Assembly: GCA_016186625.1 (NCBI GenBank) | Contig: JACPLG010000008.1 | Location: 80,689 to 144,688 of the forward strand | DNA: 64,000 bases | DNA from: Candidatus Levyibacteriota bacterium | GTDB lineage: Bacteria > Patescibacteriota > Microgenomatia > Levybacterales > UBA12049 | Reading direction: 5' to 3' | Shown: piece after piece, positions 1-64,000 of the stretch | Layout: each line of letters begins with the position of its first letter | How positions within the stretch are numbered: the first letter of the stretch is position 1 | Notes under the pieces: generated by a model | Seen by the model: only the letters and a program-made list of their open reading frames with translations | Told to the model about the DNA's origin: nothing | Databases searched by the model: none | Translations under genes and position numbers: made by a program

Positions 1-8
1 GAGGTGGT

Positions 9-305
9 ATGCCAACAGAGGGACGCAGCACTAGATCGGAATATTTTGTGAAAGGTACAGAGCCAACAAGCGAATCCGGGGTTTATAAGAAAAAGGATGA
101 TAAAGTTTACATTTGGCTCCGTGAATCCGATCCCGTCTCAACCGACGGAAAAAATAGATGGCAGGAAGGAATAGACAAATGGATTGAGGAAGTGCATAAA
201 GATGACCCACTATATCATCCGCCCGGAGAAGTTATTAATCCTCCAAGTAGTAGTTCGGAGACTCCAACGCCAAGTCCCACCACTTCCCCCACGCCCGGGG
301 TGTAA
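9..305 (+). CDS. C-terminal part of a hypothetical secreted protein with a Pro/Thr/Ser-rich tail (the ORF probably starts upstream of the window)
   Basis: Open frame from the window edge; ends in TPTPSPTTSPTPGV, a linker typical of surface proteins here. No recognisable catalytic motif. Confidence 0.3.
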   Translation: MPTEGRSTRSEYFVKGTEPTSESGVYKKKDDKVYIWLRESDPVSTDGKNRWQEGIDKWIEEVHKDDPLYHPPGEVINPPSSSSETPTPSPTTSPTPGV

Positions 306-338
306 AGCTAAAACCACACCCGGGGTGGAATAGGGTGG
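303..338. repeat. Partial copy of REP-2 family (ACACCCGGGGTGGAAT...)
   Basis: Resembles TTTACACCCCGGGTGTGGATTTA repeats at 13318, 22176, 37848, 38588, 52316, 52824. Confidence 0.35.
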
Positions 339-344
339 AATATT

Positions 345-2411
345 TTATTTTACTCTTGCGTTAAACTTTGAGGAAATTGCACTGATTACTTGTTCTCTAA
401 TTTCTGAAACTTCTTTGCTTGTTAAATTTCTATCTTCAGCTTGATAAATAATGTGAAAAGTTCTGGCATTTTCAAACTGGTCCTTAAGCTTCACTTCTCT
501 TATCAAAAAACTCTGAAGAGATATCTCCTCAATAACATCTTGAGTTGAAACTGCCTCATCCAAAACAAAAGTAATATCCTCAAAAACTGCCGGAAATTTT
601 GCCAGAGGTTTGTAAACTTTTTTATTGGTTGCGTTTTTAAGCAAGATTTCAAAGTTAATTTCAAAATCTATGAGATTGCTATTTAGAATTTCAATATATC
701 CGACATTTTCGTTTTCAATTGAGATTTCTGCTCCTCCTTCTACTCTATTTTTAACTTTGTAATTTTTTATCTCCAAATCGTCAAATAGGGCTTCGATTAG
801 TCCTTTTACTTCAAAGAAAGAGACTCCCGTTTTTTTAATAAGTCCGGCAAGAGTTAACTTTTCTTTAGGCAGGTTTTGCCCTGAGCCGATTCGGTCTGAG
901 CGGGTTCGACGTCCTGAGCTCACCGTCGAAGGACTCACGGTCGAATGACTTGTCGAACGGGCTTTTTGACTTTTATGATAGGTATTGGCAAGTTCAAAGA
1001 TTTTGATAATTTCTTTTGCCTTATTGTTCTCAGCTACCTCGAGAAGGCTTGGAACAAGAGTATTTCGAAGATATACCATATCCGAAGTTAATGGATTTTT
1101 AAGCTTAATGGCATTATTAATTGGACCGTCAAATAAATCCTCAGAAACCAGGGAATATGTGTAAACCTCAGTGTATCCCCAGTATTTAAGTGCGCTTTTA
1201 ATTCTATCTTCCCAGTAGAAATTGTTGGCATATGGAATCGTTTTGTCACTTAAGAAAGATGGGATAATACTTGGTATCCTATGGTACCCATAAATTCTTG
1301 CTATTTCTTCAATGATGTCTTCTTCTATTTTTATATCATTAATCCGTTCTGATGGAACCTCAACCTTAAAAAAACCTAAATGAGCGCTGACTTTAAAACC
1401 AAGTTTTTGAAGAATTTCAGTTGCGATATTTGGATTTATCCCAACTCCAATTATCTTGTTAATCTTCTCAAGAGAAACCTTTACAGTTTGAGTTTTTGGT
1501 TTGTTAGGATAAACATCCAGGATTTTTGAGACAACTTTTCCCTGTGCAATTTGCTGATAAAGTTCAATTCCTCTTTTTAGCGCAAGTTCCATAAACTCCG
1601 GATCCACTCCCTTTTCGTTAACAATGGCCGCTTCAGTTCTAATTCCAAGACTCATTGAAGTTTGTCTGATACGATCGGGATTATTATTATCAAGAAAAAA
1701 TAGTATTCTTTTGGTTTTTTCATTAACAACAGAATTTGCTGTTCCCATAATTCCCAAAAGGTCGATTATTTCCCCTTCCCCATTGTCAGCAACTATATCT
1801 CCACCCAGTAATCGATACTCTTTCCCATCCAAAGTTGTAATAATTTCTCCTTTTTTTGACCCTCTTATTATCATCTCTTTAGTGTTTAATAAATCGTAGT
1901 CAAACACATGAGCGGGGTGGCCAATTTCGCGCATTACATAATTTGTGACATCAACCAGATTATTAAGACTTCTTATTCCGGAAAGTTCCAGACGATTGGC
2001 AATTTCTTTTGGGCTTTTGCCAATATTAACTTCCAAGACCACAGCCATAATTCTATTTACCAGTTTTGGGTCATTTTTGATTTCAATCGGGAAAGAAATA
2101 TCTCCTTCCGCAACTTTTGGTGTTTTTGGCGGAATGTATTTTGCCGCAATTCCATTCCCTGAAAGTGAAGCCGTTGCCTCTTTTGCAATTCCTGCAACAG
2201 ACATTAAATCCGGCCTGTTGGTTGTAACCTCGATATCATAAGTGTAATCATCTCCAGCTTTCCCGCCTGCAACGCCTGCGCTAGCATAGCGGGCAGGTTC
2301 TGTCTGCCCTACCGAAACAGAAGTCAGGGAAAGTTGCCGGGCAATTTCTGAGGCACTTGCTTTTGTTTCCAAAAATTCTCTTAACCAAGAGTCAACGATT
2401 TTTATTTGCAT
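345..2411 (-). CDS. pheT: Phenylalanine--tRNA ligase beta subunit
   Basis: 688 aa; N-terminal MQIKIVDSWLREFLE..., B3/B4 and B5-like regions, C-terminal FDX-ACB-like domain. Directly downstream of pheS on the same strand. ATG start at 2409-2411. Confidence 0.9.
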   Translation of the reverse strand: MQIKIVDSWLREFLETKASASEIARQLSLTSVSVGQTEPARYASAGVAGGKAGDDYTYDIEVTTNRPDLMSVAGIAKEATASLSGNGIAAKYIPPKTPKVAEGDISFPIEIKNDPKLVNRIMAVVLEVNIGKSPKEIANRLELSGIRSLNNLVDVTNYVMREIGHPAHVFDYDLLNTKEMIIRGSKKGEIITTLDGKEYRLLGGDIVADNGEGEIIDLLGIMGTANSVVNEKTKRILFFLDNNNPDRIRQTSMSLGIRTEAAIVNEKGVDPEFMELALKRGIELYQQIAQGKVVSKILDVYPNKPKTQTVKVSLEKINKIIGVGINPNIATEILQKLGFKVSAHLGFFKVEVPSERINDIKIEEDIIEEIARIYGYHRIPSIIPSFLSDKTIPYANNFYWEDRIKSALKYWGYTEVYTYSLVSEDLFDGPINNAIKLKNPLTSDMVYLRNTLVPSLLEVAENNKAKEIIKIFELANTYHKSQKARSTSHSTVSPSTVSSGRRTRSDRIGSGQNLPKEKLTLAGLIKKTGVSFFEVKGLIEALFDDLEIKNYKVKNRVEGGAEISIENENVGYIEILNSNLIDFEINFEILLKNATNKKVYKPLAKFPAVFEDITFVLDEAVSTQDVIEEISLQSFLIREVKLKDQFENARTFHIIYQAEDRNLTSKEVSEIREQVISAISSKFNARVK
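895..962. repeat. MITE-like TCGAA/CCTGAG-rich repeat inserted in-frame in pheT
   Basis: gttcgacgtcctgagctcaccgtcgaaggactcacggtcgaatgacttgtcgaacggg shares GTCGAATGACTTGTCGAA with the element at 32565-32596. Translated as the low-complexity peptide ARSTSHSTVSPSTVSSGRRTRSDRIGSGQ in a PheT linker. Confidence 0.45.
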
Positions 2412-2475
2412 ACGCTCATGTCATTCTGAGGCTTGCCGAAGAATCTTAAGATCCTTCACTTCGTTCAGGATGACA
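2412..2475. repeat. Related short palindromic repeat in the pheS-pheT spacer
   Basis: atgtcattctgagg...cttcacttcgttcaggatgacat; inverted repeat; shares the CACTTCGTTC motif with the element next to tRNA-His. Confidence 0.3.
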
Positions 2476-3510
2476 TTAAAATTGCTCGAGAAATTCTAAT
2501 TTATTTGAATAGAGTAAGCGCAAATCATCAATTTCGATCCCTTCTTTCATCATTAGAACTCGCTCAACCCCCCAACCGAATGCGAATCCGTTGTGTTTTT
2601 CCGGATCAATCTTGCAGTTTCTTAGAACTTGAGGATGAACCATCCCCGCTCCTCCCAATTCAAGCCAGCCTTCTTTGCAGAGCTTACAGCCCCGGCCTAA
2701 ACAAACACCGCATGTTACATCCACTTCAAAAGATGGTTCGGTAAACTCAAAATGATAAGGTCTTATTCTTGATTTTCGTTCTTCTCCAAAATATGTTTTA
2801 ACAAAATATTCTAGTACTCCCTTAAGGTTTGAGATCGATAAACTAGTATTAACAGCTAATCCTTCAAACTGGTGAAACATTGGGGTATGCGAAACATCAG
2901 ACTGTCTCCTGTAACACCTAGCGATATTTAGCATTTTAATAGGAAGCTTTCCTTTTTCCATCTCTCTAATTTGACCATTTGATGTGTGTGGAGTTAAAAG
3001 CATTGGCCCATATTTTGGATGAGGGGGTGCATCTATGAAAAAGGTTTCCCAGTCATCCCTAGCAGGATGATTTTCCGAAAAGTTGAGAGCTCCGAAGGGG
3101 TACCAGTCCCATTCCACTTCAGGATAGCGGACTCGCCCAAATCCTATTTTTTCAAAAATTGATGTTATTTCCCAAATTGCCTGAGTGATGAGATGTAAGT
3201 GTCCAAGGGGAGGCCTTATTCCCGGGTCGGTTACATCAATTTTTTTGATTCTTTTCCCTAATTCTTGATTCTTAATTCTTACTTCTTGTTCGATAATGGC
3301 ACTTTCAATTGATTCCTTAACTTCATTTGCTAAGATTCCCACCTCTCTTCTTTTCTCAGGATTTATTTTTGGAAGGCGTTTTATAACAAGAGTTAACTGG
3401 CCGCTTTTTCCCAAAAATTGCAGTTTAATATGTTCAAGTTCGTCCGGGTCCTTAGCGTCCAAAATAAGTGACACCGCATTATTTTTGATATTGATGAGTT
3501 CATTTTCCAT
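2476..3510 (-). CDS. pheS: Phenylalanine--tRNA ligase alpha subunit
   Basis: 344 aa; class II aaRS motifs (FRPSYFPFTEPS-like EFTEPSFEVDV, GWAFGLGLERL-like GFAFGWGVERV). ATG start. Confidence 0.9.
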   Translation of the reverse strand: MENELINIKNNAVSLILDAKDPDELEHIKLQFLGKSGQLTLVIKRLPKINPEKRREVGILANEVKESIESAIIEQEVRIKNQELGKRIKKIDVTDPGIRPPLGHLHLITQAIWEITSIFEKIGFGRVRYPEVEWDWYPFGALNFSENHPARDDWETFFIDAPPHPKYGPMLLTPHTSNGQIREMEKGKLPIKMLNIARCYRRQSDVSHTPMFHQFEGLAVNTSLSISNLKGVLEYFVKTYFGEERKSRIRPYHFEFTEPSFEVDVTCGVCLGRGCKLCKEGWLELGGAGMVHPQVLRNCKIDPEKHNGFAFGWGVERVLMMKEGIEIDDLRLLYSNKLEFLEQF

Positions 3511-3628
3511 GATGTTTTAAGGATATCAAATTTAAAGCCAAAATGCAGTCTGCCTGTTTTATAAACATTGTCAGAGCTTGACAAGTGTTTGTGGAAAATG
3601 ATTAGCTAATATCAGATAAGAATTTATT

Positions 3629-5860
3629 ATGCCCGATAATCAGGAGCAAATTGTTGTAAAAGAAAAATCAGGATTTATAAGAAGGGTTCTTGGACCAATT
3701 TTATCCCCCTTTGATAAGCTTTTTAGTATGCTTCCCAAGGATAAACGAAAACTAACACTCCTAATTATTACCCTGGCAATTCCCATAACTGTAATAGCTG
3801 CTCTTATTCAGCAGGAGCTAAGGGGAAGAGCTGCTGGAGAAAGACAGCTCATCATGGGAATGTCTAACAGAGGTGGTTATAGTAGTAAGGATGTTAATGT
3901 TCAAGGAATTAAAGAAGCAATAGAAACAATCAGGAGAGAAACAGGACGATATCCTGCCATTTATCCATTATGGGTAAATTTTGAAGAAAGTCCAGGAAGT
4001 GGTGACCCGAGAGCCTCTTTCCCTAGTAAAGAAATTACAGATTATTTAGATGCCAGAGGTATTGCTGTTGCTATTTTTATGCAGCCCGTTGGCCCTGGGA
4101 TTGGCAGAAATGACGGAAGGTTTATTTTCTCCTCTAATACCTCTTCGTCAGTACCAAATGGCCAGATTAAGTTTGATTCTTCAAATCCCTCAAGTATAAC
4201 AAGGATATATGTAAGTAAAACTTCTTCAGGCACTGAAAATCCTGCAGGGCTTGCTAATACCTGGGTTCCTGGCGCAAAGGCTTCTGTGTTCGGCTCTGAT
4301 TCAAGTGGGAATGTAGCCTATACTGATTCAAATTTTTTTGGTTTCACTGTTAACTCTAAGGCAGACAGCGGGACTTTCTGGACGCTCGGAGTAACTGTAA
4401 ATAGAGCTGGTAGTTTGTCCGGTATTTTTTCAAACGGAAGGCCTGTCTTCATTACGATGGCCGATACTTTTGCCAAAAAATACAGCAATCAATCAATCGC
4501 AAACGGATCGTTTGATCCATTTCTGCGGCAACTTGCACAGGCTGCAAGATCGTATGGGAAACCTGTTCTTCTTAGATATGCTCATGAAATGAATGCACAT
4601 TGGTTCCCATGGACAGTTGGACAACCAGACCCAAAAAAAAGTTATGGAAGATACGTGTATTTTAATCAGGGAAATACGCCTTCGAATTATGTAGCAGCAT
4701 GGAGACGTGTTTATACAGTTATAAAATTGGAAGCTCCGAATGTTAAATTATTCTGGGTTCCATCAAGAGTGGCTCCGACAAAACTTGATATATATGATGG
4801 TTTTTACCCCGGGAATAACTACGTTGATTATGTAGGGTTTGATGCTTATAGCGGTCTAGGCGGAAATAACCCTAAGAACTATATTTCTATGTATGACTCC
4901 TACAAAAGAGTTATGGAAAAGGTACTACAGCTTTCAAATAACAGAAAACCTGTTTTTATAGGTGAAACTGGAGTCAATTCTATAAATGTACCAAGCGGTT
5001 TTAGTAGAGCGGATTGGGTGAGGCGAGGATATAATGATGCATATAACGCATGGCCCAAGCTCGCAGGAATTATTTATTTCAACTTTGATATGAGAGATAC
5101 TGAGAACAATAACTGGTTATTATCTGCTTCTCCCGAAGCGTTGTCAGCATATAGAGATATAGCTTCAAGAGCCAAGTTTCAGGGTAAATTTGAGGAAGGA
5201 TCCACACCAACACCAACCCCAGTCCTTCCAACAGTTCCGCCAATTATAGTATCGCCTACCCCATCCCTAGGTATTTCAGCCTTCATAGAGTCAGGTGGAA
5301 GTGTGGTTATGGAAGCTGAGAATAATGACAAAAGATTTAATAGAGGCAATTATAGGTGGGCAGGTGCGGCACCGGATACTCCACTCACAGCAACCTCTGG
5401 ATATGTGAACGAAGGAACTAGAAAAGGATACACAGCAGTAAGACCAAATGATGATAAAGTAACTTATTTTGAAGGAGGATATAAAAAGGGTCCTGAAGTG
5501 GTGTATAACATTAATTTCTCTTCAACTGGAACATATTATGTTTACATGAGAAGCTCAGGTCCTGATAGCAAATCAGACTCAGCTCACTATGGTCTTGATG
5601 GCGCCTATGATGGCACTATAGCCTTATATTATAGAGGGGAGGGGGGTGCTTCAACTAATTGGCAGTGGAAAGGAAATAATAATGATGGAACAAAAGCTAG
5701 AATTAGAGTTACTACTCCTGGAATTCATACGTTCCATATATACATGCGAGAAGACGGGACACAAATCGATAGAATTCGACTTTTTAAAAATTCTTCCTGG
5801 ACTCCATCACCAGGTCCTGCTGCAGATGGTCCTTCAGAAAGTCTAAGAGGGAAATTCTAG
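3629..5860 (+). CDS. Membrane-anchored glycoside hydrolase family 26-like protein with PT-linker and C-terminal beta-sandwich (CBM-like) domain
   Basis: N-terminal TM helix; LLRYAHEMNAHWFPW matches the GH26 acid/base signature (AHEMN..W..W); FIGETGVNS matches the nucleophile GE.G region; TPTPTPVLPTVPP linker. Confidence 0.55.
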   Translation: MPDNQEQIVVKEKSGFIRRVLGPILSPFDKLFSMLPKDKRKLTLLIITLAIPITVIAALIQQELRGRAAGERQLIMGMSNRGGYSSKDVNVQGIKEAIETIRRETGRYPAIYPLWVNFEESPGSGDPRASFPSKEITDYLDARGIAVAIFMQPVGPGIGRNDGRFIFSSNTSSSVPNGQIKFDSSNPSSITRIYVSKTSSGTENPAGLANTWVPGAKASVFGSDSSGNVAYTDSNFFGFTVNSKADSGTFWTLGVTVNRAGSLSGIFSNGRPVFITMADTFAKKYSNQSIANGSFDPFLRQLAQAARSYGKPVLLRYAHEMNAHWFPWTVGQPDPKKSYGRYVYFNQGNTPSNYVAAWRRVYTVIKLEAPNVKLFWVPSRVAPTKLDIYDGFYPGNNYVDYVGFDAYSGLGGNNPKNYISMYDSYKRVMEKVLQLSNNRKPVFIGETGVNSINVPSGFSRADWVRRGYNDAYNAWPKLAGIIYFNFDMRDTENNNWLLSASPEALSAYRDIASRAKFQGKFEEGSTPTPTPVLPTVPPIIVSPTPSLGISAFIESGGSVVMEAENNDKRFNRGNYRWAGAAPDTPLTATSGYVNEGTRKGYTAVRPNDDKVTYFEGGYKKGPEVVYNINFSSTGTYYVYMRSSGPDSKSDSAHYGLDGAYDGTIALYYRGEGGASTNWQWKGNNNDGTKARIRVTTPGIHTFHIYMREDGTQIDRIRLFKNSSWTPSPGPAADGPSESLRGKF

Positions 5861-5922
5861 CAAGTACCACACATATTGACTTTACTTTCTTATTAATTCT
5901 ATGATCAAATCAGGCAACTTAT

Positions 5923-8900
5923 ATGTCTTATTATTATAAGTTCAATAACCGTCTTGAAGAAGTAAAAAGCAGATCTCAAAAACTCACCAAACTCCTCAAA
6001 AAAAATAAAAAATCCATAATTGCCGTTTTGATTTTAATTGTTTTTCCTGTCTTTGTTATTGCATCTCAGCAGAGACAAGAGACAAGACAATTCGCATCGG
6101 AAAAAAATAAAGAAGAGAAAACTCCTCCACCTTCCCCAAAAGGATATATTGTAGAATTTAGTTCTTCTCCTGCAATTGCTGTTTCATCGGATGAAGAGGA
6201 TGAGGATGAAGATGAAGATAAATTAGACAAAACACTCCTAGAATCTTCCTATGAGTCTAATAAAAATAAAGTTATTGCGGAGCACCAACGCGCAAAAAGT
6301 GATGTTCTTGAAAAAATTGGAAAGAAATCATTTGATTTATCCAAAAGTAAGAAGGGTGATAAAAAAGTTGTACTTCTGTCAGAGTTTCGAAGTATTTTTA
6401 ACGGTATAGCTATTGATGCAGACGAAGAAGATATTGAGAAAATAAAAAAATCCTCATATGTAAAAGCAGTTTATCCAAATCTGGCAGTTGAAACAACACT
6501 AATGGATTCTATCCCTCTAATAAAGGCAGATAAGGTCTGGCAGGATGTTTTAGACTCAACAGGTGCTCCTGTGACTGGGAAAGGAGTAAATGTGGTAATT
6601 TTGGATAGCGGGATAGATTATACGCATGTTGATTTAGGTGGGACAGTTATTGAGGAGAGGCCTCTTGAGAAAATCAGCAATAAACCGATTATCAATTCGT
6701 ATAATACTGACTCTGCATTTTCATATAATCAAAATAGAATTGCCTATGCCTCAGGAGCGGACCAGGTGACAATTTACTCCTTTGATACCAAAAGCAGCGA
6801 AGACGTTAGTTTGGGGACTTCTGATATAACAGATCCATCTCTTCGCTTGGTTCTTCTTGCCGCAGATGAGCTTTTTTACATAAGCGGTTCTTTTAAAGTT
6901 GTTAACTTGTACCTGAAAAATCTTTCAAGTGGGCAGGTAAAGAAAATTGCCAACTTAGTTCAGGTAGACCAACAGGGTCAGGAAGACCTTGCGCTCATTT
7001 CAGGAATTGCTAGTAAATTTACATTTTCCGCCGATAAGCTATACTATGAGCGCCAGACAGGAGCTGTGGATGGTAATAAAAATATTCTTTACGCTCTCTT
7101 TGCCTATGATTTGTCAACGGGACAGGAGACAAAAATCCTGGATGATTCACCCTACGTGAGATTTGCAAAAGCTTCGGAGAATAAGCTTGTTTATTCCGTC
7201 TATGATCCTCAAGCGGCAAACTTCACAAAAAATGTAGTTAGAGATTTAGACACAGGGGAAGAAGAAGATATTATTTTTCCTGGAGTCGGGCCTGCAATTG
7301 ATTTTAAAAATAATTTAATTTTGTCTAAATCTTATGGTTCTTCTAGGACTTATGATTTATATAATATTGAAACAAAAGAGCAAAGAAAGCTTGTCTTTGA
7401 CGATTCAGAATCCGCACAGATTAATTCTCCAAACATAAACGATCTTTATTATAAACTCCCCAAAGGGCTAATTGGAGATAATGTTATTTTCTTTGAAAGA
7501 AACGACTTAACCTATCAGATAGTTGCTTTTGATTTACAAAAAAATAAGTATTCAATTATAAATCTTAAAACTTTCTCGGGGAAAGTTGCGGGTGATGGTA
7601 AAAAAGTATGTTTTGCCGCAAAATTAGATTTTGAAATTTATTGTCACAACTTCGATACTGAGTTTGCCTACCCATTACCGTCCCAAACCTATAATGAAAA
7701 AGTAAAAGGAGGAATTAATTTTTTTGATTCCGGAAAGGACGGACTGGATGATCTGGGACATGGCACTAATGTAGCCGGAGTAGCAGCAGGTAGCGGCAGT
7801 TTAAAAGGAGCTGCCCCCGGCGCTTTCCTATATTCATATAAAGTTGTGTCTGGGGAAGGTTTTGGATATGTTGATAAAATAATTGCGGGTATTGATGCGG
7901 CTGTCCAAACTAATTTTGACCTAGATCCAACGAATGATATCAAAGTTATTAACATAAGCCTTGGAGCAACTTGCGCTGGAAAGTATTCCGATATTTGCGG
8001 GCCCGCTGACCCAATGTCACGCTCAGTTAATAATGCAGTAGGAAGTGGTCTTGTAGTTGTTGCTGGCGCCGGAAATGGCGGAGCATCTGGCGATCTAATT
8101 TCAAGCCCGGGAACAGCAAGAAGAGCAATAACGGTTGGAGCAATTGATAAATCTAAAAAAATTGCGCAGTTCAGCTCACGCGGTCCTGTTATTTGGAACG
8201 ATAAAGATCTTAAAAAACCGGATGTAGTTGCTCCCGGGGTAGAAATCTGCTCCGCTCAGCTGTTTTATATTTATCGTTCATTTTTCAGATGTTTTGATGA
8301 TAAACATATAAAACAATCAGGAACATCCATGTCAACTCCTCACGTCACAGGACTTGCGGCCTTAATTCTTCAGGCTCATCCAGACTGGAGTCCGGCCCAA
8401 GTTAAAAAAGCAATAAAAGATACCGCAGTGGATTTAGATTATAATTACAACAGACAAGGTGCAGGCTTAATTAACGGGACAAAACTTTTTAAGAAATATC
8501 CTCCAGCCACTCCTACCCCAACAGCCGCTCCAACACCTTCTTCAAGAAAAGTAAATTTATTTCCTACCGCTGATTCGTTTGTGAGAAAAGATAGGCCAAA
8601 AAGTAATTTTGGGACTCTTAAATATATTCAGACTGATTCCAGCCCTGATACAATTTCATTTATTAAATTTAATTTAAGAAGTCTTGCTGACAAAAATATA
8701 ATTTCGGCAAAGTTATATTTAAAAGTAGATGATCCAAGCCAAGCAACGCAGTCTCTAAAAAGAGGGGCAGGCAACAACTGGACACAGCGAAATATTAATT
8801 ACAACAACAAGCCTTCTTTTAATGCGACCATCACCACATTTAAGGCAAATAAAAGAAACAAAATTATAGAATTAGATTTAATAAATCTGGTTAGAAATAG

Positions 8901-9015
8901 GAAAGGAGAGGTAATTACCTTAGGAATTACCTCATCCGGCACAAACCCAGCAAAATACTATTCAGTAGAAGCCAATAGATCAAATAGGCCCAAACTTGAA
9001 GTAGAATATAATTAA
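5923..9015 (+). CDS. Large secreted subtilisin-like serine protease (peptidase S8) with I9-like propeptide, a ~350-aa beta-propeller-like insertion and a C-terminal beta-sandwich domain
   Basis: VVILDSGIDYTHVDL (Asp), GHGTNVAGVAAG (His), GAGNGG (oxyanion Asn), GTSMSTPHVTGLAAL (Ser). N-terminal TM; acidic DEEDEDEDED stretch; PPATPTPTAAPTPS linker. Confidence 0.7.
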   Translation: MSYYYKFNNRLEEVKSRSQKLTKLLKKNKKSIIAVLILIVFPVFVIASQQRQETRQFASEKNKEEKTPPPSPKGYIVEFSSSPAIAVSSDEEDEDEDEDKLDKTLLESSYESNKNKVIAEHQRAKSDVLEKIGKKSFDLSKSKKGDKKVVLLSEFRSIFNGIAIDADEEDIEKIKKSSYVKAVYPNLAVETTLMDSIPLIKADKVWQDVLDSTGAPVTGKGVNVVILDSGIDYTHVDLGGTVIEERPLEKISNKPIINSYNTDSAFSYNQNRIAYASGADQVTIYSFDTKSSEDVSLGTSDITDPSLRLVLLAADELFYISGSFKVVNLYLKNLSSGQVKKIANLVQVDQQGQEDLALISGIASKFTFSADKLYYERQTGAVDGNKNILYALFAYDLSTGQETKILDDSPYVRFAKASENKLVYSVYDPQAANFTKNVVRDLDTGEEEDIIFPGVGPAIDFKNNLILSKSYGSSRTYDLYNIETKEQRKLVFDDSESAQINSPNINDLYYKLPKGLIGDNVIFFERNDLTYQIVAFDLQKNKYSIINLKTFSGKVAGDGKKVCFAAKLDFEIYCHNFDTEFAYPLPSQTYNEKVKGGINFFDSGKDGLDDLGHGTNVAGVAAGSGSLKGAAPGAFLYSYKVVSGEGFGYVDKIIAGIDAAVQTNFDLDPTNDIKVINISLGATCAGKYSDICGPADPMSRSVNNAVGSGLVVVAGAGNGGASGDLISSPGTARRAITVGAIDKSKKIAQFSSRGPVIWNDKDLKKPDVVAPGVEICSAQLFYIYRSFFRCFDDKHIKQSGTSMSTPHVTGLAALILQAHPDWSPAQVKKAIKDTAVDLDYNYNRQGAGLINGTKLFKKYPPATPTPTAAPTPSSRKVNLFPTADSFVRKDRPKSNFGTLKYIQTDSSPDTISFIKFNLRSLADKNIISAKLYLKVDDPSQATQSLKRGAGNNWTQRNINYNNKPSFNATITTFKANKRNKIIELDLINLVRNRKGEVITLGITSSGTNPAKYYSVEANRSNRPKLEVEYN

Positions 9016-9028
9016 AATCTACCTAAAC

Positions 9029-9265
9029 CTAGCCCCGTTCTTTACCTCTCATGGTTCCGTTCCAATCTGTCCACGGCACATCAGTTCTAGGTGCTTCTTT
9101 GGTTTCTCGATCTGCCAAAGCGTCTCTATATGCTTTTCCTGCATCATAAACAGGGAAGACGTGTCTTGCACCTGTATGGTCCCTTACAACCTCTGTTCCA
9201 ACTGGTATCGATGCTGACAGTCCACTTTCATTAATTCCTCCTCCAATTGTTTGTCCTGTTTCCAT
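9029..9265 (-). CDS. Hypothetical small protein P1 (paralog of the ORF at 13544-13840)
   Basis: Internal ATG (METGQTIGGG...) preceded by SD AAGGGTGGTGA; TGARHVFPVYDAG and PWTDW motifs resemble RVGHAFAVDGG and PWTEH in P2. GC-richer than flanks. Confidence 0.35.
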   Translation of the reverse strand: METGQTIGGGINESGLSASIPVGTEVVRDHTGARHVFPVYDAGKAYRDALADRETKEAPRTDVPWTDWNGTMRGKERG

Positions 9266-9317
9266 AAATATCACCACCCTTTTGTACGGGTATACTAGTA
9301 TATCCGTAATAATATTC

Positions 9318-9347
9318 TTGTAGCTTTGCAAGGCCTGGCCTTGCAAA
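9318..9347. promoter_or_regulatory. 29-bp perfect palindrome AGCTTTGCAAGGCC-T-GGCCTTGCAAAGCT between leader hairpin and P1 RBS
   Basis: Read directly from the sequence; candidate operator or RNA hairpin. Confidence 0.35.
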
Positions 9348-9363
9348 GCTAATTTAAGACCAC

Positions 9364-9433
9364 AAAAAAACCTCCCGTTTGGGAGGCTTATTGCCGTTTC
9401 TTTTTTACAACAGCACCTTACCTCCCTAGATGG
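9364..9433 (-). promoter_or_regulatory. Conserved leader: intrinsic-terminator-like hairpin CCTCCCAAACGGGAGG + U-run preceded by GGGAGG-containing hairpin (possible attenuator)
   Basis: On the minus strand: ...CCCTCCATCTAGGGAGGTAAGG...GCCTCCCAAACGGGAGGTTTTTTT, ~80 nt upstream of the P1 start. Same architecture at 14477-14553. Confidence 0.4.
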
Positions 9434-9526
9434 AGGGTAAAGAAGAAATATACCGCTGTAACCCTATTCACTAAAATTATAATAGCAAACATCAAAATAA
9501 ATCGCAAGTGACTATCTTACACTTTA

Positions 9527-9551
9527 CCTTCCCACTTTCCATGTGGGAAGG
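9527..9551. repeat. REP-1 copy (CCTTCCCACTTTCCATGTGGGAAGG)
   Basis: Perfect hairpin palindrome; same family flanks RAYT at 31129-31776. Confidence 0.7.
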
Positions 9552-9558
9552 TAGATAC

Positions 9559-9996
9559 TTATTCCGGAAATAAGAATTCTAGAATTCTAGACTGGTCTTC
9601 TATTAAAGCCCTTGGCTCTGGAAACGCTAGTGTTGAAGTATTTAAAACATCTGGAGATGAAAAATCTGCATGACATGTTAGTATTGTTCCGTCAGGCAAA
9701 ATTACCCAATCCATACTTAATACGTCTCTCACGCGGCTTAAGCGTAAGATAGGCGTTTTTGATGTTACATCTGGGATTTCTCCATGTCCATCCTGAATTG
9801 GCTTGGACCCTTTCATGATGTGTGTTTTAAAACGGTCAGGATCAACGATTTGTATTCGCCTAATTATTGTGCCTAGATGCCAAGCAATCTGAGCAGCATG
9901 GTGAATATAAAATCCCTCTAGTCTTGTTCTGGAAGAATCGCGTCCGTCTAATTTAGGACGAGAATCTGGTGTCAGACCTGGTATTTCTCCTGCCAT
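9559..9996 (-). CDS. Hypothetical protein (weak DinB/YfiT-like HH..Q His-rich motif)
   Basis: 145 aa; GFYIHHAAQIAWHLG; no confident family. Confidence 0.35.
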   Translation of the reverse strand: MAGEIPGLTPDSRPKLDGRDSSRTRLEGFYIHHAAQIAWHLGTIIRRIQIVDPDRFKTHIMKGSKPIQDGHGEIPDVTSKTPILRLSRVRDVLSMDWVILPDGTILTCHADFSSPDVLNTSTLAFPEPRALIEDQSRILEFLFPE

Positions 9997-10043
9997 TGCA
10001 GAAAAAGTCTAACAAAAACAGGAATTCCTGTCAATTTCAGTCG

Positions 10044-10388
10044 CTACTTAACTGAGGAAACTATTTGTTTGAAAGTATCCGGATCGTTCTGGACAAGATC
10101 GTTTAAGATTTTTCTGTCCAATTCCACATTTGCCTTTTTAAGTTTATTAATCAAAACACTGTATGAAATCCCCTCTTTTTTTGCAGCCTGCGAAATTCTA
10201 ATGATCCAAAGTGCTCTATTTTCTCTTTTTCTTAGTTTTCTTCCATGATATGCGTACTTCCCAGCATGAAGAGCAGCCTCTCTGGCGTCTCTAACAAGCC
10301 TTGTTTTTGTACCGGTAAAGCCTTTAGTTTGGGCAAATAATTTTTTATGTTTTCTTCGGGACACAGTCCCTCGTTTAACTCTAGACAT
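10044..10388 (-). CDS. rplT: 50S ribosomal protein L20
   Basis: MSRVKRGTVSRRKHKK...; ATG start with AGGAG SD 7 nt upstream. Confidence 0.9.
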   Translation of the reverse strand: MSRVKRGTVSRRKHKKLFAQTKGFTGTKTRLVRDAREAALHAGKYAYHGRKLRKRENRALWIIRISQAAKKEGISYSVLINKLKKANVELDRKILNDLVQNDPDTFKQIVSSVK

Positions 10389-10467
10389 ATGTCAACTCCT
10401 AACTGCTGACTACTAACTTCTAACCTTTGACGTTTAGTTGTTAGTCGTTAGAAGTTATTAGTTGCAG
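10389..10467 (-). promoter_or_regulatory. Long imperfect stem-loop in the rpmI-rplT spacer, immediately upstream of the rplT SD
   Basis: mRNA: ACTAATAACTTCTAAC...GTTAGAAGTTAGTAGT, arms of ~16 nt plus CTGC/GCAG extension. Confidence 0.3.
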
Positions 10468-10671
10468 CTATGCTGCATTAAGTTGTTTCTTTATTTTCTT
10501 ACCAAATACTGGATTTAAAACTCCCGGTTCTTTGCCGCGCCTTAGGTGGCTTTTAGTTTTATTTTTCTTAAGATGTCCAACATTTTGGTGAGAAAACATC
10601 ACTTTTCCGGTTTTTGTGACCTTAAAGCGTCTGCTTACCGACTTCTTGATTTTTTTCTTGTTCTTCTTCAT
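10468..10671 (-). CDS. rpmI: 50S ribosomal protein L35
   Basis: 67 aa, very basic, KKSVSRRFKVTKTGKV matches the L35 core. Confidence 0.85.
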   Translation of the reverse strand: MKKNKKKIKKSVSRRFKVTKTGKVMFSHQNVGHLKKNKTKSHLRRGKEPGVLNPVFGKKIKKQLNAA

Positions 10672-11218
10672 GTTTTTTCTTTTTATCCGGAGAAAGCATT
10701 GAAATTAGCTGCCTTCCCTCAAAATGTGCCTCCTTATCTACTTTTGATATGTCGGAAAGACGTGAAATCGCTTTTCCTATCACTTGATGTCCAAATTCCG
10801 GATGTCCCATTTGACGTCCTTTGAATCTGACAACAAGTTTTACCTTATCATTTCCTTCAAGAAATTCCCTAGCGCGCCTTATCATTGTCTCCAAATCATG
10901 ATCGTCCATGAACGGGCCTAGGCGAATTTCTTTTGTTTCAGAATTTTTTGATTTCTTTTTTTCTTCCCGTCTCTTTTTTTCTTCCTGATAAAGAAATTTC
11001 TTAAAGTCAATAACGCGAGCTACCGGAGGCTTGGCAAAAGGGGCAATTTCTACCAAATCCATTTCCTTTTCCCGGGCAATTTCAAGCGCTTCCCTCTTAT
11101 TAAGTATTCCAATTTGCTTTCCTTTCAGGTCCAAAACCCGAAGCTCGTTTGCAAATATTCGCTCATTGGTTCTATAGAACTTACTGCGCGTTTTATTTTT
11201 GTTATACCTTTTTCTCAA
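10622..11218 (-). CDS. infC: Translation initiation factor IF-3 (apparent non-ATG TTG start, K/E-rich linker and C-terminal tail)
   Basis: NERIFANELRVLDLKGKQIGILNKREALEIAREKEMDLVEI (N-domain) and KVKLVVRFKGRQMGHPEFG (C-domain). The listed start codon reads TTG. Confidence 0.85.
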   Translation of the reverse strand: MRKRYNKNKTRSKFYRTNERIFANELRVLDLKGKQIGILNKREALEIAREKEMDLVEIAPFAKPPVARVIDFKKFLYQEEKKRREEKKKSKNSETKEIRLGPFMDDHDLETMIRRAREFLEGNDKVKLVVRFKGRQMGHPEFGHQVIGKAISRLSDISKVDKEAHFEGRQLISMLSPDKKKKHEEEQEKNQEVGKQTL

Positions 11219-12401
11219 TTTCCTCTTTAACCCTTATTAAAAAATTGGAAAGATTAAGTTTTCCTAAATCTTTCCCATCCCTAGTTCTAAGCGAAATTTC
11301 GTTTTTCTCAATTTCCTTGTCCCCAATTATAACTAAATATGGAATTTTTTGCAAAGTCGCTTCCCTAATTTTTGCCTGAAGGGTATCGGATTTGCCAAAA
11401 ACTTCGGTTCGTATTCCGGCATTTCTTAGTTTGTCAGCGATTTTTTTTGCATAGCCTGTATGTTTATCTGTGATCGGAAGAATGGCCACCTGGACAGGAG
11501 AGAGCCAGAGAGGAAATGCTCCCTGATAATGTTCGGTCAAAATTCCAATAAATCGTTCAAGTGAGCCTGTAACAGCACGGTGTACAATTACTGGCCTTTT
11601 TGGTTTTCCATCCTTGTCAATGTATTCAAGCTTCAGCTTCTGCGGAATTTGAAAATCCAGCTGGATTGTTGCCAACTGCCAGTCTCTTCCTTGCGAATCT
11701 TTAATCTGAATATCAATTTTTGGTCCGTAAAAAGCTCCGTCTTTTTCTTTGACGCCGTATTTAACTTTTGCACTCTTAAGAGCTTTTTCAAGATCTTTTT
11801 CTGCTTCTTCCCATAATTTTTCCTCCCCCATTGCATTATCCGGCTTAGTCGATAGGAAAAATTCTGAGGCGAATCCAAAAATTTTATAAAAATTTTCAAT
11901 AAAAACCAACAACTTCTCAATTTCGTCCTGGATTTGATCAGGTCTTATGAAGTGATGCGCATCATCGATTGTGAATTGTCGTACTCTGAAAAGTCCGCCA
12001 AGTACCCCAGACAATTCGTTTCTATGTAATACTCCAAAATCCGCAATTCTAAGCGGTAGATCAACATAGCTTCTTACTCTGGATTGATAAATAAGGCATG
12101 CCTCCGGACAATTCATTGGTTTTAGCGAATAGAACTCTTTGTCAACCTCAAGTTTAAACATATTCTTATTGTAAAAATCCCAGTGACCAGAACGCTTGAA
12201 GAGATCGTTTTTAACCATTACGGGGGTAAAAACTTCCAAATACCCTTCGTTTAAGAGGTTATTTCTAAGATATTCCTGAAGAATCCTGTAAATTATATAT
12301 CCTTTATGGTGCCAAAAAACTGCGCCGGGTGCCTCTTCATGGAAAGAAAAAAGGTCAAGTTCCGCTCCGATTTGTCTGTGATCCTTAAGCTGATTAGTCA
12401 T
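11202..12401 (-). CDS. thrS: Threonine--tRNA ligase, catalytic plus anticodon-binding domains only (no N-terminal TGS/editing domains)
   Basis: Begins DHRQIGAELDLFSFHEEAPGAVFWHHKGY, aligning to E. coli ThrRS from about residue 243; 399 aa vs ~640 aa full length. Confidence 0.85.
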   Translation of the reverse strand: MTNQLKDHRQIGAELDLFSFHEEAPGAVFWHHKGYIIYRILQEYLRNNLLNEGYLEVFTPVMVKNDLFKRSGHWDFYNKNMFKLEVDKEFYSLKPMNCPEACLIYQSRVRSYVDLPLRIADFGVLHRNELSGVLGGLFRVRQFTIDDAHHFIRPDQIQDEIEKLLVFIENFYKIFGFASEFFLSTKPDNAMGEEKLWEEAEKDLEKALKSAKVKYGVKEKDGAFYGPKIDIQIKDSQGRDWQLATIQLDFQIPQKLKLEYIDKDGKPKRPVIVHRAVTGSLERFIGILTEHYQGAFPLWLSPVQVAILPITDKHTGYAKKIADKLRNAGIRTEVFGKSDTLQAKIREATLQKIPYLVIIGDKEIEKNEISLRTRDGKDLGKLNLSNFLIRVKEEIEKKV

Positions 12402-12445
12402 TGAGTAGGTATTTTATCAATCTAGCTTTGTTTTAGCAATTATGT

Positions 12446-12670
12446 TCATCTTCCGGGAATTTGTAATCTGTTGGAAAGAATATAATTAATGACCCGAGAT
12501 ACAAAATCTCCAACAATCGGAACAAAGTCAATATTTGAGGCAATAAAGCCAAGAATAGCAATAAAAACAGACAAACCGACTGTTACTCCCAATCCCCAGG
12601 CCACTCCTCCAAGAAAATTGTTTGTGAATATTTGTCTTTTATTTTTGTGGATATTTAAGTGTTTTTCCAT
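12446..12670 (-). CDS. Small membrane protein (hypothetical)
   Basis: 74 aa with two hydrophobic helices. Confidence 0.3.
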   Translation of the reverse strand: MEKHLNIHKNKRQIFTNNFLGGVAWGLGVTVGLSVFIAILGFIASNIDFVPIVGDFVSRVINYILSNRLQIPGR

Positions 12671-12707
12671 AGACTGAGTTTAGTTTAGGCAGAAATCCAA
12701 AGAAAAG

Positions 12708-13277
12708 TCAAAGATTTAAGTCTGGTGCAATTTTTTGCATGGCAGAAAGAGCAATTTGGATAAACTGCGGAAGCGCAATGTTTAGTTTTTGCTCACAAAG
12801 TGCTATCTGTTCCCGGTCTGCTCCTTGGGCAAATCCTTTTTCATTATACCTTTTCATTACAAAGTCAGGCGTAAGTGAAGCAAGTTTTTTGTCAGGATGG
12901 ACGAGCGCTGCGGCAATAATAAGACCTGACAGCTCATCACAGCAGTACATGGCCCAATCCATTTGTGATTTTGGTTCTACACCTGTTTTTTGGAAGTTAT
13001 GGGCTTTTATAGCATACATTACATCACTATCCAAAAGGTTCCCAATTCTTTGCTCAAGAACAAGTGTGTGCTGTGTTGGATTATCCCTTGTCAGCTCATA
13101 ATCTGCGTCGTGTAAAAGCCCCACAGTCCCCCATTTATTAAGAGTCAGAGAATCGGCTTTTGGATTAAGCCTCTTGCAAAGTGAGAGCATTATTACTTCA
13201 CACGCAAGATGATGTTTTATAAGATTGGGATTTGAAATAAGTCCAGTTAAAGTTTGAAGCGCGTCTTGTCTGGTCAT
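12708..13277 (-). CDS. HD-domain phosphohydrolase
   Basis: VGLLHDADYELTRD (HD motif) plus upstream His residues. Confidence 0.6.
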   Translation of the reverse strand: MTRQDALQTLTGLISNPNLIKHHLACEVIMLSLCKRLNPKADSLTLNKWGTVGLLHDADYELTRDNPTQHTLVLEQRIGNLLDSDVMYAIKAHNFQKTGVEPKSQMDWAMYCCDELSGLIIAAALVHPDKKLASLTPDFVMKRYNEKGFAQGADREQIALCEQKLNIALPQFIQIALSAMQKIAPDLNL

Positions 13278-13317
13278 GCTTTAAGTTTAGCAGATTTTTA
13301 TCAGGCAATTCATTCGG

Positions 13318-13362
13318 TTTACACCCCGGGTGTGGATTTAAGTTTACACCCTAGGATTTGTG
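13318..13362. repeat. REP-2 copy (TTTACACCCCGGGTGTGGATTTAAGTTTACACCCTAGGA)
   Basis: Two-part repeat identical in structure to copies at 52316 and 52824. Confidence 0.65.
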
Positions 13363-13363
13363 T

Positions 13364-13434
13364 GGACCCGAGAGGTATCGAACCTCTGGCCTCTTCGATG
13401 TCAACGAAGCGCTCTACCACTGAGCTACGAGTCC
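13364..13434 (-). tRNA. tRNA-Val (anticodon GAC)
   Basis: Minus-strand sequence GGACTCGTAGCTCAGTGGTAGAGCGCTTCGTTGACATCGAAG...GGTTCGATACCTCTCGGGTCCA folds as a cloverleaf; anticodon loop TTGACAT. Confidence 0.8.
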
Positions 13435-13490
13435 ATTCAAAGTCGGGCAGGTGTCAATGCAACGCTCTAACCAACTGAGCTACAACTCTA
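13435..13490 (-). pseudogene. tRNA 5'-half fragment (acceptor + D-arm + anticodon-loop TTGACAC, no T-arm) abutting tRNA-Val
   Basis: AGAGTTGTAGCTCAGTTGGTTAGAGCGTTGCATTGACAC then no pairing partner and no GTTCGA box. Confidence 0.4.
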
Positions 13491-13543
13491 TAAAATAAAC
13501 GAGCCCGAAGGCCCGTTTATTTTAACAAAATAAGTTCATTGGA

Positions 13544-13840
13544 TCAAATACAGTTAGTTCGAGGTCTTGGCATGACTTTGGCCATATTCGGTGCCTCTTC
13601 CGGAGGCGGAACATGCATTATTCCTCCATCCACTGCAAATGCGTGACCAACACGCATTGTTATACTCTCTCCGTCAGGAGTTCTTCCTGTGATAAATTCT
13701 TGTGGTGTACCACCATCTATTAATAAACCCGCTCTTCTATGTTCTGTCCATGGGTTTGCTTGTGTTACGCCTGTCATTTTATCCGCTGCATCAGCCGCTG
13801 CCCTTGATTCTCCTGTTTCAAATCCTGTCTCCGTTACCAT
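13544..13840 (-). CDS. Hypothetical small protein P2
   Basis: 98 aa; strong SD GGTAGGGGGTGAT 8 nt upstream of ATG; immediately follows P3 stop; GC-richer. Confidence 0.4.
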   Translation of the reverse strand: MVTETGFETGESRAAADAADKMTGVTQANPWTEHRRAGLLIDGGTPQEFITGRTPDGESITMRVGHAFAVDGGIMHVPPPEEAPNMAKVMPRPRTNCI

Positions 13841-13857
13841 AATTAATCACCCCCTAC

Positions 13858-14463
13858 CTAAAATTTCCCCTTTCCTTTCATTCGCAATTTTCCATTAGTG
13901 GATTCTCTTATTCCGTATCCAACTCCAGCTAATTTAGCTAATTCTTGCCCGATCTCATCATTTCTGCGGAAGGCGTTGACTACCAATACAGTTACTTTTT
14001 TTCTGGGATCTCTTACATCCGGTAATTCGTCTCTTGCGAAGAATGATGTCATGTCACTACCCACTCCAGTTCCTCTAATTTGCGCCCGGTACATTGTTGC
14101 TAACTCTGGTGTGTCTGGAATTGTTGTTAACCCCTGCCTATGTCCTTCGTTATTTGCCAGCCTTTCACCGTCTCTTTTTACCGCTTCCATTAATTCTGGA
14201 ATTTGGTTTGGAGGAAGTCTCCTGGGGTTGATAGAGAAAGTTAAGCTTGCACGTAACGCATCGGCTATAAACCAGCTACCGCCGTTTCCAGATATTGGTT
14301 CTACGCTTATTTTATCTACCTTTGTAGGGTCTATGTATGGATGTCTAGGAGAGTCTGCAATCATTCGCGCAATCACAGCCGCATCATGGCGGGTAAACTC
14401 ACCGGCTCTAAAAAGATCAGGTCTTTGACCTGTTTGTCTTGGTTCAAAATCTTGTCTTCCCAT
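13858..14463 (-). CDS. Hypothetical protein P3 (start taken at internal ATG; listed ORF begins with TTG)
   Basis: 201 aa, Arg/Asp/Gly-rich, no recognised motif; preceded by terminator-like hairpin 27 nt upstream. Confidence 0.4.
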   Translation of the reverse strand: MGRQDFEPRQTGQRPDLFRAGEFTRHDAAVIARMIADSPRHPYIDPTKVDKISVEPISGNGGSWFIADALRASLTFSINPRRLPPNQIPELMEAVKRDGERLANNEGHRQGLTTIPDTPELATMYRAQIRGTGVGSDMTSFFARDELPDVRDPRKKVTVLVVNAFRRNDEIGQELAKLAGVGYGIRESTNGKLRMKGKGKF

Positions 14464-14476
14464 ATTCTTAAGCAAC

Positions 14477-14620
14477 AAAAAAACCTCCCGTTGGGGAGGT
14501 TTCTAAGTTAGTCTAACCTTAATTATGCGTCAGACTTACCTCCCCGTAAGGAGTTGATAAGGACGAGAATAAGGTTTTTAATCTTTTCTACCATAGACAA
14601 ATACTAACAACTGGAAATAC
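14477..14620 (-). promoter_or_regulatory. Conserved leader (paralog of 9364-9433) with candidate promoter TTGACT-N17-TAGTAT and anti-antiterminator/antiterminator/terminator hairpins
   Basis: Minus strand: TTGACTtgagtatttccagttgtTAGTAT ... CTCCTTACGGGGAGGTAAG ... AACCTCCCCAACGGGAGGTTTTTTT then ATG 27 nt later. Confidence 0.4.
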
Positions 14621-14760
14621 TCAAGTCAAGAGGGGAAAAGAAGCGGAGCCCTTAAATAGCTAGAATAGTTGAATGGGTAAAATGGCTATATCATTAAGAG
14701 ACAGAATTATTATAATCGATAAACCATGTAGCCATGAAACAATTTAACAATTTACTGGCT

Positions 14761-15405
14761 TTAGCCTGTTTGGGTTACAACGGCGCGCTCGCCTGATAGC
14801 ATAAATGAGGCACCGTGTTTTTTAGCCAGTACTCCGTATTGACGTGCCGCTTTTTTGCTCCTAAGGGCTTTAAACCAGGCAAGAGAGTCCTCAACGTTTA
14901 GTCTGGCATCTCTTATCCATTCAAGTATCATTTCAACAAAGTTAAGCTGGTATTTGCCCGGAGCCTCAGCCATTTGCTCAAGCGCTATGACTTCAACTTT
15001 CTCTTTAAGCTCCGTTGAGCTGTTTGCAAGCTGTTTTATTTCAATAAGAATCTCCTGGATTTTTACCTGAATTTCGCGACTTTCCTCCCCTGTTTTTCTT
15101 TTTCCTACCTCAACAATTTCTCTATGGTATTGACTTCCCGGTTCTGTCCTTACTTTTGCTTCCTGAATTTTTAAAGCTTCAAAATCAACTTCTTCTCCTG
15201 CTTCCATTTCTCCGCCGGATTCTGTATTACGGACGCCAGATTTTCCCAAGAATTGATCCCACGCGTCATAAACAGAATCCTTCCCTACGTCACGTACTAT
15301 GGATTTTGCAACTCCCTTACCCACTCCAATTAGGGCTTCAAACGGGTTTTCAGAAATATATTGTTTTGGCTCTCTTTTGCCGCTTTTTAATTTTGTATTT
15401 TGCAT
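14761..15405 (-). CDS. Hypothetical protein (coiled-coil, K/E-rich)
   Basis: 214 aa, no motif recognised. Confidence 0.35.
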   Translation of the reverse strand: MQNTKLKSGKREPKQYISENPFEALIGVGKGVAKSIVRDVGKDSVYDAWDQFLGKSGVRNTESGGEMEAGEEVDFEALKIQEAKVRTEPGSQYHREIVEVGKRKTGEESREIQVKIQEILIEIKQLANSSTELKEKVEVIALEQMAEAPGKYQLNFVEMILEWIRDARLNVEDSLAWFKALRSKKAARQYGVLAKKHGASFMLSGERAVVTQTG

Positions 15406-15423
15406 ATTGCGACCACTAATTTA

Positions 15424-16251
15424 TCATAGGTTTCTTAGGAAATCAAGCGTTTTTTGCTGTCTTAAAATAGAAGCGAGAAGATATCTGTTGGCTCGCAGGC
15501 TTTCGCGTTCTTCTGGTTTTGCGTTTTCTATGGTTTTCTCAATCTCCGCTTCCTCCACGGTAATTTTTTCCTCCTGCGCAACTTTCTGAAGAGCAAACTC
15601 AAGTTTTAAGTCTGCCTCGGCTTTTCCTGCGTACTCGGCTCTTAAAGCCTCTGCAGTTTTTCCGGTTGAGGAGAGATATTGATCAAGACTCATTCCGAGT
15701 CTCTTGATCTCATCAAGCGTTTGGCTAAGCAGCCTGTCAACTTCCCTATCAATAAGGACTTTTGGGATTGTGATTTCTGCATTTGCGAGCAAAGCTTTGA
15801 TTATCTCATCAAGTTTTGGTTTTTCCTCCTGTTTTCCAGGCACAATAATTTTACTCTTTGCCGTAACTTTTTTAACTTCTTCTTTATACCCATCTAGCCT
15901 GACTTCGGGCGCTTCAGAAGTTATTGCGTGAAACTGCCAGTCTTTCCCTTCCAAAAGCTCTCCCTCAACATGGATCCTCGGATCCATAATGGGTTTTAGA
16001 TTGTACTCTTTAATTGCCTCTGTATAGGCTCCCGGAAGAATTTGTCTTAAAACCTCATCTTTTACTCTGGCGTTATCCAACTTTTCCTCAACCAGTTTTT
16101 TTGGCGCTTTTCCTTTGCGAAACCCAGGCAGATTGGCATTTTTAACCATTTCCGCAAGAACAATATCCCGTTCTTTTTTGACAATTGCCCAGGGAATGGT
16201 AATTTTTAGCTCAATTGTCCCGTCTGCTGTTCTCTCAATAGTTGTTTTCAT
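15424..16251 (-). CDS. tig: Trigger factor (ribosome-binding N-domain + C-domain; PPIase domain apparently absent)
   Basis: GFRKGKAPKKLVEEK matches the TF signature GFRxGxxP; only 275 aa. Confidence 0.7.
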   Translation of the reverse strand: MKTTIERTADGTIELKITIPWAIVKKERDIVLAEMVKNANLPGFRKGKAPKKLVEEKLDNARVKDEVLRQILPGAYTEAIKEYNLKPIMDPRIHVEGELLEGKDWQFHAITSEAPEVRLDGYKEEVKKVTAKSKIIVPGKQEEKPKLDEIIKALLANAEITIPKVLIDREVDRLLSQTLDEIKRLGMSLDQYLSSTGKTAEALRAEYAGKAEADLKLEFALQKVAQEEKITVEEAEIEKTIENAKPEERESLRANRYLLASILRQQKTLDFLRNL

Positions 16252-16261
16252 AGTTTTTTAG

Positions 16262-16385
16262 TGTTTACACTGAGTGAACGAAGTGCGGACGAGAAGATTC
16301 TCCGCAAATGCACTCGCTTCCGCTTCACAAGCGATCTCCTTCCAGTCCGCTCCCCACGCCTTAAGTAGGCCGGAGAGGACTTGAA
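16262..16385. repeat. MITE-like repeat copy next to the tRNA-Leu 3' end
   Basis: tgagtgaacgaagtgcggacgagaag... contains GAACGAAGTG (reverse complement of the CACTTCGTTC motif seen beside tRNA-His). Confidence 0.3.
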
Positions 16386-16467
16386 CCTCCAAGGGTTTCC
16401 CCATATGGTCCTAAACCATACGCGTCTGCCAATTTCGCCACCGGCCCGCAAATGGTATTATACCTTA
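16386..16467 (-). tRNA. tRNA-Leu (anticodon TAG), class II with long variable arm
   Basis: GGGCCGGTGGCGAAATTGGCAGACGCGTATGGTTTAGGACCATATGGGGAAACCCTTGGAGGTTCAAGTCCTCTCCGGCCTA. Confidence 0.8.
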
Positions 16468-16488
16468 CCCTCCAAAGGCGGGCAAGTT

Positions 16489-17049
16489 TTATAAGGCTAG
16501 GGCTAGGGTAGACTTTCCGTTTCTGAGTCTATATGCTTCAATTCTATTCATAAAAAAAGTAACCCTCTGTGCCCATGTAGGTGATGCAGCATATCTATGA
16601 CCAATCAAATATGGGTTGGAATCTGGATTTTCTCCAAGATAGTTTTGTCTAAGTCCTTTTGAAATTGTTTCAATTCCCTCACTCCATGAGGCAAATCTTA
16701 TAACATTATTTCCATATACTCCCCAACCCCATCCGTTGTAAGAGTTGTAAGGGATATTTTTTCCAAAAGTTGATTCAAGTCCGGCAATTGAGGCAACAAG
16801 TCTCCAGTCAAGGCTGTATTTATCTGCGCTTTCCACAAAATCAGCGGCATAAGGTGCAAGAGGAGAGCCATAGCTTTCTAAAAAGCCCTCAAGAATTTCC
16901 GTCCTATTATCAACAGGTTTTTGAGTTATTGTGGGATTTAGGGTAGCAGAAGAGCCTGATGCCTGTTCAAAAGCATAGGAATCCCCAGATACTTTGGAAA
17001 GCATTAAAATAACTAAAACAAAAGAGACTATTGCTTGGAATTTCTTCAT
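16489..17049 (-). CDS. Secreted glucosaminidase-domain (FlgJ/LytD-like) peptidoglycan hydrolase
   Basis: Signal/TM then ASIAGLESTFGKN...NGWGWGVYG, resembling the glucosaminidase LESGWG...FGI motif. Confidence 0.45.
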   Translation of the reverse strand: MKKFQAIVSFVLVILMLSKVSGDSYAFEQASGSSATLNPTITQKPVDNRTEILEGFLESYGSPLAPYAADFVESADKYSLDWRLVASIAGLESTFGKNIPYNSYNGWGWGVYGNNVIRFASWSEGIETISKGLRQNYLGENPDSNPYLIGHRYAASPTWAQRVTFFMNRIEAYRLRNGKSTLALAL

Positions 17050-17247
17050 AGACGAATAATTAAAATCCCCCGCCAAGCGTTATACTTTGCGGGGAATTAA
17101 AAAATCCTAACGTATGCATTTGGAAAAGCACACCTTAGGATCTAGTTGCGCATTATACTACTAACTATAGGATTTGTCAAGTACTTACTAGAGGATAAAA
17201 TTGCTAATTTTGAGGCTAGAGACCGTAAGTTTGCCCCATGCGTGAGG

Positions 17248-17817
17248 TTACTTCAGCTCTTCCATGATGTGGGTTACGTTTTCAGCCCAATTATTTGTGT
17301 TTCTGGGGTTATATAGGGTGACAATTTCAAATGGCGTGACTAACCCCTTATCTCTATATTTTGTTGACAATGTTTTTGTAATTGTTTCTATCGCCTCAGG
17401 ATAATTATTAAATTTGATAACTTTTCCTCCATAAATTCCCCATCCCCAGCAGTTGTGAGAATTGGCAATTTCTTTTTTACAAAGAGTTGATTCTTGCATG
17501 GCTATTGCGGGAAGCAGCCTAAAATCAATATCATATCTTCGGGCTGCCGCAACAATATCGGCCGAGTATGGCTCAAGAGAAGATGAGTACTTGGCGAAAA
17601 ACTGTCTGACAATTTCTACTTTTGAGTCTTCTTCTTCAATTATATTTTGGATTGTAGTATCTGCGGGCGGAAGAGCAGCGTAAGCTATACCTTGTGTACT
17701 TTCCCCAAGCACCTCTCCCTTTTTACTCGAACTTATGTTAAGAAGAAGAGAAAGAGAAAAGATAAGAAGGAGCGGAGTGAGCGTAAAAAAACCTACAAGG
17801 GCAGCAATTTTCCTCAT
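17248..17817 (-). CDS. Paralogous secreted glucosaminidase-domain protein
   Basis: AIAMQESTLCKK...NCWGWGIYG; same architecture as 16489-17049. Confidence 0.45.
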   Translation of the reverse strand: MRKIAALVGFFTLTPLLLIFSLSLLLNISSSKKGEVLGESTQGIAYAALPPADTTIQNIIEEEDSKVEIVRQFFAKYSSSLEPYSADIVAAARRYDIDFRLLPAIAMQESTLCKKEIANSHNCWGWGIYGGKVIKFNNYPEAIETITKTLSTKYRDKGLVTPFEIVTLYNPRNTNNWAENVTHIMEELK

Positions 17818-18076
17818 GTAAATTATTCTGTCATTTCCCAGGTTTTGTGTCAACTGATCTCTACTATTTCAAACTACTAGACAATTGAGTAATTGAGGCT
17901 ATTCTGTTACAATGTCATTTGATCTTTTTAATTCCAAATAGTGCTCGCCTAGAGCGCTGGCATAGTTACCACCGCTCTAGAGCAACCTTATAGGAAGGAT
18001 CGTCGGGAAGCGGACCGAAGGGAGCTCGCCTGCTTGACAGGGGCGGGAACTGTAGGTTCTGTCCCGAGACTCACTC

Positions 18077-18148
18077 GCGGATGTAGTTCAGCGGTAGAAT
18101 GTCTCGTTGCCAACGAGAAGGTCGCCGGTTCGATCCCGGTCATCCGCT
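18077..18148 (+). tRNA. tRNA-Gly (anticodon GCC)
   Basis: GCGGATGTAGTTCAGCGGTAGAATGTCTCGTTGCCAACGAGAAGGTCGCCGGTTCGATCCCGGTCATCCGCT. Confidence 0.8.
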
Positions 18149-18150
18149 CA

Positions 18151-18645
18151 ATGAGAGCATTTCTGACAGAAGATTTAATTTGGGAGCTCATAAGAGTTAG
18201 TCTTGGATTTATAATGCTTTGGGCTTTTTTGGACAAGCTTTTGGGTCTTGGATTCGCAACTTCCAAGGAGGGCTCATGGCTTGAGGGTGTTTCGCCAACT
18301 GCCGGATTTTTAAAATTCGGAGCCGAAGGACCTTTTTCTCCCCTTTTTCAATCTTTCTCGGGAAGCCTTGTAATTGATTTGCTGTTTATGGCAGGACTTT
18401 TTCTTGTAGGAGCGTCCCTTATTTTGGGGATTGGAATAAAGATTGCAGGATATGCGGGAGCCCTAATGACGTTTTTAATATACTTGTCTCTTTTCCCGCC
18501 AGAGAACAATCCAATTATTGATGAGCACATTATTTACATTATTTTGTTTTTAGGATTGGCAAATACTCAAAAAGGAAGAAAATACAGCTTTTCCAAACAG
18601 TGGGCAACTCTCGATTTAGTTAAAAAATACCCGATTCTTGTTTAA
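18151..18645 (+). CDS. DoxX-family membrane protein
   Basis: ATG immediately after the tRNA; four hydrophobic segments; LDKLLGLGF...LKFG pattern. Confidence 0.45.
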   Translation: MRAFLTEDLIWELIRVSLGFIMLWAFLDKLLGLGFATSKEGSWLEGVSPTAGFLKFGAEGPFSPLFQSFSGSLVIDLLFMAGLFLVGASLILGIGIKIAGYAGALMTFLIYLSLFPPENNPIIDEHIIYIILFLGLANTQKGRKYSFSKQWATLDLVKKYPILV

Positions 18646-18653
18646 TGATTTTG

Positions 18654-18677
18654 CCTTCCCACATGGAATGTGGGAAT
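18654..18677. repeat. REP-1 copy (CCTTCCCACATGGAATGTGGGAA)
   Basis: Palindromic hairpin of the REP-1 family. Confidence 0.65.
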
Positions 18678-18703
18678 TCGGATTGAGCTGTTTATTCCCC
18701 TTC

Positions 18704-19510
18704 CTAGCCTCCCCAGCCGCGGGAGCGGGCGTGGTTAAGAGCAGCCTGCGTGTCACCACCGTAGGACTTTAGCCCCTGCTCCACCCCACCGTGCCTTGCT
18801 ATATAGTTTGCAGCTCCATGTATTGCGTCTACAGCGTTGTTTATATCTGCATTCCCGTTTCCATCTCCATCCACGCCATAAGCTGTCCACGTGCCCGGCA
18901 TAAACTGTAAGGGACCTTGAGCGCCTGTTCCATAGCCACTAGATATTGCTCCGTCCCTCCCTCCTGTTTCCATGATATGCAGGCCATACAGAATTTCCCA
19001 CGGCACGCCGTATTTTGAACCAGCTTGTTTATATACCTCGTCAAACGAGCCTGGCGCACCTTGGGCTTGAGTTGAGGCTCCGGCGACCGTGGTTTGGGCA
19101 GGTTCGATAGAAGGCGAGGGATCCGGTGCGGTTACCTCCTCGTAAATTTTTGCAAGTTTTTCAGAAAGCTTTTCTTCAGCATCTGGTTTAACAGCCAGCT
19201 TTATTTCCCAGCCAGTGTTAATTATTCGCGGGTCTTCAATCCAGGGATTATTATTCCAAAGAGTTGTCCAGAATTTTGAGGAGCCGTAATATTTTTGGGC
19301 AATACCATAAAGAGTATCACCGGAAACAACGGTGTGAGTTTTTGGTGGCTGTGGCGTAGGAGAAGGTGAGGTTGTAGGGCTTGAAATTTGAGAAATGTTG
19401 TTTTGAGGCGGCGGTGGAGGTTTGTTTTCGTCCTTTAAGATTGGCGAAATGATGGTTAAAAGAAAAATAGCTCCTACTACTACTCCTACCATAAAAGACG
19501 ATACTACCAA
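18704..19510 (-). CDS. Membrane-anchored LysM-domain lytic transglycosylase
   Basis: HTVVSGDTLYGIAQKYYG (LysM) and GPLQFMPGTWTAYGVDGDGNGNADI (SLT_2/MltB-like); SPTTSPSPTPQPP linker. Confidence 0.65.
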   Translation of the reverse strand: MVVSSFMVGVVVGAIFLLTIISPILKDENKPPPPPQNNISQISSPTTSPSPTPQPPKTHTVVSGDTLYGIAQKYYGSSKFWTTLWNNNPWIEDPRIINTGWEIKLAVKPDAEEKLSEKLAKIYEEVTAPDPSPSIEPAQTTVAGASTQAQGAPGSFDEVYKQAGSKYGVPWEILYGLHIMETGGRDGAISSGYGTGAQGPLQFMPGTWTAYGVDGDGNGNADINNAVDAIHGAANYIARHGGVEQGLKSYGGDTQAALNHARSRGWGG

Positions 19511-19564
19511 AGGGTAAATAATATGTCAAACCGAGGCTGAAAGGGTTTGTTTTATAGTTACATT

Positions 19565-19650
19565 TGGTGCGGATGAGAGGACTCGAACCTCCACGCTTTT
19601 TAGGGCACAGCCACCTCAAGGCTGCGTGTATACCGGTTTCACCACATCCG
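19565..19650 (-). tRNA. tRNA-Leu (anticodon GAG), CCA encoded
   Basis: GCGGATGTGGTGAAACCGGTATACACGCAGCCTTGAGGTGGCTG...GGAGGTTCGAGTCCTCTCATCCGCACCA. Confidence 0.75.
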
Positions 19651-19651
19651 C

Positions 19652-19777
19652 TCGCCACATGGGACAAACCTCACGGTTTTTCCCAACCTGCCCGCTAATG
19701 CTGCGCATAAGCGTTGCAGGCGGGCGATTTCCCTTTAGGGACCACAAAATCAGCACTCCCAATCCAACGATTTTGTG
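19652..19777 (-). repeat. Conserved tRNA-upstream element (copy 3, with a ~37-nt hairpin insertion)
   Basis: Minus strand: CACAAAATCGTTGGATTGGGAGTGCTGATTTTGTG...CCTAAAGGGAAATCG[insertion]GTTGGGAAAAACCGTGAGGTTTGTCCCATG; matches 20942-21023 and 34643-34730. Confidence 0.5.
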
Positions 19778-19815
19778 TCTTTTATTCTATCAAGATTAGG
19801 TTTAATTTGGAAGTG

Positions 19816-19898
19816 TACCGAGGAGAGGATTCGGACCTCCAATCTCTTGCGAGAACAGCGTTCTGAACGCTGCGCGTCTACCATTTCGCCACCTCGGC
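19816..19898 (-). tRNA. tRNA-Leu (anticodon CAG)
   Basis: GCCGAGGTGGCGAAATGGTAGACGCGCAGCGTTCAGAACGCTG...GGAGGTCCGAATCCTCTCCTCGGTA. Confidence 0.8.
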
Positions 19899-19971
19899 TT
19901 GAATTGATTATATCAAAAATGAGCGTAAAAAGTTGTTATACAAGGCTATCTTTGATAAAATTAGAGCACAT

Positions 19972-20042
19972 TGCCGAGTCGTCTAATGGTAGGACAACGG
20001 ACTTTGGATCCGTTTATTTTGGTTCGAATCCAAGCTCGGCAG
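19972..20042 (+). tRNA. tRNA-Gln (anticodon TTG)
   Basis: TGCCGAGTCGTCTAATGGTAGGACAACGGACTTTGGATCCGT...TTTGGTTCGAATCCAAGCTCGGCA; perfect 7-bp acceptor. Confidence 0.7.
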
Positions 20043-20074
20043 CGAGAAAACCATCCTATATAATTGCTACCTCT

Positions 20075-20578
20075 ATGGCTGATAATATAGAGCGAGTATT
20101 AAGACAAGTTGACAGAGAAAACCCTGGATCTAGAGATACTTCTGATCAGATAAGGGCAATCATGTGGCCTGCTGTTGTGGAAAAAGGGTTTCCTAGACAG
20201 GCTGTCCTTATTGATAACGAACCTTCAGTTTATAGACATCCTCTTTTTGATTTCGTGAATTCAGATGCAAGGTTAGCGATTGGAGAAGATGTTGTCCAGT
20301 TAACATTAACAGAAAATAGATTATTGATTGCATTATGTAGGGAGATTAATAGAGCTGTTTCAAGAGAAAGTTTATTGTCTGCTATAAGCACTGACCCTGC
20401 TTTAGACACAGACCCTAAAACCGTAAATGTTCATATAGGTCACTTGAGAAGAAAGATAGCGAATGGAAGGGAAATAGATAGTCCTATAGAAACCGTTAAG
20501 GGAATTGGATATAGACTTGTAGACCCAACAGTGCCAAACGGTTATGGCTATAGCCATCCGCAGCCTTCCTTGGGTTAA
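20075..20578 (+). CDS. Winged-helix transcriptional regulator (OmpR/PhoB C-terminal DNA-binding domain-like, no receiver domain)
   Basis: LTLTENRLLIALCREINRAVSRESLLSAIS...VNVHIGHLRRKIA...IETVKGIGYRL. The listed ORF start overlaps the tRNAs, so the start is placed at the internal ATG. Confidence 0.5.
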   Translation: MADNIERVLRQVDRENPGSRDTSDQIRAIMWPAVVEKGFPRQAVLIDNEPSVYRHPLFDFVNSDARLAIGEDVVQLTLTENRLLIALCREINRAVSRESLLSAISTDPALDTDPKTVNVHIGHLRRKIANGREIDSPIETVKGIGYRLVDPTVPNGYGYSHPQPSLG

Positions 20579-20941
20579 TCAGGCTAAGGCGGACAAGTCC
20601 CTCAGTGCCTACAATAATTATCTGATTCGAGAGGGAGACCCAGATGATGGATCGGCCGTAAGATCTCGCCCTCTTGGAATTTGAGGATCTGGTCTTCTTC
20701 CTGTAAGAAAAAAATATCTTATTGCTTCAGTCTCATGAGCGATTGCCCTTGGGCTCCCTGGTAAACCAGGATATCTGGGAGGCGGGCAACCAACGAGTGC
20801 GCGATCAGCAACAAATCTTTCTGGCATTTTCAATATACATAATACTTTATTACCCTTTTCAAATCAACTTCCTTGCCTCTTCCCCACGACTTTTGTATAA
20901 TTGTTTTCGATATAAGATAATTGCTCGCCTAATAAAGAGGA

Positions 20942-21023
20942 GCGAAATCGTTGGATTGAGAGTGTCGATTTCGCTACCCCTAAAGGGAAATCGTTGGGAA
21001 AAACCGCGAGGTTTGTCCCATTT
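20942..21023 (+). repeat. Conserved tRNA-upstream element (copy 1): two hairpins directly 5' of tRNA-Phe
   Basis: GCGAAATCG-TTGGATTGAGAGTGT-CGATTTCGC ... GGGAAAAACCGCGAGGTTTGTCCC. Confidence 0.5.
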
Positions 21024-21096
21024 AGCCGAGTTAGCCAAGTTGGTCAAGGCATCCGCCTGAAGAGCGGACTATCTCAGTTCGATTCTGAGACTCGGC
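21024..21096 (+). tRNA. tRNA-Phe (anticodon GAA)
   Basis: GCCGAGTTAGCCAAGTTGGTCAAGGCATCCGCCTGAAGAGCGGACTATCTCAGTTCGATTCTGAGACTCGGCA. Confidence 0.8.
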
Positions 21097-21161
21097 ACAA
21101 TTCGTTTATCCTGACGAGGTCGGAGGAGCTCACATCCTCAGCACAGTTCGAATTAAAATAA

Positions 21162-22115
21162 ATGAATTTAGAATTAGCCGCTGAGAGGTACAACCGCTTG
21201 CCCGAAGCTTCTTATCGCGACACGCGATATATTGATCTCTCTCACTGGGCAGATGGAGAAAGAACAAGAAGAGCTGCGCAAAGAGATCTTGGCCGAAGAA
21301 CTGCCAGAGCAACATTTTCAGCTCTTCCTTCAAATATTCGTGATCGAGAATTTATAGATAGGCCCGTTACCATCCTATTTCCGGGTACTTTAATTCCAGC
21401 AAGTGCTACTTTCAGAGAACAGTTACCGGTAATTGAAGATTCCTCAAAACCTGTACTGTTAGACTATTCAGATAGAAGATTTTCCCAGGAAATACTAAGG
21501 TCTCAGGTTGTAGATTTTATTGAATCGCCTCCCGTAAACGGAAGAGACGTCAATCTCATAGGTTTTTCTTTTGGAGCAGCCAATGTTATTGATCTATTAA
21601 GCCACGAGCCTAGCGTGCGTGAAAGAATCCGTAGAGTAATTTTGATGGGAGCTCTTTTTTCCTCCCATGATCTTAAAAACAGCTTAGGATATAGGGTTGT
21701 AAAAGCTCTTCATCCTGTTGTTCGAGAAGGAACTCTTTGGCCAGTTGTTCCTCTTCTAAGACGCCGGGTTAAGGTAAATGATGACCCAATGCTTTTAGGG
21801 CAAGAAGGAGGCATTCATGGGTCTAAAGCAGCTGTTAGCCACAAAGCGTTCGCTGAGAGGGCTGCTTCAGTTGTATCAAGAGATCCAATTGAAACTCTAG
21901 GACAGATAACGGATATTCCCACTCTATTTTTTTATTGGGAAAACGACGAGTCTGATCCGGGAAGGAGATTAGTTTTGGCAAAAGCATTCCCTAATTCTGA
22001 AACAGTACATGTTTCAGGAAATCACGGACACACCATATCTGAGTCCCATGAAATAAATCCTGAAATTGGCAGATTTCTTGAACCTTCCCACGAAGAGTTG
22101 TTAGCTGCGGCTTAA
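21162..22115 (+). CDS. Alpha/beta-hydrolase fold protein
   Basis: LIGFSFGAANV (GxSxG nucleophile elbow), C-terminal GNHGH; GC-richer than flanks. Confidence 0.5.
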   Translation: MNLELAAERYNRLPEASYRDTRYIDLSHWADGERTRRAAQRDLGRRTARATFSALPSNIRDREFIDRPVTILFPGTLIPASATFREQLPVIEDSSKPVLLDYSDRRFSQEILRSQVVDFIESPPVNGRDVNLIGFSFGAANVIDLLSHEPSVRERIRRVILMGALFSSHDLKNSLGYRVVKALHPVVREGTLWPVVPLLRRRVKVNDDPMLLGQEGGIHGSKAAVSHKAFAERAASVVSRDPIETLGQITDIPTLFFYWENDESDPGRRLVLAKAFPNSETVHVSGNHGHTISESHEINPEIGRFLEPSHEELLAAA

Positions 22116-22127
22116 TTTATTTCTTAT

Positions 22128-22262
22128 TTTCAATGGGGTCGGATTTGGGATTTTGGGAAATCGAAACCACCCCCGAAACCACCCCGGGGGTGGAATTAGG
22201 TTTACACCCTAGGAATTTTCTATAGATTTTTCCTCAATGGGGTCGGATTTGGGGTTTTGGCG
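22128..22262. repeat. REP-2 copy (22176-22218) flanked by ~30-bp direct repeats CAATGGGGTCGGATTTGGGRTTTTGG
   Basis: The second direct repeat encodes the MFS C-terminus (QNPKSDPIEEKSIE); the first is a duplicate downstream of the stop codon. Confidence 0.5.
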
Positions 22263-23474
22263 GCGGGCAAGGTATATAAAAGGAAGAGCTGCTAACTGAA
22301 AGACTGAAGATATTCCGTAAGATATAGGATAACCATAAATATCTGCCGTTTTCCCCAGGGCCGGCTGGATAACAACTCCTCCGCTTGATCCGAGAAGAGT
22401 ATCAAAAGAAAGAACTGTTGCCCTTTGTTCGCTTGGTATTAATCCATTAAGATACGCTTGGCGAATTGGCATTAGTGCAGCAAAAAGCAGTCCCCATAGG
22501 AAAATCAAGCCAATTACCAGCCAGAAATTATTGGCAAAAGCTACCAGAATAAGAATAAGGCCTGTTAAAAATGTTCCCAAAATTAAGGCTGAAGTCCGCT
22601 TTTTAAAAAGTCTTCGGATTCTTGATGCTGCAATTCCTCCTGCAATTTGTGAAAGTCCGGTAAGTGCGGCAATAATCCCTGCTATTGCATATGCTTCTTT
22701 ATCTCCATAAAGCTGCAGTAAAAATGGCTGAAGCGCATAAAAAATATAAAAGCTCACGCCTGTTGCAAAAGGAGCTGTAAACATGATGTAGCGAACAGGA
22801 GGATTCCGCAGCCCGTGGTCAATTGATCTTGAAAAGATTTTTTTCATTTCCAAAAAAGGCTGTTTTGTTTTTTTAGGCGAGAACCCAAGATCCTGCATTA
22901 AAACAAAAGCCGTTGCAAAGTTTATTAATAACACTACGGAGCGAAGAATATAGGGGACTCCAAGGTTAGTTACTTGAGCAATAACTCCCCCACTGATTGC
23001 ACCCGCAAGCATGGCCGTACCTCCAACAATTTGACCTTTTGCAAAAACTCCTTCAAGATGCCCTTTAAAATTTGTTGCATGGAGCGCATCCACCAGCCAC
23101 GCCTCAGTTGCGCCTGAGAAAAAGGTATATCCAAGTCCCAAAAGAACAGATGAGGCAGCCCATCCCCAAAACGGGCCTTGAATTTGCCACATATAAAGAT
23201 ATAGCGCGGTTGATACTGCAAGCGTGAGTGCCCCTAAAAGATAAGAAATACGGCGGCCGTAAGTATCTGCAACAATTCCGGTTGGTATCTCAAATATTAC
23301 GTAGCCTAATGAAAAGAATCCGTTTGCAAGAAATGCTTCAAAGTTAGACAGTCCAGCATCAAGAAGAAATATTGTATTTATCCCCCAGATAAAAGAAGTG
23401 GCCAGGGTGTTTCCTAAGATTAAATAAAGATAGATTGTTTGGATATTACTTGGTTTTCTTAACAATCGAAGCAT
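22209..23474 (-). CDS. MFS transporter
   Basis: 12 TM segments; GIVADTYGRRISYLLG (MFS loop 2-3 motif). Confidence 0.7.
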   Translation of the reverse strand: MLRLLRKPSNIQTIYLYLILGNTLATSFIWGINTIFLLDAGLSNFEAFLANGFFSLGYVIFEIPTGIVADTYGRRISYLLGALTLAVSTALYLYMWQIQGPFWGWAASSVLLGLGYTFFSGATEAWLVDALHATNFKGHLEGVFAKGQIVGGTAMLAGAISGGVIAQVTNLGVPYILRSVVLLINFATAFVLMQDLGFSPKKTKQPFLEMKKIFSRSIDHGLRNPPVRYIMFTAPFATGVSFYIFYALQPFLLQLYGDKEAYAIAGIIAALTGLSQIAGGIAASRIRRLFKKRTSALILGTFLTGLILILVAFANNFWLVIGLIFLWGLLFAALMPIRQAYLNGLIPSEQRATVLSFDTLLGSSGGVVIQPALGKTADIYGYPISYGISSVFQLAALPFIYLARRQNPKSDPIEEKSIENS

Positions 23475-23510
23475 TAGATATTAATATAAATTTTCCAGCA
23501 TATTGTCAAT

Positions 23511-23545
23511 GACCGATTTTAAAAATGTTATAATAACAACTCCAA
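23511..23545 (+). promoter_or_regulatory. Candidate sigma-70 promoter TTGTCA-N17-TGTTATAAT upstream of alr
   Basis: ttgtcaatgaccgattttaaaaatgttataat, read directly from the sequence. Confidence 0.45.
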
Positions 23546-24670
23546 ATGGCAAGGATAATAGATAAACTCCTCGGGAAAAATTATGTACCTCTAAATGTTG
23601 TAGAAGTTTCAAAAAGCTCTTTAATTCATAATTACAAATACCTGACTAAACTTGCCGGGATTCCGGTTGCGCCGGTTCTTAAAAGCAATGCATATGGACA
23701 CGGAATTGAACTGGTTGGAAAAATACTTGACCCACTATCTCCTCCAATGTTTTGCGTCGATAGCATATTCGAAGCATACCAGTTGTTAAAAATTAAAATT
23801 AAAACACCCGTCCTTGTTATGGGATATGTTAGCGGAGAGAATTTAAAAATTAAAAAACTCCCCTTCTCTTTTTCTGCCTATACAAATGAAATGCTTGAAA
23901 ATGTTGCCAAATTTCAGCCACAAGCTCCGGTTCATATTTTCGTAGATACCGGAATGCATAGAGAAGGAGTTCCGCTCGAACATCTTGAGCGGTTTATAAG
24001 AAAAGCACAAAAATTCGGTTTAAAAATAGCAGGTCTTATGTCCCATTCTGCCAAGCCTGACGACCCATTTCATATAAATACTGTGCGGCAAATTAAAAAT
24101 TTTAAAGAGGCTTTTAATATTGGAAAAAGACTGGGAGTCGAGTTTGCCTATATTCATCTCTTTGCATCAGTTGGAGTAATGAATATCAAAAATTTTTCAA
24201 TGAGGGGAAATATGGCAAGGGTTGGAAAAGCACTTTATGGAATTGATGTTGTTGAGAACAGCGAAGAACTAAGGCCTGCCCTAGAGCTTAAATCAACAAT
24301 AATCCAGGTTAAAGACTTGAAAAAAGGAGAAAGAGTCGGGTATGATCTTGTCTTTAAGGCTCCAAAAGATATGGTGACAGCTGTTCTTCCGATTGGATAT
24401 AATGACGGAGTTGATAGAAGGCTTTCAAATAAAGGATTTGTCCAGGTTAATGGAATTTATTGTCAAATAATCGGAAGAGTCAGTATGAATATTACAGTAA
24501 TTGATGTGACTGATGTTAAAAATCCCCGCGTTGGACAAAAAGTTATTATTTTTTCAAATAGACCGAAAGATAAAAACTCAATATTTAATGTGTCCCAAGT
24601 TTGTGATGCAATCCCGTATGAGCTGATGTCTCATATTTACCCAACAACAAGAAGGGTATTGGCCAATTAA
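23546..24670 (+). CDS. alr: Alanine racemase
   Basis: VLKSNAYGHG (PLP-binding Lys motif); two-domain length 374 aa. Confidence 0.85.
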   Translation: MARIIDKLLGKNYVPLNVVEVSKSSLIHNYKYLTKLAGIPVAPVLKSNAYGHGIELVGKILDPLSPPMFCVDSIFEAYQLLKIKIKTPVLVMGYVSGENLKIKKLPFSFSAYTNEMLENVAKFQPQAPVHIFVDTGMHREGVPLEHLERFIRKAQKFGLKIAGLMSHSAKPDDPFHINTVRQIKNFKEAFNIGKRLGVEFAYIHLFASVGVMNIKNFSMRGNMARVGKALYGIDVVENSEELRPALELKSTIIQVKDLKKGERVGYDLVFKAPKDMVTAVLPIGYNDGVDRRLSNKGFVQVNGIYCQIIGRVSMNITVIDVTDVKNPRVGQKVIIFSNRPKDKNSIFNVSQVCDAIPYELMSHIYPTTRRVLAN

Positions 24671-27600
24671 ATTACGTACTCATCCCATGACCTTATTGGT
24701 AGATCCTCGATCCTTTTGGTAGCAATCGTTTTTATAAAAAGCTCTGCTTTTTTTAGATTTGTAAAAAGAGGAATATTGTGATCTACCGCACCTCTTCGCA
24801 TTAAGTAGTCATCGCTTAAGTGCTTGGCCAAATAGATATCTGAAATATTTATGGCCAGATCAATGAATCCTTTTTGGAAATAATCCAAAATATTTGGGTT
24901 TTTGCCCTCATAAATTTTATAGATTCTTTTAACCGTTATACCATTTTGATTTAAGAAATTAGCGGTTTTCTCGGTGGCATAAATTGGAATACCTAGCTTT
25001 AAAAGATATGGGATTGAATCTAGAAATTTTATTTTATTTTCATCTCCTCCAAGAGTAACAAATACTCCTTTTTTTGGGATTTTTCCTCCAACGGAAAGCT
25101 CTGCCTTAAGGAAAGCTTCTTCAAGATCCTGTCCAAAACATGCCACTTCTCCAGTTGAAGTCATCTCAACATCAAGCACCGGATCCGCACCCGCAAGTCT
25201 GGCAAATGAAAATTGAGCAACTTTAGTTGCAACATATGGATAATCCATATGGCCTATTATTTTTTCGTCTTTGCATTTGCCAAAAAAAGAGTCAATTGCA
25301 ACATCCATAAAGTTTATTCGAGTCACTTTTGAAATAAAAGGAAAAGTGCGTGAACTTCTAAGATTAATTTCAATAACAGAAATATCATTATCCTTTGCAA
25401 GACACTGAATGTTAAAAGGGCCGGTTATTAGCAAATTTTTTGCAAGACCCTCGGAAACTGCCCGCAGTTTTCGAAGAGTTTCTATATAAATTTTTTGTGG
25501 GGGAAAAACAATTGATGCATCGCCCGAGTGAACTCCTGCATTTTCAACGTGCTCTGAGACCGCAAAAACTTTTATTTTTCCGTTCTGTGCCACAGCATCT
25601 ATTTCAATTTCTTTCGCATCCTCAATAAATTTGGAAATGGTTACCGGGTACTCTTTTGAGATCACGGAAATTTTTTCAAGAAATGATACCAGTTCTTCAT
25701 TTGAATGAATTATTCTCATGTTGCTTCCCGAAAGCACAAATGACGGACGAACCAATACCGGAAAGCCGACTTTTTTTACAAAATTTAGGGCATCGGAAAC
25801 ATTGGTAAAATTATTCCATGGAGGCTGTTTTATATTTAATTTGTCAAGAAGAGAGGAAAATTTACCCCTGTCTTCTGCTTGATCAATATTTTTAGGATCT
25901 GTTCCCAAAATGTTAAATCCGTAAGCTTTAAGTTCTTTTGCCCTGTTATTTGGGGTTTGTCCCCCAACAGATACAACTGTTCCAAGAGGTTTTTCAAATT
26001 CCAAAATATCCGCAATCCTCTCAAAAGTCAGCTCTTCAAAATATAATTTATCAGAGATATCGTAATCTGTTGAGACAGTCTCAGGATTGCAGTTTATAAC
26101 GATTGTCTTCTTCTTATGTTTTTTAAGAGCTTTAATTGCAGCAACACTTGTCCAGTCAAACTCAACAGAAGATCCAATTCTGTACGGGCCAGATCCTAGC
26201 ACAACAACCCCCAATTTTGCGGAAGGCTTTATGTCATTATGGGAGGCATTGTATGTAAGATATAAGTAATTAGTTTGCGCTGGGAATTCTCCCGCTAGGG
26301 TATCTATTTGAAAAACTGACGGGATAATTCCAAATTTTTTCCTGATTCTTCTAATTTCAAGTCCCAATTTGTCGGTAAGTTCTCCTATTCTTTTGTCTGA
26401 AAAGCCGAGCTGTTTTAACTCAAGGAGCTCGGATTTATCAAATATTAATTTTTTGTTTTTCCTAATTTTATCTTCATGGTTTGTGATGTTTCTGATCCTA
26501 TAGAGAAACCAAGGGTCAATACCGGTGAGTTTATAAACTTTATTGACGGCAGAATTCCTCTTGAAGCTTTCAGATATGGCAAAAATTCGCTCAGGCGTGG
26601 GTTTTTCCAAAGCTTCGGTTAGTCTTCCATTTGAAAAATCAGCAAACATCTCATCGTTTACAACTCCTTCAAAGTCAAGATCCAGCATTCTGATTGCTTT
26701 TTGATATGCCTCACCAAAAGTGCGGCCTATTCCCATCACTTCCCCAACGGACTTCATACTGCTTCCTATTCTGGGATCTGCATTTTTAAATTTATTTATA
26801 TCCCAGCGGGGAATTTTTATGGTTACATAATCAAGAGCCGGTTCAAAGCAAAATTGTGTTGCTTTGGTAACTTTGTTAGTAAGTTCCACTAGATTCATCC
26901 CTAAGGCCAGTTTTGCCGCAACATAAGCCAAAGGATAGCCCGTTGCCTTACTAGCAAGGGCTGAGCTTCTAGAAAGCCTTGCGTTTAGTTCAATTACATA
27001 GTATTCAAGCTGCCCGTTTTTTGGGCGGGGATTTAGCGCAAACTGCACATTACACTCCCCTACAATCCCTAGACTTCTTACTATTTTTATAGAAACGCTC
27101 CTAAGCTTATGGTATTCATTGTTTGTAAGAGTTTGAGAAGGGGCAATTACAACTGATTCTCCGGTATGGATTCCCAATGGGTCCATATTTTCCATATTGC
27201 ACACCGTAACCGCGTTATCAGCGCTGTCCCTAACCACCTCGTATTCAACTTCTTTATAATGGTGAAGATATTTCTCAATTAAAACCTGCGGAACAAATGA
27301 AAACGCTTTTTCCAAAATCCTCTCAAGCTCTTTTTGGCTATTTGCAATTCCTGAGCTCTGACCTCCTAGTGCAAAACCCGCTCTTACCATAACCGGATAT
27401 TTAATTTTGGAAGCAATTTTAATTGCCTCTTTTATGCTTGTTGCAGCTTGACTCGGAGGAGTAAACACATTGATTTTTTTAAGATGTTCAACAAATTTTT
27501 TTCTGTCTTCTGAAATATCAACTGCTGAAATTGGAGATCCTAGAATTTTAACTTTATTTTTTCTAAGAATTCCTTTTTTATTTAGCTTAAGCCCGCAATT

Positions 27601-27885
27601 GAGAGCGGTTTGTCCTCCAAAAGAAATCAAGATTCCGTCTGGCTTTTCTTTTTTAATTATTTTTTCAACAAAAAATGGACTAACCGGGAGAAAATAGACT
27701 TTATCTGCAAGGTAATCTGATGTTTGGATGGTAGCAATGTTAGGGTTTACCAAAACAGTTTTTATTCCCTCTTCCTTAAGTGCTTTTATGGCCTGAGAGC
27801 CAGAGTAATCAAACTCCCCCGCCTCCCCAATTTTTAATGCACCTGAGCCTAGTATCAAGACTTTCTTAATGTTTGCTTTGTTCAT
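24667..27885 (-). CDS. carB: Carbamoyl-phosphate synthase large subunit
   Basis: 1072 aa; duplicated ATP-grasp halves; C-terminal MGS-like domain; conserved CPSase signatures throughout. Confidence 0.95.
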   Translation of the reverse strand: MNKANIKKVLILGSGALKIGEAGEFDYSGSQAIKALKEEGIKTVLVNPNIATIQTSDYLADKVYFLPVSPFFVEKIIKKEKPDGILISFGGQTALNCGLKLNKKGILRKNKVKILGSPISAVDISEDRKKFVEHLKKINVFTPPSQAATSIKEAIKIASKIKYPVMVRAGFALGGQSSGIANSQKELERILEKAFSFVPQVLIEKYLHHYKEVEYEVVRDSADNAVTVCNMENMDPLGIHTGESVVIAPSQTLTNNEYHKLRSVSIKIVRSLGIVGECNVQFALNPRPKNGQLEYYVIELNARLSRSSALASKATGYPLAYVAAKLALGMNLVELTNKVTKATQFCFEPALDYVTIKIPRWDINKFKNADPRIGSSMKSVGEVMGIGRTFGEAYQKAIRMLDLDFEGVVNDEMFADFSNGRLTEALEKPTPERIFAISESFKRNSAVNKVYKLTGIDPWFLYRIRNITNHEDKIRKNKKLIFDKSELLELKQLGFSDKRIGELTDKLGLEIRRIRKKFGIIPSVFQIDTLAGEFPAQTNYLYLTYNASHNDIKPSAKLGVVVLGSGPYRIGSSVEFDWTSVAAIKALKKHKKKTIVINCNPETVSTDYDISDKLYFEELTFERIADILEFEKPLGTVVSVGGQTPNNRAKELKAYGFNILGTDPKNIDQAEDRGKFSSLLDKLNIKQPPWNNFTNVSDALNFVKKVGFPVLVRPSFVLSGSNMRIIHSNEELVSFLEKISVISKEYPVTISKFIEDAKEIEIDAVAQNGKIKVFAVSEHVENAGVHSGDASIVFPPQKIYIETLRKLRAVSEGLAKNLLITGPFNIQCLAKDNDISVIEINLRSSRTFPFISKVTRINFMDVAIDSFFGKCKDEKIIGHMDYPYVATKVAQFSFARLAGADPVLDVEMTSTGEVACFGQDLEEAFLKAELSVGGKIPKKGVFVTLGGDENKIKFLDSIPYLLKLGIPIYATEKTANFLNQNGITVKRIYKIYEGKNPNILDYFQKGFIDLAINISDIYLAKHLSDDYLMRRGAVDHNIPLFTNLKKAELFIKTIATKRIEDLPIRSWDEYVI

Positions 27886-27991
27886 TCAATTGTTTGAATA
27901 ATATTAAATATCAAATATAAAATAGTAAATATACATAGAAAATTTTAAATATATTTTATTTTTGATTTGTATTTTTTAAATTTCATTTTTA

Positions 27992-29047
27992 CTATTTAAT
28001 ATGTTTTAAGAAATAATCAAAGATCCACTCTGTGTCTTCGGGGCCCGGTGTTGCTTCAGGATGAAATTGGACCGACATGACTGGTTTTCTTTTATGAATA
28101 ATCCCCTCGTTTGAATTGTCATTTGCATTTGTAAACCAAGGATAAAAATTTGGCGGAATTTTACTTACTTCAAATCCGTGATTTTGAGTTGTTATAAAAC
28201 ACCGCTGAGTTGGTTTCCCCTTTTCAAATAATAGGCATGGCTGATTTTGACTCCTGTGGCCGTATTTAAGTTTTGCAGTGTCTCCGCCTGAAGCTAAAGC
28301 TAAGAGCTGATTTCCCAAACAAACTCCGAGGATTGGAATGCTCAGAGACATTAATTTCTTAATGTTTTCAATAGTTCGGAGGACAAACTTGGGATTTCCC
28401 GGACCATTTGAAATCACAACTGCGTCAATTCTCATTCTTAGTTCTTCATTTGTCAAATCAAAATCCCAAGGTACAGTGATTACATTTACCTTTCTTTTTA
28501 AAAGAGCCCTCTGAATATTTCTTTTTGCACCGCAATCAATCAGAAGAATATTTTTGGAAGACTTAGAATAAGTCTCCCTGTTAATTTTTTTCGTTGAAAC
28601 TTTCTCTACCAAATTTTCATGGTCAGGATCATAGAACAGTATGTCTTGTTCTAAAACGATTTTTCCAAGAAGCGTTCCTTTTTTTCTTATCATCTGCGTA
28701 AGGAGTCTAGTGTCTTTAATTTGTAACCCGGGAATATTTTCTGAGACCAGCCAATCAGATAAAGATTGCTTACTCTGAAAGTGATATGGTGTGTCTATGT
28801 AGTTACTCACAATGAGTCCAGATACCATAATCTTGTCAGCTTCCCAGAATTTTTTGTCAGGAATTCCATAATTTCCTACCAGAGGATATGTAAGGACAAG
28901 AATTTGTCCTTTGTAAGATGGATCAGTAAGGCTTTCAGGATAACCCATCATTCCGGTTGAAAAGACAACTTCCCCGGCGGAGGATATATTTGCCCCAAAA
29001 CTCTCACCTTCAAAAGTTAAGCCATTTTTAAATACTAACTTCCCCAT
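27992..29047 (-). CDS. carA: Carbamoyl-phosphate synthase small subunit (glutamine amidotransferase)
   Basis: GVCLGNQLLALASGG (class I GATase Cys) and CPSase small N-domain. Confidence 0.9.
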   Translation of the reverse strand: MGKLVFKNGLTFEGESFGANISSAGEVVFSTGMMGYPESLTDPSYKGQILVLTYPLVGNYGIPDKKFWEADKIMVSGLIVSNYIDTPYHFQSKQSLSDWLVSENIPGLQIKDTRLLTQMIRKKGTLLGKIVLEQDILFYDPDHENLVEKVSTKKINRETYSKSSKNILLIDCGAKRNIQRALLKRKVNVITVPWDFDLTNEELRMRIDAVVISNGPGNPKFVLRTIENIKKLMSLSIPILGVCLGNQLLALASGGDTAKLKYGHRSQNQPCLLFEKGKPTQRCFITTQNHGFEVSKIPPNFYPWFTNANDNSNEGIIHKRKPVMSVQFHPEATPGPEDTEWIFDYFLKHIK

Positions 29048-29057
29048 TTCGTTTTAC

Positions 29058-30032
29058 TCACTTACTTTTTCCTAAAATCAAAGCAAGGAGTGCCATTCGG
29101 ATATACATACCGTTTCTAATTTCCGAGCGAAGGTACACCGCATTTGGATTTTTATCAACTTCCGGAAGTATTTCGCCAACGCGGGGCAAAGGGTGCATAA
29201 AAATCGTGTTTTTACCAGCCCTCTCTTTTATAAGTTTGTTATCAAGTACAAAGCGATTTTTTACCTTTTCATACGCGCTTTCGGACTTAAACCTTTCTTT
29301 TTGAACTCTTGTCCAATACCAAAAATCCGCATTTTTTGGAATATCTTTCTCCGATTCAATTTCTACCAACTCTAGCTTCCCACTTTCCATGTGGGAACTC
29401 AGATCTTCCCTGCTTAATCGAAGCTCTTTTGGGGAAAGAAGATAAAGTTTATTACCATTGAACTTTGAGAGACCCCGGATTAATGAATGGATTGTTCTTC
29501 CATTTAACATATCTCCTGCCAAAACTCCTATTAAATTATCTAGTTTTTTTGTTCGCTCATAAATTGTATAAAGGTCAAGCAAAGCTTGTGTGGGGTGTTC
29601 TCCGATTCCGTCACCTGCATTGATAACAGGAACAAACCCAGCTGCCTGGGCTGCCTTAAGCGTCGCTCCTTTCTTTGGATGCCTGAGGACAATTACATCA
29701 CAGTAAGCCTCAAAAACCCTGATCGTATCCTCAAGACTTTCCCCCTTTGAAACCGATGAAAAATGTTCTGGATCAAGAATTTCAACAGTTGAGCCTCCAA
29801 GTTGTTTTACTGCTGCGACAAATGATCCGAAGGTTCTACTTGACGGTTCATAAAAAATAAGGGTAACAATGTTACCCTTAAGAAGATCCGAAGGTCTTGC
29901 GTTTTTGGCAATTAGAAGCATGCCCACGGTTTTCTTAAAAAGAATAGATATGTCCTTAGGGGAAAATTGATCCAGAGAAATAATATCTTTACCTTTGTAT
30001 TTACCATTTATGGGCTCAATCGGACTGACCAT
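29058..30032 (-). CDS. pyrB: Aspartate carbamoyltransferase catalytic subunit
   Basis: FYEPSSRTFGSF (STRTR-type motif), MHPLPRVGEI (HPLPR, ATCase-type rather than OTCase HCLP); adjacent to carAB. Confidence 0.8.
   Translation of the reverse strand: MVSPIEPINGKYKGKDIISLDQFSPKDISILFKKTVGMLLIAKNARPSDLLKGNIVTLIFYEPSSRTFGSFVAAVKQLGGSTVEILDPEHFSSVSKGESLEDTIRVFEAYCDVIVLRHPKKGATLKAAQAAGFVPVINAGDGIGEHPTQALLDLYTIYERTKKLDNLIGVLAGDMLNGRTIHSLIRGLSKFNGNKLYLLSPKELRLSREDLSSHMESGKLELVEIESEKDIPKNADFWYWTRVQKERFKSESAYEKVKNRFVLDNKLIKERAGKNTIFMHPLPRVGEILPEVDKNPNAVYLRSEIRNGMYIRMALLALILGKSK
29376..29397. repeat. REP-1 copy lying in-frame inside pyrB (encodes ...SSHMESGK...)
   Basis: CTTCCCACTTTCCATGTGGGAA within the pyrB ORF. 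Confidence 0.6.
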
Positions 30033-30139
30033 AAAAAAATCCTTCGACTAGCTTAGGATTAACCAGCGAACTCTGGGACTAAAGTCTAACAAAAAGAATA
30101 TCTTGCGTCAATGAGAAAATAGTTTGGTAAAATATCTTT

Positions 30140-31093
30140 GTGAAGAAACACTTCGTTTTCTTTGTTTGCATACTGATAATAGCAGGGAGCGGTTTTGGTC
30201 TTTTTGTGTATCACCAAAAATCACTAGCCAGAAATATTTACTCCCCTCTTCCGGACTCATTGAACAAAAAGGAAAATCCAGAGGTTATGAGTCTTGATTT
30301 TTGGCTGCCGAGTCTGTTTGGTTTTTTTGACAGCGATGATGTCCCCGCGCTTAGTGCAAAATCGGTGTTGGTTTATGATCTTTCGGAAGAAAAGACAATT
30401 TATGAGAAAAATTCCAAAGATCGGCTTCCTATGGCATCTCTCACTAAAATTATGACTGCAATGGTGGCAATTGACCACAAAAGAGAGGATGATCGCTATA
30501 CTATATCTTCAGAGGATCTGGTTGGAGAAAATACAATCGGACTCTCGGCTGGAGAATCAATGAGTTTGGAAGAGCTTCTTTATGGTATTTTTATGTATTC
30601 TGCAAATGAAGCCGCTGAGGCACTTGCATCTAATACTTTAGGCCGCGAAAGTTTTATCAAGGCCATGAATGACAAGGCAAAAGCGCTCGGCCTTGAAAAC
30701 ACAAATTTCACCAACCCAACGGGTTTTGAAGGCGATGGAGACCAATATACTACAGCTTATGACTTACTCGTACTCTCGCGATATGCTGTCACAAACTATC
30801 CTCAAATCATAAAAGCATCAAGCACTGAGAAAATTTTTATTCCGCAAACAGAAGATCACTATGCATATGATATGTATAACCAGACAAATTTAATAACTTC
30901 CTATCCCGGTGTAAAAGGTTTAAAAGATGGATATACTCCCGAAGCAGGGCTTTGTCTGGTTACATATCTTGATTACGGCGGACATAAAATTATAGGAATT
31001 ATTCTGGGAAGTGAAAACAGAAGGCAGGAAATGAAGTCGTTGCTTGATTATTCTCTCCGCCAACAAGGCATCGAACCCCCACCCCACAGCTAA
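30140..31093 (+). CDS. D-alanyl-D-alanine carboxypeptidase (peptidase S11, PBP5-like)
   Basis: SLTK (SxxK), SANE (SxN), KDGYT (KTG-like); N-terminal TM anchor. Confidence 0.8.
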   Translation: MKKHFVFFVCILIIAGSGFGLFVYHQKSLARNIYSPLPDSLNKKENPEVMSLDFWLPSLFGFFDSDDVPALSAKSVLVYDLSEEKTIYEKNSKDRLPMASLTKIMTAMVAIDHKREDDRYTISSEDLVGENTIGLSAGESMSLEELLYGIFMYSANEAAEALASNTLGRESFIKAMNDKAKALGLENTNFTNPTGFEGDGDQYTTAYDLLVLSRYAVTNYPQIIKASSTEKIFIPQTEDHYAYDMYNQTNLITSYPGVKGLKDGYTPEAGLCLVTYLDYGGHKIIGIILGSENRRQEMKSLLDYSLRQQGIEPPPHS

Positions 31094-31097
31094 TGTA

Positions 31098-31120
31098 CCT
31101 TCCCACATGGAAAGTGGGAA
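31098..31120. repeat. REP-1 copy flanking RAYT-1
   Basis: CCTTCCCACATGGAAAGTGGGAA. Confidence 0.7.
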
Positions 31121-31128
31121 CACAGAAT

Positions 31129-31776
31129 TCAGTCATCGATGTCGATTAGAGAATCAAAAAGCGCCGGGTCAATATCATTAGTTTCCTCGACAAAACTTTG
31201 ATAGTCTCTTTCTGGATTCGATCGCGCAAAATAAGAAAGAATAAAACCTGTATCACAAAAAACATGTTTTTCCCCATAAATATAGTTACAATAAGACGAA
31301 TATGGGTAAACTCTACATTCACACATGGAAAGTGGGAAAGGGTTTCGGTGAATATATTTTGACAGTTGCAGAAGATGCCCATCGCTTTCAATATACTTTG
31401 CTTTAAAACTTCCTTGAAACAGTGGTCCTACTCTATCGTACTTAGTATTGAAATACCTTGTATAACTGTCTGATAATTTTCTTAGAAAGTGTGTAATGCC
31501 ATTATCGGTTAATTGTTTGACTAGGAGATGAAAATGGTTAGGCATCAAGCAAAAACAAAAAATACTTACTAGTTCTGTTTGGCTGTCTACTTTCTTAAGT
31601 TTAACGATTCCCCTTCTGTAGTCAGATAGTTTCATGGGCTGAGGAGATTTTCGATAAAAGTCCAGAGTTTCTAAAAATCTAAGATAGTCCCACCTATCCA
31701 AAAAGATATCTCTTTTTTCCACACCTCTATTATAAATGTGGAAGAATCCGTCGGTGATAAAAGGAGGATTCTTCAT
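31129..31776 (-). CDS. REP-associated tyrosine transposase (RAYT; IS200/IS605 TnpA-like HUH Y1 transposase), family 1
   Basis: HIYNRGV, MPNHFHLLV (HUH), YIHRNP (catalytic Tyr); flanked by REP-1 copies on both sides. Confidence 0.8.
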   Translation of the reverse strand: MKNPPFITDGFFHIYNRGVEKRDIFLDRWDYLRFLETLDFYRKSPQPMKLSDYRRGIVKLKKVDSQTELVSIFCFCLMPNHFHLLVKQLTDNGITHFLRKLSDSYTRYFNTKYDRVGPLFQGSFKAKYIESDGHLLQLSKYIHRNPFPLSMCECRVYPYSSYCNYIYGEKHVFCDTGFILSYFARSNPERDYQSFVEETNDIDPALFDSLIDIDD

Positions 31777-31806
31777 AAGCGTAATATATTAATTTAACCA
31801 TAAGTA

Positions 31807-31831
31807 CCTTCCCACATGTCAAGTGGGAAGG
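31807..31831. repeat. REP-1 copy flanking RAYT-1
   Basis: CCTTCCCACATGTCAAGTGGGAAGG. Confidence 0.7.
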
Positions 31832-31896
31832 TAAACTTTCCCTCTGGAGCTTGGGTTTGATATGCGCTTCTTATCCTTGTATAATATTAGCTACGC

Positions 31897-31979
31897 GCCG
31901 CGGTGGTGGAATGGTAGACACGAAGGCCTTAAGAGCCTTTGCCCTCACGGGTGTGAGAGTTCGAGTCTCTCTCGCGGTA
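31897..31979 (+). tRNA. tRNA-Leu (anticodon TAA), preceded by a TTGTATAAT -10
   Basis: GCCGCGGTGGTGGAATGGTAGACACGAAGGCCTTAAGAGCCTT...GAGAGTTCGAGTCTCTCTCGCGGTA. Confidence 0.8.
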
Positions 31980-31981
31980 CC

Positions 31982-32015
31982 GGGGACTAGCTCAGTTGAA
32001 GTAGCGACTAATTTT
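31982..32015 (+). pseudogene. tRNA 5'-fragment (acceptor + D-arm only)
   Basis: GGGGACTAGCTCAGTTGAAGTAGCGACTAATTTTC then intact tRNA-Pro begins. Confidence 0.3.
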
Positions 32016-32089
32016 CGGGGTGTAGCGTAGTTGGCTAGCGCGCCTCGTTTGGGACGAGGAGGTCGTCGGTTCGAATCCGACCACCCCGA
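32016..32089 (+). tRNA. tRNA-Pro (anticodon TGG)
   Basis: CGGGGTGTAGCGTAGTTGGCTAGCGCGCCTCGTTTGGGACGAGGAGGTCGTCGGTTCGAATCCGACCACCCCGA. Confidence 0.8.
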
Positions 32090-32099
32090 CTGGAAGTAT

Positions 32100-32411
32100 T
32101 TAAGGTTGGCCTTCTTCGAGATATGGGACGGGAATATCAGTTTCTAGTGCCCTATTTGATAATGCTACTTCTATGGCTCCAATTTGCTCATCAGTTGGAT
32201 CAGGTATGTCTCTCTTTGCAGCAATTGTTGCTGTGCTCCATCTTACATCAGCATGAAACCTTCGATCAATTTCAGCAACAAAACTTGGGTCAGGACCATC
32301 TAATTCTTCCGTTGTGTGGGATTGCTCATTTAGCCCAGGTCCATTAACTACTCGTGGAATAAAGGGAATCGGTCCTAAAAATGCCTCGTGTCTTGAAGAA
32401 CTATTTGCCAT
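32100..32411 (-). CDS. Hypothetical acidic protein
   Basis: 103 aa; GC-richer; weak RBS; no motif. Confidence 0.3.
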   Translation of the reverse strand: MANSSSRHEAFLGPIPFIPRVVNGPGLNEQSHTTEELDGPDPSFVAEIDRRFHADVRWSTATIAAKRDIPDPTDEQIGAIEVALSNRALETDIPVPYLEEGQP

Positions 32412-32466
32412 AATTAATCCGCAATATAAATCATCTATAGCTATAAGTCAAGAAAGCAGAATCTGA

Positions 32467-32598
32467 GCGGGTGAAGGGAATCCCATTCGACTTCGCTCAG
32501 GGTAAACTTCTCATCCCTTCACGCTGGATTCCACCAGCCCACCGCGAATGGTGAGCAATTCGTCATGAGCTCATTGTCGAATGACTTGTCGAATCCAG
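32467..32598. repeat. MITE-like element at the tRNA-Gly 3' end, bounded by a partial duplicate of the tRNA 3' end (GAGCGGGTGAAGGGAATCCC)
   Basis: Intact tRNA 3' AGAGCGGGTGAAGGGAATCGAACCC at 32598-32621 and partial copy at 32467-32488; between them ATTCGAC...GTCGAATGACTTGTCGAA. Confidence 0.5.
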
Positions 32599-32669
32599 AG
32601 CGGGTGAAGGGAATCGAACCCTCGTATCCACTTTGGAAAAGTGGTGTTCTGCCATTGAACTACACCCGC
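32599..32669 (-). tRNA. tRNA-Gly (anticodon TCC)
   Basis: GCGGGTGTAGTTCAATGGCAGAACACCACTTTTCCAAAGTGGATACGAGGGTTCGATTCCCTTCACCCGCT. Confidence 0.8.
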
Positions 32670-32862
32670 GCGCGAAGCGTGGGACGAAACCAAGGGTTTC
32701 TTCCCAACGATCTTCCTTTAAGGATGCACGAGGCCGGTAAAATCATCAAGCGAGCGGCCCTGACGTGCAATATCTAGCGTTTTGCGTAATCTTAATTCTA
32801 TCAAACTTGAGTGGTTATATTCAATTATTTCACGGCGCGGAGGACGAAAGCGCGGTTGATTA

Positions 32863-33534
32863 TTATTCTTTTGGAGTTGGAGTTACGGATGAGAGATCGC
32901 TTCCTACAATAACTAATACTTCCCCATCTTCTCCAGTGGCAAATTTTTCAATCTTACCAACCGGCCCTCTTTCTTCAAGAACTTTTGTGAGTTCTTCTAT
33001 AAATTCTTCCGCAACGTCACTATTTACAGTTATAATTGTTTCCGTATAGTTTGAATTGTCGGCATTCCCTACGGTAGAAACTACAAATCCAGCACCTTCA
33101 AGAAGCTCTTTTACCCGTGCTCCCTCTCCGGCTATGCCGCTGCCGTTTTGCACTTCAATTTCATAAGCTTTCCTGTCTACATCTACTTTCGTTGGGGTTG
33201 GTGAAGTTTGCGGTAGTTTGATTGACTTTTCAGGCTTATCACTTAAAAAGCTGGGATTGAAGTTCTGGCTGAAAAAAAGAAAACCCCCAAACATCAAAAA
33301 TCCTACGGGAACGACAACCAGTATTATTAAAAGGATTTTTTTCCAGCTGATTCCTCCCGAGCTCTCAATTTCATCGAGGCTGTCTGCGGTTTCCTCAGGC
33401 TTAACCTCAGCCGGAGCCTGGTCTGTGGTCTTATCATCACCGGCTTTTTCTTCGTTTTCTTCCACCTCAATAGTAACTTTTGCTTCCGGTATTTCAGTTA
33501 CTTTTTTTATTCTTTTAGGTTTTTTCTCGGCCAT
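32863..33534 (-). CDS. LytR_C-domain membrane protein
   Basis: Acidic N-terminus, one TM, EIEVQNGSGIAGEGARVKELLEGAGF...TETIITVNSD (LytR C-terminal domain pattern). Confidence 0.5.
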   Translation of the reverse strand: MAEKKPKRIKKVTEIPEAKVTIEVEENEEKAGDDKTTDQAPAEVKPEETADSLDEIESSGGISWKKILLIILVVVPVGFLMFGGFLFFSQNFNPSFLSDKPEKSIKLPQTSPTPTKVDVDRKAYEIEVQNGSGIAGEGARVKELLEGAGFVVSTVGNADNSNYTETIITVNSDVAEEFIEELTKVLEERGPVGKIEKFATGEDGEVLVIVGSDLSSVTPTPKE

Positions 33535-33585
33535 TTAAAATCCGCCTACTTATATAGTAAATATACTTTGTAGCAAATGTCAAAC

Positions 33586-34566
33586 TTATTTAAATGAGCG
33601 GATGGTTATTATTGCGGCGGAGACAAACGGAATTGAGAGAAGAGCGCCCATTACCCCAAATAATCTTGCCCCAATTAAAATTGCAACAATTATTACAACA
33701 GGATTAAGTCCTACTGCTTTTTGCATTATTTTGGGTACCAGAATATTATTTTCCGCAAGCTGAATGCCAATGTAGGCCAAAACCACAGAAACAGCCATAA
33801 CGGGCGAGATTGCAAGGCCAACTATTACAGCTGGAATTGCGGCAATTATCGGTCCAAGTGTTGGAATAATTTCCAGTATTCCTGCCAAAATTGCCAGGGG
33901 AAGCGCAAAGGGAACTCCAAGAACAGTTAGGACAATCCAGGTAATTGTCCCAACCACTAAAGATAATACAATCTGACCCCTAAGCCATGCTCCGAGCTTT
34001 TGTTCCACCAGATGAATTGTCAGAATTATCTTTTGCCTATATCTCTCCGGTAAGAGATTTGGAATTTCCCTTCCAATTTTCTCCCGCTCAATCAGCATAT
34101 AAAAACTTAAAACAAATATTGAAATAACAGTAAATATTCCTCCAAAAAACCGTGTTGTAAAAGACAGAGCATTTTGTCCAATCAGGCCTGTTAATGGTGA
34201 TAAATAGTTTTCTATCTGAGCATTACTAACCTGAAATCCTAAGACTTGGCTAGCCAAATTTAGATACGTTGGGATTGCCTTAAATAATGCCTGGATTTGG
34301 GAAATGAAAAAAGGAAGGATCGGGACTACCAAAAGAACAATTGCGGCTATTACAAGGCTATATACAACAGTTACTGTAAGAAAGTTTGGAAGTCTAAAGC
34401 GTTTCAGGCCGCGAACAATAGGAGTTAGTGCTGCCATTATAATGTAGGAGATGAAAAGCGCAAGAAGGATACTTCTTATCTGGTAAAGAAAAAGGGCAAG
34501 AGCTACCAGGAGAACTGTAGCTAAGATATGGTTATTGAGTACGTATTTAACTATAGGATTTTGCAC
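33586..34566 (-). CDS. AI-2E family transporter (PerM/UPF0118)
   Basis: 326 aa, 8 TM segments, family-typical topology and loop motifs. Confidence 0.55.
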   Translation of the reverse strand: MQNPIVKYVLNNHILATVLLVALALFLYQIRSILLALFISYIIMAALTPIVRGLKRFRLPNFLTVTVVYSLVIAAIVLLVVPILPFFISQIQALFKAIPTYLNLASQVLGFQVSNAQIENYLSPLTGLIGQNALSFTTRFFGGIFTVISIFVLSFYMLIEREKIGREIPNLLPERYRQKIILTIHLVEQKLGAWLRGQIVLSLVVGTITWIVLTVLGVPFALPLAILAGILEIIPTLGPIIAAIPAVIVGLAISPVMAVSVVLAYIGIQLAENNILVPKIMQKAVGLNPVVIIVAILIGARLFGVMGALLSIPFVSAAIITIRSFK

Positions 34567-34642
34567 TGCTTCAATTATAGCATATTTTGTTTGATTTTGA
34601 GCGGATTTCGAGGTAAAATAGTATGGTAACCTTTTAGATTAA

Positions 34643-34730
34643 CGCAAAATCGCTGGATTGGGAGTGTCGGTTTTGCGAATCAATAAAGGGAAAATCGTTG
34701 GGAAAAAACCGTTAGGTTTTGTCCCATTTA
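34643..34730 (+). repeat. Conserved tRNA-upstream element (copy 2)
   Basis: CGCAAAATCG-CTGGATTGGGAGTGT-CGGTTTTGCG ... GGGAAAAAACCGTTAGGTTTTGTCCC; stem changes relative to copy 1 are compensatory. Confidence 0.5.
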
Positions 34731-34772
34731 GGCCCTGTAGCTCAACGGATAGACCTGCCCGCTAAGCAGCAT
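34731..34772 (+). pseudogene. tRNA 5'-fragment (acceptor + D-arm + degenerate anticodon arm)
   Basis: GGCCCTGTAGCTCAACGGATAGACCTGCCCGCTAAGCAGCATG; no T-arm. Confidence 0.35.
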
Positions 34773-34845
34773 GCGCCCGTAGCTCAACGGATAGAGCAAG
34801 ACGGTTCTAACGTCAAGGTTGGGGGTTCGATTCCCTCCGGGCGTG
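34773..34845 (+). tRNA. tRNA-Arg (anticodon TCT)
   Basis: GCGCCCGTAGCTCAACGGATAGAGCAAGACGGTTCTAACGTCAAGGTTGGGGGTTCGATTCCCTCCGGGCGTG. Confidence 0.75.
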
Positions 34846-34855
34846 CAAGTATGGT

Positions 34856-34911
34856 AGGCAGGGCGAGTGCGTTCTAAGCACCAGGTTGGGGGTTCGATTC
34901 CCTGCCTGCCG
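34856..34911 (+). pseudogene. D-arm-less partial tRNA-Arg(TCT) copy
   Basis: GGCAGGG-CGAGTGCGTTCTAAGCAC-CAGGTTGGGGGTTCGATTCCCTGCCTGCC; same anticodon loop GTTCTAA as the neighbouring tRNA. Confidence 0.4.
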
Positions 34912-35072
34912 GCAGGCAGGCCTCCGGGGTCGCACTTCGGCATCAGTCCGGCAAACTCATGACAAGAGCTCAGTGCAAGCTGAGTTTGACGAAGCGACCT
35001 GAGGGATGAGAAGTTTACCCTGAGTACTTCGGTTTACTCAGCATAAACGAAGTCGAAGGGATTCCCTCCAGG
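34912..35072. repeat. MITE-like repeat with partial tRNA 3' duplicate (GATTCCCTCCAGGGTC)
   Basis: cgaagtcgaagggattccctccagggtc; CCTGAG and TCGAA motifs as in the other copies. Confidence 0.35.
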
Positions 35073-35073
35073 G

Positions 35074-35541
35074 TCACAGATGTCTTCCCCTGAGGTAAGC
35101 TTCGGCAGCCTCTCTCATTGAGTGTTCAGGGAATTCTCCTGTACGATTATGCGCAAACCGTTGATAAATACTGCCACGTAAAAGCTCGAGTTTTTCGGTT
35201 GTTAAAAATCTGAAGTCATTTGCTAAAGCAAATCCCTCTCCAACAACTTCTATTACTTTTTCCATAGGTACATCGTGAGACGCCCGAACATTATCTGGAT
35301 GAATTCTATCAGCCACAGATTTAATTGCTTGCAGCTTTGATTGATCTTCCAATAAAGCTTCTCGTAACTCTAAAGGATTTTCACCAGTTTCTCTGACTAT
35401 AAGGGCTATAACTGCTCCTTGCGCAGTAACGGAAGCAGGACAAGCCATGCTAGCTCTAATGAAATAAAAATAGGCTATTTCCGCCATACTCCTTGGGAAG
35501 CCTTCACTCATGTCAGTTTGCGCAGTTTCAGCTGTACTCAC
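35074..35541 (-). CDS. Hypothetical protein
   Basis: 155 aa, GC-richer; no motif. Confidence 0.35.
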   Translation of the reverse strand: MSTAETAQTDMSEGFPRSMAEIAYFYFIRASMACPASVTAQGAVIALIVRETGENPLELREALLEDQSKLQAIKSVADRIHPDNVRASHDVPMEKVIEVVGEGFALANDFRFLTTEKLELLRGSIYQRFAHNRTGEFPEHSMREAAEAYLRGRHL

Positions 35542-35572
35542 AGGTGAATTCTAAATTAAGCCATGTTAAATT

Positions 35573-36379
35573 TCAATTACCCAGTAGGTATTGGGCCGCT
35601 TCTTGGTCAAGTACAGCCGTTACTCTTGGATGGATGCGTAAAAACGAGGCTGGAGCGTCTGATGAAACTGGACCTTTCAGTGTGCGATTTACACCCCAAG
35701 CCTTATGTACTCCTTTTGCAATTAATATAATCCATCGAGCTCTTAGTATGTCCCCTATACCTTGAGTTAATGCTCCTTCTGGAATTTGACTTGGATCTTC
35801 AAAAAGTCTTGCGTTTGCTTCTCTGGTTTGAAGGTCTAGTGTGACATATCTTACAGTTGAGTCAGGTTCTGATCCTTTTTCGTTAAAACCAATATGACAC
35901 GTTGTGCCAGGGCCAATACCCACCACCGCAAGATCTACCGGTTGTCTTGCCTCAAGTAACGCTCTGTATCGCTGGGCTTCTTCATCTGCGCTTGGGGCTC
36001 CCCCGTTTGGAATATTCCATTCACCAACCGGAACGTGATCCATTAAATGCCTCCGCATAAAGCTAGCATAACTATCTAGGCTAGCTGGATCGATTGGATG
36101 GTATTCGTCCAGATTAACTATCGTAGTTTTACTTAAATTCACTATTCCCTCTTGAGCGCTAGCTACGATTAGTCCGTACATACCAATAGGTGTGTTCCCA
36201 GTAGGTAAAGTCAATACTGAAGTAGGTTTTGTTCTAATTTGTTCGATAATCAAACCAGCTGCATATGCGTCTACAGCTTCCGCGTTTGGGAGTACAACTA
36301 ACTCAGGTGGATAAGTAACTGAGCTAGGCTCAGGAAAGCGCCCCTCTGGTACTACAATCCTACTTTCAGCTGCTGTCAT
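35573..36379 (-). CDS. Glucosamine-6-phosphate deaminase/6-phosphogluconolactonase-family protein (NagB-like)
   Basis: LTLPTGNTP and VGIGPGTTCHIGFNEKGS resemble NagB GLPTGSTP and GIGPDGHIAFNEP; GC-richer. Confidence 0.55.
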   Translation of the reverse strand: MTAAESRIVVPEGRFPEPSSVTYPPELVVLPNAEAVDAYAAGLIIEQIRTKPTSVLTLPTGNTPIGMYGLIVASAQEGIVNLSKTTIVNLDEYHPIDPASLDSYASFMRRHLMDHVPVGEWNIPNGGAPSADEEAQRYRALLEARQPVDLAVVGIGPGTTCHIGFNEKGSEPDSTVRYVTLDLQTREANARLFEDPSQIPEGALTQGIGDILRARWIILIAKGVHKAWGVNRTLKGPVSSDAPASFLRIHPRVTAVLDQEAAQYLLGN

Positions 36380-36531
36380 TTTTAGTATAAAAACTTATTG
36401 CGAAGAATTCTACATAATAATATTTCTTTTTGCAAGTAAATTAAAAAATTTACACTAGATTGTCTAGATTGTAGAATATAGTCATTACTGCAGGTTTGAA
36501 GACTCGGGAGAGGCTGTGATATACTTTTTGA

Positions 36532-37098
36532 ATGAAGTTGGCAGTTTTGGGGGGAAGATTTGATCCTATTCATACTGGTCATATTTTGGTTGCTCGTCAG
36601 GTTTTAGAACTTGTTCCTGACATTGATAAAGTTCTGTTTATCCCAGCAAACAAGCATCAGTGGAAATCAACAGTTGCTGATGCCAACGATCGGATGGAGA
36701 TGATCAAACTTTGTCTTGAATATAAAATGGAGGTTTCAGATATCGAGTTGAAAAGAAAGGGAATAAGCTACTCAATAGATACGATAAGAGCATTAAAGCA
36801 AGAAAGAGGAGCACAAATTTTTTGGATAATAGGTTCTGATATAGTTACGGAGTTTGACCGGTGGAAAAAAGCAGATGAACTGGTAAAAGAAGCTACTTTT
36901 CTTGTTTTTCCAAGAGACCCTTATGATCTTCCCACGAACCTACCGGTTGGATTCGAACTAATTTCAGGACCAAATCTTTTGGTAACTAGCTTCTCAGGGA
37001 CTGCAATTAGAGAGAGAGTAAAAACGGGAAAATCAATAAAGTATCTTGTACCAGAACCGGTTGAGCGATATATTAAAGAAAATAAGCTTTATGTTTAG
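36532..37098 (+). CDS. nadD: Nicotinate-nucleotide adenylyltransferase
   Basis: GGRFDPIHTGH (HxGH nucleotidyltransferase motif), ISSTAIRERV-like SGTAIRERV. Confidence 0.85.
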   Translation: MKLAVLGGRFDPIHTGHILVARQVLELVPDIDKVLFIPANKHQWKSTVADANDRMEMIKLCLEYKMEVSDIELKRKGISYSIDTIRALKQERGAQIFWIIGSDIVTEFDRWKKADELVKEATFLVFPRDPYDLPTNLPVGFELISGPNLLVTSFSGTAIRERVKTGKSIKYLVPEPVERYIKENKLYV

Positions 37099-37846
37099 TC
37101 TACCCCAAATTAATCCCGAAGCAGAAGAAAAAAAGATCGTCTCTTTTTTGAGAAAAACGTTTCACGAACAAAAGATTGAAAAAGCAGTAATTGGAGTTTC
37201 AGGAGGAATTGATTCGTCGGTAAGCTTGACACTGCTTGCTAAAGCTATACCTGCAGAAAATATTTTAGCCCTAAACCTTCCCTATTTTAATGAAATTGAT
37301 AAAGACATTCCAGAACTTGAGAAAACACTTAATATGCGAATAACTACTGTATCGATCAAAAAAACAACGGATGAAGTAATCTCTCGTTTAGAAATTTCTG
37401 AGGAAGAGGCACTTCGCCGCGGCAATATTTCGGCAAGAGTCCGAATGATTGTCCTCTATGATTTTGCTAAAAAACATAGCTCTCTTGTTGTAGGTACTGA
37501 AAACAGATCTGAACACCACATGGGCTATTTTACGCGCTTTGGTGACGAAGCGTCAGATATTGAGCCAATCCAGCATTTGTATAAAACCCAGGTTTATGAA
37601 TTAGCAAGATATCTTGGAATTCCGCGTTCGATTATTGACAAATCTCCTTCTGCTAATCTTTGGCAACAGCAGACTGATGAAGGCGAATTCGGGTTTTCTT
37701 ATGCTGAAGCTGACCAAGTTCTTTATCGTTACTTTGATAAAAAGGAAAAGACCGAACAAATCGAAAAAGATTTTCCAAGTGCAGGAAAAATTATCGACTT
37801 TGCCAATAAAAACTCCTACAAACACCACGTCCCATACCACCTTTAG
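37091..37846 (+). CDS. nadE: NH3-dependent NAD+ synthetase
   Basis: VIGVSGGIDSSV (PP-loop SGGxDS); internal ATG at 37091 chosen because the listed ORF overlaps the nadD end. Confidence 0.85.
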   Translation: MFSLPQINPEAEEKKIVSFLRKTFHEQKIEKAVIGVSGGIDSSVSLTLLAKAIPAENILALNLPYFNEIDKDIPELEKTLNMRITTVSIKKTTDEVISRLEISEEEALRRGNISARVRMIVLYDFAKKHSSLVVGTENRSEHHMGYFTRFGDEASDIEPIQHLYKTQVYELARYLGIPRSIIDKSPSANLWQQQTDEGEFGFSYAEADQVLYRYFDKKEKTEQIEKDFPSAGKIIDFANKNSYKHHVPYHL

Positions 37847-37847
37847 C

Positions 37848-37903
37848 TTTACACCTTTACACCCCGGGTGTGGATTTACCTTGACACCCCAGGGATTTAG
37901 ATT
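37848..37903. repeat. REP-2 copy flanking RAYT-2
   Basis: CTTTACACCTTTACACCCCGGGTGTGGATTTACCTTGACACCCCAGGGA. Confidence 0.65.
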
Positions 37904-37917
37904 TAAAGTTAGTTTAT

Positions 37918-38580
37918 ATGCCAAGAAGGAGATTTGTTTTAGCTACCAATGAAACTTACCACATATATAACAGGTCTGTTGCTAAGGAGTCGATATTTTC
38001 TTCAGCTACTTGTTTAAACAAGATAATCGAGATATCAGACTATTATCGATACCATCAAGAGCTTAGGCTGTCTAAGTTTAAAAAATTACCCGTTGATCAG
38101 AAAAAGAGCTATTTAGATTCGATTAAGAACAGGGAGAAACTTGTAGACATCTATTCATTTGCTTTTATGCCTAATCACTACCATTTCTTATTGAAACAAC
38201 TGGTCGATAATGGAATCGTAAATTTTATTTCTAATTTTCAAAATAGTTTTGCTAAATACTTTAATATAAAAAATGATCGAAACGGTGCTTTATTTCTGAA
38301 CCCCTTTAAAGGAAAAAGAATAGAGTCTGAAGACCAGTTTGTTCATGTCTCAAGATATATTCACCTAAATCCTGTCACTTCATACTTGGTTGAGTTTAAA
38401 GACTTACCAGATTATCCTTGGACTTCTTTTAGAATCTACCATTACGGTTTAAATTTATTTGTAAATACTAAGCTGATACTGGAGAGTTTTAAATCCATAA
38501 AGAGTTATTACAATTTTGTGGAAGATCAAGTAGATTATCAAAGAAGTCTTGCTTTAATAAAGGATTTAGTTCTTGAGTGA
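37918..38580 (+). CDS. REP-associated tyrosine transposase (RAYT), family 2
   Basis: HIYNRSV, MPNHYHFLL (HUH), YIHLNP (Tyr); flanked by inverted REP-2 copies. Confidence 0.8.
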   Translation: MPRRRFVLATNETYHIYNRSVAKESIFSSATCLNKIIEISDYYRYHQELRLSKFKKLPVDQKKSYLDSIKNREKLVDIYSFAFMPNHYHFLLKQLVDNGIVNFISNFQNSFAKYFNIKNDRNGALFLNPFKGKRIESEDQFVHVSRYIHLNPVTSYLVEFKDLPDYPWTSFRIYHYGLNLFVNTKLILESFKSIKSYYNFVEDQVDYQRSLALIKDLVLE

Positions 38581-38587
38581 TTTACCT

Positions 38588-38630
38588 AATATCCTAGGGT
38601 GTAAACCTAAATTCACCCCCGGGGTGTATG
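38588..38630. repeat. REP-2 copy (inverted orientation) flanking RAYT-2
   Basis: CTAGGGTGTAAACCTAAATTCACCCCCGGGGTGTA. Confidence 0.65.
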
Positions 38631-38682
38631 CGGGACGATATTTGCTTGATTTGGGGTTCAGTTAGTTTTAAGATTGTAGTCA

Positions 38683-39363
38683 ATGATTCCTATTGCTGAT
38701 TCTGTAAAAGCCAAGCGTTTCCCCATTTTCAATATAGGAATAATTATTCTCACAGTTTTTGTTTTTTATCTTCAAATAACCAGTCCTGAATCATTCACCT
38801 ATCAATATGCCTTAATTCCTTCCCAAATCGACTTTGCTAACTTCTCAACTTTGTACCCTTTTGTTACCTCAATATTTCTTCACGGCGGATTTTTACACAT
38901 TATTTCCAATATGATATTTCTCTGGGTATTTGGAGATAATGTTGAGGGACACTTTCCTTTCTTAACCTACCCCTTTTTATACATTGGGTCAGGAATAGTG
39001 GCTAGCCTTGCACAGTACATTATTAGCCCAGCGTCAAATATACCCATGCTGGGGGCATCCGGTGCTGTTGCAGGGGCATTGGGCGCATATTTTGTGTTAT
39101 TTCCCCACCATAAAATAAAGACCTTTGTCCCTTTCTTTGGCTTCTTTACTATGGTAAATATAAGCGCAGTTTTTATGCTTGGGTATTGGTTTGTTTTGCA
39201 AATCTTATCAGGAGCGGCAAGTTTATCCGGACCATCTGATATTGGTGGTGTTGCTTTCTGGGCACATGTGGGAGGATTTGTCTTTGGCGCAGCCGCAGCG
39301 AAACTCCTTGACCTATTCAAACACGAAGAACAACACACAGATCATGCCGAGCTTTCCCCATAG
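38683..39363 (+). CDS. Rhomboid-family intramembrane serine protease
   Basis: HGGFLHIISNM, GASGAVAGALGAY (GxSG), later His in FWAHVGGF. Confidence 0.75.
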   Translation: MIPIADSVKAKRFPIFNIGIIILTVFVFYLQITSPESFTYQYALIPSQIDFANFSTLYPFVTSIFLHGGFLHIISNMIFLWVFGDNVEGHFPFLTYPFLYIGSGIVASLAQYIISPASNIPMLGASGAVAGALGAYFVLFPHHKIKTFVPFFGFFTMVNISAVFMLGYWFVLQILSGAASLSGPSDIGGVAFWAHVGGFVFGAAAAKLLDLFKHEEQHTDHAELSP

Positions 39364-39392
39364 CCTCAGAAGATGATATAATTAGCAAGAGT

Positions 39393-39467
39393 GGTGGATG
39401 TAGCTCAGTGGTAGAGCTCCTGGTTGTGGTCCAGGTGGCCGCGGGTTCGATCCCCGTCATCCACCCA
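39393..39467 (+). tRNA. tRNA-His (anticodon GTG) with G(-1)
   Basis: gGTGGATGTAGCTCAGTGGTAGAGCTCCTGGTTGTGGTCCAGGTGGCCGCGGGTTCGATCCCCGTCATCCACCCA. Confidence 0.8.
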
Positions 39468-39898
39468 TTCGACTCACTTCGTTCGCTCATGGCTGTAAGC
39501 CGGAGTCGAATGTCCTGAGTTCATCGAAGGACAAAATGTCTTTTTTCATTTACATTCTCCGTAGCTCATCCAATCAACTATATATTGGACAAACGAATAA
39601 TTTTGAAAATCGGACAAAGCAACATATTGCAAAAGATTGTAAAGCAGCGAAATTTACTAAAGATCATGAAGACTTCAAGCCCGTTTATAAAGAGGAGTAC
39701 CCTACAAGATTAGAAGCAATGAGAAGAGAAGCACAGATTAAAAAATGGTCAAGAGCAAAAAAAGAAGCGCTTATTGCAGGAAATTTGAAAGAACTTAAAA
39801 ATTTAAGCAAAAAGAAATAGTAAGTGAGATCATCGAGCCTGAGCCTGAGGTTCACTTCAGAGTCGAAGACCTGTCGAACCATCCCCGTCATCCACCCA
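39468..39898 (+). mobile_element. Minimal tRNA-integrated cassette: GIY-YIG nuclease gene bounded by a 16-bp direct repeat of the tRNA-His 3' end and ATTCGAC.../...GTCGAACC termini
   Basis: CCCCGTCATCCACCCA at 39453-39468 and again at 39883-39898; left end ATTCGACTCACTTCGTTCGCTCA, right end GAGTCGAAGACCTGTCGAACCAT. Confidence 0.55.
39536..39820 (+). CDS. GIY-YIG nuclease-domain protein (UPF0213/YhbQ-like)
   Basis: FFIYILRSSSNQLYIGQTNNFENRTKQH matches the GIY-YIG core. Confidence 0.7.
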   Translation: MSFFIYILRSSSNQLYIGQTNNFENRTKQHIAKDCKAAKFTKDHEDFKPVYKEEYPTRLEAMRREAQIKKWSRAKKEALIAGNLKELKNLSKKK

Positions 39899-40068
39899 AA
39901 TTAAATGCGCTCGGACTCACAAATGCAGTTTGGCTTGCTATAACAGGCAAATCATATCTTTTTCATCTTCACTTTTTCTGATTTGATTGGAAACTTTCTG
40001 AATGTATGCAAATGGAGTTCGGATATCTATGGTGAGCTTTTCCATACTTATACCTAGCAAGACGTAGC

Positions 40069-41019
40069 TCAATAACCTAAGTGTTTACCAAATGTAGTTG
40101 TGTCAATTGGTAAACTGGCTACATATTGGTTTATGCAATATCTTAAAGTTTCTCTCTTATTTTGCCATCTATGGTTATTGCCCAGTTTCTTAGCTATTTG
40201 TTTCTCAAAAGAAGTTTCCCATATGGCCTTAAGCAATACCATATCATCTGTAAAACTTGATAGATCCTCTAACTCAAGATCGCTGGCCGTAGCATCAATT
40301 GTATCTAAATATTTTCTTATCTGTTTTTCACTGAAATCATAAGCTAACTGACTAGTACCATCAGGTGCTGTGAAGTTCCAGAATCGGCCAGTGAAAGGGC
40401 TAGTGATTACATCGAATCCCACAGGAGCGATAAACTTATGCTCAAAATCCATGACTCCACCTGGCAACATATTAAATGGTCCTAAATCACCGTGCGTTAA
40501 AACTTGTGGTAGATTGACGACTCTTGCCTCTGCCATAGCGAATGCTTTCTCGAGATCTTCTATGCTAAGGTCAGGATTTTCCTCGATAACATTATCTAAG
40601 TTAACCCCGTCACGCAAATTACCTTGTTCTCTAAATGAAGGAGCAGATTTTAACTGTGCAACTAAAAATAGACTTGCAATACGGCAGTATTGATCAAAGG
40701 AAGTCTCTTCTATGACGCCGGTGGCCGCGTATTCTTCCCTAAATATATCGCCAAAAGTTCTAGTGCCTAGAGAGGATTCGGTAAAATAGTATGTATCAGC
40801 ATCAATTTCTCCATCACTTAATACTTCTGGAGTAGGAAATCCCATATCATGCAGAGTTCTTGCAAACTCTACTTCATCACGGATACTATTCTTAGACCCA
40901 GTTTTTAAATATCTGTCGCCATAGATAGATAGGTAGACAATTCCTTGACTTATAGTACGTGCCTTTACAAAATGCCAATCAGTATTCTCGAGTTGCAGCT
41001 GTTGTTTTAATACTTCCAT
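40069..41019 (-). CDS. Aminoglycoside/choline-kinase-like phosphotransferase (APH fold)
   Basis: THGDLGPFNML (Brenner motif HGDxxxxN) and VMDFEH (D-F/W-E metal-binding motif). Confidence 0.7.
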   Translation of the reverse strand: MEVLKQQLQLENTDWHFVKARTISQGIVYLSIYGDRYLKTGSKNSIRDEVEFARTLHDMGFPTPEVLSDGEIDADTYYFTESSLGTRTFGDIFREEYAATGVIEETSFDQYCRIASLFLVAQLKSAPSFREQGNLRDGVNLDNVIEENPDLSIEDLEKAFAMAEARVVNLPQVLTHGDLGPFNMLPGGVMDFEHKFIAPVGFDVITSPFTGRFWNFTAPDGTSQLAYDFSEKQIRKYLDTIDATASDLELEDLSSFTDDMVLLKAIWETSFEKQIAKKLGNNHRWQNKRETLRYCINQYVASLPIDTTTFGKHLGY

Positions 41020-41224
41020 CGTTAATTAGACCATAAACGAATAATTATTACATATACGTAGACGAGGCGGTAAGGTGCAATCTTACTATTTACAAAATAG
41101 ATTTTATACTATTAATTCTAATAGTCAATATCAGGGAGTTTATGCAACTTATGGAAACTCCTAATCACATAACTCAAAAAGCCTTGAGGCTATATAACTA
41201 GGCAAAATAAAACTTAATCATCCT

Positions 41225-42385
41225 CTACATTAAACTGAGGAGGTTGGGCCTTATTCCAAATGTTGAATAAAGATCGTTGAGCGTCATTTCGGGATGTTTT
41301 TTACGCCGAGACTCCGACTCAGAAAGTATTTTACGCATTGAACTCTCCTCACCCGATATAGCTTCCGCAACTCTGGGCGTAGACATGGATCCATCGATGA
41401 AAGACTGTAAAACACTTTGGACATTCACAAAACCCTCCGACTGCAACCAAACTTCCTCTATCAGGGAGCGAACAATTTTTCTAAGTACGTACGAGTGCCT
41501 CTTATTTCCGGGCATTAACCCTTCTGCTGTTAGCTCATCTATCACGCGACAAAGATTCGCCATGTAATGAGCATCCAAATCAGAGATATGACCAAATGTA
41601 CCCTTGAATTGCTCCGCTAGCTTTCTCCATGGCATCAATGAAAATTTATTTTCACCTGTTAGTGCACGTTCAACCCTGCCCATGCCCAGGCCCACATCAA
41701 ATGCCGTGTGTTCAAAAGGAACTACTGATGTGCCTTCGGAAATTCCATCAATGTCCACAATCCTACCAATCTGCAGACAATCAGATAAGTCTTGATTCTG
41801 ATCATAGCCTTCTGAAGCGAACCACGCGATTACCCCACGCCCGTGCAGGTCCCCTTCTCCAAAGCTCCATTCATGCTTCAATACTTCAGGGTCTTCAATG
41901 ATACGAACCTGATTTGGGTCTAGAGAGGCAGACCTTAGTGCCGACTCTAGAGGATGACCTCCAATTGTAGAGAATATTAGGTTCTTTTTGTTAAGCCCCA
42001 GTGCACTTAACATATCAACAAAATATTCCATTGCCTTATCATGACTCACATTGAAAAGACCGCTGCCAAGCATGTGAAATAATGATGTATAATTTATATC
42101 TACACGAGCAGTGTCAAAAGTGCCGCCAGTTCCACCTAAGCGAAGACATTTTTGTATAAAAGCAAAATTGGAAGGGGTCGTATCACCGGAGAACATCGAT
42201 TTGAACGGAGTGATTGTCGCATTAGTAAACAAAACTGTGGGATCGTCAATGACTAATGGGAAAGAATCGTGCGTCGTAAATCCATTGTCTTGATGATATT
42301 CCAGAAATGAAGATTTTATAGATTCTACTACAGCGACTTCTTTATCTTGATGATATTCCTGAGGTGAAGATTTTATAGATTCCAT
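41225..42385 (-). CDS. Standalone alanyl-tRNA synthetase catalytic-domain paralog (no editing or C-Ala domains)
   Basis: DPTVLFTNATITPFK, IQKCLRLGG...TSLFHMLGSGLFN, DVGLGMGRVERAL, HSYVLRKIVRSL align to AlaRS residues about 1-370 (LLFTNAGMNQFK, CVRAGG...HTFFEMLGNFSFG, DTGMGLERI, RGYVLRRIIRRA). Confidence 0.7.
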   Translation of the reverse strand: MESIKSSPQEYHQDKEVAVVESIKSSFLEYHQDNGFTTHDSFPLVIDDPTVLFTNATITPFKSMFSGDTTPSNFAFIQKCLRLGGTGGTFDTARVDINYTSLFHMLGSGLFNVSHDKAMEYFVDMLSALGLNKKNLIFSTIGGHPLESALRSASLDPNQVRIIEDPEVLKHEWSFGEGDLHGRGVIAWFASEGYDQNQDLSDCLQIGRIVDIDGISEGTSVVPFEHTAFDVGLGMGRVERALTGENKFSLMPWRKLAEQFKGTFGHISDLDAHYMANLCRVIDELTAEGLMPGNKRHSYVLRKIVRSLIEEVWLQSEGFVNVQSVLQSFIDGSMSTPRVAEAISGEESSMRKILSESESRRKKHPEMTLNDLYSTFGIRPNLLSLM

Positions 42386-42509
42386 TACAGCGACTCCTTA
42401 GATGCTGGGCAAGTTTTATAAAAGTACAGTATAGTATCATAATGAACTAATCTTGTAAAATAATTAAAACTACCTTCATTAAATGAGAACAGACCATGAA
42501 GGGTATCTA

Positions 42510-43142
42510 TCACTCGTGATCGCCCAGTCTCCATACGTTACCGCGGCCCACTTTATGCTCACCCGTTGAGTCTATACGCAAGGCAGCACCCTCGCCAATT
42601 GCCACAAAAGGGCATGTGCCAACCTTATGAAAACTTGTCCATGCAGACCTGGCTTTATCGAAGGAATCTTGATTTGCGTGCACCTGCACACAAGCAGAAA
42701 CGATCCCCCAACCTTTCCTCACCTCAAATACGTCGCTACCTTCGTGAATATACCAAGAAGATAGAGCCTGAGCCCCGGCGCTCATTCCAGCAATGTGAGC
42801 ACCTCGCTCAAAAGCCGCAATTAAAAGCCCCACAATGTCCCATTCAGAAAATAATCGCATTAACTGATCAGTATCACCACCACCTAAATATATCACCGAT
42901 GAAGACTTGATCGCATTGATCGCATACTCACGACCCTTTTTCTCCGTAGGGACCAAAACCTTAAATTTATCGCCAAAAACAGATGTAATGGAATCAGAAT
43001 ATGCAACGCTATCTTGTGCCGCAAAGCCAAAAAAAGCGAAGGTAGATCCTTCAGACGCAAGAGACTTTATATCCTCATCGATCTGATATGTCTCACCGTC
43101 TCTAATTTCTCCACCACCGATTAAATAAATTGAACCTATCAT
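42510..43142 (-). CDS. Peptidase S51 family protein (dipeptidase E/cyanophycinase-like)
   Basis: HIAGMSAGAQAL (GxSAG nucleophile), downstream His/Glu candidates; 210 aa. Confidence 0.65.
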   Translation of the reverse strand: MIGSIYLIGGGEIRDGETYQIDEDIKSLASEGSTFAFFGFAAQDSVAYSDSITSVFGDKFKVLVPTEKKGREYAINAIKSSSVIYLGGGDTDQLMRLFSEWDIVGLLIAAFERGAHIAGMSAGAQALSSWYIHEGSDVFEVRKGWGIVSACVQVHANQDSFDKARSAWTSFHKVGTCPFVAIGEGAALRIDSTGEHKVGRGNVWRLGDHE

Positions 43143-44626
43143 ATCGACATACGAATCAAAGGATTTTTATTAGAGCGTATATTTGCGCTAGACTGACACA
43201 CCCCACTCATTAGCTTAACTGAAACAGCATGAGTATCAATATTTGATTTCACATCACTTATATTGATTCGTCCAAGGATAAACTCAATAAACTCACGTAT
43301 AACACGATCTTTGGCTTTCTCCCCCGTAAGTCCAGTAACGTCAGCCTGCTGTTCTAGATCACGAGCAGATATCCTAAAGAAGGCTTTGCCTTCGCCAAAC
43401 ATACCAACATTGCGAAATACGTATATTTCAAAATGATTGTTACCGCCAACCTCAAATTCATCGGAATTATCAACATCATGCTGATGCTTGGATTGATAGT
43501 TATGAATCTGAATACACTGAAAAGGACCTTGTTGAATAATAAATTGCTGATGCTTTACCCTACCATTGCCTTTATACAGATCAGCATTTGGCGCAGCCCA
43601 TGAACGCCTCGAGAAGCTACTGTGCATCAAATTCACAGAGATATTGCAAATATTCTCACCGCTCCTAAGCAGCCGAATAATGTTAAACGAATCCACCTCG
43701 CCATAATCAGAAATTTTGTCTAGGTATTGCTTCGAAGAAAGACCAGTCCGCTCGTAATCAGATCCAAAATATCTAATGTAGTCTTCCTCATTTAAATTAA
43801 GAATGAGTCCACTCGGAGTCAATGGAGATGAAAAAATCTCTAATTGATCAGGTTGCTTATCATCAACAAGGCCAGACTGATACATTTGCCAGGCCATATC
43901 GAACAAGTGATACCCACTAAATGCTACTTTTCCAAAACCATCCTTAAGACCATGAGATTCTTGGGTTATTACCTCCTGCGGAAACCTCCACGAACCATCA
44001 GCATGCATAATCTGCATCGACGTTACGGGTACATTAAATTTTTTCGCTGTCCCTGAAATCAGTTCTCGGACTTTATCGAAGCCATACTCGTATCTTCGCT
44101 GAACATCTATAGAAAAAATGGTTGGTTTGTCGGCCAGATGCAACTTGTACAGATCCAGAAGTTCACTGTAATCATCAATTAAACCCATAGCTTGAGAACG
44201 ATCAACACTGATCGCCTTCCTAGCTGTAATGGGCTTATCCATAAGAATATGCAACCCTTTGCGAAGAGCCCATTCGGCATATGCCTTATGAGCTGTAGGC
44301 TCTGTAGCAATCACAACCCCTTGTATATCAAATTTATTAACCAAAGCATCTAACATCGCCCTAGAGTGATCAGGAATGCCATCAGCTGTATCAAAAGAGT
44401 CAAGATATAACATCTCCAAATCATACCTCTGATCTTTAAGGTATGAATCCACAGTATCCATTTGCCGCTTCAGATCTACAGCTGCAATTAAGCGTATAGG
44501 ATAATCTGCAGCCAACCTAAAAAAGGCAGGGACATAGATCCGCTTCGCATGAGGCCCAACTCCAATTAGCAGTAAATTTACAGTTTTCATATTGTTATCT
44601 TTTATCATATTATCAATCTTATACAC
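43139..44626 (-). CDS. Gfo/Idh/MocA-family NAD(P)-dependent oxidoreductase-like protein
   Basis: VNLLLIGVGPHAKRIYVPAF (Rossmann), GVVIATEPTAHKAYAEWALRKGLHILMDKP (EKP-type motif). Its 3' end overlaps the start of the S51 gene by 4 nt. Confidence 0.55.
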   Translation of the reverse strand: MYKIDNMIKDNNMKTVNLLLIGVGPHAKRIYVPAFFRLAADYPIRLIAAVDLKRQMDTVDSYLKDQRYDLEMLYLDSFDTADGIPDHSRAMLDALVNKFDIQGVVIATEPTAHKAYAEWALRKGLHILMDKPITARKAISVDRSQAMGLIDDYSELLDLYKLHLADKPTIFSIDVQRRYEYGFDKVRELISGTAKKFNVPVTSMQIMHADGSWRFPQEVITQESHGLKDGFGKVAFSGYHLFDMAWQMYQSGLVDDKQPDQLEIFSSPLTPSGLILNLNEEDYIRYFGSDYERTGLSSKQYLDKISDYGEVDSFNIIRLLRSGENICNISVNLMHSSFSRRSWAAPNADLYKGNGRVKHQQFIIQQGPFQCIQIHNYQSKHQHDVDNSDEFEVGGNNHFEIYVFRNVGMFGEGKAFFRISARDLEQQADVTGLTGEKAKDRVIREFIEFILGRINISDVKSNIDTHAVSVKLMSGVCQSSANIRSNKNPLIRMSI

Positions 44627-44673
44627 AACTGCAAGAATGCACTTCTTGTCAATTCACTTCTTTCTATGATACG

Positions 44674-45561
44674 ATGAGATCCTTTAAGTTACAAATTAGG
44701 AGCAATGGACAGAATATGAACCACATAGAGAATCGAGAGAATATGAACCACATAGAGAATCAATGGGGAGTTGAACGTCTGAGTCCAGATAACTCAGCCG
44801 AAGCATGTGAGCTCCTACCTGCACTCGCATCAAACGAAATTGCAGCTATTCAAATTGCTCAATTCTTAGGTAGACAAGACTTGGATATCGTCATTCAGAA
44901 CATGAGCCGACAAAATATACAATGGTACGAAAACAGAGAGTTCCAACAGGGTAGAATTGGCATAAACGCCACAGGATTTGGTTATGAATCTGGCGGCAAG
45001 CAAAGATACTTTGACCTCACCCCAGAAGCCGCGAAGGTTCGAGATGAAATATTTAAGGGAGCTTCAAACCCAATTGATAAAATTATTAAATTCTTTTCAT
45101 CAAATGGATATAATGCATCCATAGCGACTGAACCAGGCATGCAAAATGCGCAGTACTTCGCAGGCCTCATTAGAGCAATGGGAGCAAAAAGCACGCTGCA
45201 TTTTGACTATGCTCCAAACCAGCTTCCAGGCTGGAGCGTCTCTGATGCAGATGAACAATATGGTCTCGTTTTATACCTTCAGATGCCAACTGAAGGAGGG
45301 GAATTAACTGTCTACAATCGCCCATGGCAGCCAGAAGATGAGTCCCACAACAATGATATTGGACAAAAGGGAAGATACGGATTCGCAGAGGATTTCCTAG
45401 AAGACACACCGCATGCCACAATATCGCCTAAAGCGGGAGACTTAGTAGTATTTAAAACACGCAACTTCCATCAAGTAGCGGCTATCAACTCAGATAAACC
45501 AAGATTAGGCCTTACCACCTTCATGACATTGAAAGATGGGTCGCTATCGTTGTGGAGCTAA
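44674..45561 (+). CDS. 2-oxoglutarate/Fe(II)-dependent oxygenase-like protein
   Basis: LHFDYAP (HxD), GGELTVYN, TRNFHQV (distal His). In-frame 24-bp tandem duplication at the N-terminus (MNHIENRENMNHIEN). Confidence 0.5.
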   Translation: MRSFKLQIRSNGQNMNHIENRENMNHIENQWGVERLSPDNSAEACELLPALASNEIAAIQIAQFLGRQDLDIVIQNMSRQNIQWYENREFQQGRIGINATGFGYESGGKQRYFDLTPEAAKVRDEIFKGASNPIDKIIKFFSSNGYNASIATEPGMQNAQYFAGLIRAMGAKSTLHFDYAPNQLPGWSVSDADEQYGLVLYLQMPTEGGELTVYNRPWQPEDESHNNDIGQKGRYGFAEDFLEDTPHATISPKAGDLVVFKTRNFHQVAAINSDKPRLGLTTFMTLKDGSLSLWS

Positions 45562-45575
45562 CTACACACATTTAC

Positions 45576-46409
45576 TTACCAAAGATCTGACTCGAAAAAA
45601 CTGCGAAACTTCCTCATAACCTCTTTAGTAAAGGGCCCAACTGATCCGTCCCCCACGGGAACGTCATTCAACTTGGTCACGGGCATTATGTCCATTCCGG
45701 TAGCGGTGATAAACAGTTCCGACGCACCTAGTAGCTCCTGTACAGAAAAGTCACAAGCCTCAGCCCGAACAGAAAGTTGTAATTTATTAATTATGATATC
45801 GCGCGTAATCCCCTCCAGAATCCCTGTTTTAGGAGTCACAAGAGAACCATCTATTGCTGCAAATACATTACTCATCGTTCCTTCGCGTACCATACCTTCG
45901 GAATGATAGATAACCTCATCTATGTCATTAGGGATAGAATTGAATTGACGAATCGCCTCTATGTAATTATTCGTTTTGGCTTGTGGTTTATACCTTTGAA
46001 ATTCGGAAAGTAAAACATGGACTCCGTTAGCATAATCTTCAGAGGGGCGCGGAATACGCTGGTCAACCATAATAACTATTGTAGGTATTTTCGTTGTAGA
46101 GAGTGTCATTGAGGGCCCACCAGAAATAGTGACACGCATAACCTTTTCGCCCTCAACAGACTCATTCGCTTTAAGTGTTTGTACCACCCACTCAGTAATC
46201 AGCTCTTTTGGCCAAGGCAAATTCAGTGATATTTCCTGACAAGATCGATAAAGCCTATCTATATGTTTTTCTAACATAAACGGACGCCCCTTTGAAGTCA
46301 TCATAAACTCAAAAACAGCGTAGCCACGCGAATAGCCTAAATCACGTGGAGATATAAGCAGATCATCTTCATTGACAAGTTGACCATTTAAGAAATGCAC
46401 ACTCTTCAT
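45576..46409 (-). CDS. Class IV (fold type IV) PLP aminotransferase (BCAT/DAAT/ADCL family)
   Basis: AKTNNYIEAI (catalytic Lys..NYL), EGTMSNVFAA, GILEGITR. Confidence 0.7.
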   Translation of the reverse strand: MKSVHFLNGQLVNEDDLLISPRDLGYSRGYAVFEFMMTSKGRPFMLEKHIDRLYRSCQEISLNLPWPKELITEWVVQTLKANESVEGEKVMRVTISGGPSMTLSTTKIPTIVIMVDQRIPRPSEDYANGVHVLLSEFQRYKPQAKTNNYIEAIRQFNSIPNDIDEVIYHSEGMVREGTMSNVFAAIDGSLVTPKTGILEGITRDIIINKLQLSVRAEACDFSVQELLGASELFITATGMDIMPVTKLNDVPVGDGSVGPFTKEVMRKFRSFFESDLW

Positions 46410-46577
46410 AAAATAAATTACCTCTTATTATACACCCCTCCATGTCCCACCCTACGGTACTGCAAGGATGAGCGGAACACTTAGAGCCCGAGGCGTGCAA
46501 TGATACTAGATGGAGAGTAAGCTATACGAATTCAGTGAAAGAGGTGCGATAAAATGCTAGTTCTTGTGCTTGGAGAG

Positions 46578-46614
46578 TGCTATAATAGGTCCGAACATCA
46601 TTCGGTAGGCTACC
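46578..46614 (+). promoter_or_regulatory. Extended -10 promoter TGCTATAAT followed by palindrome CCGAACATCATTCGG (copy 1)
   Basis: Near-identical 37-nt block repeated at 47259-47296. Confidence 0.5.
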
Positions 46615-46681
46615 CCAAGTTTTTTGGCCTCGATTTTTGACACCCAGATTCGCAAGTTCGAACCTTTGGTATAATACTTTT

Positions 46682-47194
46682 ATGCAGAAAACTAGCAAAC
46701 CATTAGCACATATTATTATTGGATTTGTAGGTTCTGGAAAGACAACATTTGCTCGTAAACTTGAAAAAGAAACAGGAGCCGTTCGGTTTACCAAAGATGA
46801 ATGGATGGTAAGAGTATTTGGAAATACTCCTCCTAAAGACAAATTTGAAGAATATGATAGTAAAATGACATCGCTTGCAACAGAAATGGCGCTTAAATGC
46901 TTAAAAGCAGGAATAAGTGTCATTATTGACGAAGGATTTTGGGTAAAAGAGCACCGAGAAGCAATCAGAGAAAAAGTAAATAGTGTGGGTGCTATCCCAA
47001 AACTTTATTATATTGAAGCACCTTTTGAGACGATGAAAGCAAGAACTTTAAGAAGAACAGAAAATCCTCCTGTTGATTCTTTTACGATTGACGAAGAATC
47101 TTTTAATCAATACTGGAGACATTTTCAGCCTCCCGATAAAGATGAAGAATTTAAATTAATAAGTCAAGAAGATTTAAACCAACCGCTACGATAA
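46682..47194 (+). CDS. P-loop NTPase/kinase (AAA_33, zeta-toxin/CPT-like)
   Basis: IIIGFVGSGKTTFARKL (Walker A), DEGFW (Walker B-like); start at internal ATG. Confidence 0.6.
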   Translation: MQKTSKPLAHIIIGFVGSGKTTFARKLEKETGAVRFTKDEWMVRVFGNTPPKDKFEEYDSKMTSLATEMALKCLKAGISVIIDEGFWVKEHREAIREKVNSVGAIPKLYYIEAPFETMKARTLRRTENPPVDSFTIDEESFNQYWRHFQPPDKDEEFKLISQEDLNQPLR

Positions 47195-47258
47195 AGTCTT
47201 TTTCAATATAGAACCGCAAACGCGGTATTGTAAAGCTCTATTTCCTGAAGTTGCAGTT

Positions 47259-47296
47259 TGCTATAATAAGTCCGAACATCGTTCGGCAGGCTACCC
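47259..47296 (+). promoter_or_regulatory. Extended -10 promoter TGCTATAAT followed by perfect palindrome CCGAACATCGTTCGG (copy 2)
   Basis: tgctataataagtccgaacatcgttcggcaggctaccc. Confidence 0.5.
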
Positions 47297-47349
47297 ATTT
47301 TTAGCCCTATAGTTTATTTAAGGCTCATTTTTTGATATAATTCCTCCTT

Positions 47350-48429
47350 ATGCCGCAAGACAGACAATTTGAGGAACGACAAAGAGAAAGCGAGCCATCG
47401 CCTTTGATATCAATTACAGCTGTAGGATTTGAACACAGATTTTATAATATTCAATGTTTAGGATCTGTTTTTGAACAAACACACGTAGCCCTGTCGGCGA
47501 ACAGATCGGCAAGAAATATAGTCTATTTAGAAGATGCAGGGAAGACCGTAGTAGTCGCAGATGCACGAAAAAGAGACGTTGAGGTATTTGGACTTGCAGG
47601 TTTTTTAGTAAAGGAAGCTTTTGTGGCACAATTCAGAACCGAGCCCGACAGGACCTATGTTGCAGCTATGGTAAGAAAAATTGGGACGGAAATTTCAAGA
47701 GGCGACTTCTCGAGTCTGCCCGTAACAAGCGTCCAAAATTTTGTTCTGAATCTAGGTCTTGATGATATAAGGACAGACAGATATTTTGATGTTGAATTTG
47801 AAGCTCATACGCCAGGAGCTATTAGAAACGATAATAAATCCCAAGAAAGATTCCAGAGACTATCAGCAGAAGCCATTAGTAAGTGGGAGAGTGGTCAATT
47901 TGATGAGTCTTTAAGTGCTTACAAACGTGCTAAAGCTGTAATCCACGCATCCGGAGCAGCAAGAAATCCAGAAATTGTCCAACAAATTAGAAGATTAGTA
48001 AAAGAATTAGCTAATAATCCTCAAGGCGGAAATATCGTTTTACTTTTAGGAGAAAGTCATTTGCCGGTCATTGACATGCTTCAAAGACAAATTGGCAATA
48101 TGCCATCTGTCACGTTCGACAAGAAAAGAGGAAAAGTTTTTGCTGACAGCCCAGAAGGAAAATTGGATAAAGCTATGTTATCTAAAGAACAAGCACCTGA
48201 TTTAACCTATGTCCAATCTCTTTTACTTGTTCATGCTATTGGCGAGTTGGCTCAAATGTATATGGCGAGCCAAGATATGGGAACTTTTATGACAAATTAT
48301 GAGGATGTTTATAAAAAATGCGCAGAGATTACAGAACGGTTAAGCATCGATGAGATTAGACAATTATGTGAGAGTAGAACTCAAATTGGCCAATACTTTC
48401 TAAGAAAAATATTACCCAATCTCCGTTAA
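47350..48429 (+). CDS. Hypothetical protein (GC-richer, 359 aa)
   Basis: No recognisable motif; follows operator copy 2. Confidence 0.4.
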   Translation: MPQDRQFEERQRESEPSPLISITAVGFEHRFYNIQCLGSVFEQTHVALSANRSARNIVYLEDAGKTVVVADARKRDVEVFGLAGFLVKEAFVAQFRTEPDRTYVAAMVRKIGTEISRGDFSSLPVTSVQNFVLNLGLDDIRTDRYFDVEFEAHTPGAIRNDNKSQERFQRLSAEAISKWESGQFDESLSAYKRAKAVIHASGAARNPEIVQQIRRLVKELANNPQGGNIVLLLGESHLPVIDMLQRQIGNMPSVTFDKKRGKVFADSPEGKLDKAMLSKEQAPDLTYVQSLLLVHAIGELAQMYMASQDMGTFMTNYEDVYKKCAEITERLSIDEIRQLCESRTQIGQYFLRKILPNLR

Positions 48430-48654
48430 TTTCGACTGAGGAAATATCGGTTCCGATACCTGATTTGTACGTAATTGTTCTAAGAACTCATCCCTTAGAT
48501 TTCACTCCCTCCAAAGGCGGGCAGGCAGGATAAACATCATGGACTTGCTTCTTTTTAGCCTCAAATCTGCTATAATCCCCTCTTATGGGAGTCGAGGATT
48601 ATTTTCCAAACATCCAATTTCCCATAGCCTAGCTTATTTGTTATACTATATTTT

Positions 48655-48888
48655 ATGTTTCTGTTGACGCTTCCAGTAAAAATTCTCGGAATCACGGGAA
48701 CAATAATCTTAATTACAGTTGTTTACTGGCTGTTTGTAGGAGTAGGGCTAAATTTTGGAGTAAAGAATGAGCCATGCGCACAAGTTATGGCAAAGGCAAA
48801 AAATCCCATCTCAGGAGTGGAGCGTGAATTTTCCAGTCCGTGCAAAGTGCCAGTGGGCTGGCAGATAACAGAAGAAGGAAGGTTATAA
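48655..48888 (+). CDS. Small membrane protein
   Basis: 77 aa, one TM; TGCTATAAT -10 at ~48567. Confidence 0.3.
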   Translation: MFLLTLPVKILGITGTIILITVVYWLFVGVGLNFGVKNEPCAQVMAKAKNPISGVEREFSSPCKVPVGWQITEEGRL

Positions 48889-49401
48889 TCTTTCTACAGA
48901 ATGAAGAAGTAGAACTGATCCCTCAGACCATCTTCCAATACCGCTATCATCAAGAGCAATATCCTTCCCGTCCAGAGGAAGTCCGATGGCTCGCTCAAGT
49001 TCAACTCTATCCATGATCCTTACCCTTCCTTTAAGATGAACATTCACAGTTTCTCCGAGCCCAACCTCGCCTTCTACCGTGTCTTTTGGTAGCACAAATA
49101 TTGTTTTTGAGATGATAAGAAGACGTCCTTGCTGACCGAGTAATCCTTGCCCACCTGCATTAACAAAAAAAACTCTTTTTGTCACCCAGTCGGTGATCTG
49201 AGAATCCACTTCAACAGTTAGCCCATCATATACCAACGGGTCCTTTATAACATTTGCAGCCTCAACTGTTATCTTGACAGTCTCTTTGTCTCTTGCGTCT
49301 TCCTTTGCAGGCTGTGTAGCCCGGCTTAGTATAAAAAGCAGTATAAAAATAACCGCAAAAATTATTACGACAATTGAAATTAATATGGATCTTTGTCCCA
49401 T
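48883..49401 (-). CDS. Membrane-anchored hypothetical protein
   Basis: N-terminal TM then a soluble domain; start at the internal Met. Confidence 0.4.
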   Translation of the reverse strand: MGQRSILISIVVIIFAVIFILLFILSRATQPAKEDARDKETVKITVEAANVIKDPLVYDGLTVEVDSQITDWVTKRVFFVNAGGQGLLGQQGRLLIISKTIFVLPKDTVEGEVGLGETVNVHLKGRVRIMDRVELERAIGLPLDGKDIALDDSGIGRWSEGSVLLLHSVERL

Positions 49402-49450
49402 AGTGCTACGTATTATAGGATATCTTTTGTGGAAATGCAAGCGTGGTTAA

Positions 49451-50620
49451 TTAGATTTGACGTTTTATAAATGAGGTCAGCTTTTTTACTTTCTCAATCC
49501 CACTCTGCCCTTCTTTTAAAATCTCAAACTCATCATGAATTTCCCCAACCAGACTTTCAACTGCGTCTTCAAGCGTAACAATTCCCTGAGTTTGCCCTTT
49601 CTCATTCCTAACTGCCGCCATATGAATTCTCCTTGCTCTCATCATAAGCATAACATCGTCTATTTTTTCGCTGCCAAATACTTTAGGAAGACTTCTAATT
49701 ATTCCAAGTTCTCCAAGTGTTTTGTCTCTATTCCTTAAGACAAAGGTCCTATACAAGTCTTTTATCAGTTCAATTTTAGGTTGGGAGACTAGATTTCTAA
49801 AGACATCTTTGATGTGAATGAAGCCTACAACATTATCTATTGTCCTCTCATAGATAGGAAAACGGCTATGTGGATTTTGCTGTAAAGTTTTGATGACCTC
49901 TTTTAGAGGAGTTGACCTTTCAAACGCAATGACTCTTTCTTTAGGAACCATAATTTTTTCAACCGGAGTATCTCCAAGCCGCAGCACCGAATAGACCATT
50001 TCAGCTTCTTCCTTTTCAATTGCACCCTCCTGCGCGCTTTGAGCTAGTATCATTTTTATTTCTTCTTCTGAGTGAACCAGCTGATGTCCGGATGGCGCTT
50101 TAAAACCGATTGCTTTTAAAACAAGTATTCCAGCGCCATTTAATATAAAAATAAAAGGTTTGAAAATAGTAGTAAAAATGCTAAGTGGTGTGATTATAAG
50201 AAAAGAGGTTTTTTCGGCACGTTGCAGAGCAATTGACTTTGGAGCTAGCTCTCCCAGGACTATATGAAGAAAAGTTATAGCGGAAAAGGCTATTGCAAAT
50301 GACAGTCCGTGCGCGGAAAGCGAGACTACGCCATTCGGCAAAAAGCTTTGAAGAGATGGTTCAATAAGTCGGGCTAGAAACGGCTCACCAACCCATCCAA
50401 GACCAAGGCTGGCAATTGTAATTCCAAGCTGGGTTGCGGAAATAAAAGTATCAAGATTTTTTAGGGATTTCTGGACAAGTACCGCTGTCTGATTTCCCTC
50501 TTTTACCAGCTCATCAATTCTGGTTTTTCTAACACCAACAAGGGCAAACTCAGAGGCTACAAAAAATCCGTTGAGAAAAACTAGAAAAATAAGAAACAGA
50601 AGCTGGGGAATAACGTCCAT
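49451..50620 (-). CDS. HlyC/CorC-family transporter (DUF21/CNNM + CBS pair + CorC_HlyC)
   Basis: LLFLIFLVFLNGFFVASEFALVGVRKTRI (DUF21), CBS-like repeats, C-terminal transporter-associated domain. Confidence 0.75.
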   Translation of the reverse strand: MDVIPQLLFLIFLVFLNGFFVASEFALVGVRKTRIDELVKEGNQTAVLVQKSLKNLDTFISATQLGITIASLGLGWVGEPFLARLIEPSLQSFLPNGVVSLSAHGLSFAIAFSAITFLHIVLGELAPKSIALQRAEKTSFLIITPLSIFTTIFKPFIFILNGAGILVLKAIGFKAPSGHQLVHSEEEIKMILAQSAQEGAIEKEEAEMVYSVLRLGDTPVEKIMVPKERVIAFERSTPLKEVIKTLQQNPHSRFPIYERTIDNVVGFIHIKDVFRNLVSQPKIELIKDLYRTFVLRNRDKTLGELGIIRSLPKVFGSEKIDDVMLMMRARRIHMAAVRNEKGQTQGIVTLEDAVESLVGEIHDEFEILKEGQSGIEKVKKLTSFIKRQI

Positions 50621-50663
50621 TGAGAAATAAGTATAACACTTAGTTATACTTGGAGCAATTAAG

Positions 50664-51725
50664 TTATGCGAGTAAATCCTCGGGAGGGAAGCGGTTGGGA
50701 GAGCTAACGGTTGCCAGATTTGAAGCGTTAGATGAGATATCCTGTCCTTCTGGGGGTAATGGATGTGGAGCTCTAAGCGTAACAATTCCGTTTACATTTG
50801 CAGTTTGTGAATATCCCTTATAGGATCTAGCTAGAGTGGGAACTCGTCTAGCAATAGGGGACATAATTTGCGATTTCATCTCACCAGGGATGTTAAAAAA
50901 AGTATCAGAGGCTTTTATTAGATCCCTCAGCGAAATACTACCATAGTATGGTAAAGAATCATTGCTTCCGGTATAAATATTGCCATCGCTATTCAGTTGA
51001 ATACTAACAGAAGCAGTTGTTATGGACGGATCATCCTGATCAGCAACTTGTATTGCAAAACTCCAAATTGCTGATTCTGGATCAAATAAATTTCTTGTCT
51101 CCGGAAAAATATAATAGATAACTCCTCCTTCATAGTACTCATAATCTCTATAGCCTAAACTATCCAAAATTTCAATGTGTTTGGAGGGATTTACCACAAT
51201 TCTTGCGTATGTTTCCTGAATAAATGGATCCGAGTTTGTCTGCAGAAACTCTCCCATCACGTCAATAGCAACTTGATATTTTCCATTTTGTTGTTCTCGT
51301 TCTTCTTGCGCTTCATTCTCTGCGTCTGAATTACCAGAGGTAACCTCCGCTGAAATATTTTGTGTTCTTAGAGAGGGTATTTCGCTGGCTGTTTCTATTG
51401 CCGGAGGGAAAGTTATGTCTTCTCTGAATTCCGAAGATTGAAACGGATTTTCTGCGGCAAACACATGTTTTTCACCAGATATTCCAGGATTCAGCGCTGA
51501 TCCATCTGCTGGAAGAGAATCTTGAGGGAAAGTTATGTCAACTTGATAGGCGCCGGTGTGAGCTGAAACTTTTTGTCCGGTTGTGCGTAACTCTCCTGAT
51601 TCGACAATTGGCGGAGGGAATGGTGGGAGTGACTCTTGTTGAGAGGAAACAGGAGCGGCAACACCAGTAACCCCAGCGGCAGTTGCTAATAAAGTTTTTA
51701 ATAATCTCTCTCTTCCCGCGCTCAT
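50664..51725 (-). CDS. Secreted hypothetical protein
   Basis: Signal peptide LLKTLLATAAGVTGVAAPV; no motif. Confidence 0.4.
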   Translation of the reverse strand: MSAGRERLLKTLLATAAGVTGVAAPVSSQQESLPPFPPPIVESGELRTTGQKVSAHTGAYQVDITFPQDSLPADGSALNPGISGEKHVFAAENPFQSSEFREDITFPPAIETASEIPSLRTQNISAEVTSGNSDAENEAQEEREQQNGKYQVAIDVMGEFLQTNSDPFIQETYARIVVNPSKHIEILDSLGYRDYEYYEGGVIYYIFPETRNLFDPESAIWSFAIQVADQDDPSITTASVSIQLNSDGNIYTGSNDSLPYYGSISLRDLIKASDTFFNIPGEMKSQIMSPIARRVPTLARSYKGYSQTANVNGIVTLRAPHPLPPEGQDISSNASNLATVSSPNRFPPEDLLA

Positions 51726-51805
51726 CCCCGAACTTAAACCATCTTTAAAACTATAACACAACATAACAAATATATCTATAGGGTAGAATTTTGGGCAACT
51801 TGAAA

Positions 51806-52177
51806 TTATATTAGGGAGCCGTGTTTTGATACAAATTGCCGGGTAGGCTCGGATAAGTGAAGCTTCTGCACTTCACCAAGCGTAAAAAAATCCAGGAGCT
51901 GTCCCTCACCCCGTTCTATTTTGTTTACATTATCATCAGTTAACCTTGCGTGATAACAATTTTCTGAGATAAACTCCACTTCTTCTATTTTTATGCTTGC
52001 TTCTTTTTCAACGCGCCGCGCCATGGCTTCTTCAAATGATTCTCCGCCGTCTTTTTCTCCACCAATAAAACACCATTCATGCTCTTTGGCATCAAGTGGT
52101 CCGCTCATTTTATACATAAGAAGCGCTTTTCCTTTGTAAGTTAGAAGAATTAAGCAGGTTAGGGTCTTATCATCCAC
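51806..52177 (-). CDS. NUDIX hydrolase
   Basis: GGEKDGGESFEEAMARRVEKEASI (Nudix box GX5EX7REUXEEXGU). Confidence 0.7.
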   Translation of the reverse strand: MDDKTLTCLILLTYKGKALLMYKMSGPLDAKEHEWCFIGGEKDGGESFEEAMARRVEKEASIKIEEVEFISENCYHARLTDDNVNKIERGEGQLLDFFTLGEVQKLHLSEPTRQFVSKHGSLI

Positions 52178-52315
52178 AACTTTATTATAGACTTATTTAA
52201 CAAGAAAAGTTGGAGGAAAAAGTATGTCAGGGGTAATTATAGCAGAAGATACCATATTTTAAGAACAAGAAAATCCTTAAGATTACATCCAAGCGTAAAT
52301 TCAAGCTTACACAGT

Positions 52316-52358
52316 TTACACCCCGGGGGTGGATTTAGCTTTACACCCCAGGATTTAA
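52316..52358. repeat. REP-2 copy upstream of C39-like gene
   Basis: TTTACACCCCGGGGGTGGATTTAGCTTTACACCCCAGGA. Confidence 0.65.
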
Positions 52359-52404
52359 TTTAAGTGCGCAAGGCACTTGTTAATAAAATTATAAATTCTA
52401 CAAT

Positions 52405-52806
52405 GTGTCTATGAAAGCCGTGAGACAAGAGCATTTTTCAGGATGTGCTGTTGCTTGTGTTGCATTTGTTTTACGAACAAACTATAAAAGCGCACTTAAG
52501 AGTTTTGATAAAGGTTCGGAAAGAGCCCGAATTCGTGGTTTTTATAGCCGCGAGATTATTGTTGCACTTGAAAGAAATGGGCTTAAATACGCTCTTAAAT
52601 ATGTGGGAAGAAAAAAGAATGATGATTACCCTAAAGGCACAATTGTCTTTACCAAGAGAGACTCAAAACGACCTTTCGGACATTATCTTTGCAAAACAGA
52701 AAAAGGATGGATGGATCCATGGATAAATTTCCCAAGACTGAGTGCTAAAGCCGGCTTTCGCAAACACCTCCCCGGAAAAGCAGTTTATGCAATAATAAAA
52801 CATTGA
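52405..52806 (+). CDS. Small peptidase C39-like (papain-fold) domain protein
   Basis: SGCAVACVAFVL (Cys) and FGHYLC...GWMDPW (His, Trp), in the order expected of C39-like peptidases. Confidence 0.45.
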   Translation: MSMKAVRQEHFSGCAVACVAFVLRTNYKSALKSFDKGSERARIRGFYSREIIVALERNGLKYALKYVGRKKNDDYPKGTIVFTKRDSKRPFGHYLCKTEKGWMDPWINFPRLSAKAGFRKHLPGKAVYAIIKH

Positions 52807-52823
52807 AATTTCCGCTCCTAGGT

Positions 52824-52866
52824 TTACACCCCGGGTGTGGATTTAGCTTTACACCCCAGGAGTTTG
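52824..52866. repeat. REP-2 copy downstream of C39-like gene
   Basis: TTTACACCCCGGGTGTGGATTTAGCTTTACACCCCAGGA. Confidence 0.65.
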
Positions 52867-52893
52867 TTAGAGTTGTTGAGAGTTGTTGGATCA

Positions 52894-54084
52894 TTACTTC
52901 CTGACAAAGAGGAGGGCGTTGGGGATTGCGCGGCCGGGCCCGACTTTATATCCTCCGCTCCAAAGAGCGGTTGAGCCGCCAGAGTCTAAGTTCAGGGCAT
53001 TTTGAATGCCCATTGCGTGTAAAACGCGTGCCATCTGTGCTGCGTTTACTCCGTGTACTACTCCGATGTAAGCAGTTGAACCGGTTGCTCCTGCAAAACT
53101 TCTGCTTCCTGCACCAGCCCGTTTTACTTCATCATCTCCTCCAAAAACCACATTCCCACCGGAGACAAGAAGTGGTTGATTTGCCAAAACGCTATCTACT
53201 CCAGTATCTCTTCCCCACCCAGAACTTGCTCCAATAAATCTCGCAGAATTTCCTGAGAAAATTACAGCCGGAACACTGCTATAAACATTGTTATCAGAAT
53301 TAAAATAAACCTTATTCTTATTCATAAGAAGAGTGTCAAATGAGTTAGCCTTACCCGCGCAGCTTGGGTATGAAGCCGGACAAAAATACGAACCGTTAAC
53401 TCCGGCAAATGCTCCGCTTCTTGCCACATAATCGCCCAGAGCAAGGACTGGACAATTGTCGCGGCAGTCCCCGTCTGATGCTGTATCCACAATTACTCTT
53501 GTTGAGGCAAGATCCGCTGCGACGACGTCAACTATAAATTCTCCAAAATCAGTTTTGACTTTTTGTCTTGAGTAACCGGAGCCAGGCACGGCATTACTCA
53601 CTGGAACGCTTGCTGAAGAAGCAGCAATATTTGAAGAGGTAGGCGTCTTTGGTGCTTCCTGATCGATCTTTAAACTAAGCTGGGAAAACTGGGCAGAGGC
53701 AGATGAATAGTTTCTTTTTGAGAGAAGACTAAGCGCATTTGCAAATGTTTTTTCGTAATCGGAAACATTCCTCTTTGCGTCTTTAGCATCTATTATTTTC
53801 TCATAAAGCAAAACCGCCTGGATATAAGTTTTTTCAATGTTGCTAATTGTTTCCTCAAGTTCTTTATTTTTTTTGTACTGATCTTCTGATTTAAGTTTTG
53901 TTAGCTCTTTTTCAATATTTTGGTTTGTGGTCTTTAGGTTCTTATTTTCTTTTTTTGTTTGGGCTGTTAGGGCGGTTAGGGATATTAGGGCTATTAGGGA
54001 TATCGCAAGTGCGAGCCCTGGAAGGCTGAGGTGTTTAGGGAGAATGGAAAGATTATTGAAATAAGACTTTATCCTGGGATTCAT
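52894..54084 (-). CDS. Phosphodiester glycosidase (NAGPA/DUF2233) family membrane protein
   Basis: NALNLDSGGSTALW (NAGPA signature), N-terminal TM, coiled-coil spacer. Confidence 0.6.
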   Translation of the reverse strand: MNPRIKSYFNNLSILPKHLSLPGLALAISLIALISLTALTAQTKKENKNLKTTNQNIEKELTKLKSEDQYKKNKELEETISNIEKTYIQAVLLYEKIIDAKDAKRNVSDYEKTFANALSLLSKRNYSSASAQFSQLSLKIDQEAPKTPTSSNIAASSASVPVSNAVPGSGYSRQKVKTDFGEFIVDVVAADLASTRVIVDTASDGDCRDNCPVLALGDYVARSGAFAGVNGSYFCPASYPSCAGKANSFDTLLMNKNKVYFNSDNNVYSSVPAVIFSGNSARFIGASSGWGRDTGVDSVLANQPLLVSGGNVVFGGDDEVKRAGAGSRSFAGATGSTAYIGVVHGVNAAQMARVLHAMGIQNALNLDSGGSTALWSGGYKVGPGRAIPNALLFVRK

Positions 54085-54404
54085 TTTTTGCTTTCTTCAA
54101 TATCTTTATGAAGCTGCCGTTTTAATTCTTCTGCTGTTTTTTTAATCTTATCTTCTATGTTGTCAACGCTTTTTGTAAGAAGTTTCCAGATTTTTTGTTG
54201 TTCATCTTCTGCCAGAAGCTTTAAAAATTCCTGTTTATCAATTTCAGTGAGCTCTGAAAGGACAACGTCTAGAATCGCATGGTGCAGATTGTCCTGCGCC
54301 AGTTCAATCAAGTGCTTCCTTTCTTCCTGGCTTAGATCCATGTCTGCCAAAGCAAGGCTAAGCGAAGAAGTTTCTATAACATGTGAATAAAAATGCGTTT
54401 TCAT
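54081..54404 (-). CDS. Hypothetical protein
   Basis: Start at the internal Met; coiled-coil-like; ATGA overlap with the downstream gene. Confidence 0.3.
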   Translation of the reverse strand: MKTHFYSHVIETSSLSLALADMDLSQEERKHLIELAQDNLHHAILDVVLSELTEIDKQEFLKLLAEDEQQKIWKLLTKSVDNIEDKIKKTAEELKRQLHKDIEESKK

Positions 54405-54441
54405 AAAATGAGAATTGTTCGATTGCTCGATTGTTTCATTG

Positions 54442-55311
54442 TTAAATTGGATCAACTGGTCCCAATGGTATAGTATCATTAGGATCGTCAATAAAAAAAT
54501 ATAGCACAGGTCCAACTCCCCCTCCGTCAACACGCTCCAAATATTTCATTACCTCAGGGGAGCCTCCCAAATGTTTTCCTGTCCACTCAGCCGGGCCTGC
54601 ATCCCCAATAACAGCAACCATTGCCCTGCCGTTTTGCGGATTTACAACAAGCATTTTTCGGAATTTAAAAAAATCCCGATACTGGGCAATCCTTTGATTG
54701 AACTGCGGAGCAAGAAAAGTTTGGACAGCAATATAATACTTCTCTTGTGCTACATCTTGTTGAGTCATGTTTGCCCTGGATGTGGTGAAATAACCCCACG
54801 CGCCAAGGCCGGGAGCCATACCGGATGAATAATAGGCTGAAGCTTCCTGCCTGTTACCGTCAAAATGGGAGGACATATTGTCACCCGGGTAGCGGGCTAG
54901 GTGCTGCTCTGCTCCTATTAAGCCATAACTTCTATTAAGTCGCAAGCCAGAAAGTTGGGCGCTTACCTTCATCCCATATTTTTTTGAAAGAATTTGGCCA
55001 ATCTCCTCTTCTTCCTGGGAAGTTAAGGGTCTTACTGTATTAGGCAGTATTGATGACAAATCTGAAATCACAAAGGCTCTATCAACAACTTCTTCTGAAA
55101 CTTGATTTTGGGGGACCTGGGCAGGCGTTGTACTTTTTTGAATAGGGGAAGTGAGTAACACCAAACTCCCAAGAGAGCCCACCGCCAGTTGTTTGGTATT
55201 TCGGCTTAGCCATTCAAAAGAGTTTTTATGTTTTTTAATGAGGGTTTTTTGAAGATTTTTGTGTTTTTTTACCCACCTCTGCCTGAGGAATTGGTAATTC
55301 TGAGACTGCAT
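54442..55311 (-). CDS. Membrane-anchored RlpA-like double-psi beta-barrel protein
   Basis: MLVVNPQNGRAMVAVIGDAGP...GSPEVMKYL resembles RlpA vrVtN.eNGksvvVrVnDRGP. Confidence 0.4.
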   Translation of the reverse strand: MQSQNYQFLRQRWVKKHKNLQKTLIKKHKNSFEWLSRNTKQLAVGSLGSLVLLTSPIQKSTTPAQVPQNQVSEEVVDRAFVISDLSSILPNTVRPLTSQEEEEIGQILSKKYGMKVSAQLSGLRLNRSYGLIGAEQHLARYPGDNMSSHFDGNRQEASAYYSSGMAPGLGAWGYFTTSRANMTQQDVAQEKYYIAVQTFLAPQFNQRIAQYRDFFKFRKMLVVNPQNGRAMVAVIGDAGPAEWTGKHLGGSPEVMKYLERVDGGGVGPVLYFFIDDPNDTIPLGPVDPI

Positions 55312-55435
55312 ACAAAAATTGTAACAAAAAAAAGACTAGTCAAGCAATTTTTGTGTATAATTGCATGGTTGTCCCGTTAGATATTTAGCGGGCTAAATTA
55401 AGAATGATTTGTGATAATAACAAGATATCTAACGG

Positions 55436-55570
55436 GATGAAAGAGAAAATGTTTGAAATCGTTTTGTTTTTAGTGGGTCTTGCTGGTCTTTTAATTCTTT
55501 TTACATTGCTTTACGCCGGGCCAAGATTTATTTTTAATAAGGTTTTAGATATCCTTAACATAACCTTATG
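55436..55570 (+). CDS. 44-aa membrane peptide translationally coupled (ATGA) to the next gene
   Basis: MKEKMFEIVLFLVGLAGLLILFTLLYAGPRFIFNKVLDILNITL. Confidence 0.25.
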
Positions 55571-56026
55571 AAGTTTAAATTTATTATAGCTGTGGCTCTT
55601 ATCGTATTGGCAGTCGCGGCGATTATTTTAAACAAAGAAAAGAATAATAAATCTTTAGTTGATTCAACCAAATCTCATCAGGATTTAAAAAAATCTGAGA
55701 GCTTTTCTATAGTTCTTAATGAGCAAAACGCTTCTGGTCAAAGTGGACTTGCAACCATTGAAGCAAAAAATGATGTAATTGAGGTAAGAATTCTATCAGT
55801 CGGGTTTTCTCCAAACATTAATCAAGGATCAAATATTCACTCAGGCAGTTGTCAAAATGTGGGAAAAGAAATATATAAATTAGTTCCCGTGGCTAATGGC
55901 AAATCAGAAACAGTTATTATTGCTACGTGGAAAGAGTTTGAGGATCAGCTTCCGCTTGTTCTAGTTATTAATAGTCCAGAAGAATTACCAAGCATTTCCT
56001 CATGCGGTGAAATCAGTATTCAATAA
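55568..56026 (+). CDS. Secreted CHRD-like domain protein
   Basis: Signal/TM; SGQSGLATIE...NIHSGSC pattern reminiscent of the CHRD AHIH.G motif. Confidence 0.3.
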   Translation: MKFKFIIAVALIVLAVAAIILNKEKNNKSLVDSTKSHQDLKKSESFSIVLNEQNASGQSGLATIEAKNDVIEVRILSVGFSPNINQGSNIHSGSCQNVGKEIYKLVPVANGKSETVIIATWKEFEDQLPLVLVINSPEELPSISSCGEISIQ

Positions 56027-56110
56027 AAACCCACTCTCTCATAAAACGATCTTTAAATCATTAGTAGAAAGAGTGGGATAATAATAACTGCGTAAATAAG
56101 CCTAACAGGT

Positions 56111-56341
56111 TTATCTTTTGGACATTTTTGTCCAAGCGTCATAGCCGAGCCAAAGCCCTGATGCTCCTACTAATACGTATACCAACCATTCAACTTGTGG
56201 CCACGCGCCAAGAACCAAATTTACAACGTTCCAGTTAGCTCCTAAGAATCCTCCAAGTCCAACAAGTCCCCAGTTGACGGCTCCTACTACAACAAGAAAT
56301 GTCGCAGATGTTTCTACCCATTTCATGCTTTGTGCGTTCAA
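56111..56341 (-). CDS. DUF378-family small membrane protein
   Basis: VGAVNWGLVGL...GYDAW typical of DUF378. Confidence 0.55.
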   Translation of the reverse strand: MNAQSMKWVETSATFLVVVGAVNWGLVGLGGFLGANWNVVNLVLGAWPQVEWLVYVLVGASGLWLGYDAWTKMSKR

Positions 56342-56397
56342 ATTATTTCACCCCCTTTCGCCCTATATATCTAGTTATGCATATCCCAAAAATTCTG

Positions 56398-57972
56398 TCA
56401 AGAGCCTATATTTAGTGTGAAGCCAAGAGGCTTAACGCTATTCCACTTCTCTTTGGTTATCTCTTTAAGTGTTGAGTTTTTTATTAAGAGACAGGATGGG
56501 TTTCCATTTATCGAGAGTCTCTCATAGTTTTGTTCAATTTCTAGCAAATATGCTCTATGTTTTTTGTTCTGCCCAAAACAGGCATCAAAGTAAAAATCAG
56601 GCGGCTTGCTTTCAAACATAAGCAATCTATCTTCTTTAAATCTATCAATTAATGGCATATGGGCTGTGTACCACGTATGCTGATATGCGGAGGGCCTATT
56701 TGCAATCCAATAAATTAAGTCATCTCTTTCTTCAACAAATATTGTGTCATTTTCTTTTGATAATAACTTAATAGCACTACCGTACGTAAATTCCTGGGCA
56801 TAATTAGTATTAAATTCCGAAACACGGTCAATCTTTTCCCAAATAAAAAAACTAGGAGAGATAAAAATAAAAATTGCCATAACAAAAAAAGGCATCAAAA
56901 AATTGAATCTGAGCTTTTTATTCCAAGCGTTAAATAATTCAAAAACGATTAGAAAAGTAACAAAGATAAAAAGGCCATACCAAACATTCATATGGTATGC
57001 CTCATAAAACATTTTCCCAGGCACCGTTGGTCTAATATTTGAAATTGCTAGAATTATAAACATAATAATAAATCCAACCCTTTTTAATTTAAAAGAATAA
57101 AAGATACCGGCCGATAGAAAAACGGCACTGAAGAAAATTAAAATTTGCCTTAGTAAATTATTTTCACCTTCAGTAAAAATACGAAGAGGATATGAGAGGG
57201 TATTTAAAATTCCCAGGCCATAAACATTATTTCCCCTCAGCTCTTGTCCGATTATTTCTTTATTATAAAAATAGACATTTAATAAGAAATCCTTAACGGA
57301 AACAGTCAGTATTGATACGAGCGAAAGCGTTACAAAAATTGCCAAGGAATAAGCTTTCTTTTTTAAGTCTTTTCTGCCAACAAGGACCATTAGTAACAAG
57401 ATTATAGAAAGAGGCGCATACGGCTCTCGTATTGCCGCACAAAACCAGCCAAATACTCCAGCTAGTATATAGTCAAGCTTAGATAATTCTCTTTCGTTTA
57501 CTTTCTCCCAAACTATACCCACCAAATACATTAAAGGGTATATTATGAAACTTTCTCCTAAGAAATGGTCGCCAAAAACGTAAAATTTTGTTGCCTCAAA
57601 AAAAATTAATGCCAAAGCAGCTTTAATCCTAAATCTTAAAATGAGTAGAATTCCAAATGCAAAAGAAAATAAAAATAGAAAAATTTTGTGTATAAGAATT
57701 AAAGAATAAATTGTGCTCGGCTGGGAAATTTTTTGAATTAAAAAACTAATAAACGGAAGCAGAAAACTGTGGTTAAAGAAAAAATCTACATAGATTTCCT
57801 TGCCATTTAGTAAGAAATACCCTCCCATGTAGTTAAAACAATCATCAAAACAACCAAAAGCCGCTAAGCGCTGATAATAAAAATAAGTGAAGAAAAGAAA
57901 AACTCCGCAGTATGCTATAAATGCCGTTAGGAGAGTCTTGTTGTCTAAAACAATTTTTTTAAGCCTATCCAC
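56398..57972 (-). CDS. Polytopic membrane protein (possible GT-C-type glycosyltransferase)
   Basis: More than 12 TM segments and a C-terminal soluble domain; family assignment uncertain. Confidence 0.35.
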   Translation of the reverse strand: MDRLKKIVLDNKTLLTAFIAYCGVFLFFTYFYYQRLAAFGCFDDCFNYMGGYFLLNGKEIYVDFFFNHSFLLPFISFLIQKISQPSTIYSLILIHKIFLFLFSFAFGILLILRFRIKAALALIFFEATKFYVFGDHFLGESFIIYPLMYLVGIVWEKVNERELSKLDYILAGVFGWFCAAIREPYAPLSIILLLMVLVGRKDLKKKAYSLAIFVTLSLVSILTVSVKDFLLNVYFYNKEIIGQELRGNNVYGLGILNTLSYPLRIFTEGENNLLRQILIFFSAVFLSAGIFYSFKLKRVGFIIMFIILAISNIRPTVPGKMFYEAYHMNVWYGLFIFVTFLIVFELFNAWNKKLRFNFLMPFFVMAIFIFISPSFFIWEKIDRVSEFNTNYAQEFTYGSAIKLLSKENDTIFVEERDDLIYWIANRPSAYQHTWYTAHMPLIDRFKEDRLLMFESKPPDFYFDACFGQNKKHRAYLLEIEQNYERLSINGNPSCLLIKNSTLKEITKEKWNSVKPLGFTLNIGS

Positions 57973-58084
57973 TTATTCATTATAATACTTTTAAGTTTTT
58001 TAAAAACTGATCTATTTTGAGCATTTGTATTCTACTTTTGTTCTATTGATATTCGTAAAAATTTCTCATATATTGGTTAGGTAT

Positions 58085-58200
58085 GCCCTTTACTGCTCAG
58101 AATACATTTTTCGCCTCGTTCTCTTCGATTCCACTCAGGGTAAACAGGGTAAATCTTGTTCGTATACTCAGAAAAATCTTCAAAATGTATATGTTCTGGT
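58085..58200. repeat. MITE-like repeat copy upstream of dinB
   Basis: cgattccactcagggtaaacagggtaaa shares CTCAGGGTAAAC with the element at tRNA-Gly. Confidence 0.3.
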
Positions 58201-58216
58201 TTTTGGCTTAAAGTAG

Positions 58217-58239
58217 CTTCCCACATGGAAAGTGGGAAG
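58217..58239. repeat. REP-1 copy
   Basis: CTTCCCACATGGAAAGTGGGAAG perfect palindrome. Confidence 0.7.
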
Positions 58240-58253
58240 CAAGTTCTTATTAT

Positions 58254-59528
58254 TTGTTTATGAAACGAGTGATTCTTCATATTGACTTCGATTCGTATTT
58301 TGCATCTTGCGAACAGCAGTTTGACCCAACGCTGCGAGGCAAACCGATTGGAGTTACCGCAACAAACGGCAGGACTTGTATTATTGCCGCAAGTAGAGAA
58401 GCTAAAAAGCTTGGAATTCCCAGCGTTTCAAGAGTTTGGGAGGCGCGGAAGGTTTGCCCGCAGCTAATTACAGTTGGGGCTCATTTTGAAAAATATTGGG
58501 AAATAACCAAGCTTTTCTTAAATATTTGCAAAGATTACTCCCCTTATGTTGAGCTATTTTCACTGGATGAAGTATTTATTGACATAACTGGGACAGAAAA
58601 TTTGTTCGGCGGAAGATATAAGATTGTTGGGACAATAAAAAGCAGAGTGGAAAAAGAAATTGGTGAATATATTACTGTTTCAGTCGGACTTTCTTACAAC
58701 AGACTTCTTGCCAAACTTGCTTCAGGACTGAATAAACCTAATGGTTTCGTTGAGATTGGCCCAACGGACGTTGAGAAAGTTTATTCAAAAATAAAATTAA
58801 CAGATTTTTGTGGGATTGGGGCTCGTATTGAGCGGCGCTTAAACAAGATTGGTATTTATACTCCTTTACAGCTTCGTGCCGCCTCTTTGGAAGTTTTGAT
58901 TGCCGAATTTAAAGACGTTGAAGGTCATTTTTTGAAAAAATTAGGTTTGGCCCAAGATGATTCGGAAGTTATCCCCTATTATTTAGGAGGAGAAACCAAG
59001 TCTGTAGGTAGAAGTTATTGTCTTCCAAAGAACGAATATGATCAAAGGGTAATTTTACAAAACATATATGAACTTTGCGAAGAAATAGGGATAAAGCTTC
59101 GCCGGCTAAACAAAAAAGCAAAAACCATTGGGCTGTATTTGGGAGGAGGACAAAATCATCACGGTAGAAAAACGGTAACCGATTATATTGACTGGGGTTC
59201 TGATATTTTTGGTTTGTGCAAGGCTTTATATAACGAATGGGAGTTTGAAAAACTATCTCGCGAGGAAGGAATGGTAAGGCAAATCAGTGTTTGGGCCGGA
59301 AATTTAGAAGACGGTTCGAACCTAACCCTATTGCTTTTTGATCAGCCCAAAAGTTCAAAACTCCAAAAAGCAGTAGATCAAATAAATGAAAGATTTGGGG
59401 ATCACACAATTAGAAATGGTTTTGTTCACAACTGCCCAAATCTTAAGACTGTACCCAATGGCTATATGGCAGATAAATTTGAAAGACAAAAATTAGCGAA
59501 GGAGTTCAGAGACTACATACAAAATTAG
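58254..59528 (+). CDS. dinB: Y-family DNA polymerase IV
   Basis: ILHIDFDSYFASCE (Y-family motif I), SVGLSYNRLLAKLAS, HhH region. Confidence 0.85.
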   Translation: MFMKRVILHIDFDSYFASCEQQFDPTLRGKPIGVTATNGRTCIIAASREAKKLGIPSVSRVWEARKVCPQLITVGAHFEKYWEITKLFLNICKDYSPYVELFSLDEVFIDITGTENLFGGRYKIVGTIKSRVEKEIGEYITVSVGLSYNRLLAKLASGLNKPNGFVEIGPTDVEKVYSKIKLTDFCGIGARIERRLNKIGIYTPLQLRAASLEVLIAEFKDVEGHFLKKLGLAQDDSEVIPYYLGGETKSVGRSYCLPKNEYDQRVILQNIYELCEEIGIKLRRLNKKAKTIGLYLGGGQNHHGRKTVTDYIDWGSDIFGLCKALYNEWEFEKLSREEGMVRQISVWAGNLEDGSNLTLLLFDQPKSSKLQKAVDQINERFGDHTIRNGFVHNCPNLKTVPNGYMADKFERQKLAKEFRDYIQN

Positions 59529-60315
59529 CCTCTTTTATAATTTCTTCAATTTTATTTTTAGGAATATTTATTTGATTTAAAAAATTTGGATTTTCGCAGA
59601 TTTGCTTGATGAGGACTACATCTCTTGAGAGGAGTTCCTGTTTTTGAGTTAGTGATAGATATGAAAGCTGGGTTATAGGATATAATTTGTATTTCTCAAT
59701 GAGCTCTCTTAGGCTTGAGTCTTCCGGATAAGTCCAGCTTATCACATCAATTCCTTCACAAAGTGCGTAGGAGAGGGCATCTGAGGTAATTTTAGTATTT
59801 GTGACAAGAAGCGCTTTTGAAAAGTTGTGCTTTTGCCTGATGTCATCAAATCTTGCTTTCGTATACAAAGAAACATGTATTTGGGATTTAATCCCAGGTC
59901 TGTTATGAAATTTACACTCGACAAATATTTTTTTATCTTTTGATTTTGCAACTATATCTATTTCATGGTTTACACATTTGCCAACAAGAAATGTACCGAT
60001 CTCTGTTTGAAATCCCTGGGCTTTTAAAATCTGGGCAACGTAAACTTCAAAAGGAAAACCAGTGGGACCAAGTTGCATAATTGAGCTTTTAAGGGAATAT
60101 TTAGTTCTGACATAGGGTTCATTGTTTTCCTCCAAAAATTCCTCAATATGACGATAGATCTCATAGGTTGGGATGTTGTCGTAAATGCGTTTTTTTATAT
60201 GCTCTAGGACAAGACTATGCAGCCTTGAAGGAACACCTGCTCTTCTAATTGATGAGAGCAGTTTTTCTTCTGAAAAATCCTCGCTCGTCCCATCCGCTTT
60301 AATTACCTGGAGCAT
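59506..60315 (-). CDS. ATP-cone domain fused to Mrr-like restriction-endonuclease (PD-(D/E)xK) domain
   Basis: N-terminal MLQVIKADGTSEDFSEEKLLSSIRRAG (ATP-cone), then FEVYVAQILKAQGF...DIVAKSKDKKIFVECKF. Confidence 0.55.
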   Translation of the reverse strand: MLQVIKADGTSEDFSEEKLLSSIRRAGVPSRLHSLVLEHIKKRIYDNIPTYEIYRHIEEFLEENNEPYVRTKYSLKSSIMQLGPTGFPFEVYVAQILKAQGFQTEIGTFLVGKCVNHEIDIVAKSKDKKIFVECKFHNRPGIKSQIHVSLYTKARFDDIRQKHNFSKALLVTNTKITSDALSYALCEGIDVISWTYPEDSSLRELIEKYKLYPITQLSYLSLTQKQELLSRDVVLIKQICENPNFLNQINIPKNKIEEIIKEANFVCSL

Positions 60316-60329
60316 ATAACTATATTAAT

Positions 60330-61757
60330 CTAACGGTTAATTCTTTTAAATACATAAAAGCCTCCTGACTTAAAAATCGGTATAAAGTCAGGATCAGATT
60401 TAATTTTTTCAAAAGCAGCCTTCTCACCGCTATTCATAGACCTACTTGTCAGAAAAATTGCTTTATCTGCAATATCCAGTCCCCTTGGGATAACATAAAC
60501 ATGGCGTCTTTGAGAAAGCTGAGCCCCAATATTATTTGTGGCTGCAATCTTTTCATCGGGAGTAAGCAATGAAATGTAGCTATAAATTTCCATTTTCTCA
60601 GGAAGCGCTCTTTTGTAGGTTTTAAGGCTTGGATGACGGGAATAAGGAAGAGGTCCATAGTCATAAGCGGAAATGATTGAGAAAATAATAATCATTGCTC
60701 CAAACGCGTTGTATGAAATCTGAGGAATTTTTGATTTTAGAAATTTAATTCCAAATATTGCGGAGATAAAAATAAAAGGAGTGATAGCTGCTGAGTATTG
60801 GTAATAAATCTGGTGAAGCGGATTACTCGCGCTTAAAAGATTAATTACAAGGTCTGGCCCGGCAAAAATTAAAAATAGCGGAGCAAAAAATGAAAGATAT
60901 CCAAGAGGAATAAATAGCTGTTTTATAAATAAAATTCTGTCGGGCATAAGAAGAGTTTTAATCGTTTTTTGCGGTTCAAGAAAAATGTTTGCAGCAATCT
61001 CAAGCGGAGAATCTCCAAAGCTTGAGTAATAAGGAATTGCAAAATGTTGTTTTCCTAAATTCTGAGGCATCAAATGCCAGATTAATAGGTAAAAAATAAA
61101 GAAAGAAGAAAGAGTAATAAATGTTCCAAGCATTTTCTTTTTGTGGGCAAAAAACAAATAGATTCCAACAAGTCCGGTTATAAGCCAAATTTGCTCTTTG
61201 GTAATCGCGGCAAGAATTAGAAAAATAAGCATGGATCTCCAGTTTTTTTTAAACATAAAATAAAAAGCGCACAGAAAAAATGTTGTCGCAAGAGTTACAG
61301 AATGAAAATCAAAAAGGTTTGTAAAGTGGACGGCAGGGCTTAAAAAATAAGAAAGCGCAAAAACCAAAGATATGTTTTTATTTTTCAAAACATGGTTTGA
61401 TATTAAATATACAAATAATCCACCGAATGAGAGAACTATTGTTTGAATTAATAAAAGAGTACGCGGGTCTTCCCAAATTAAGTAAAAAGGAGCAAATAAG
61501 ACAAGTATAAAATCCGAATGGAAGGCAAGCCGGGATACTTCCCGCGTTGCATTTGGATCTGTGAGCATAAAAATATTTCCGTGGGCGCTGTTCCATACGG
61601 TCTGCACCATATTGCCGAGGTCAAACTTGCCGGCGTAGAAGTTCTCGTATCGAAGAAACGTTGCATACGTAAAATAGCTCAAATAGCTAATTGTCAGAAT
61701 AGCTAAAATTATTTCGTGGGCGTATTTTTTTAGATTTTTCGGTAAGACTTTTCCCAT
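60330..61757 (-). CDS. DUF2079-family polytopic membrane protein
   Basis: RYENFYAGKFDLGNMVQTVWN (hallmark FDLG..Q..WN). Confidence 0.55.
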   Translation of the reverse strand: MGKVLPKNLKKYAHEIILAILTISYLSYFTYATFLRYENFYAGKFDLGNMVQTVWNSAHGNIFMLTDPNATREVSRLAFHSDFILVLFAPFYLIWEDPRTLLLIQTIVLSFGGLFVYLISNHVLKNKNISLVFALSYFLSPAVHFTNLFDFHSVTLATTFFLCAFYFMFKKNWRSMLIFLILAAITKEQIWLITGLVGIYLFFAHKKKMLGTFITLSSFFIFYLLIWHLMPQNLGKQHFAIPYYSSFGDSPLEIAANIFLEPQKTIKTLLMPDRILFIKQLFIPLGYLSFFAPLFLIFAGPDLVINLLSASNPLHQIYYQYSAAITPFIFISAIFGIKFLKSKIPQISYNAFGAMIIIFSIISAYDYGPLPYSRHPSLKTYKRALPEKMEIYSYISLLTPDEKIAATNNIGAQLSQRRHVYVIPRGLDIADKAIFLTSRSMNSGEKAAFEKIKSDPDFIPIFKSGGFYVFKRINR

Positions 61758-62698
61758 ATTAACACTGAAAAAAGGAAAATTAACTCGGAAATTACCAAGA
61801 TTATTCTTGAAAAAATTGAGACAGCCCCGGCATCTTGGACACTTAAGATTTGAGATAACCCTAAAGTCACAACAAGTTCCCTTACCCCAAGACCCATCGG
61901 GGTTATAAAACTAAGATACCCTATTAAAAGAGAAAATACAAAAAAAGAACCAAGTATTAAAAAAAGATTAAGTCCAAGTGAAAAAATTGAGATAAAAATA
62001 AAATAATTACCTGTCCCAAAAATAAAATATGTTAAAACCGAAAATAGTATAAGTTTGATTTTCGATTTTCCGCTGAATCCCGGAAGAAGGTAGTTTGATA
62101 CTCGTTTTGTAGCTGAATATTTTTTATTATAGATTATGCCTGTTACTATGAAGAAGATAAAAGTCGCAATAAGTACTAGCGGTAAAAGGGATATTAGTTT
62201 TGTTTGCAATGTCCCCGGGTTAAGAAACCACGGAATCGAAAATATTGAAACAATACCGCAGCCTATTATGACAAGCTGAATATCCGCAATAATTGAAACG
62301 CCGAGAGTTTTTTTATCAATTCCAAGAGCGCTAAATTGCTCCGCACGGCCTAAAAATGACCAGATGTTGCCGGGCGTATACCTTTTTAACTCCGAAAAAG
62401 AAAATCTATATGTGTTTTCTCTAAAATTTATTTTATATCCAAGTTCGGCAAGTTCCAGCTGCCAGAGAAAGCTTCGCATAAGAAAATAAATAAAAAATGC
62501 AAAAATTCCCAGGATTAGATAGAGGAGACTTATATTGCCAAGATTTATGTTAAGCTCGGTACTTTTATCGGCAATAAGTTTGAGAATAAATAAAATTGAA
62601 ACAAATGAGATCGGCCAACCGATTAAAAACTTCCCCCAGGAAATTAGTTGATTTTTGTTTACGCCCACCAAGTTTATTATATATTTTTTATGGAGCAA
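61730..62698 (-). CDS. Flippase-like/lysylphosphatidylglycerol-synthase-TM-family membrane protein (UPF0104)
   Basis: YTPGNIWSFLGRAEQ motif; 8 TM segments. Confidence 0.45.
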   Translation of the reverse strand: MLHKKYIINLVGVNKNQLISWGKFLIGWPISFVSILFILKLIADKSTELNINLGNISLLYLILGIFAFFIYFLMRSFLWQLELAELGYKINFRENTYRFSFSELKRYTPGNIWSFLGRAEQFSALGIDKKTLGVSIIADIQLVIIGCGIVSIFSIPWFLNPGTLQTKLISLLPLVLIATFIFFIVTGIIYNKKYSATKRVSNYLLPGFSGKSKIKLILFSVLTYFIFGTGNYFIFISIFSLGLNLFLILGSFFVFSLLIGYLSFITPMGLGVRELVVTLGLSQILSVQDAGAVSIFSRIILVISELIFLFSVLIWEKSYRKI

Positions 62699-62713
62699 TT
62701 GTAGGCCTCCGGC

Positions 62714-63295
62714 CTAGAGAGCCTGTTGTACGGTGGGAGTTGGGGTAAAAGTTGGGGTTGGAGACGACTGGGCCCCACTATATACAAAATTTCTCGTGAG
62801 TGTTTTTTGAGCGTTACCCACAACGCTTTTTACCCTTAGATCAAATTTAATATTTCCGTTTGGAAGATTATAAAGAGCGATTGATCTGTCATCATATGAA
62901 GACCAAGTGCCATTGCTTATTCGATAAGACCAAACAACTGCGCAATAATCTCCGGCAATATAATCTATATCAACCATCACTGGATTATCCGATACGTTTT
63001 CATTTTCATCAGGATTTGAAATTGAAATATCACCGATTCCGCTTTTGCACGCCTCTTTAGTTACAATGATTTCTTTTTCGTTTGGCGCAGCCTGTGTGAT
63101 AACAATAGTTTCATTTTTAGCGTTATCCTTTTCACTGCCCTTACTGCCTGTTAAATTGTTTAGATTTAGAATAATAACGGTTAAAAGAACTGGAATAGTA
63201 AGAAGAGCAGTGAAAAATTCAATGTGCGGTTTTTTGGTATGAAACTCCTTAATTGATCTCTTTAATCTCGTCCAGCTATGCTTAATGCCTTCCAT
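62714..63295 (-). CDS. Membrane-anchored hypothetical protein with PT-linker
   Basis: TM, then SPTPTFTPTPT tail. Confidence 0.35.
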   Translation of the reverse strand: MEGIKHSWTRLKRSIKEFHTKKPHIEFFTALLTIPVLLTVIILNLNNLTGSKGSEKDNAKNETIVITQAAPNEKEIIVTKEACKSGIGDISISNPDENENVSDNPVMVDIDYIAGDYCAVVWSYRISNGTWSSYDDRSIALYNLPNGNIKFDLRVKSVVGNAQKTLTRNFVYSGAQSSPTPTFTPTPTVQQAL

Positions 63296-63357
63296 GTGAT
63301 AAAAAATGACCCCTCCGAGCCATTATCATTGTATCAGATTGATCCATTTTTGCAAAT

Positions 63358-63390
63358 TTGTTGAGGATTATGAGGCTATCTGATAAAATG
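63358..63390 (+). promoter_or_regulatory. Candidate promoter TTGTTG-N17-TGATAAAAT driving the tRNA-Arg locus
   Basis: ttgttgaggattatgaggctatctgataaaat; the tRNA fragment starts ~8 nt downstream. Confidence 0.4.
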
Positions 63391-63396
63391 AATGCG

Positions 63397-63438
63397 TGCA
63401 CCCGTAGCTCAATGGATAGAGCACATCGCTTCGGATCA
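63397..63438 (+). pseudogene. tRNA-Arg(TCG) 5'-fragment (acceptor + D-arm + anticodon loop CTTCGGA, no T-arm)
   Basis: GCACCCGTAGCTCAATGGATAGAGCACATCGCTTCGGATCAC; no matching 3' half downstream. Confidence 0.4.
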
Positions 63439-63478
63439 CAAATTGATTTCAAAGCACAAATAACTTATAATTTGAGCT

Positions 63479-63916
63479 ATGAAGAGATGTAGTAGGTGTA
63501 AAAAAGAAAAGTCTATTGAAGATTTTAATTTTAAAAATAGAGCTAAGCAGACTCGGCAATATCAGTGCAAAGATTGCAGCCGAATATATATAAGGTCACA
63601 TTATGAAAGAAACAAGAAGTACTATCTTTTAAAAGCAAAGCTCAGAAATGAAGCAAACAGAAAGGAAATCAAAGCATATATATGGAATTTTCTCAATAGT
63701 AATCCATGCGTAGACTGTGGGGAGAAAGATCCGATAGTTTTAGAATTCGATCACTTATCGGACAAGATAGCAGATATCTCCGCAATGTACAGAAATTATA
63801 ATTTGCAAAAAGTTAAAAGTGAAATTGAAAAGTGTCAGGTCAGATGCGCAAATTGTCATAGAAGAAAAACGGCAAATGAGCAGGGATGGAATAAAAATTT
63901 TGCCTCTGTAGCTTAA
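63479..63916 (+). CDS. HNH endonuclease with N-terminal CxxC...CxxC zinc finger
   Basis: CVDCGEKDPIVLEFDHLSDK...CQVRCANCHRRKT (HNH). The 3' end overlaps the tRNA-Arg 5' end by ~15 nt. Confidence 0.7.
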   Translation: MKRCSRCKKEKSIEDFNFKNRAKQTRQYQCKDCSRIYIRSHYERNKKYYLLKAKLRNEANRKEIKAYIWNFLNSNPCVDCGEKDPIVLEFDHLSDKIADISAMYRNYNLQKVKSEIEKCQVRCANCHRRKTANEQGWNKNFASVA

Positions 63917-63973
63917 CGGATAAAGCGCTGGTCTTCGGAACCAGTAATGCGGGTTCGATTCCTGCCAGGGGCG
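63902..63973 (+). tRNA. tRNA-Arg (anticodon TCG)
   Basis: GCCTCTGTAGCTTAACGGATAAAGCGCTGGTCTTCGGAACCAGTAATGCGGGTTCGATTCCTGCCAGGGGCG. Confidence 0.75.
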
Positions 63974-64000
63974 CAACGTATTGCTGCAAGGTAGCACGTT

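Follow-up and report, generated by a model that had tools for sequence, protein, structure and literature searches.

The closest described systems are the amino acid attenuators of Escherichia coli: pheM-pheST, pheL-pheA (Rfam family RF01859), and the trp, leu, and ilv leaders. They are built around a short ORF in the leader that carries consecutive regulatory codons; in the Phe leaders, a 1:2 hairpin and a 3:4 intrinsic terminator alternate with a 2:3 antiterminator. In E. coli, pheM is located after rplT and before pheS. Starvation-induced genes also show a cognate bias, biosynthetic enzymes being poor in the amino acid they make. We analyzed 64,000 nt of contig JACPLG010000008.1 from a Candidatus Levyibacteriota bacterium (this whole stretch is referred to as the window, and all coordinates are those of the window). 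The leader before the small genes P3 and P2 (locus A) and that before the small gene P1 (locus B) look like classical leader-peptide attenuators with the same parts, putatively sensing Leu/Ile and Phe, respectively. Like pheM, locus B lies after rplT and, in relatives, before pheS.

In each copy of the leader, a promoter and the ORF of a short leader peptide were accompanied by a 1:2 hairpin, the alternative 2:3 antiterminator, and a terminator of the CCUCCC/GGGAGG-U7 type. In silico, both had a leader ORF with regulatory codons, a terminator before the first structural gene, and mutually exclusive 1:2, 2:3, and 3:4 pairings, region 1 overlapping the regulatory codons. The CCUCCC-N4-GGGAGG hairpins with their U runs occupy 14479-14504 (locus A) and 9368-9389 (locus B). 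A preliminary description had placed both loci behind the same leader, and this was confirmed, as the window contains exactly two copies of the 24-nt terminator core, with zero expected; co-occurrence of the genes with the leader element was also seen in relatives. The leader peptides and the attenuator anatomy had been overlooked, and they likely change what the ORFs should be taken for.

At locus A, on the minus strand, a sigma-70-like promoter (14601..14629; TTGACT-17-TAGTAT, extended TG) precedes the leader peptide ORF (14523..14594; MVEKIKNLILVLINSLRGGKSDA, then a stop codon), whose ATG lies about 7 nt past the -10 hexamer. Counterpart promoters (TTGACA-17-TATCAT) were found at the same place in the relatives L001, L005, and L007. 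The leader ORF carries a run of Leu/Ile/Val codons and contains region 1 (AACCUUAUU...CUCC) and region 2 (GGGGAGGUAAG). Its regulatory-codon end (...NLILVLINSLRGGKSDA, stop) was kept in relatives with synonymous changes, and the peptide was retained in 11 distinct relatives through synonymous and conservative codon changes. From the mixed L/I/V run, we infer that the regulatory amino acid of these class-A leaders would be Leu/Ile. The intrinsic terminator (14472..14504, minus strand) consists of AACCUCCCC-AAC-GGGAGGUU and a subsequent U run; the 5' arm of this hairpin can also pair with GGGGAGGU in the leader ORF, giving the antiterminator. The region 2:3 stem formed in all 12 class-A leaders, with energies (-20 to -27 kcal/mol) near that of the terminated fold, and encloses an inner hairpin whose sequence varies among loci. 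When the ribosome footprint was masked, equilibrium folding of locus A still favored the terminator, so that antitermination at this locus must be kinetic.

At locus B, also on the minus strand, the corresponding elements are a sigma-70-like promoter (9479..9507; TTGCGA-17-TATTAT with TG), a leader peptide ORF (9418..9471; (V/M)NRVTAVYFFFTLHLGR, then a stop codon; the peptide before P1 is MNRVTAVYFFFTLHLGR), and an intrinsic terminator (9363..9389; GCCUCCC-AAAC-GGGAGGU, then a U run). The leader starts with GTG at or near the 5' end of the transcript, an unusual initiation context. The peptide ends with VYFFFTLHLGR, which is conserved in relatives with synonymous changes. Three successive Phe codons stand immediately 5' of region 1 (CCUCC), and the stop codon comes right after region 2 (GGGAGG). 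Homologous F/Y/W-rich leaders were found in L001, L016, L021, L032, L042, and L062. With the ribosome footprint masked at FFF, folding of locus B switched to the 2:3 antiterminator.

In the minimum free energy fold, the 1:2 hairpin formed together with the terminator (z = -3.8 and -4.6 for the two leaders). The leader helices were nearly invariant, with a compensatory change in 1 of 23 pairs, and covariation support is therefore weak. Full-length alignment to RF01859 scored 46.6 bits (E = 5e-7) for locus A and 37.0 bits (E = 7e-5) for locus B; both leaders miss the gathering threshold of 55 bits, and the terminator supplies much of the score. At the gathering threshold, Rfam models detected tRNAs only over the window, and thus no known riboswitch. 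A small-molecule riboswitch with mini-ykkC- or preQ1-like loops had been considered as well and was dropped once the leader peptides proved to be conserved through synonymous codon changes.

The same architecture was found elsewhere in the Microgenomates: FFF or FYF runs precede pheS or genes of the aro/pheA type, CCC precedes a cysK-like gene, MMM precedes metG, and trpBA-trpS is preceded by a Trp codon. At these loci, the amino acid of the codon run fits the downstream genes (Phe/aro, Cys, Met, Trp). In L073, a class-A scaffold carries FYFFFFW in place of LIIVLL. The search pattern also recovered the classical Phe leaders of Rheinheimera, Arsukibacterium, and Bowmanella. Apart from their host, a member of the CPR/Patescibacteria (Levybacteria), and their Rfam scores, the leaders described here differ from the E. 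coli attenuators in that their ORFs begin 7-13 nt past the -10 hexamer and lack a Shine-Dalgarno (SD) sequence. Unlike in pheM-pheST, an extra small gene, P1, stands between the attenuator and pheS, and, in contrast to the E. coli attenuators, class A controls orphan small proteins only, with no biosynthetic or aminoacyl-tRNA synthetase gene.

The three small ORFs reported earlier were present on the minus strand. P3 (13858..14463) encodes a basic orphan alpha/beta protein of 201 aa (pI 9.8) with a Lys/Arg-rich tail; the ORF table lists it as 13858-14478, and the start is most likely the ATG at 14463, since homologues start with MG(R/K). P2 (13544..13840) encodes an acidic protein of 98 aa (pI 5.2) whose N-terminal half is predicted to be disordered, and P1 (9029..9265) an acidic protein of 78 aa (pI 5.6) with a single Phe. 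The excellent SD ascribed to P2, and its position directly behind P3, were both verified: a strong SD (GGGGGTGATTAATTATG), also kept in L001 and L006, lies 17 nt past the P3 stop codon. P1 has its own SD (GGGUGGUGA).

Homologues of P2 shared 57% and 47% identity, and one of P1 shared 58%. For P3, five relatives of about 200 aa were found among 1.84 billion representatives, in addition to the L005 copy, and no further copies of P1-P3 were detected in the window by tblastn. The dN/dS values (0.10-0.55) were below 1 in all three families, third codon positions being the most variable; judged by these substitution patterns, P1, P2, and P3 are protein-coding and under purifying selection. The reading frames were kept in homologues, which eliminates the alternative of a structured RNA raised in the preliminary description. 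Its statement that the genes belong to no recognizable family also held. Scans of P1-P3 and of the relatives' cassette ORFs against Pfam, NCBIfam, PHROGs, and PADLOC gave nothing usable, and PDB sequences contained no match to P1-P3, a profile search with the P3 family likewise being empty. We consider it fairly probable that P1-P3 are genuine, fast-evolving proteins limited to a Levybacteria-type clade and that they form the first cistrons of two ribosome-mediated attenuators.

The loci were found at the same positions in L001, L005, L006, L007, and L016. The order in L007 is tig-DUF5660-leader-P3-P2, and that in L001 is leader-ORF-P2-...-thrS-infC-rplT-...-leader-P1-pheS. In L001 and L016, pheS directly follows the P1 homologue, and the sequence upstream of pheS in the window (gactgcattttgg...aatttgatatccttaaa) is common to the L001 P1-pheS spacer. 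P1 had been described as inserted into the thrS...pheST cluster; the comparison reverses this, P1 being native there and the insertion being a pair of genes on the plus strand (3629..9015) that encode a GH26/GH115_C-like protein and an S8 subtilase with CBM96. The earlier reading is thus corrected, the true insertion in the thrS-pheST cluster being this glycosidase-like/protease gene pair. Beyond it, on the minus strand, lie pheS (2476-3510) and pheT (345-2411), which ancestrally stood downstream of the attenuator of locus B. On the evidence of gene order and shared spacer sequence, P1 is the first cistron of an ancestral Phe-attenuator-P1-pheST operon, split here by a 5.4-kb insertion.

On the 3' side of P2, a GC-rich hairpin with flanking A/T runs (13493..13523, minus strand) was read from the sequence and is probably where the P3-P2 transcription unit ends; the terminator scan did not report it because its stem is imperfect. 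It is followed by a truncated 5' half of tRNA-Val (approximately 13435-13490), the pseudo-copy noted before, which adjoins tRNA-Val(GAC) (13362-13434), both on the minus strand. In relatives, the tRNA lies antisense to the cassette.

The three ORFs had GC contents of 0.464, 0.465, and 0.436, the gene mean being 0.394 (sd 0.035). The GC shift reported earlier was only partly confirmed: it was modest, with z-scores of 2.0, 2.1, and 1.2, within the spread of the window's other genes. GC3 was 0.27-0.33 against a background of 0.33 +/- 0.03, and the excess was confined to codon positions 1 and 2, reflecting a composition rich in Gly/Ala/Arg/Thr/Pro and poor in Leu/Ile/Lys/Phe. The shift is thus one of amino acid composition and not of foreign origin, which corrects the earlier reading. 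Neither atypical synonymous sites nor absence from the syntenic position in relatives was found, and the proposal of horizontal acquisition was not supported.

A cognate depletion was evident in the ORFs behind these attenuators. In ORFs behind Phe leaders, Phe made up 0.6% of residues (5/785); class-A ORFs had 3.3% and the background 5.5% (Fisher p = 1e-5); ORFs behind Leu/Ile leaders were poor in Leu and Ile, with Leu at 4.8% in class-A ORFs against 7.1% and 9.7% (p = 0.014), these statistics overstating independence because they pool related sequences. Val was not depleted behind class-A leaders. Nearly Phe-free ORFs behind Phe leaders and Leu/Ile-poor ORFs behind Leu/Ile leaders recall the cognate bias of starvation-induced genes, although here it appears in orphan small proteins and not in pathway enzymes. 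Because the conserved leader resembles an amino acid-sensing attenuator, P1-P3 are probably native, starvation-induced genes and not paralogous, horizontally acquired modules.

We propose that each unit has its own promoter and that the short leader peptide is translated nearly from the 5' end of the transcript. With plentiful cognate charged tRNA, the ribosome would reach the stop codon and cover GGGAGG (region 2), allowing the CCUCCC/GGGAGG-U7 terminator to form and transcription to stop. A ribosome stalled on the regulatory codons (FFF at locus B, the Leu/Ile/Val stretch LILVLI at locus A) would mask region 1, leaving region 2 to pair with the terminator's 5' arm, so that polymerase enters the ORFs. 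P1 would thus be induced by Phe limitation, and P3-P2 would be a self-contained unit induced by limitation of Leu/Ile. Being poor in the sensed amino acid, P1-P3 would remain translatable under the limitation that is sensed.

The AlphaFold2 model of P3 had a pLDDT of 78.8 and a pTM of 0.74, and GNGxxW, GLTTxP, and MYRxQxxGTG are conserved motifs of the family; the model of P2 was poor (pLDDT 52), too low for a structure search. Of 10 cassettes, 8 had a basic first product, and in 7 of these 8 an acidic one came next. Our best guess is that the basic P3, which has a putative RelE/ParE-like alpha/beta domain and a Lys/Arg tail, targets RNA or ribosomes in starved cells, with acidic and partly disordered P2 serving as partner or moderator. 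P1, in turn, may assist the PheRS response to starvation as a small acidic accessory protein, or may be no more than a 'runway' cistron free of Phe.

An alternative that we regard as unlikely is that P3-P2 form a type II toxin-antitoxin-like pair in higBA order. P3 would be a ribosome-dependent RNase of the RelE/ParE superfamily with an additional domain at its N-terminus, inhibited by the acidic, partly disordered P2; the attenuator would then be mere promoter context, or would turn the pair into a hard-wired translational brake for starvation. As in RelE/ParE systems (HigB, YafQ, YoeB, RelE, ParE) and higBA, a tight two-gene unit encodes a basic protein first and a small acidic one second, here with 17-nt spacing and a conserved SD. 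Conceptually, the state sensed by the attenuator is the one on which RelE acts, a ribosome whose A site is empty. A decay typical of such systems was also seen, L001 and L066 having a short unrelated basic ORF (63-72 aa) in the P3 slot while the second ORF is retained, and the locus borders a tRNA gene and, in L001, also a GIY-YIG endonuclease, which indicates a recombination hot spot. The short first ORFs of this size (L001, L028, L060, L066) had also been considered as truncated forms of P3, to which they showed no detectable relation. Against this reading, P3 matched no toxin family in Pfam, NCBIfam, PADLOC, or a PDB sequence profile, its profile gave a negative hhalign result with E. coli RelE and HigB, and Foldseek of the model against PDB and BFVD found no significant match. 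P3 is twice the size of RelE/ParE toxins, with no assignable catalytic residues, and P2 has no recognizable DNA-binding antitoxin domain. Moreover, L006 pairs an intact P3 homologue with an 84-aa protein unrelated to either the P1 or the P2 family by hhalign, and the locus is chromosomally syntenic and not mobile in genomes whose P3 has diverged to 26-45% identity.

It is quite unlikely, in our judgment, that the ORFs are only runway or spacer sequences or young lineage-specific cistrons, whose translation, free of the limiting amino acid, keeps ribosome and polymerase coupled and shields the transcript on the way to pheS or whichever gene comes next while the sequences themselves drift and are replaced. 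The cognate depletion is just what a runway requires, and turnover in the same slot is extreme: close relatives have at least five mutually unrelated families of first or second ORFs in the class-A slot, which argues against a single essential function, and unrelated ORFs of 60, 57, 136, and 102 aa lie between Phe leaders and pheS/pheA-type genes. The absence of known domains, the disorder-like composition (gravy -0.4 to -0.8 for P1-P3), and the largely disordered prediction for P2 fit as well. However, purifying selection acts on all three families, P3 is a confidently folded protein of about 200 aa with conserved motifs, and P1 and P2 are conserved about as well as the neighboring thrS and HD genes (53-57% versus 62-64% identity). 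In addition, P3-P2 have a terminator-like hairpin or an antisense tRNA behind them, in the window and in relatives, leaving no downstream gene for a runway to serve.

The model in which P1 and P2 are circularly permuted paralogues, acquired horizontally with P3 as GC-rich modules, is extremely improbable: the common leader, the METG-like N-termini, the short PWT(D/E) patch, a GC content 1.2-2.1 sd over the gene mean, and a neighboring tRNA gene with its pseudo-copy speak for it, but BLASTP of P1 against P2 gave E=18, family profiles aligned in hhalign with 0.8% probability and over a 6-column PWT patch only, the supposedly common GHAFAVDGG segment varies even inside the P2 family (AYSTPMDGG, GITAEINGG), GC3 is native at loci that are both syntenic in relatives, and the leader is a general regulatory device before many unrelated Microgenomates genes.

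Returning to attenuation as the preferred reading, a bolder version of it is a long shot: the Leu/Ile-sensing attenuator would switch on a RelE-like P3 targeting the ribosome or RNA together with the acidic P2 as its moderator, forming a hard-wired, ppGpp-independent translational brake in a cassette that lineages swap rapidly, with P1 playing an analogous part in the Phe/PheRS unit. In the literature library searched, no paper joined CPR/Patescibacteria with ribosome-mediated amino acid attenuation. If the attenuator reading is true, the minimal and largely auxotrophic CPR/Patescibacteria would sense individual amino acids by textbook ribosome-mediated attenuation. Unannotated orphan small proteins of these bacteria would gain a regulatory context, being induced by starvation and poor in the sensed amino acid, and P3-P2 would be a candidate for a new starvation effector pair.

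The leader sequences upstream of P3-P2 (locus A) and P1 (locus B) look like a pair of amino-acid-sensing attenuators, a reinterpretation that we consider the most useful result of this analysis. Both lie on the minus strand and consist of a sigma-70-type promoter, a short ORF, and an intrinsic terminator, CCUCCC-N4-GGGAGG-U7, whose 24-nt core is found at exactly two places in the window, where none would be expected. The predicted leader peptides, each followed by a stop codon, are MVEKIKNLILVLINSLRGGKSDA in locus A and (V/M)NRVTAVYFFFTLHLGR in locus B. The class-A peptide (the type of locus A) was kept in 11 distinct relatives with synonymous or conservative codon changes (Leu as UUA, CUC, or UUG; Arg/Lys as CGG, AGG, or AAG). 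Start codons were located 7-13 nt past the predicted -10 hexamers and lacked a Shine-Dalgarno (SD) sequence (14592-14601 and 9469-9479, minus strand; 95-110 in the related contig L001), so leaderless or nearly leaderless transcripts may serve as templates for the peptides. Leader B would use GTG as its start.

The minimum-free-energy fold of the leaders comprised a long hairpin of regions 1 and 2 across the leader ORF together with the terminator (z = -3.8 and -4.6). When a ribosome footprint was masked at the FFF codons in silico, locus B flipped to a GGGAGGU:GCCUCCC antiterminator. The RNA stretch spanning regions 2 and 3 formed this antiterminator in 12/12 class-A leaders, at -20 to -27 kcal/mol, near the energy of the terminated fold; the arms of a hairpin inside it varied by locus with complementarity kept (GUCUGAC/GUUAGAC, UCUUCGC/GCGAAGA, and GUUCGG/CCGAAC). 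In silico, the terminator was still preferred at equilibrium in locus A, so that, as with classical attenuators, kinetics must decide between the folds. The two leaders aligned end to end with the Rfam Phe_leader (RF01859), scoring 46.6 and 37 bits, short of the 55-bit gathering score. In L006, the gene preceding the class-A attenuator ends in an ordinary terminator (296-330) that is likewise a CCUCCC-GAAA-GGGAGG-U7 hairpin; the SD/anti-SD-like stem may be a general lineage trait rather than attenuator-specific.

Scanning one genome per species with the pattern GGGAGGTA-N28-58-CCTCCC-N4-GGGAGGTTTTT returned 58 loci, comprising classical gammaproteobacterial Phe leaders (e.g., Rheinheimera, Arsukibacterium, Alkalimonas, and Bowmanella) and Microgenomates loci (Levy-, Curtiss-, Roizman-, Gottesman-, and Dojkabacteria). 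In the latter, the codon run agreed with the downstream genes (e.g., L037, L033, L050, L024, L034, L022, and L023/L041/L052/L057, among L008-L065): FFF, FYF, or WFYF runs preceded a small ORF and pheS, or chorismate mutase/prephenate dehydratase/aro genes; CCC preceded a cysK-like gene; MMM preceded metG; a Trp codon preceded trpB-trpA-trpS; and a Ser-rich run preceded a gene for a HAD-type protein that, by motif alone, is possibly SerB-like. The GGGAGG/CCUCCC leaders thus appear to form a family of attenuators with individual amino-acid specificities. L073 (651-731) seems to be a naturally codon-swapped form of the class-A switch: the class-A scaffold (…NSLKGG…) carries FYFFFFW in place of LIIVLL and is followed by an unrelated 67-aa ORF. 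The replacement singles out LIIVLL as the regulatory hexamer. In the library searched, to which this statement is limited, no paper combined Patescibacteria/CPR with leader-peptide attenuation, and none described a Microgenomates family of such attenuators. The contigs L017, L022, L024, L025, L028, L034, L042, L054, and L062 are labelled "uncultured Gammaproteobacteria bacterium", yet they have low GC and Microgenomates-type loci, and these labels look doubtful. L028 shares its class-A leader peptide with L005 and also carries the HD gene.

Locus B is the probable pheST attenuator. In L001 and L016 a P1-type ORF separates the attenuator from pheS; in L031 two other genes stand between the P1-type ORF and pheS, and different small ORFs occupy the P1 position in L032, L054, and L062. 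In the window, a GH26/GH115_C-like gene and an S8 subtilase gene with CBM96 (3629-9015, plus strand) separate P1 from pheS (2476-3510) and pheT (345-2411), both on the minus strand. The DNA directly upstream of pheS matched the P1-pheS spacer of L001, so the inserted element is the protease/glycosidase pair, not P1. Because of this insertion, pheST would have been left without its Phe attenuator, which would now drive P1 alone. On the minus-strand transcript, the 100-nt spacer between terminator B and P1 contains a perfect 15+15 nt inverted repeat, TAGCTTTGCAAGGCC-T-GGCCTTGCAAAGCTA, and a second palindrome, GGATATACTAGTATACC (repeats at 9321-9351 and 9288-9304); a similar CCGATATACATGTATATCCG immediately precedes the P1 homologue in L001. 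These repeats could be an operator or a processing/stabilising hairpin. Between rplT and the Phe attenuator lies a 145-aa ORF (9559-9996, minus strand) with no Pfam match, followed by a 13-bp hairpin, CCUUCCCAC/GUGGGAAGG (9523-9555); the equivalent position in L001 encodes a 94-aa GreA/GreB N-terminal-domain protein.

The window derives from a Candidatus Levybacteria MAG. The preliminary description had placed P1 at 9029-9265 and P3-P2 at 13544-14478, and the ORFs were confirmed there, with P2 at 13544-13840. P1, P2, and P3 match the NCBI hypothetical proteins HYW63_02950, HYW63_02995, and HYW63_03000, respectively, with full identity. The most likely P3 start is ATG 14463 (13858-14463, 201 aa), since all P3 homologues begin at the same point. 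No family match was found for any of the three in Pfam, NCBIfam, PHROGs, or PADLOC, nor for the P3 family profile among PDB sequences. A set of 1.84 billion representative proteins yielded only five P3 relatives, each about 200 aa long, and L005 carries a further copy; P2 had two homologues (57% and 47% identity), and P1 had one in the databases (58%) and further copies in L001, L016, and L031. In codon alignments most differences fell at third positions, with dN/dS of 0.10-0.55, which together with the homologues excludes the alternative that the loci encode a structured RNA and establishes P1-P3 as real, orphan, leader-associated small genes. Between the window genome and L001, identity was 53-57% for P1 and P2, 62-64% for the adjoining HD protein and thrS, and 80-85% for infC, rplT, and pheS.

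That P1 and P2 are paralogues, as originally proposed, found no support: BLASTP gave E=18, the family profiles aligned only over the six columns of the PWT patch (0.8% probability), and the "GHAFAVDGG" segment was unconserved even inside the P2 family. Horizontal acquisition likewise found no support. Gene GC was 0.436-0.465 against a mean of 0.394 +/- 0.035, and the excess was confined to codon positions 1 and 2 (positions 1/2/3: P1 0.58/0.53/0.28, P2 0.58/0.55/0.27, P3 0.52/0.46/0.33; background 0.49/0.36/0.33). It is an effect of amino-acid composition: Gly, Ala, Arg, Thr, and Pro are abundant in these proteins, and Leu, Ile, Lys, Phe, and Ser are scarce. Synteny in relatives was also seen for both loci (tig-DUF5660-leader-P3-P2 in L007; leader-ORF-P2-...-HD-thrS-infC-rplT-GreA_N-leader-P1-pheS in L001).

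Locus A is a putative self-contained unit, with a terminator-like hairpin and then tRNA-Val downstream of P2. The tRNA-Val(GAC) region (13362-13490, minus strand) runs in the same direction as P3-P2 in the window, whereas L001 (about 755-1056), L006 (about 1440-1545), L010, and L021 have the tRNA antisense to the cassette. Also retained in the window is the 5' half of a second, truncated tRNA-Val resembling the L006 gene, and in L001 this site includes a gene for a GIY-YIG endonuclease; together these features suggest that the site underwent a local inversion or is a hot spot of recombination. Class-A cargo was hypervariable between genomes: P3+P2 (window and L005), P3 with a different 84- or 110-aa protein (L006 and L070), a 63-72 aa Arg-rich protein with P2 or another protein (L001, L028, L060, and L066), and further, different pairs (L010, L021, and L071). 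The first product was strongly basic in 8/10 cassettes and the next acidic in 7/8 of those.

ORFs behind Phe leaders contained 0.6% Phe (5/785 residues), compared with 3.3% in class-A ORFs and 5.5% in window proteins (Fisher p = 1e-5; such depletion p-values are optimistic because the pooled sequences are phylogenetically dependent); this near-absence recurred in mutually unrelated ORFs. Leu made up 4.8% of class-A ORFs, 7.1% of class-B ORFs (behind leaders of the locus B type), and 9.7% of the background, and Ile 4.7%, 5.9%, and 8.3%; no Val depletion was found in class-A ORFs, suggesting that class A senses Leu/Ile and not Val. Cognate depletion fits proteins made under scarcity of the sensed amino acid.

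The AlphaFold2 model of P3 (six sequences; pLDDT 78.8, pTM 0.74) showed an alpha/beta fold with disordered termini. Foldseek found no match in PDB or BFVD, and comparing the P3 profile with RelE and HigB was negative, so the suggested RelE/ParE-like similarity is a lead, not membership. P3 is basic (pI 9.8), its tail being rich in Lys/Arg; P2, by contrast, is acidic (pI 5.2) and was poorly modelled, its N-terminal half being predicted as disordered. From these charges and the fold model we propose, at low confidence, a role for P3 as a starvation effector directed at RNA or the ribosome, with P2 as its partner. The rival readings are a plain TA-like module and functionally unimportant "runway" cistrons. 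The regulatory mechanism is of a known kind, while host and cargo are unusual; the attenuator reading would place P1-P3 in a starvation response and open them to experiment.

Follow-up and report, generated by a model that had tools for sequence, protein, structure and literature searches.

Our analysis of the leader designated copy 2 indicates that it is probably a ribosome-mediated transcription attenuator of the leader-peptide type, which would control a two-gene operon made up of P3 and a 98-aa open reading frame (ORF). The leader lies in a 64-kb window, by which we mean the whole stretch of DNA analysed. The genes of the window include dispersed tRNA genes as well as infC, rplT, a short thrS, trigger factor and a DUF5660 gene, a content in keeping with a candidate-phyla (Microgenomates) genome. 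A sister element, copy 1, is found in the same window, and all attenuator elements of both copies are on the minus strand (−). The computation establishes a promoter, an ORF, three alternative helices, their conservation, partial covariation and, for sister elements, a match between leader peptide and next gene. An earlier note on this DNA had proposed a three-element switch with P3 reliant on readthrough, and the predicted folds support that architecture. The same note took the leader to be untranslated; nearly all of it turns out to be filled by an ORF of 22-23 codons that is conserved in the ten members of what we call the type-B family. Because this ORF is conserved, and because the peptides of sister elements match the genes behind them, the sensor is most likely the translating ribosome rather than the ligand or protein that had been suggested.

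A scaffold search pattern, GGAGGTAA…CCTCC…GGAGGTTTT, run over species-representative genomes, matched 111 loci, and a copy 2-specific pattern recovered further metagenome contigs. L115 and L116, both matches from metagenomes, fall within coding sequence and were dropped as chance. The non-redundant type-B set has ten sequences, namely the window together with L010, L021, L029, L113, L114, L118, L119, L121 and L122. Some of the scaffold contigs bear the label 'uncultured Gammaproteobacteria', which was not relied on, because the leaders and proteins of these contigs are almost the same as in contigs labelled Levyibacteriota (for example L027 versus L042). In the 64 kb, a covariance model built from the relatives gives 116 bits for copy 2 and 43 bits for copy 1, with no other score above 21 bits, and the motif CCTCC-N3-8-GGAGGT occurs four times against 0.05 expected, all four occurrences being in copy 1 or copy 2. 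The synteny around the element reads DUF5660 gene, leader, one or two variable small genes, tRNA-Val(GAC), HD-domain protein, 74-aa membrane protein and thrS-infC-rpmI-rplT. Conservation in relatives, on which the earlier note had staked its proposal, is indeed found: nine further Levybacteria-type contigs carry promoter, ORF and hairpins at the syntenic position. The distance from the DUF5660 stop codon to the -35 box is about 130 nt in the window (14630-14760, −), compared with about 10-15 nt in the relatives.

The idea that the scaffold senses tRNA charging via translation draws its strongest support from the way in which peptide composition tracks the next gene. Two groups can be distinguished among the scaffold loci, genuine pheL-pheA leaders of Alteromonadales/Chromatiales and many candidate-phyla-type elements. 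Phe-rich peptides precede PheA, DAHP synthase (L027 and five similar loci), EPSP synthase (L074), prephenate dehydratase (L023) and PheS (L012, L099, L068), while a CCC-containing peptide precedes a PLP-dependent cysteine-synthase-like enzyme (L057, L070), a TTT-containing peptide precedes ThrRS (L109) and a Ser-rich peptide precedes a SerA-like dehydrogenase (L063). The peptide-variant loci listed on the scaffold are L057, L070, L109, L063/L084, L004/L083 and L037/L086; Leu- and Ile-rich peptide types precede unknown proteins.

The promoter of copy 2 (14601..14629, −) was located by a consensus scan: a 17-nt spacer separates the -35 box TTGACT (14629-14624) from the -10 box TAGTAT (14606-14601), and an extended -10 element, TGnTAGTAT, occupies 14609-14601. 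The TTGACT-N17-TAGTAT promoter of the earlier note is therefore present, with an extended-10 TG in addition, although it sits ~10 nt further upstream than the ~14620-14590 given there. Every type-B relative has a promoter of the form TTGACA-17/18-TAnnAT at the same position. One might suppose that these parts stand together by chance: the hairpin would simply terminate the DUF5660 gene upstream, and the promoter hexamers would be spurious. Promoter-like sites are indeed common in this AT-rich DNA (23 found in the window versus 16 expected). We find this reading scarcely credible, since promoter, ORF and both hairpins are kept together at ten loci while the downstream genes vary, and since in relatives the -35 box and the stop codon of the upstream gene are immediate neighbours.

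The start codon of the leader ORF, ATG 14594, lies 6 nt past the -10 box and is preceded by no Shine-Dalgarno sequence, and therefore the ORF is probably leaderless, its start site being a prediction. The distance from -10 box to start codon is 6-10 nt in all ten type-B loci, and the same 6-10 nt separate the best -10 hexamer from the start codon at nearly all of the ~75 scaffold loci for which a start codon was found. With start sites predicted in this way, the pattern suggests that sensor ORFs of the scaffold family are characteristically leaderless. Counting against the leaderless reading is the GTG start of copy 1 and of four of the ten type-B leader ORFs, since GTG is a poor start for leaderless initiation in some bacteria. 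In Rheinheimera, Arsukibacterium and Alteromonas (L026, L035, L049, L053, L073, L079 and others) the pheL ATG is found 6-9 nt past a TTGACT-18-TAAGGT-type promoter, and thus, in contrast to E. coli pheL, the gammaproteobacterial pheL ORFs that share the scaffold seem to be leaderless too. According to PMC3082878, E. coli pheL has a Shine-Dalgarno sequence, in contrast to the copy 2 ORF with its start so close to the -10 box.

The leader ORF itself (14523..14594, −), recognised from its open frame and its conservation, consists of 23 codons followed by a TAA at 14525-14523 and encodes the peptide MVEKIKNLILVLINSLRGGKSDA. Start, frame and stop position are kept in nine of the ten type-B members; in L029 the scaffold is kept and the peptide ends earlier (MSKKFNLINRIINSR). 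The type-B peptides share the core N-L-I-[ILV]-[VA]-[IL]-[IL]-N-S-[LF]-x-G-G-K, with conservation spanning 17 residues and with core substitutions confined to I/L/V(A). Codon 3 encodes K or R throughout, by way of AAA, AAG, AGA and CGC, in a stretch where no pairing is predicted. This speaks for selection acting on the peptide itself or, at a minimum, on its frame. For much of the 'peptide' conservation (AACCUUAUU, GGGAGGUAAG), RNA pairing accounts equally well.

Which amino acids would such a peptide sense? Each of the ten peptides has at least two codons for Ile, two or three for Asn, one to four for Leu and, in most cases, one or two for Val, and two invariant AAC (Asn) codons flank the Ile/Leu/Val-rich run. 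In the codon usage of this genome AAC and GUC are minor, CUU and AUU major. On the strength of these codon counts and this usage we prefer branched-chain sensing, most likely of the charging of Ile, Leu and Val tRNAs, with Asn as a possible contributor. Counting against a firm assignment, the core of the copy 2 peptide is a mixture of Ile, Leu, Val and Asn with no single-residue run. The length of the conserved stretch, which continues past the hydrophobic run, and targets that are not amino-acid genes would also suit nascent-peptide arrest of the erm/cat/tnaC type, where the sequence …NSLxGGK… would stall the ribosome when its exit tunnel contains an antibiotic or a small molecule. We consider this quite unlikely: the codons of the conserved C-terminal residues fall in the helix arm GGGAGGUAAG, so that RNA constraint explains these residues, the scaffold persists in L029 with its shorter peptide, and family-wide the peptide composition tracks amino-acid-specific genes.

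Counted from the predicted start through the last U of the terminator run, the transcript measures ~118 nt, shorter than the ~140-nt leader previously described, and the fold energy of the leader has z = -3.2 versus shuffles. All ten type-B sequences are predicted to fold into three mutually exclusive hairpins, 1:2 (-18 to -23 kcal/mol), the 2:3 antiterminator (-20 to -27 kcal/mol) and the 3:4 terminator (-12 to -15 kcal/mol). In copy 2, as delimited by the RNAalifold consensus and per-sequence folds, region 1 (AACCUUAUUCUCGUC...CUUAUCAACUCCU; 14549..14576, −) supplies the 5' side of hairpin 1:2 and spans the codons N-L-I-L-V-L-I-N-S, and region 2 (GGGGAGGUAAGUCUGACGCAUAAUUAAGGUU; 14515..14545, −) has either region 1 or region 3 as its partner. 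A hairpin CUCCU-UACG-GGGAG can be read from the sequence at 14553-14540 (−). The antiterminator (14493..14545, −; -22.1 kcal/mol) joins GGGGAGGU/ACCUCCCC with AGUCUGAC/GUUAGACU, the latter being the mid hairpin, that is, the inner antiterminator helix in the window. The intrinsic terminator (14477..14502, −; -13.5 kcal/mol), AAACCUCCC-CAAC-GGGAGGUUU followed by the U run, is a 9-bp GC-rich stem with U7. The P3 ATG comes 13 nt past the U run and 20 nt past GGGAGG, not after the 27 nt previously stated. The stop codon UAA of the leader ORF falls inside region 2, in the antiterminator loop; with the stop placed there and with Ile/Leu/Val/Asn codons in region 1, the modelled leader has the geometry of a classical attenuator. 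In the RNAalifold consensus a 5' hairpin with outer (AACCUU/AAGGUU), middle (CUUA/UAAG) and inner (CUCCU/GGGAG) helices is followed by the terminator, whose stem is invariant across the ten type-B sequences.

The 1:2 and 3:4 helices are conserved and hardly covary, because the type-B sequences are 81% identical. In the antiterminator, the outer pairing GGGAGGU/ACCUCCC is present in each type-B sequence, and the inner helix is compensatory among relatives (GUCU/GGAC, GUUC/GAAC, GUUCGG/CCGAAC, UCUG/CAGA). Counted on a covariance-model alignment that includes three type-A hits and was fitted to the very structure under test, 88.5% of antiterminator cells are paired versus 82.7 ± 1.4% when shuffled, and the covariation score is 0.187 versus 0.113, values that none of 500 shuffles reaches in either case; on the same fitted alignment 7 of 18 pairs have changed on both sides versus 4.0 in shuffles, a number reached by 11 of the 500. 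When the 3' partners are slid by 1-3 columns, antiterminator pairing drops to ~29-52% (about 45%). The folds and the antiterminator covariation together support the alternative pairing put forward in the earlier note, of GGGGAGG with either the upstream CUCC or the terminator's CCUCCCC.

A switch of this kind could in principle work independently of translation, with a metabolite (as in a riboswitch) or an RNA-binding protein stabilising 1:2 or 2:3 and the short ORF being incidental. The three elements are present regardless of translation, and most of the ORF's conserved nucleotides are also in helices. Still, we judge this unlikely. All members place the start codon 6-10 nt past the -10 box, the stop position is kept and changes are conservative even in the unstructured N-terminal codons; the sister peptides change in step with the downstream gene; the leader has no conserved unpaired pocket of the sort typical of an aptamer; and no Rfam riboswitch matches, the sole hit being the leader-peptide family Phe_leader. 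At the gathering cut-off Rfam finds only tRNAs in the whole window, and riboswitch, T-box and other curated cis-regulatory families give nothing at E up to 10, where leader and sRNA noise hits alone appear. The best match of copy 2 is to RF01859 (Phe_leader). It spans the entire model, the helices are arranged in the same way, and its score of 46.6 bits (E ~4e-7) is short of the family's cut-off of 55 bits, as is that of copy 1 with 37 bits. At that cut-off none of 18 related loci passes, a true Rheinheimera pheL included. The peptide of copy 2 also departs from Phe_leader, with no Phe run and with P3 instead of pheA downstream. Copy 2 would thus work like the pheL/pheM/ilvL class, yet it falls outside Phe_leader by both score and peptide.

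In the ribosome-mediated attenuator that we favour, transcription would start at or a few nt from ATG 14594 and give a leaderless mRNA for the 23-residue peptide. If translation runs smoothly to the UAA at 14525-14523, the ribosome would cover region 2 and the 3:4 terminator would form; if no ribosome is loaded, region 1 would pair with region 2, and again 3:4 would form. With 3:4 formed, RNA polymerase would halt in the U run, 13 nt before P3. When cognate charged tRNAs are scarce, on the other hand, the ribosome would stall in N-L-I-L-V-L-I-N and hold region 1, leaving GGGGAGGU to pair with ACCUCCCC as the 2:3 antiterminator, and polymerase would enter P3.

The first gene under this putative control, P3 (13858..14463, −), encodes 201 aa and starts at ATG 14463, before which there is no Shine-Dalgarno sequence, as the earlier note had observed. 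The second (13544..13840, −) is the 98-aa ORF, for which homologous ORFs stand behind the leader in relatives, and a terminator read from the sequence, AAAUAAACGGGCC-UUCG-GGCUCGUUUAUUUUA (13491..13522, −), closes the operon. Homologues of P3 follow the same leader in L114 and L118, a 94-aa homologue of the 98-aa ORF follows it in L121, with related ORFs in L113, L118 and L119, and unrelated ORFs of 54-111 aa take the slot downstream of the leader in other genomes. A word-indexed homology search with P3 returned only itself, annotated as hypothetical in a Candidatus Levybacteria metagenome-assembled genome; the P3 locus is also contained in SRR12113424. Exhaustive HMMER found 5 relatives, none informative, giving six representatives among 1.84 billion proteins; the P3 family is rare and lineage-specific. 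Neither P3 nor the 98-aa ORF nor their counterparts match a Pfam or PADLOC family, and for P3 Foldseek against the PDB gives nothing at E ≤ 0.001 and a profile search against PDB sequences gives nothing. A toxin-like (RelE/ParE-like) fold of P3 is a weak hint, an unconfirmed lead. Nothing in the Pfam, PADLOC and HMMER results ties the regulated genes to amino-acid metabolism.

The ~118-nt transcript might instead be a small-RNA gene or dual-function RNA, acting in trans through CCUCC/GGAGG on ribosome-binding sites or by way of a functional peptide, with control of P3 being secondary. With its own promoter and terminator and a stable fold the element is complete in itself, and there is a precedent in Sinorhizobium, for which PMC6614838 and PMC7298713 document sRNAs derived from attenuators as well as leader peptides that are functional. 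We nevertheless hold this to be improbable as the primary role, because the terminator always lies close to the next ORF (11-33 nt in every relative), with no promoter in that gap in the window, and because the conserved, covarying antiterminator would be needless for a stand-alone sRNA. It is also compatible with the attenuator and not exclusive of attenuation. Two other candidates were rejected. The GGGAGG in the terminator could be read as a Shine-Dalgarno sequence for an in-frame TTG at 14478, but in relatives this TTG either stands in another frame or has a stop codon after it. The tRNA-Val(GAC) gene, which is always found behind the operon, could be the target of the leader, but the orientation of the tRNA varies in relatives and here a terminator precedes it.

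Among known systems, pheL-pheA (RF01859) is like copy 2 in its helix layout, with a CCNCC/GGGAGG hairpin enclosed by an outer 1:2 stem and, behind it, a CCUCCC/GGGAGG terminator with its U run, and the pheL-pheA loci of Rheinheimera, Arsukibacterium and Alteromonas match the scaffold DNA pattern. Copy 2 differs from it in being without Phe, in its orphan targets and in scoring below the 55-bit cut-off. In ilvL, ivbL and leuL of Enterobacteria, as in copy 2, Ile/Leu/Val regulatory codons are mixed upstream of a terminator/antiterminator switch. Unlike in these leaders, the targets are not ilv or leu genes and two invariant AAC codons surround the run, and we saw no sequence similarity between copy 2 and them. 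Candidate-phyla bacteria are generally thought to be without branched-chain biosynthetic pathways. In mycobacteria, ribosome stalling on the amino-acid codons of leaderless polycysteine short ORFs remodels the downstream RNA (Canestrari et al., 10.1101/834739). Those elements unmask a ribosome-binding site and thus exert translational control (10.1101/834739), whereas copy 2 with its intrinsic terminator would exert transcriptional control. The authors call several mycobacterial loci that share one signal a 'ribulon' (10.1101/834739).

The sister element, copy 1 (9362..9507, −), has a promoter TTGCGA-17-TATTAT, a leader ORF at 9471-9418 and a terminator at 9389-9362. Its ORF begins with GTG 7 nt past the -10 box and ends with a stop codon inside GGGAGGUAA; the encoded peptide, MNRVTAVYFFFTLHLGR, is Phe-rich, contains FFF and resembles E. 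coli PheM. No pheA is found downstream. In E. coli pheM-pheST, a Phe leader and pheS follow thrS-infC-rpmI-rplT, and copy 1, like its relatives, occupies the same place directly after these genes, where Woesebacteria-type relatives (the element is followed by pheS in L012, L099 and L068) also have a Phe leader and pheS. Unlike pheM, copy 1 precedes not pheS but a 78-aa 'DHTGARH' orphan (9029-9265, −), which recurs behind Phe leaders in L015, L006 and L069. The earlier note had treated copy 1 and copy 2 as two copies of one leader: the shared scaffold holds up, while the idea of duplicates does not, copy 1 being Phe-rich and of the pheM/pheL type and copy 2 being rich in Ile, Leu, Val and Asn. 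A check for paralogy found no similarity between the genes downstream of the two. The comparison of the two loci for compensatory changes, which had been proposed as a check, is uninformative because their shared arms are nearly identical.

Leader-peptide attenuation has been described mainly in Proteobacteria and Actinobacteria, and our literature search found no paper linking it to candidate-phyla bacteria. What is unusual about copy 2 is its CPR host, its apparently leaderless ORF and its fast-evolving orphan targets. The same scaffold is present in many Microgenomates-type genomes, where Rfam at cut-off misses its elements, and matching peptides to genes offers a handle, from sequence alone, on the tRNA pools that uncultivated, host-dependent cells watch. 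The orphans behind copy 2 and behind most Phe-type copies would be flagged as starvation-induced, a way to prioritise their study, and the leaderless start of the sensor ORF, seen also in Alteromonadales pheL, is a testable detail of the coupling between ribosome loading and transcription. More speculatively, and with the balance of probability against it, Microgenomates-type bacteria might reuse one modular leaderless scaffold of the pheL/pheM type, with swappable peptides (Phe, Cys, Thr, Ser, Ile/Leu/Val), as a ribosome-directed starvation regulon, or 'ribulon', of mostly fast-evolving, lineage-specific small proteins including P3, and not of biosynthetic enzymes. If so, the orphans would be a response to shortage of host-supplied amino acids, for instance by growth arrest or host manipulation, and the weak RelE/ParE-like hint for P3 would suit a role in translation arrest.

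Several minor features accompany the two elements. Between the copy 1 terminator and its ORF lies a perfect 14-bp inverted repeat, AGCTTTGCAAGGCC/AGGCCTTGCAAAGCT (~9346-9316, −), which is not followed by a U run and may be an operator or processing site. Intergenic palindromes CTTCCCACATGGAAAGTGGGAAG occur at 9521-9556, 18648-18683, 29369-29404, 31092-31127, 31314-31338, 31801-31836 and 58210-58245, one of them between a 145-aa ORF and the copy 1 promoter; these could be bidirectional terminators, REP-like elements or the binding site of a regulator. Near copy 2, a fragment resembling the 5' half of tRNA-Val(GAC) (~13486-13451, −) is found just upstream of the intact tRNA-Val (13362-13434, −). 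Among relatives the genes between leader and tRNA-Val differ, and the tRNA-Val occurs in either orientation. With this fragment and this variation in genes and orientation, the tRNA-Val neighbourhood looks like a recombination or integration hot spot. Finally, a family of 52-nt repeats, each with two TTTACACCCC(G/A)GG half-sites, is present at 13317-13368, 22175-22226, 37855-37906, 52314-52365 and 52822-52873, one copy standing directly after tRNA-Val(GAC).

Follow-up and report, generated by a model that had tools for sequence, protein, structure and literature searches.

A conserved two-hairpin element upstream of tRNA genes in Candidatus Levybacteria

The 64-kb stretch of DNA analysed in this work (the window) belongs to a CPR (Microgenomates) genome, that of a Candidatus Levybacteria; it has a G+C content of about 40% and carries 13 tRNA genes. 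One of its proteins, an AI-2E transporter, shows 100% identity to a protein that NCBI assigns to a Candidatus Levybacteria MAG. Five copies of a conserved two-hairpin element were found in it, each lying directly 5' of a tRNA gene, in the sense orientation and downstream of a sigma-70-type promoter. The element is a real repeat family that is unmatched in Rfam and in the literature searched. In our best reading, to which we give a probability of roughly 40%, it is a structured leader-RNA module, portable and 86-91 nt long, whose 3' half would most likely serve as a platform for a protein, and which would be released from pre-tRNAs as a small RNA. As best read, it is specific to a subgroup of Candidatus Levybacteria (CPR). 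Bacterial tRNA leaders are normally short and unconserved, and a conserved structured module of ~90 nt before many different tRNAs is unusual.

The family was delimited with covariance models, as the original prediction had proposed. Model 1, built from seven copies, was used to scan the window, and model R2 was built from 19 hand-checked copies (alignment A5). Public genome and metagenome collections were scanned with a strict sequence pattern only, which gave L001, L002 and L005; the other copies outside the window come from contigs of relatives fetched through homologues of two window proteins, so that the survey covers close Levybacteria relatives. The R2 census covered 279 kb in 16 non-redundant Levybacteria loci and gave 20 copies with nothing else above noise, five in the window (A to E) and 15 in related contigs (labelled by locus, as in L001). 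Fifteen of the 20 are tRNA-adjacent, four are standalone and one lies in the 5' UTR of gvpA, and it was the standalone copies that scored highest against R2. Copies not associated with tRNAs, which had been named beforehand as evidence against a tRNA-linked element, are thus present alongside the tRNA-adjacent majority. At the gathering threshold Rfam 15 matched tRNAs only in the whole window and left the element unmatched, in keeping with the earlier view that it is not a named one. When the regions of copies A, B and C were searched at E <= 10, it gave chance-level matches only; the best, CRISPR-DR57, reached 21 bits, whereas its gathering score is 39. The literature searched contained no description of the element. 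A phage origin was rejected, the core pattern having 0 matches in viral contigs.

Structure of the element and its copies in the window

Once three kinds of large insertion are removed, the stated length holds for every copy. Stem 1 consists of 10 bp of variable sequence, keeps its pairing and is always closed next to the loop by a C-G or G-C pair; loop 1 is mostly 15 nt (13-18 overall) and reads yUGGAUUGrGAGUGy in the commonest subfamily and differently in others. The 3' half, about 48 nt, is nearly invariant. It contains the conserved stretch AUC-NNU-AAAGGRAAAUCG-UUGGGAA and ends with the 10-bp hairpin 2 (UGGGA-A-AAACC / GGUUU-G-UCCCA), in which an A•G mismatch at the sixth position is kept in 19/19 copies. 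The tail after hairpin 2 is usually AUUU(A/G). The motif RAAATCGYTGG is shared by the 5' arm of stem 1 and the linker, and some minimum-free-energy folds (RNAfold) pair the 3' arm of stem 1 with the linker.

Three copies with the stem 1 arm pairs AGCGAAATCG/CGATTTCGCT, CACAAAATCG/TGATTTTGTG and CGCAAAATCG/CGGTTTTGCG around a 15-nt loop yTGGATTGrGAGTGy had been described in the original prediction, and these (copies A-C) are correct in position, stems and loop; the total was too low, since the covariance models recovered copies D and E as well. Copy A (20941-21024, + strand; 92.7 bits, E = 7.5e-21) leads into tRNA-Phe at 21025. Its stem 1 arms lie at 20941-20950 and 20966-20975 around a loop at 20951-20965, followed on the same strand by the conserved linker (20976-20994), hairpin 2 (20995-21020) and the tail ATTTA. 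A promoter-like TTGCCT-17-TATAAT with 10/12 consensus matches is located at 20873-20901 (+), and the predicted start of the leader is ~33 nt before stem 1. Copy B (19777-19652, - strand; 77.5 bits) leads into tRNA-Leu(GAG) at 19651. Its stem 1 arms are at 19777-19768 and 19752-19743, its loop at 19767-19753 and its hairpin 2 at 19685-19660 (all -), and an extended -10 element, TTGATAGAAT (19793-19784, -), was read directly from the sequence. The two-hairpin layout described for A-C holds, and copy B adds to it a 38-nt hairpin (19724-19687, -) inserted between linker and hairpin 2. In copy C (34643-34730, + strand; 83.3 bits) the stem 1 arms occupy 34643-34652 and 34668-34677, the loop 34653-34667 and hairpin 2 34699-34726 (all +), and the promoter is TTGATT-17-TAAAAT (34591-34619, +). 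The hairpin 2 loop of this copy is GTTA, and the motif GNGA given earlier for all copies does not extend to it. Copy C leads into an outer, interrupted tRNA-Arg(TCT) that starts at 34731, and not into the ARAGORN-called tRNA-Arg(TCT) at 34773.

Copy D (32768-32670, - strand; E = 9e-9 with model 1, 63.1 bits with R2) belongs to the type II subfamily and leads into tRNA-Gly(TCC) at 32669. It has an outer stem (32768-32764 with 32730-32726), an inner stem (32760-32755 with 32736-32731), an 18-nt loop, a hairpin 2 at 32706-32680 with an A-U to G-C compensatory change, and the promoter TTGAAT-18-TAGAAT (32824-32795), all on the - strand. The divergent copy E (17949-18076, + strand) was weak with model 1 and scored 35.3 bits (E = 1.5e-5) with R2. 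It leads into tRNA-Gly(GCC) at 18077, with stem 1 arms at 17949-17956 and 17973-17980 and hairpin 2 at 18003-18067, the latter including an insertion of ~38 nt at the A•G mismatch (18010-18047; all +). The same insertion of ~37 nt exactly at this mismatch is present in E, L010_2 and L030, that is in three genomes and before three different tRNAs, and it differs from the 38-nt linker hairpin of copy B. The divergent subfamilies (D, E, L017_2) retain the core as well as the A•G mismatch.

Several candidate features were rejected. Five copies (L001, L005, D, E and L017_2) cannot form the riboswitch-like alternative pairing of the 3' arm of stem 1 with the linker GGGAAAUCG. For a third mini-hairpin, CCC-UAAA-GGG, the 5' side is unconserved in C, L001, L005, L026 and L030, and for this reason the AAAGG tract is treated as single-stranded. 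A small ORF starting from UUG after the Shine-Dalgarno-like AAAGGGA is unconserved in frame and length, with stops in the hairpin loop of C, L005 and L030. Hairpin 2, which the terminator scan never reported and after which there is only AUUU(A/G), was set aside as an intrinsic terminator or attenuator. A T-box-like pairing of loop 1 with the downstream tRNA was dismissed as well: except in copy A, duplex energies were no better than those of shuffled loops (z-scores -2.8 to +1.3), and no tRNA site recurred.

The fold is under selection, and it is the sense strand that folds. Copies A-C gave covariance-model E-values of 1e-17 to 1e-21 (model 1) and folding z-scores of -2.8 to -3.3 against shuffles. 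Over the 19 sequences of alignment A5, 94.1% of pair cells are standard as against 83.7% in shuffles (0/500 shuffles as high), and pairing in the slid-register controls did not exceed 58.5%. Changes on both sides were seen in 11 pairs, comprising 8/10 of the stem 1 pairs and three pairs of hairpin 2, which upholds the earlier reading of covariation as selection on structure. The three compensatory changes of hairpin 2 flank the A•G mismatch and occur in copies D, L010_1 and E; the one in L010_1 separates it from the other copies, including the standalone L017_1. In stem 1 there are 12 G·U cells and 0 A·C cells, and the fold is therefore one of the sense strand, whether RNA or single-stranded DNA, rather than of the duplex or the opposite strand. 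At orthologous loci the linker and hairpin 2 are 69-96% identical, nearing the tRNA itself (86-100%), and the 60 nt upstream are at 46-60%, which is background (47 ± 5% for unrelated window segments).

It had also been suggested that the element might be a protein-binding promoter element acting as DNA, for instance with hairpin 2 as an inverted-repeat site for a dimeric transcription factor downstream of the promoter. The arms of hairpin 2 are indeed nearly invariant and form an imperfect palindrome, TGGGAAAAACC-N4-GGTTTGTCCCA. Nonetheless, a DNA operator is highly improbable in view of the strand-specific pairing, the three compensatory double changes and the invariant asymmetric position (A in one arm, G in the other) in 19/19 copies. 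The loop is variable in length, the 37-nt insertion is tolerated between the half-sites in three genomes, and stem 1 covaries freely with its G·U asymmetry.

Position of the element and its possible effects in cis

All tRNA-adjacent copies (15/15) are sense to the tRNA, and their hairpin 2 ends 4-10 nt before the +1. The original prediction had placed this end at the +1 itself; the distance is 4-8 nt in A-C, 10 in D and 9 in E. Promoter-like sites, found by scan and in some cases by eye, lie 2-35 nt upstream of stem 1 in element-bearing copies: they are 15-35 nt away in A, C, D and L010_2, and several copies have their -10 element just 2-6 nt before stem 1. Window tRNAs that have no element possess a TGnTATAAT-type -10 only 8-11 nt before the mature 5' end. 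The promoter and upstream DNA of copies C and D are common to L023, whose same tRNAs are element-free and follow the -10 after 8-10 nt, which places the element between a resident promoter and the tRNA. That the element might bring its own promoter was rejected, given the variable distance to the -10 (2-35 nt) and the sharing of the C and D promoters with the empty L023 sites. In an alignment by eye of the filled C and D sites with the empty ones of L023, no flanking direct repeat was found that would mark a target-site duplication.

Since the element lies between the promoter and the tRNA +1, it is, judging from the sequence, almost certainly made as a 5' leader of the pre-tRNA. A leader in such a position is removed by RNase P during tRNA maturation, and the element would be cut from pre-tRNAs in the same way; no RNase P gene was found within the 64-kb window. 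It is firm that the element occupies promoter-proximal leaders, mostly of tRNAs, their transcription being deduced from position. A compact, conserved and structured core beside a processing site could also suggest a self-cleaving ribozyme that makes the tRNA 5' end. This is the least probable of the explanations considered, as no Rfam ribozyme matched even at E <= 10, the distance to the tRNA +1 varies from 4 to 10 nt, and copies without a tRNA exist.

In relatives the element precedes several further tRNAs. A pattern scan detected it before tRNA-Arg(CCT) in a Ca. Levybacteria MAG (L001, identical to L004), and in the gvpA 5' UTR of a 2-kb metagenome contig (L005). Copies before tRNA-Leu(TAG) occur in L002, L006 and L010; those outside the window are before tRNA-Gly(GCC) in L011, L017 and L018 and before tRNA-Gly(TCC) in L026, L028 and L030. 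In L005 a good promoter precedes the copy, and the ribosome-binding site, which comes directly after hairpin 2, and the ATG of the gas-vesicle gene (PF00741, E = 4e-18) follow it. The standalone site is a spacer between two glucosaminidase-like genes, and it is only there that both orientations of the element were seen. In the small contig L002 (identical to L003), which has a standalone copy in addition to its tRNA-Leu(TAG) copy, the standalone element is on the gene strand; in L010, L017 and L018 it is on the strand opposite the flanking genes and abuts the stop codon of the upstream gene. The standalone L010_1 has a promoter-like site on its own strand. In the window a probable decayed standalone remnant of 12-13 nt, gcATGGGGCAAAC (17229-17242, - strand; 11/12 bases, compared by eye), is found in the same spacer that holds the intact antisense copy in L010, L017 and L018.

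Being always promoter-proximal, sense and at the transcript 5' end, the element might act in cis on the expression of the RNA that follows, be it as a 5' stabiliser (a terminal stem-loop plus the Shine-Dalgarno-like AAAGGGA, as in STAB-SD), by put-like processive antitermination or modification of RNA polymerase, as a protein-dependent attenuator or as a riboswitch. The gvpA case, with its ribosome-binding site right after hairpin 2, is consistent with such a role, as are the copies in which the -10 is only 2-6 nt before stem 1, which would place the stem at the extreme 5' end of the RNA. Like the put RNA of phage HK022, the ompA 5' UTR and STAB-SD, the element has two stem-loops just after the promoter and a Shine-Dalgarno-like tract in the linker, and is portable; it is the put RNA that we take its two-hairpin layout to resemble. 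However, it has no sequence or Rfam similarity to these systems, has standalone copies with no downstream gene, and fronts tRNAs, which need no stabilisation and whose leaders are removed quickly, so stabilising them would bring little. No downstream terminators that it could override were identified, it has no terminator-like expression platform, and the sole candidate alternative pairing is unconserved in the five copies listed above. Furthermore, the element is dispensable at every tRNA locus examined, and 48 nt of invariant sequence exceed the needs of a stabilising hairpin. A cis-acting leader is accordingly an unlikely explanation. The original prediction of a tRNA leader thus stands as far as a conserved two-hairpin element between promoter and tRNA +1 is concerned; a dedicated role in tRNA processing or regulation does not fit the standalone and gvpA copies or the dispensability.

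Movement of the element between loci

Copies usually have their closest relative at another locus. Copy C, before tRNA-Arg(TCT), is 93% identical to L030, before tRNA-Gly(TCC); L001, before tRNA-Arg(CCT), is 90% identical to the gvpA copy of L005; and D, before tRNA-Gly(TCC), is 80% identical to L017_2, before tRNA-Gly(GCC). Occupancy of orthologous tRNAs is equally variable. At tRNA-Leu(TAG) the element is present in L002, L006 and L010 and missing from the window, L008, L009, L011 and L014, and at tRNA-Leu(GAG) it is present in the window and missing from L010 and L014. At tRNA-Gly(GCC) three different subtypes occupy the window, L011 and L017, and L006, L008, L009, L010 and L014 have none. 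The window has a type II copy at tRNA-Gly(TCC), where L026, L028 and L030 have three type I variants and L023 lacks the element. No element was found beside any of the 3-8 tRNAs each of L023, L014, L008 and L009. The element is dispensable at every tRNA examined. As the nearest relatives are at other loci and the element comes and goes at orthologous tRNAs, the module has been copied between loci, and its movement between sites is firm.

Such mobility is what might be expected of a selfish element, either REP/REPIN-like or derived from IS200/IS605 (PATE-like), moved as single-stranded DNA by an HUH/Y1 transposase that would recognise the hairpins. The tRNA leaders might then be preferred as targets for the single-stranded non-template DNA of their very active promoters, or might offer a safe haven, the insertion being discarded by RNase P. 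We regard this as a close rival of the leader-RNA module, possible although on the doubtful side. Along with the variable occupancy, the different subfamilies at one tRNA across genomes and the relatedness of copies across loci (C/L030, L001/L005, D/L017_2), it is favoured by the two orientations at the standalone site and by the decayed remnant there in the window. Like IS200/IS605-type elements, the element lacks terminal inverted repeats: when the first 25 nt were compared with the last 25 nt in reverse complement, the scores were at shuffle level in 19/19 copies. Strand-specific hairpins would also suit a single-stranded DNA substrate. The window moreover contains two Y1_Tnp genes (31129-31776 and 37918-38580). 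These are, however, flanked by other repeat families (D2/D3 and D1, respectively), and no copy of the element adjoins either of them. No autonomous transposase-bearing element with these ends was found in the 279 kb of contigs. Conservation is highest in the central linker and the whole 3' half and not merely at the ends, core and A•G mismatch persist in the divergent older subfamilies (D, E, L017_2), and the variant with the 37-nt insertion in hairpin 2 still spread to three loci. The promoter-proximal, orientation-locked placement would be left unexplained unless insertion is targeted; to our knowledge, known REPs and Y1 elements are neither promoter-proximal nor orientation-locked.

Among known systems the element behaves most like REP/REPIN-type structured repeats, from which it differs in architecture and niche. 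Like REPs, REPINs and BIMEs, which RAYT (Y1/HUH) transposases mobilise, it is a short, dispersed hairpin repeat of non-coding DNA whose stems are kept by compensatory change. Several subfamilies are found per genome, distribution among relatives is patchy, there are no terminal inverted repeats or target duplications, and Y1 transposase genes occur in the same genome. Unlike them, it is built from two different hairpins and a conserved single-stranded linker over its 86-91 nt, is promoter-proximal, orientation-locked and located 5' of tRNA genes instead of 3' of genes, and flanks no RAYT-like gene, those present having repeats of their own. With the PATE elements derived from IS200/IS605 it shares its shape, namely different subterminal hairpins and no terminal inverted repeats or target duplication, but no IS200/IS605-type transposase element with the same ends was found in the contigs searched. 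The MITEs and related repeats (Correia, ERIC, BOX, RPE) are likewise repeats of ~100 nt in transcribed intergenic regions that fold at the RNA level, and they sometimes affect the expression of neighbouring genes. The present element differs in its lack of terminal inverted repeats and, at two filled-versus-empty comparisons, of a visible target-site duplication, as well as in its strong preference for the promoter-tRNA junction.

An alternative that would account for this preference, unlikely but by no means negligible, is a mobile structured element that homes between a promoter -10 and the transcript start, mostly at tRNA genes and with constant strand polarity. Open complexes at very active promoters contain single-stranded non-template DNA into which it may insert, and each insertion may be rendered harmless by RNase P trimming. 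In eukaryotes the retroelements Ty3 and TRE5 target tRNA genes on their upstream side, and homing of this kind, if true, would be a bacterial counterpart of such targeting. If the element is selfish, the promoter-tRNA junction would be a new niche for mobile DNA, possibly with a new targeting mechanism.

The element as a possible leader RNA

The leader-RNA module remains our preferred, if tentative, explanation. Located a few to ~35 nt downstream of a resident sigma-70-type -10, the module would be transcribed at the 5' end of whatever follows, which is mostly a tRNA, once the gvpA mRNA and sometimes nothing. In the folded sense RNA, a 10-bp stem closed by a 15-nt loop would be followed by a single-stranded, purine-rich linker (AUC..UAAAGGRAAAUCG) and then by the 10-bp hairpin with its A•G mismatch, and an RNase P cut at the tRNA +1 might free the leader as a stable small RNA of ~90-120 nt. 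Selection would then act on the module itself and not on the downstream tRNA, the almost invariant 3' half being most likely a recognition platform for a protein, and the module would have been copied repeatedly between promoter-proximal sites. A role at the RNA level is favoured because every copy examined is sense-oriented behind a promoter-like site, because conservation peaks centrally and 3' rather than at the termini, because old, divergent copies keep the core, and because the expansion hairpin at the internal mismatch is tolerated. On the other hand, such dispensability is unexpected for an important host RNA, and five copies in 64 kb seem excessive for a trans-acting RNA. No protein partner, target or 3'-end signal for the standalone copies was found in the contigs examined.

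In its proposed biogenesis the element is comparable to small RNAs that originate from tRNA transcripts, such as the E. coli 3'ETS-leuZ sponge, and to the tRNA-linked processing of plant tRNA-snoRNA genes and mascRNA/MALAT1. As in those systems, a non-tRNA RNA would be transcribed together with a tRNA, and in our reading a tRNA-processing enzyme would define its end. The element differs from them in being a multi-copy 5' leader and a family conserved across different tRNAs. Should the released leader be functional, CPR organisms, in which very few regulators are known, would have in it a new small RNA or RNA-protein component of lineage-specific character, and the maturation of a non-tRNA RNA by tRNA-processing enzymes would have a bacterial example. 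Whichever explanation is correct, the family provides a clean covariance model for the annotation of Levybacteria and a marker of tRNA locus turnover.

Turnover of tRNA loci in Levybacteria also includes tRNA genes that appear to be invaded by cassettes with replacement tRNAs. The gene that follows copy C is an old tRNA-Arg(TCT) whose exons are nearly identical to the intact gene of L023, with one base differing in the 3' tail. It is split in the D arm by an insertion carrying a complete second tRNA-Arg(TCT), and in the T arm by a second insertion of ~165 nt. An old fragment followed by a new tRNA was likewise seen for tRNA-Val in the window and in L008, and for tRNA-Leu(TAG) in L014. At the tRNA-Arg(TCG) of the window, which has a similar arrangement of old fragment and new tRNA, the insertion carries an ORF that is HNH-like by eye, suggesting that cassettes pairing a homing endonuclease with a replacement tRNA might invade tRNA genes.

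Broken tRNA genes and their putative replacements

In several tRNA genes an old tRNA is represented by a 5' fragment, broken off in the anticodon loop or in the D arm, and a complete tRNA with an identical anticodon follows 14-470 nt further on. Two such loci lie in the window, tRNA-Arg(TCG) at 63396-63974 (+) and tRNA-Val at 13490-13362 (-), and two lie on related contigs, tRNA-Leu(TAG) of L014 (about 11230-11420) and tRNA-Val of L008 (about 13830-14010). The gap of the tRNA-Arg(TCG) locus holds an ORF of 145 aa (63479-63916), which had no Pfam match and in which a pattern resembling that of HNH nucleases (CxxC..DH..CxxCH) was recognized by eye. Such a locus looks like a cassette composed of a homing endonuclease and a replacement tRNA that would have invaded the cognate tRNA gene. 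Group I introns have been reported in the tRNA anticodon loop of Patescibacteria (PMC13011429), but the putative cassette described here is unlike them.

In the window a small GIY-YIG nuclease gene (39536-39820, +; PF01541, E = 2e-19) adjoins tRNA-His (39394-39466), and a small gene of the same kind neighbours tRNA-His in the related contigs L023 and L028, while in a third, L030, the neighbour of the GIY-YIG gene is tRNA-Arg(TCT). The gene beside tRNA-His may encode a free-standing homing endonuclease tied to the tRNA locus.

The interrupted tRNA-Arg(TCT) gene and small inserted hairpins

The old tRNA-Arg(TCT) gene at 34731-35077 (+) is interrupted twice, and its three exon pieces match the intact gene of L023 with a single base difference, located in the 3' tail. 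The D arm is broken by the first insertion (34754-34862, +), which is flanked by the complementary arms CCTGCC and GGCAGG and encloses a further, complete tRNA-Arg(TCT) at 34773-34846. The T arm holds the second insertion, about 165 nt in length, with GATTCCCT as a direct repeat at its flanks. Neither part matched an Rfam family.

The start of the D-arm insertion, CCTGCCCGCTAAGC (34754-34772, +), is the reverse complement of GCATTAGCGGGCAGG, the terminal sequence of a 38-nt hairpin (19724-19687, -) inserted in the copy of the two-hairpin leader element that precedes tRNA-Leu(GAG). Since, in addition, the motif CCTGCCCGC occurs at 17 sites in the window with at most one mismatch, as against 5.1 expected, another family of small inserted hairpins is suggested.

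Structured leaders and 5' untranslated regions

In L014 a hairpin-rich leader of about 100 nt (about 8930-9034, +), unrelated to the element, separates the promoter of tRNA-Gly(GCC) from its +1. The promoter-tRNA junction seems to gather structured insertions in general. The element itself, in a copy of the Levybacteria type, forms the 5' UTR of a GvpA-type gas-vesicle protein gene (1745-1996, +) in L005, a contig of only 2 kb and of putative Levybacteria origin, gas-vesicle genes being unexpected in a CPR bacterium.

A long hairpin of the form GATCCTAAGGTG...CACGTTAGGAT, with 6-7 consecutive T directly after it, was located at about 17150-17095 (-) in the 5' UTR of a glucosaminidase-like gene (16489-17076). 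It has counterparts in L002 (about 995-1045), L010 (about 5150-5205) and L018 (about 2380-2430), being kept across these genomes where the spacer around it is not conserved. The hairpin had no Rfam family match and may act as an attenuator or riboswitch.

Y1 transposase genes

Two IS200-like Y1 transposase (RAYT-like) genes, at 31129-31776 (-) and 37918-38580 (+), are flanked by short palindromic repeats (31096-31120, 31805-31829 and 37855-37906, with others elsewhere), each gene having a separate family, CTTCCCACATGGAAAGTGGGAAG with seven copies and TTTACACCCCGGGKGTGGATTTA with five. The genes and their own repeats resemble arrangements of the REPtron type, here in a CPR genome.
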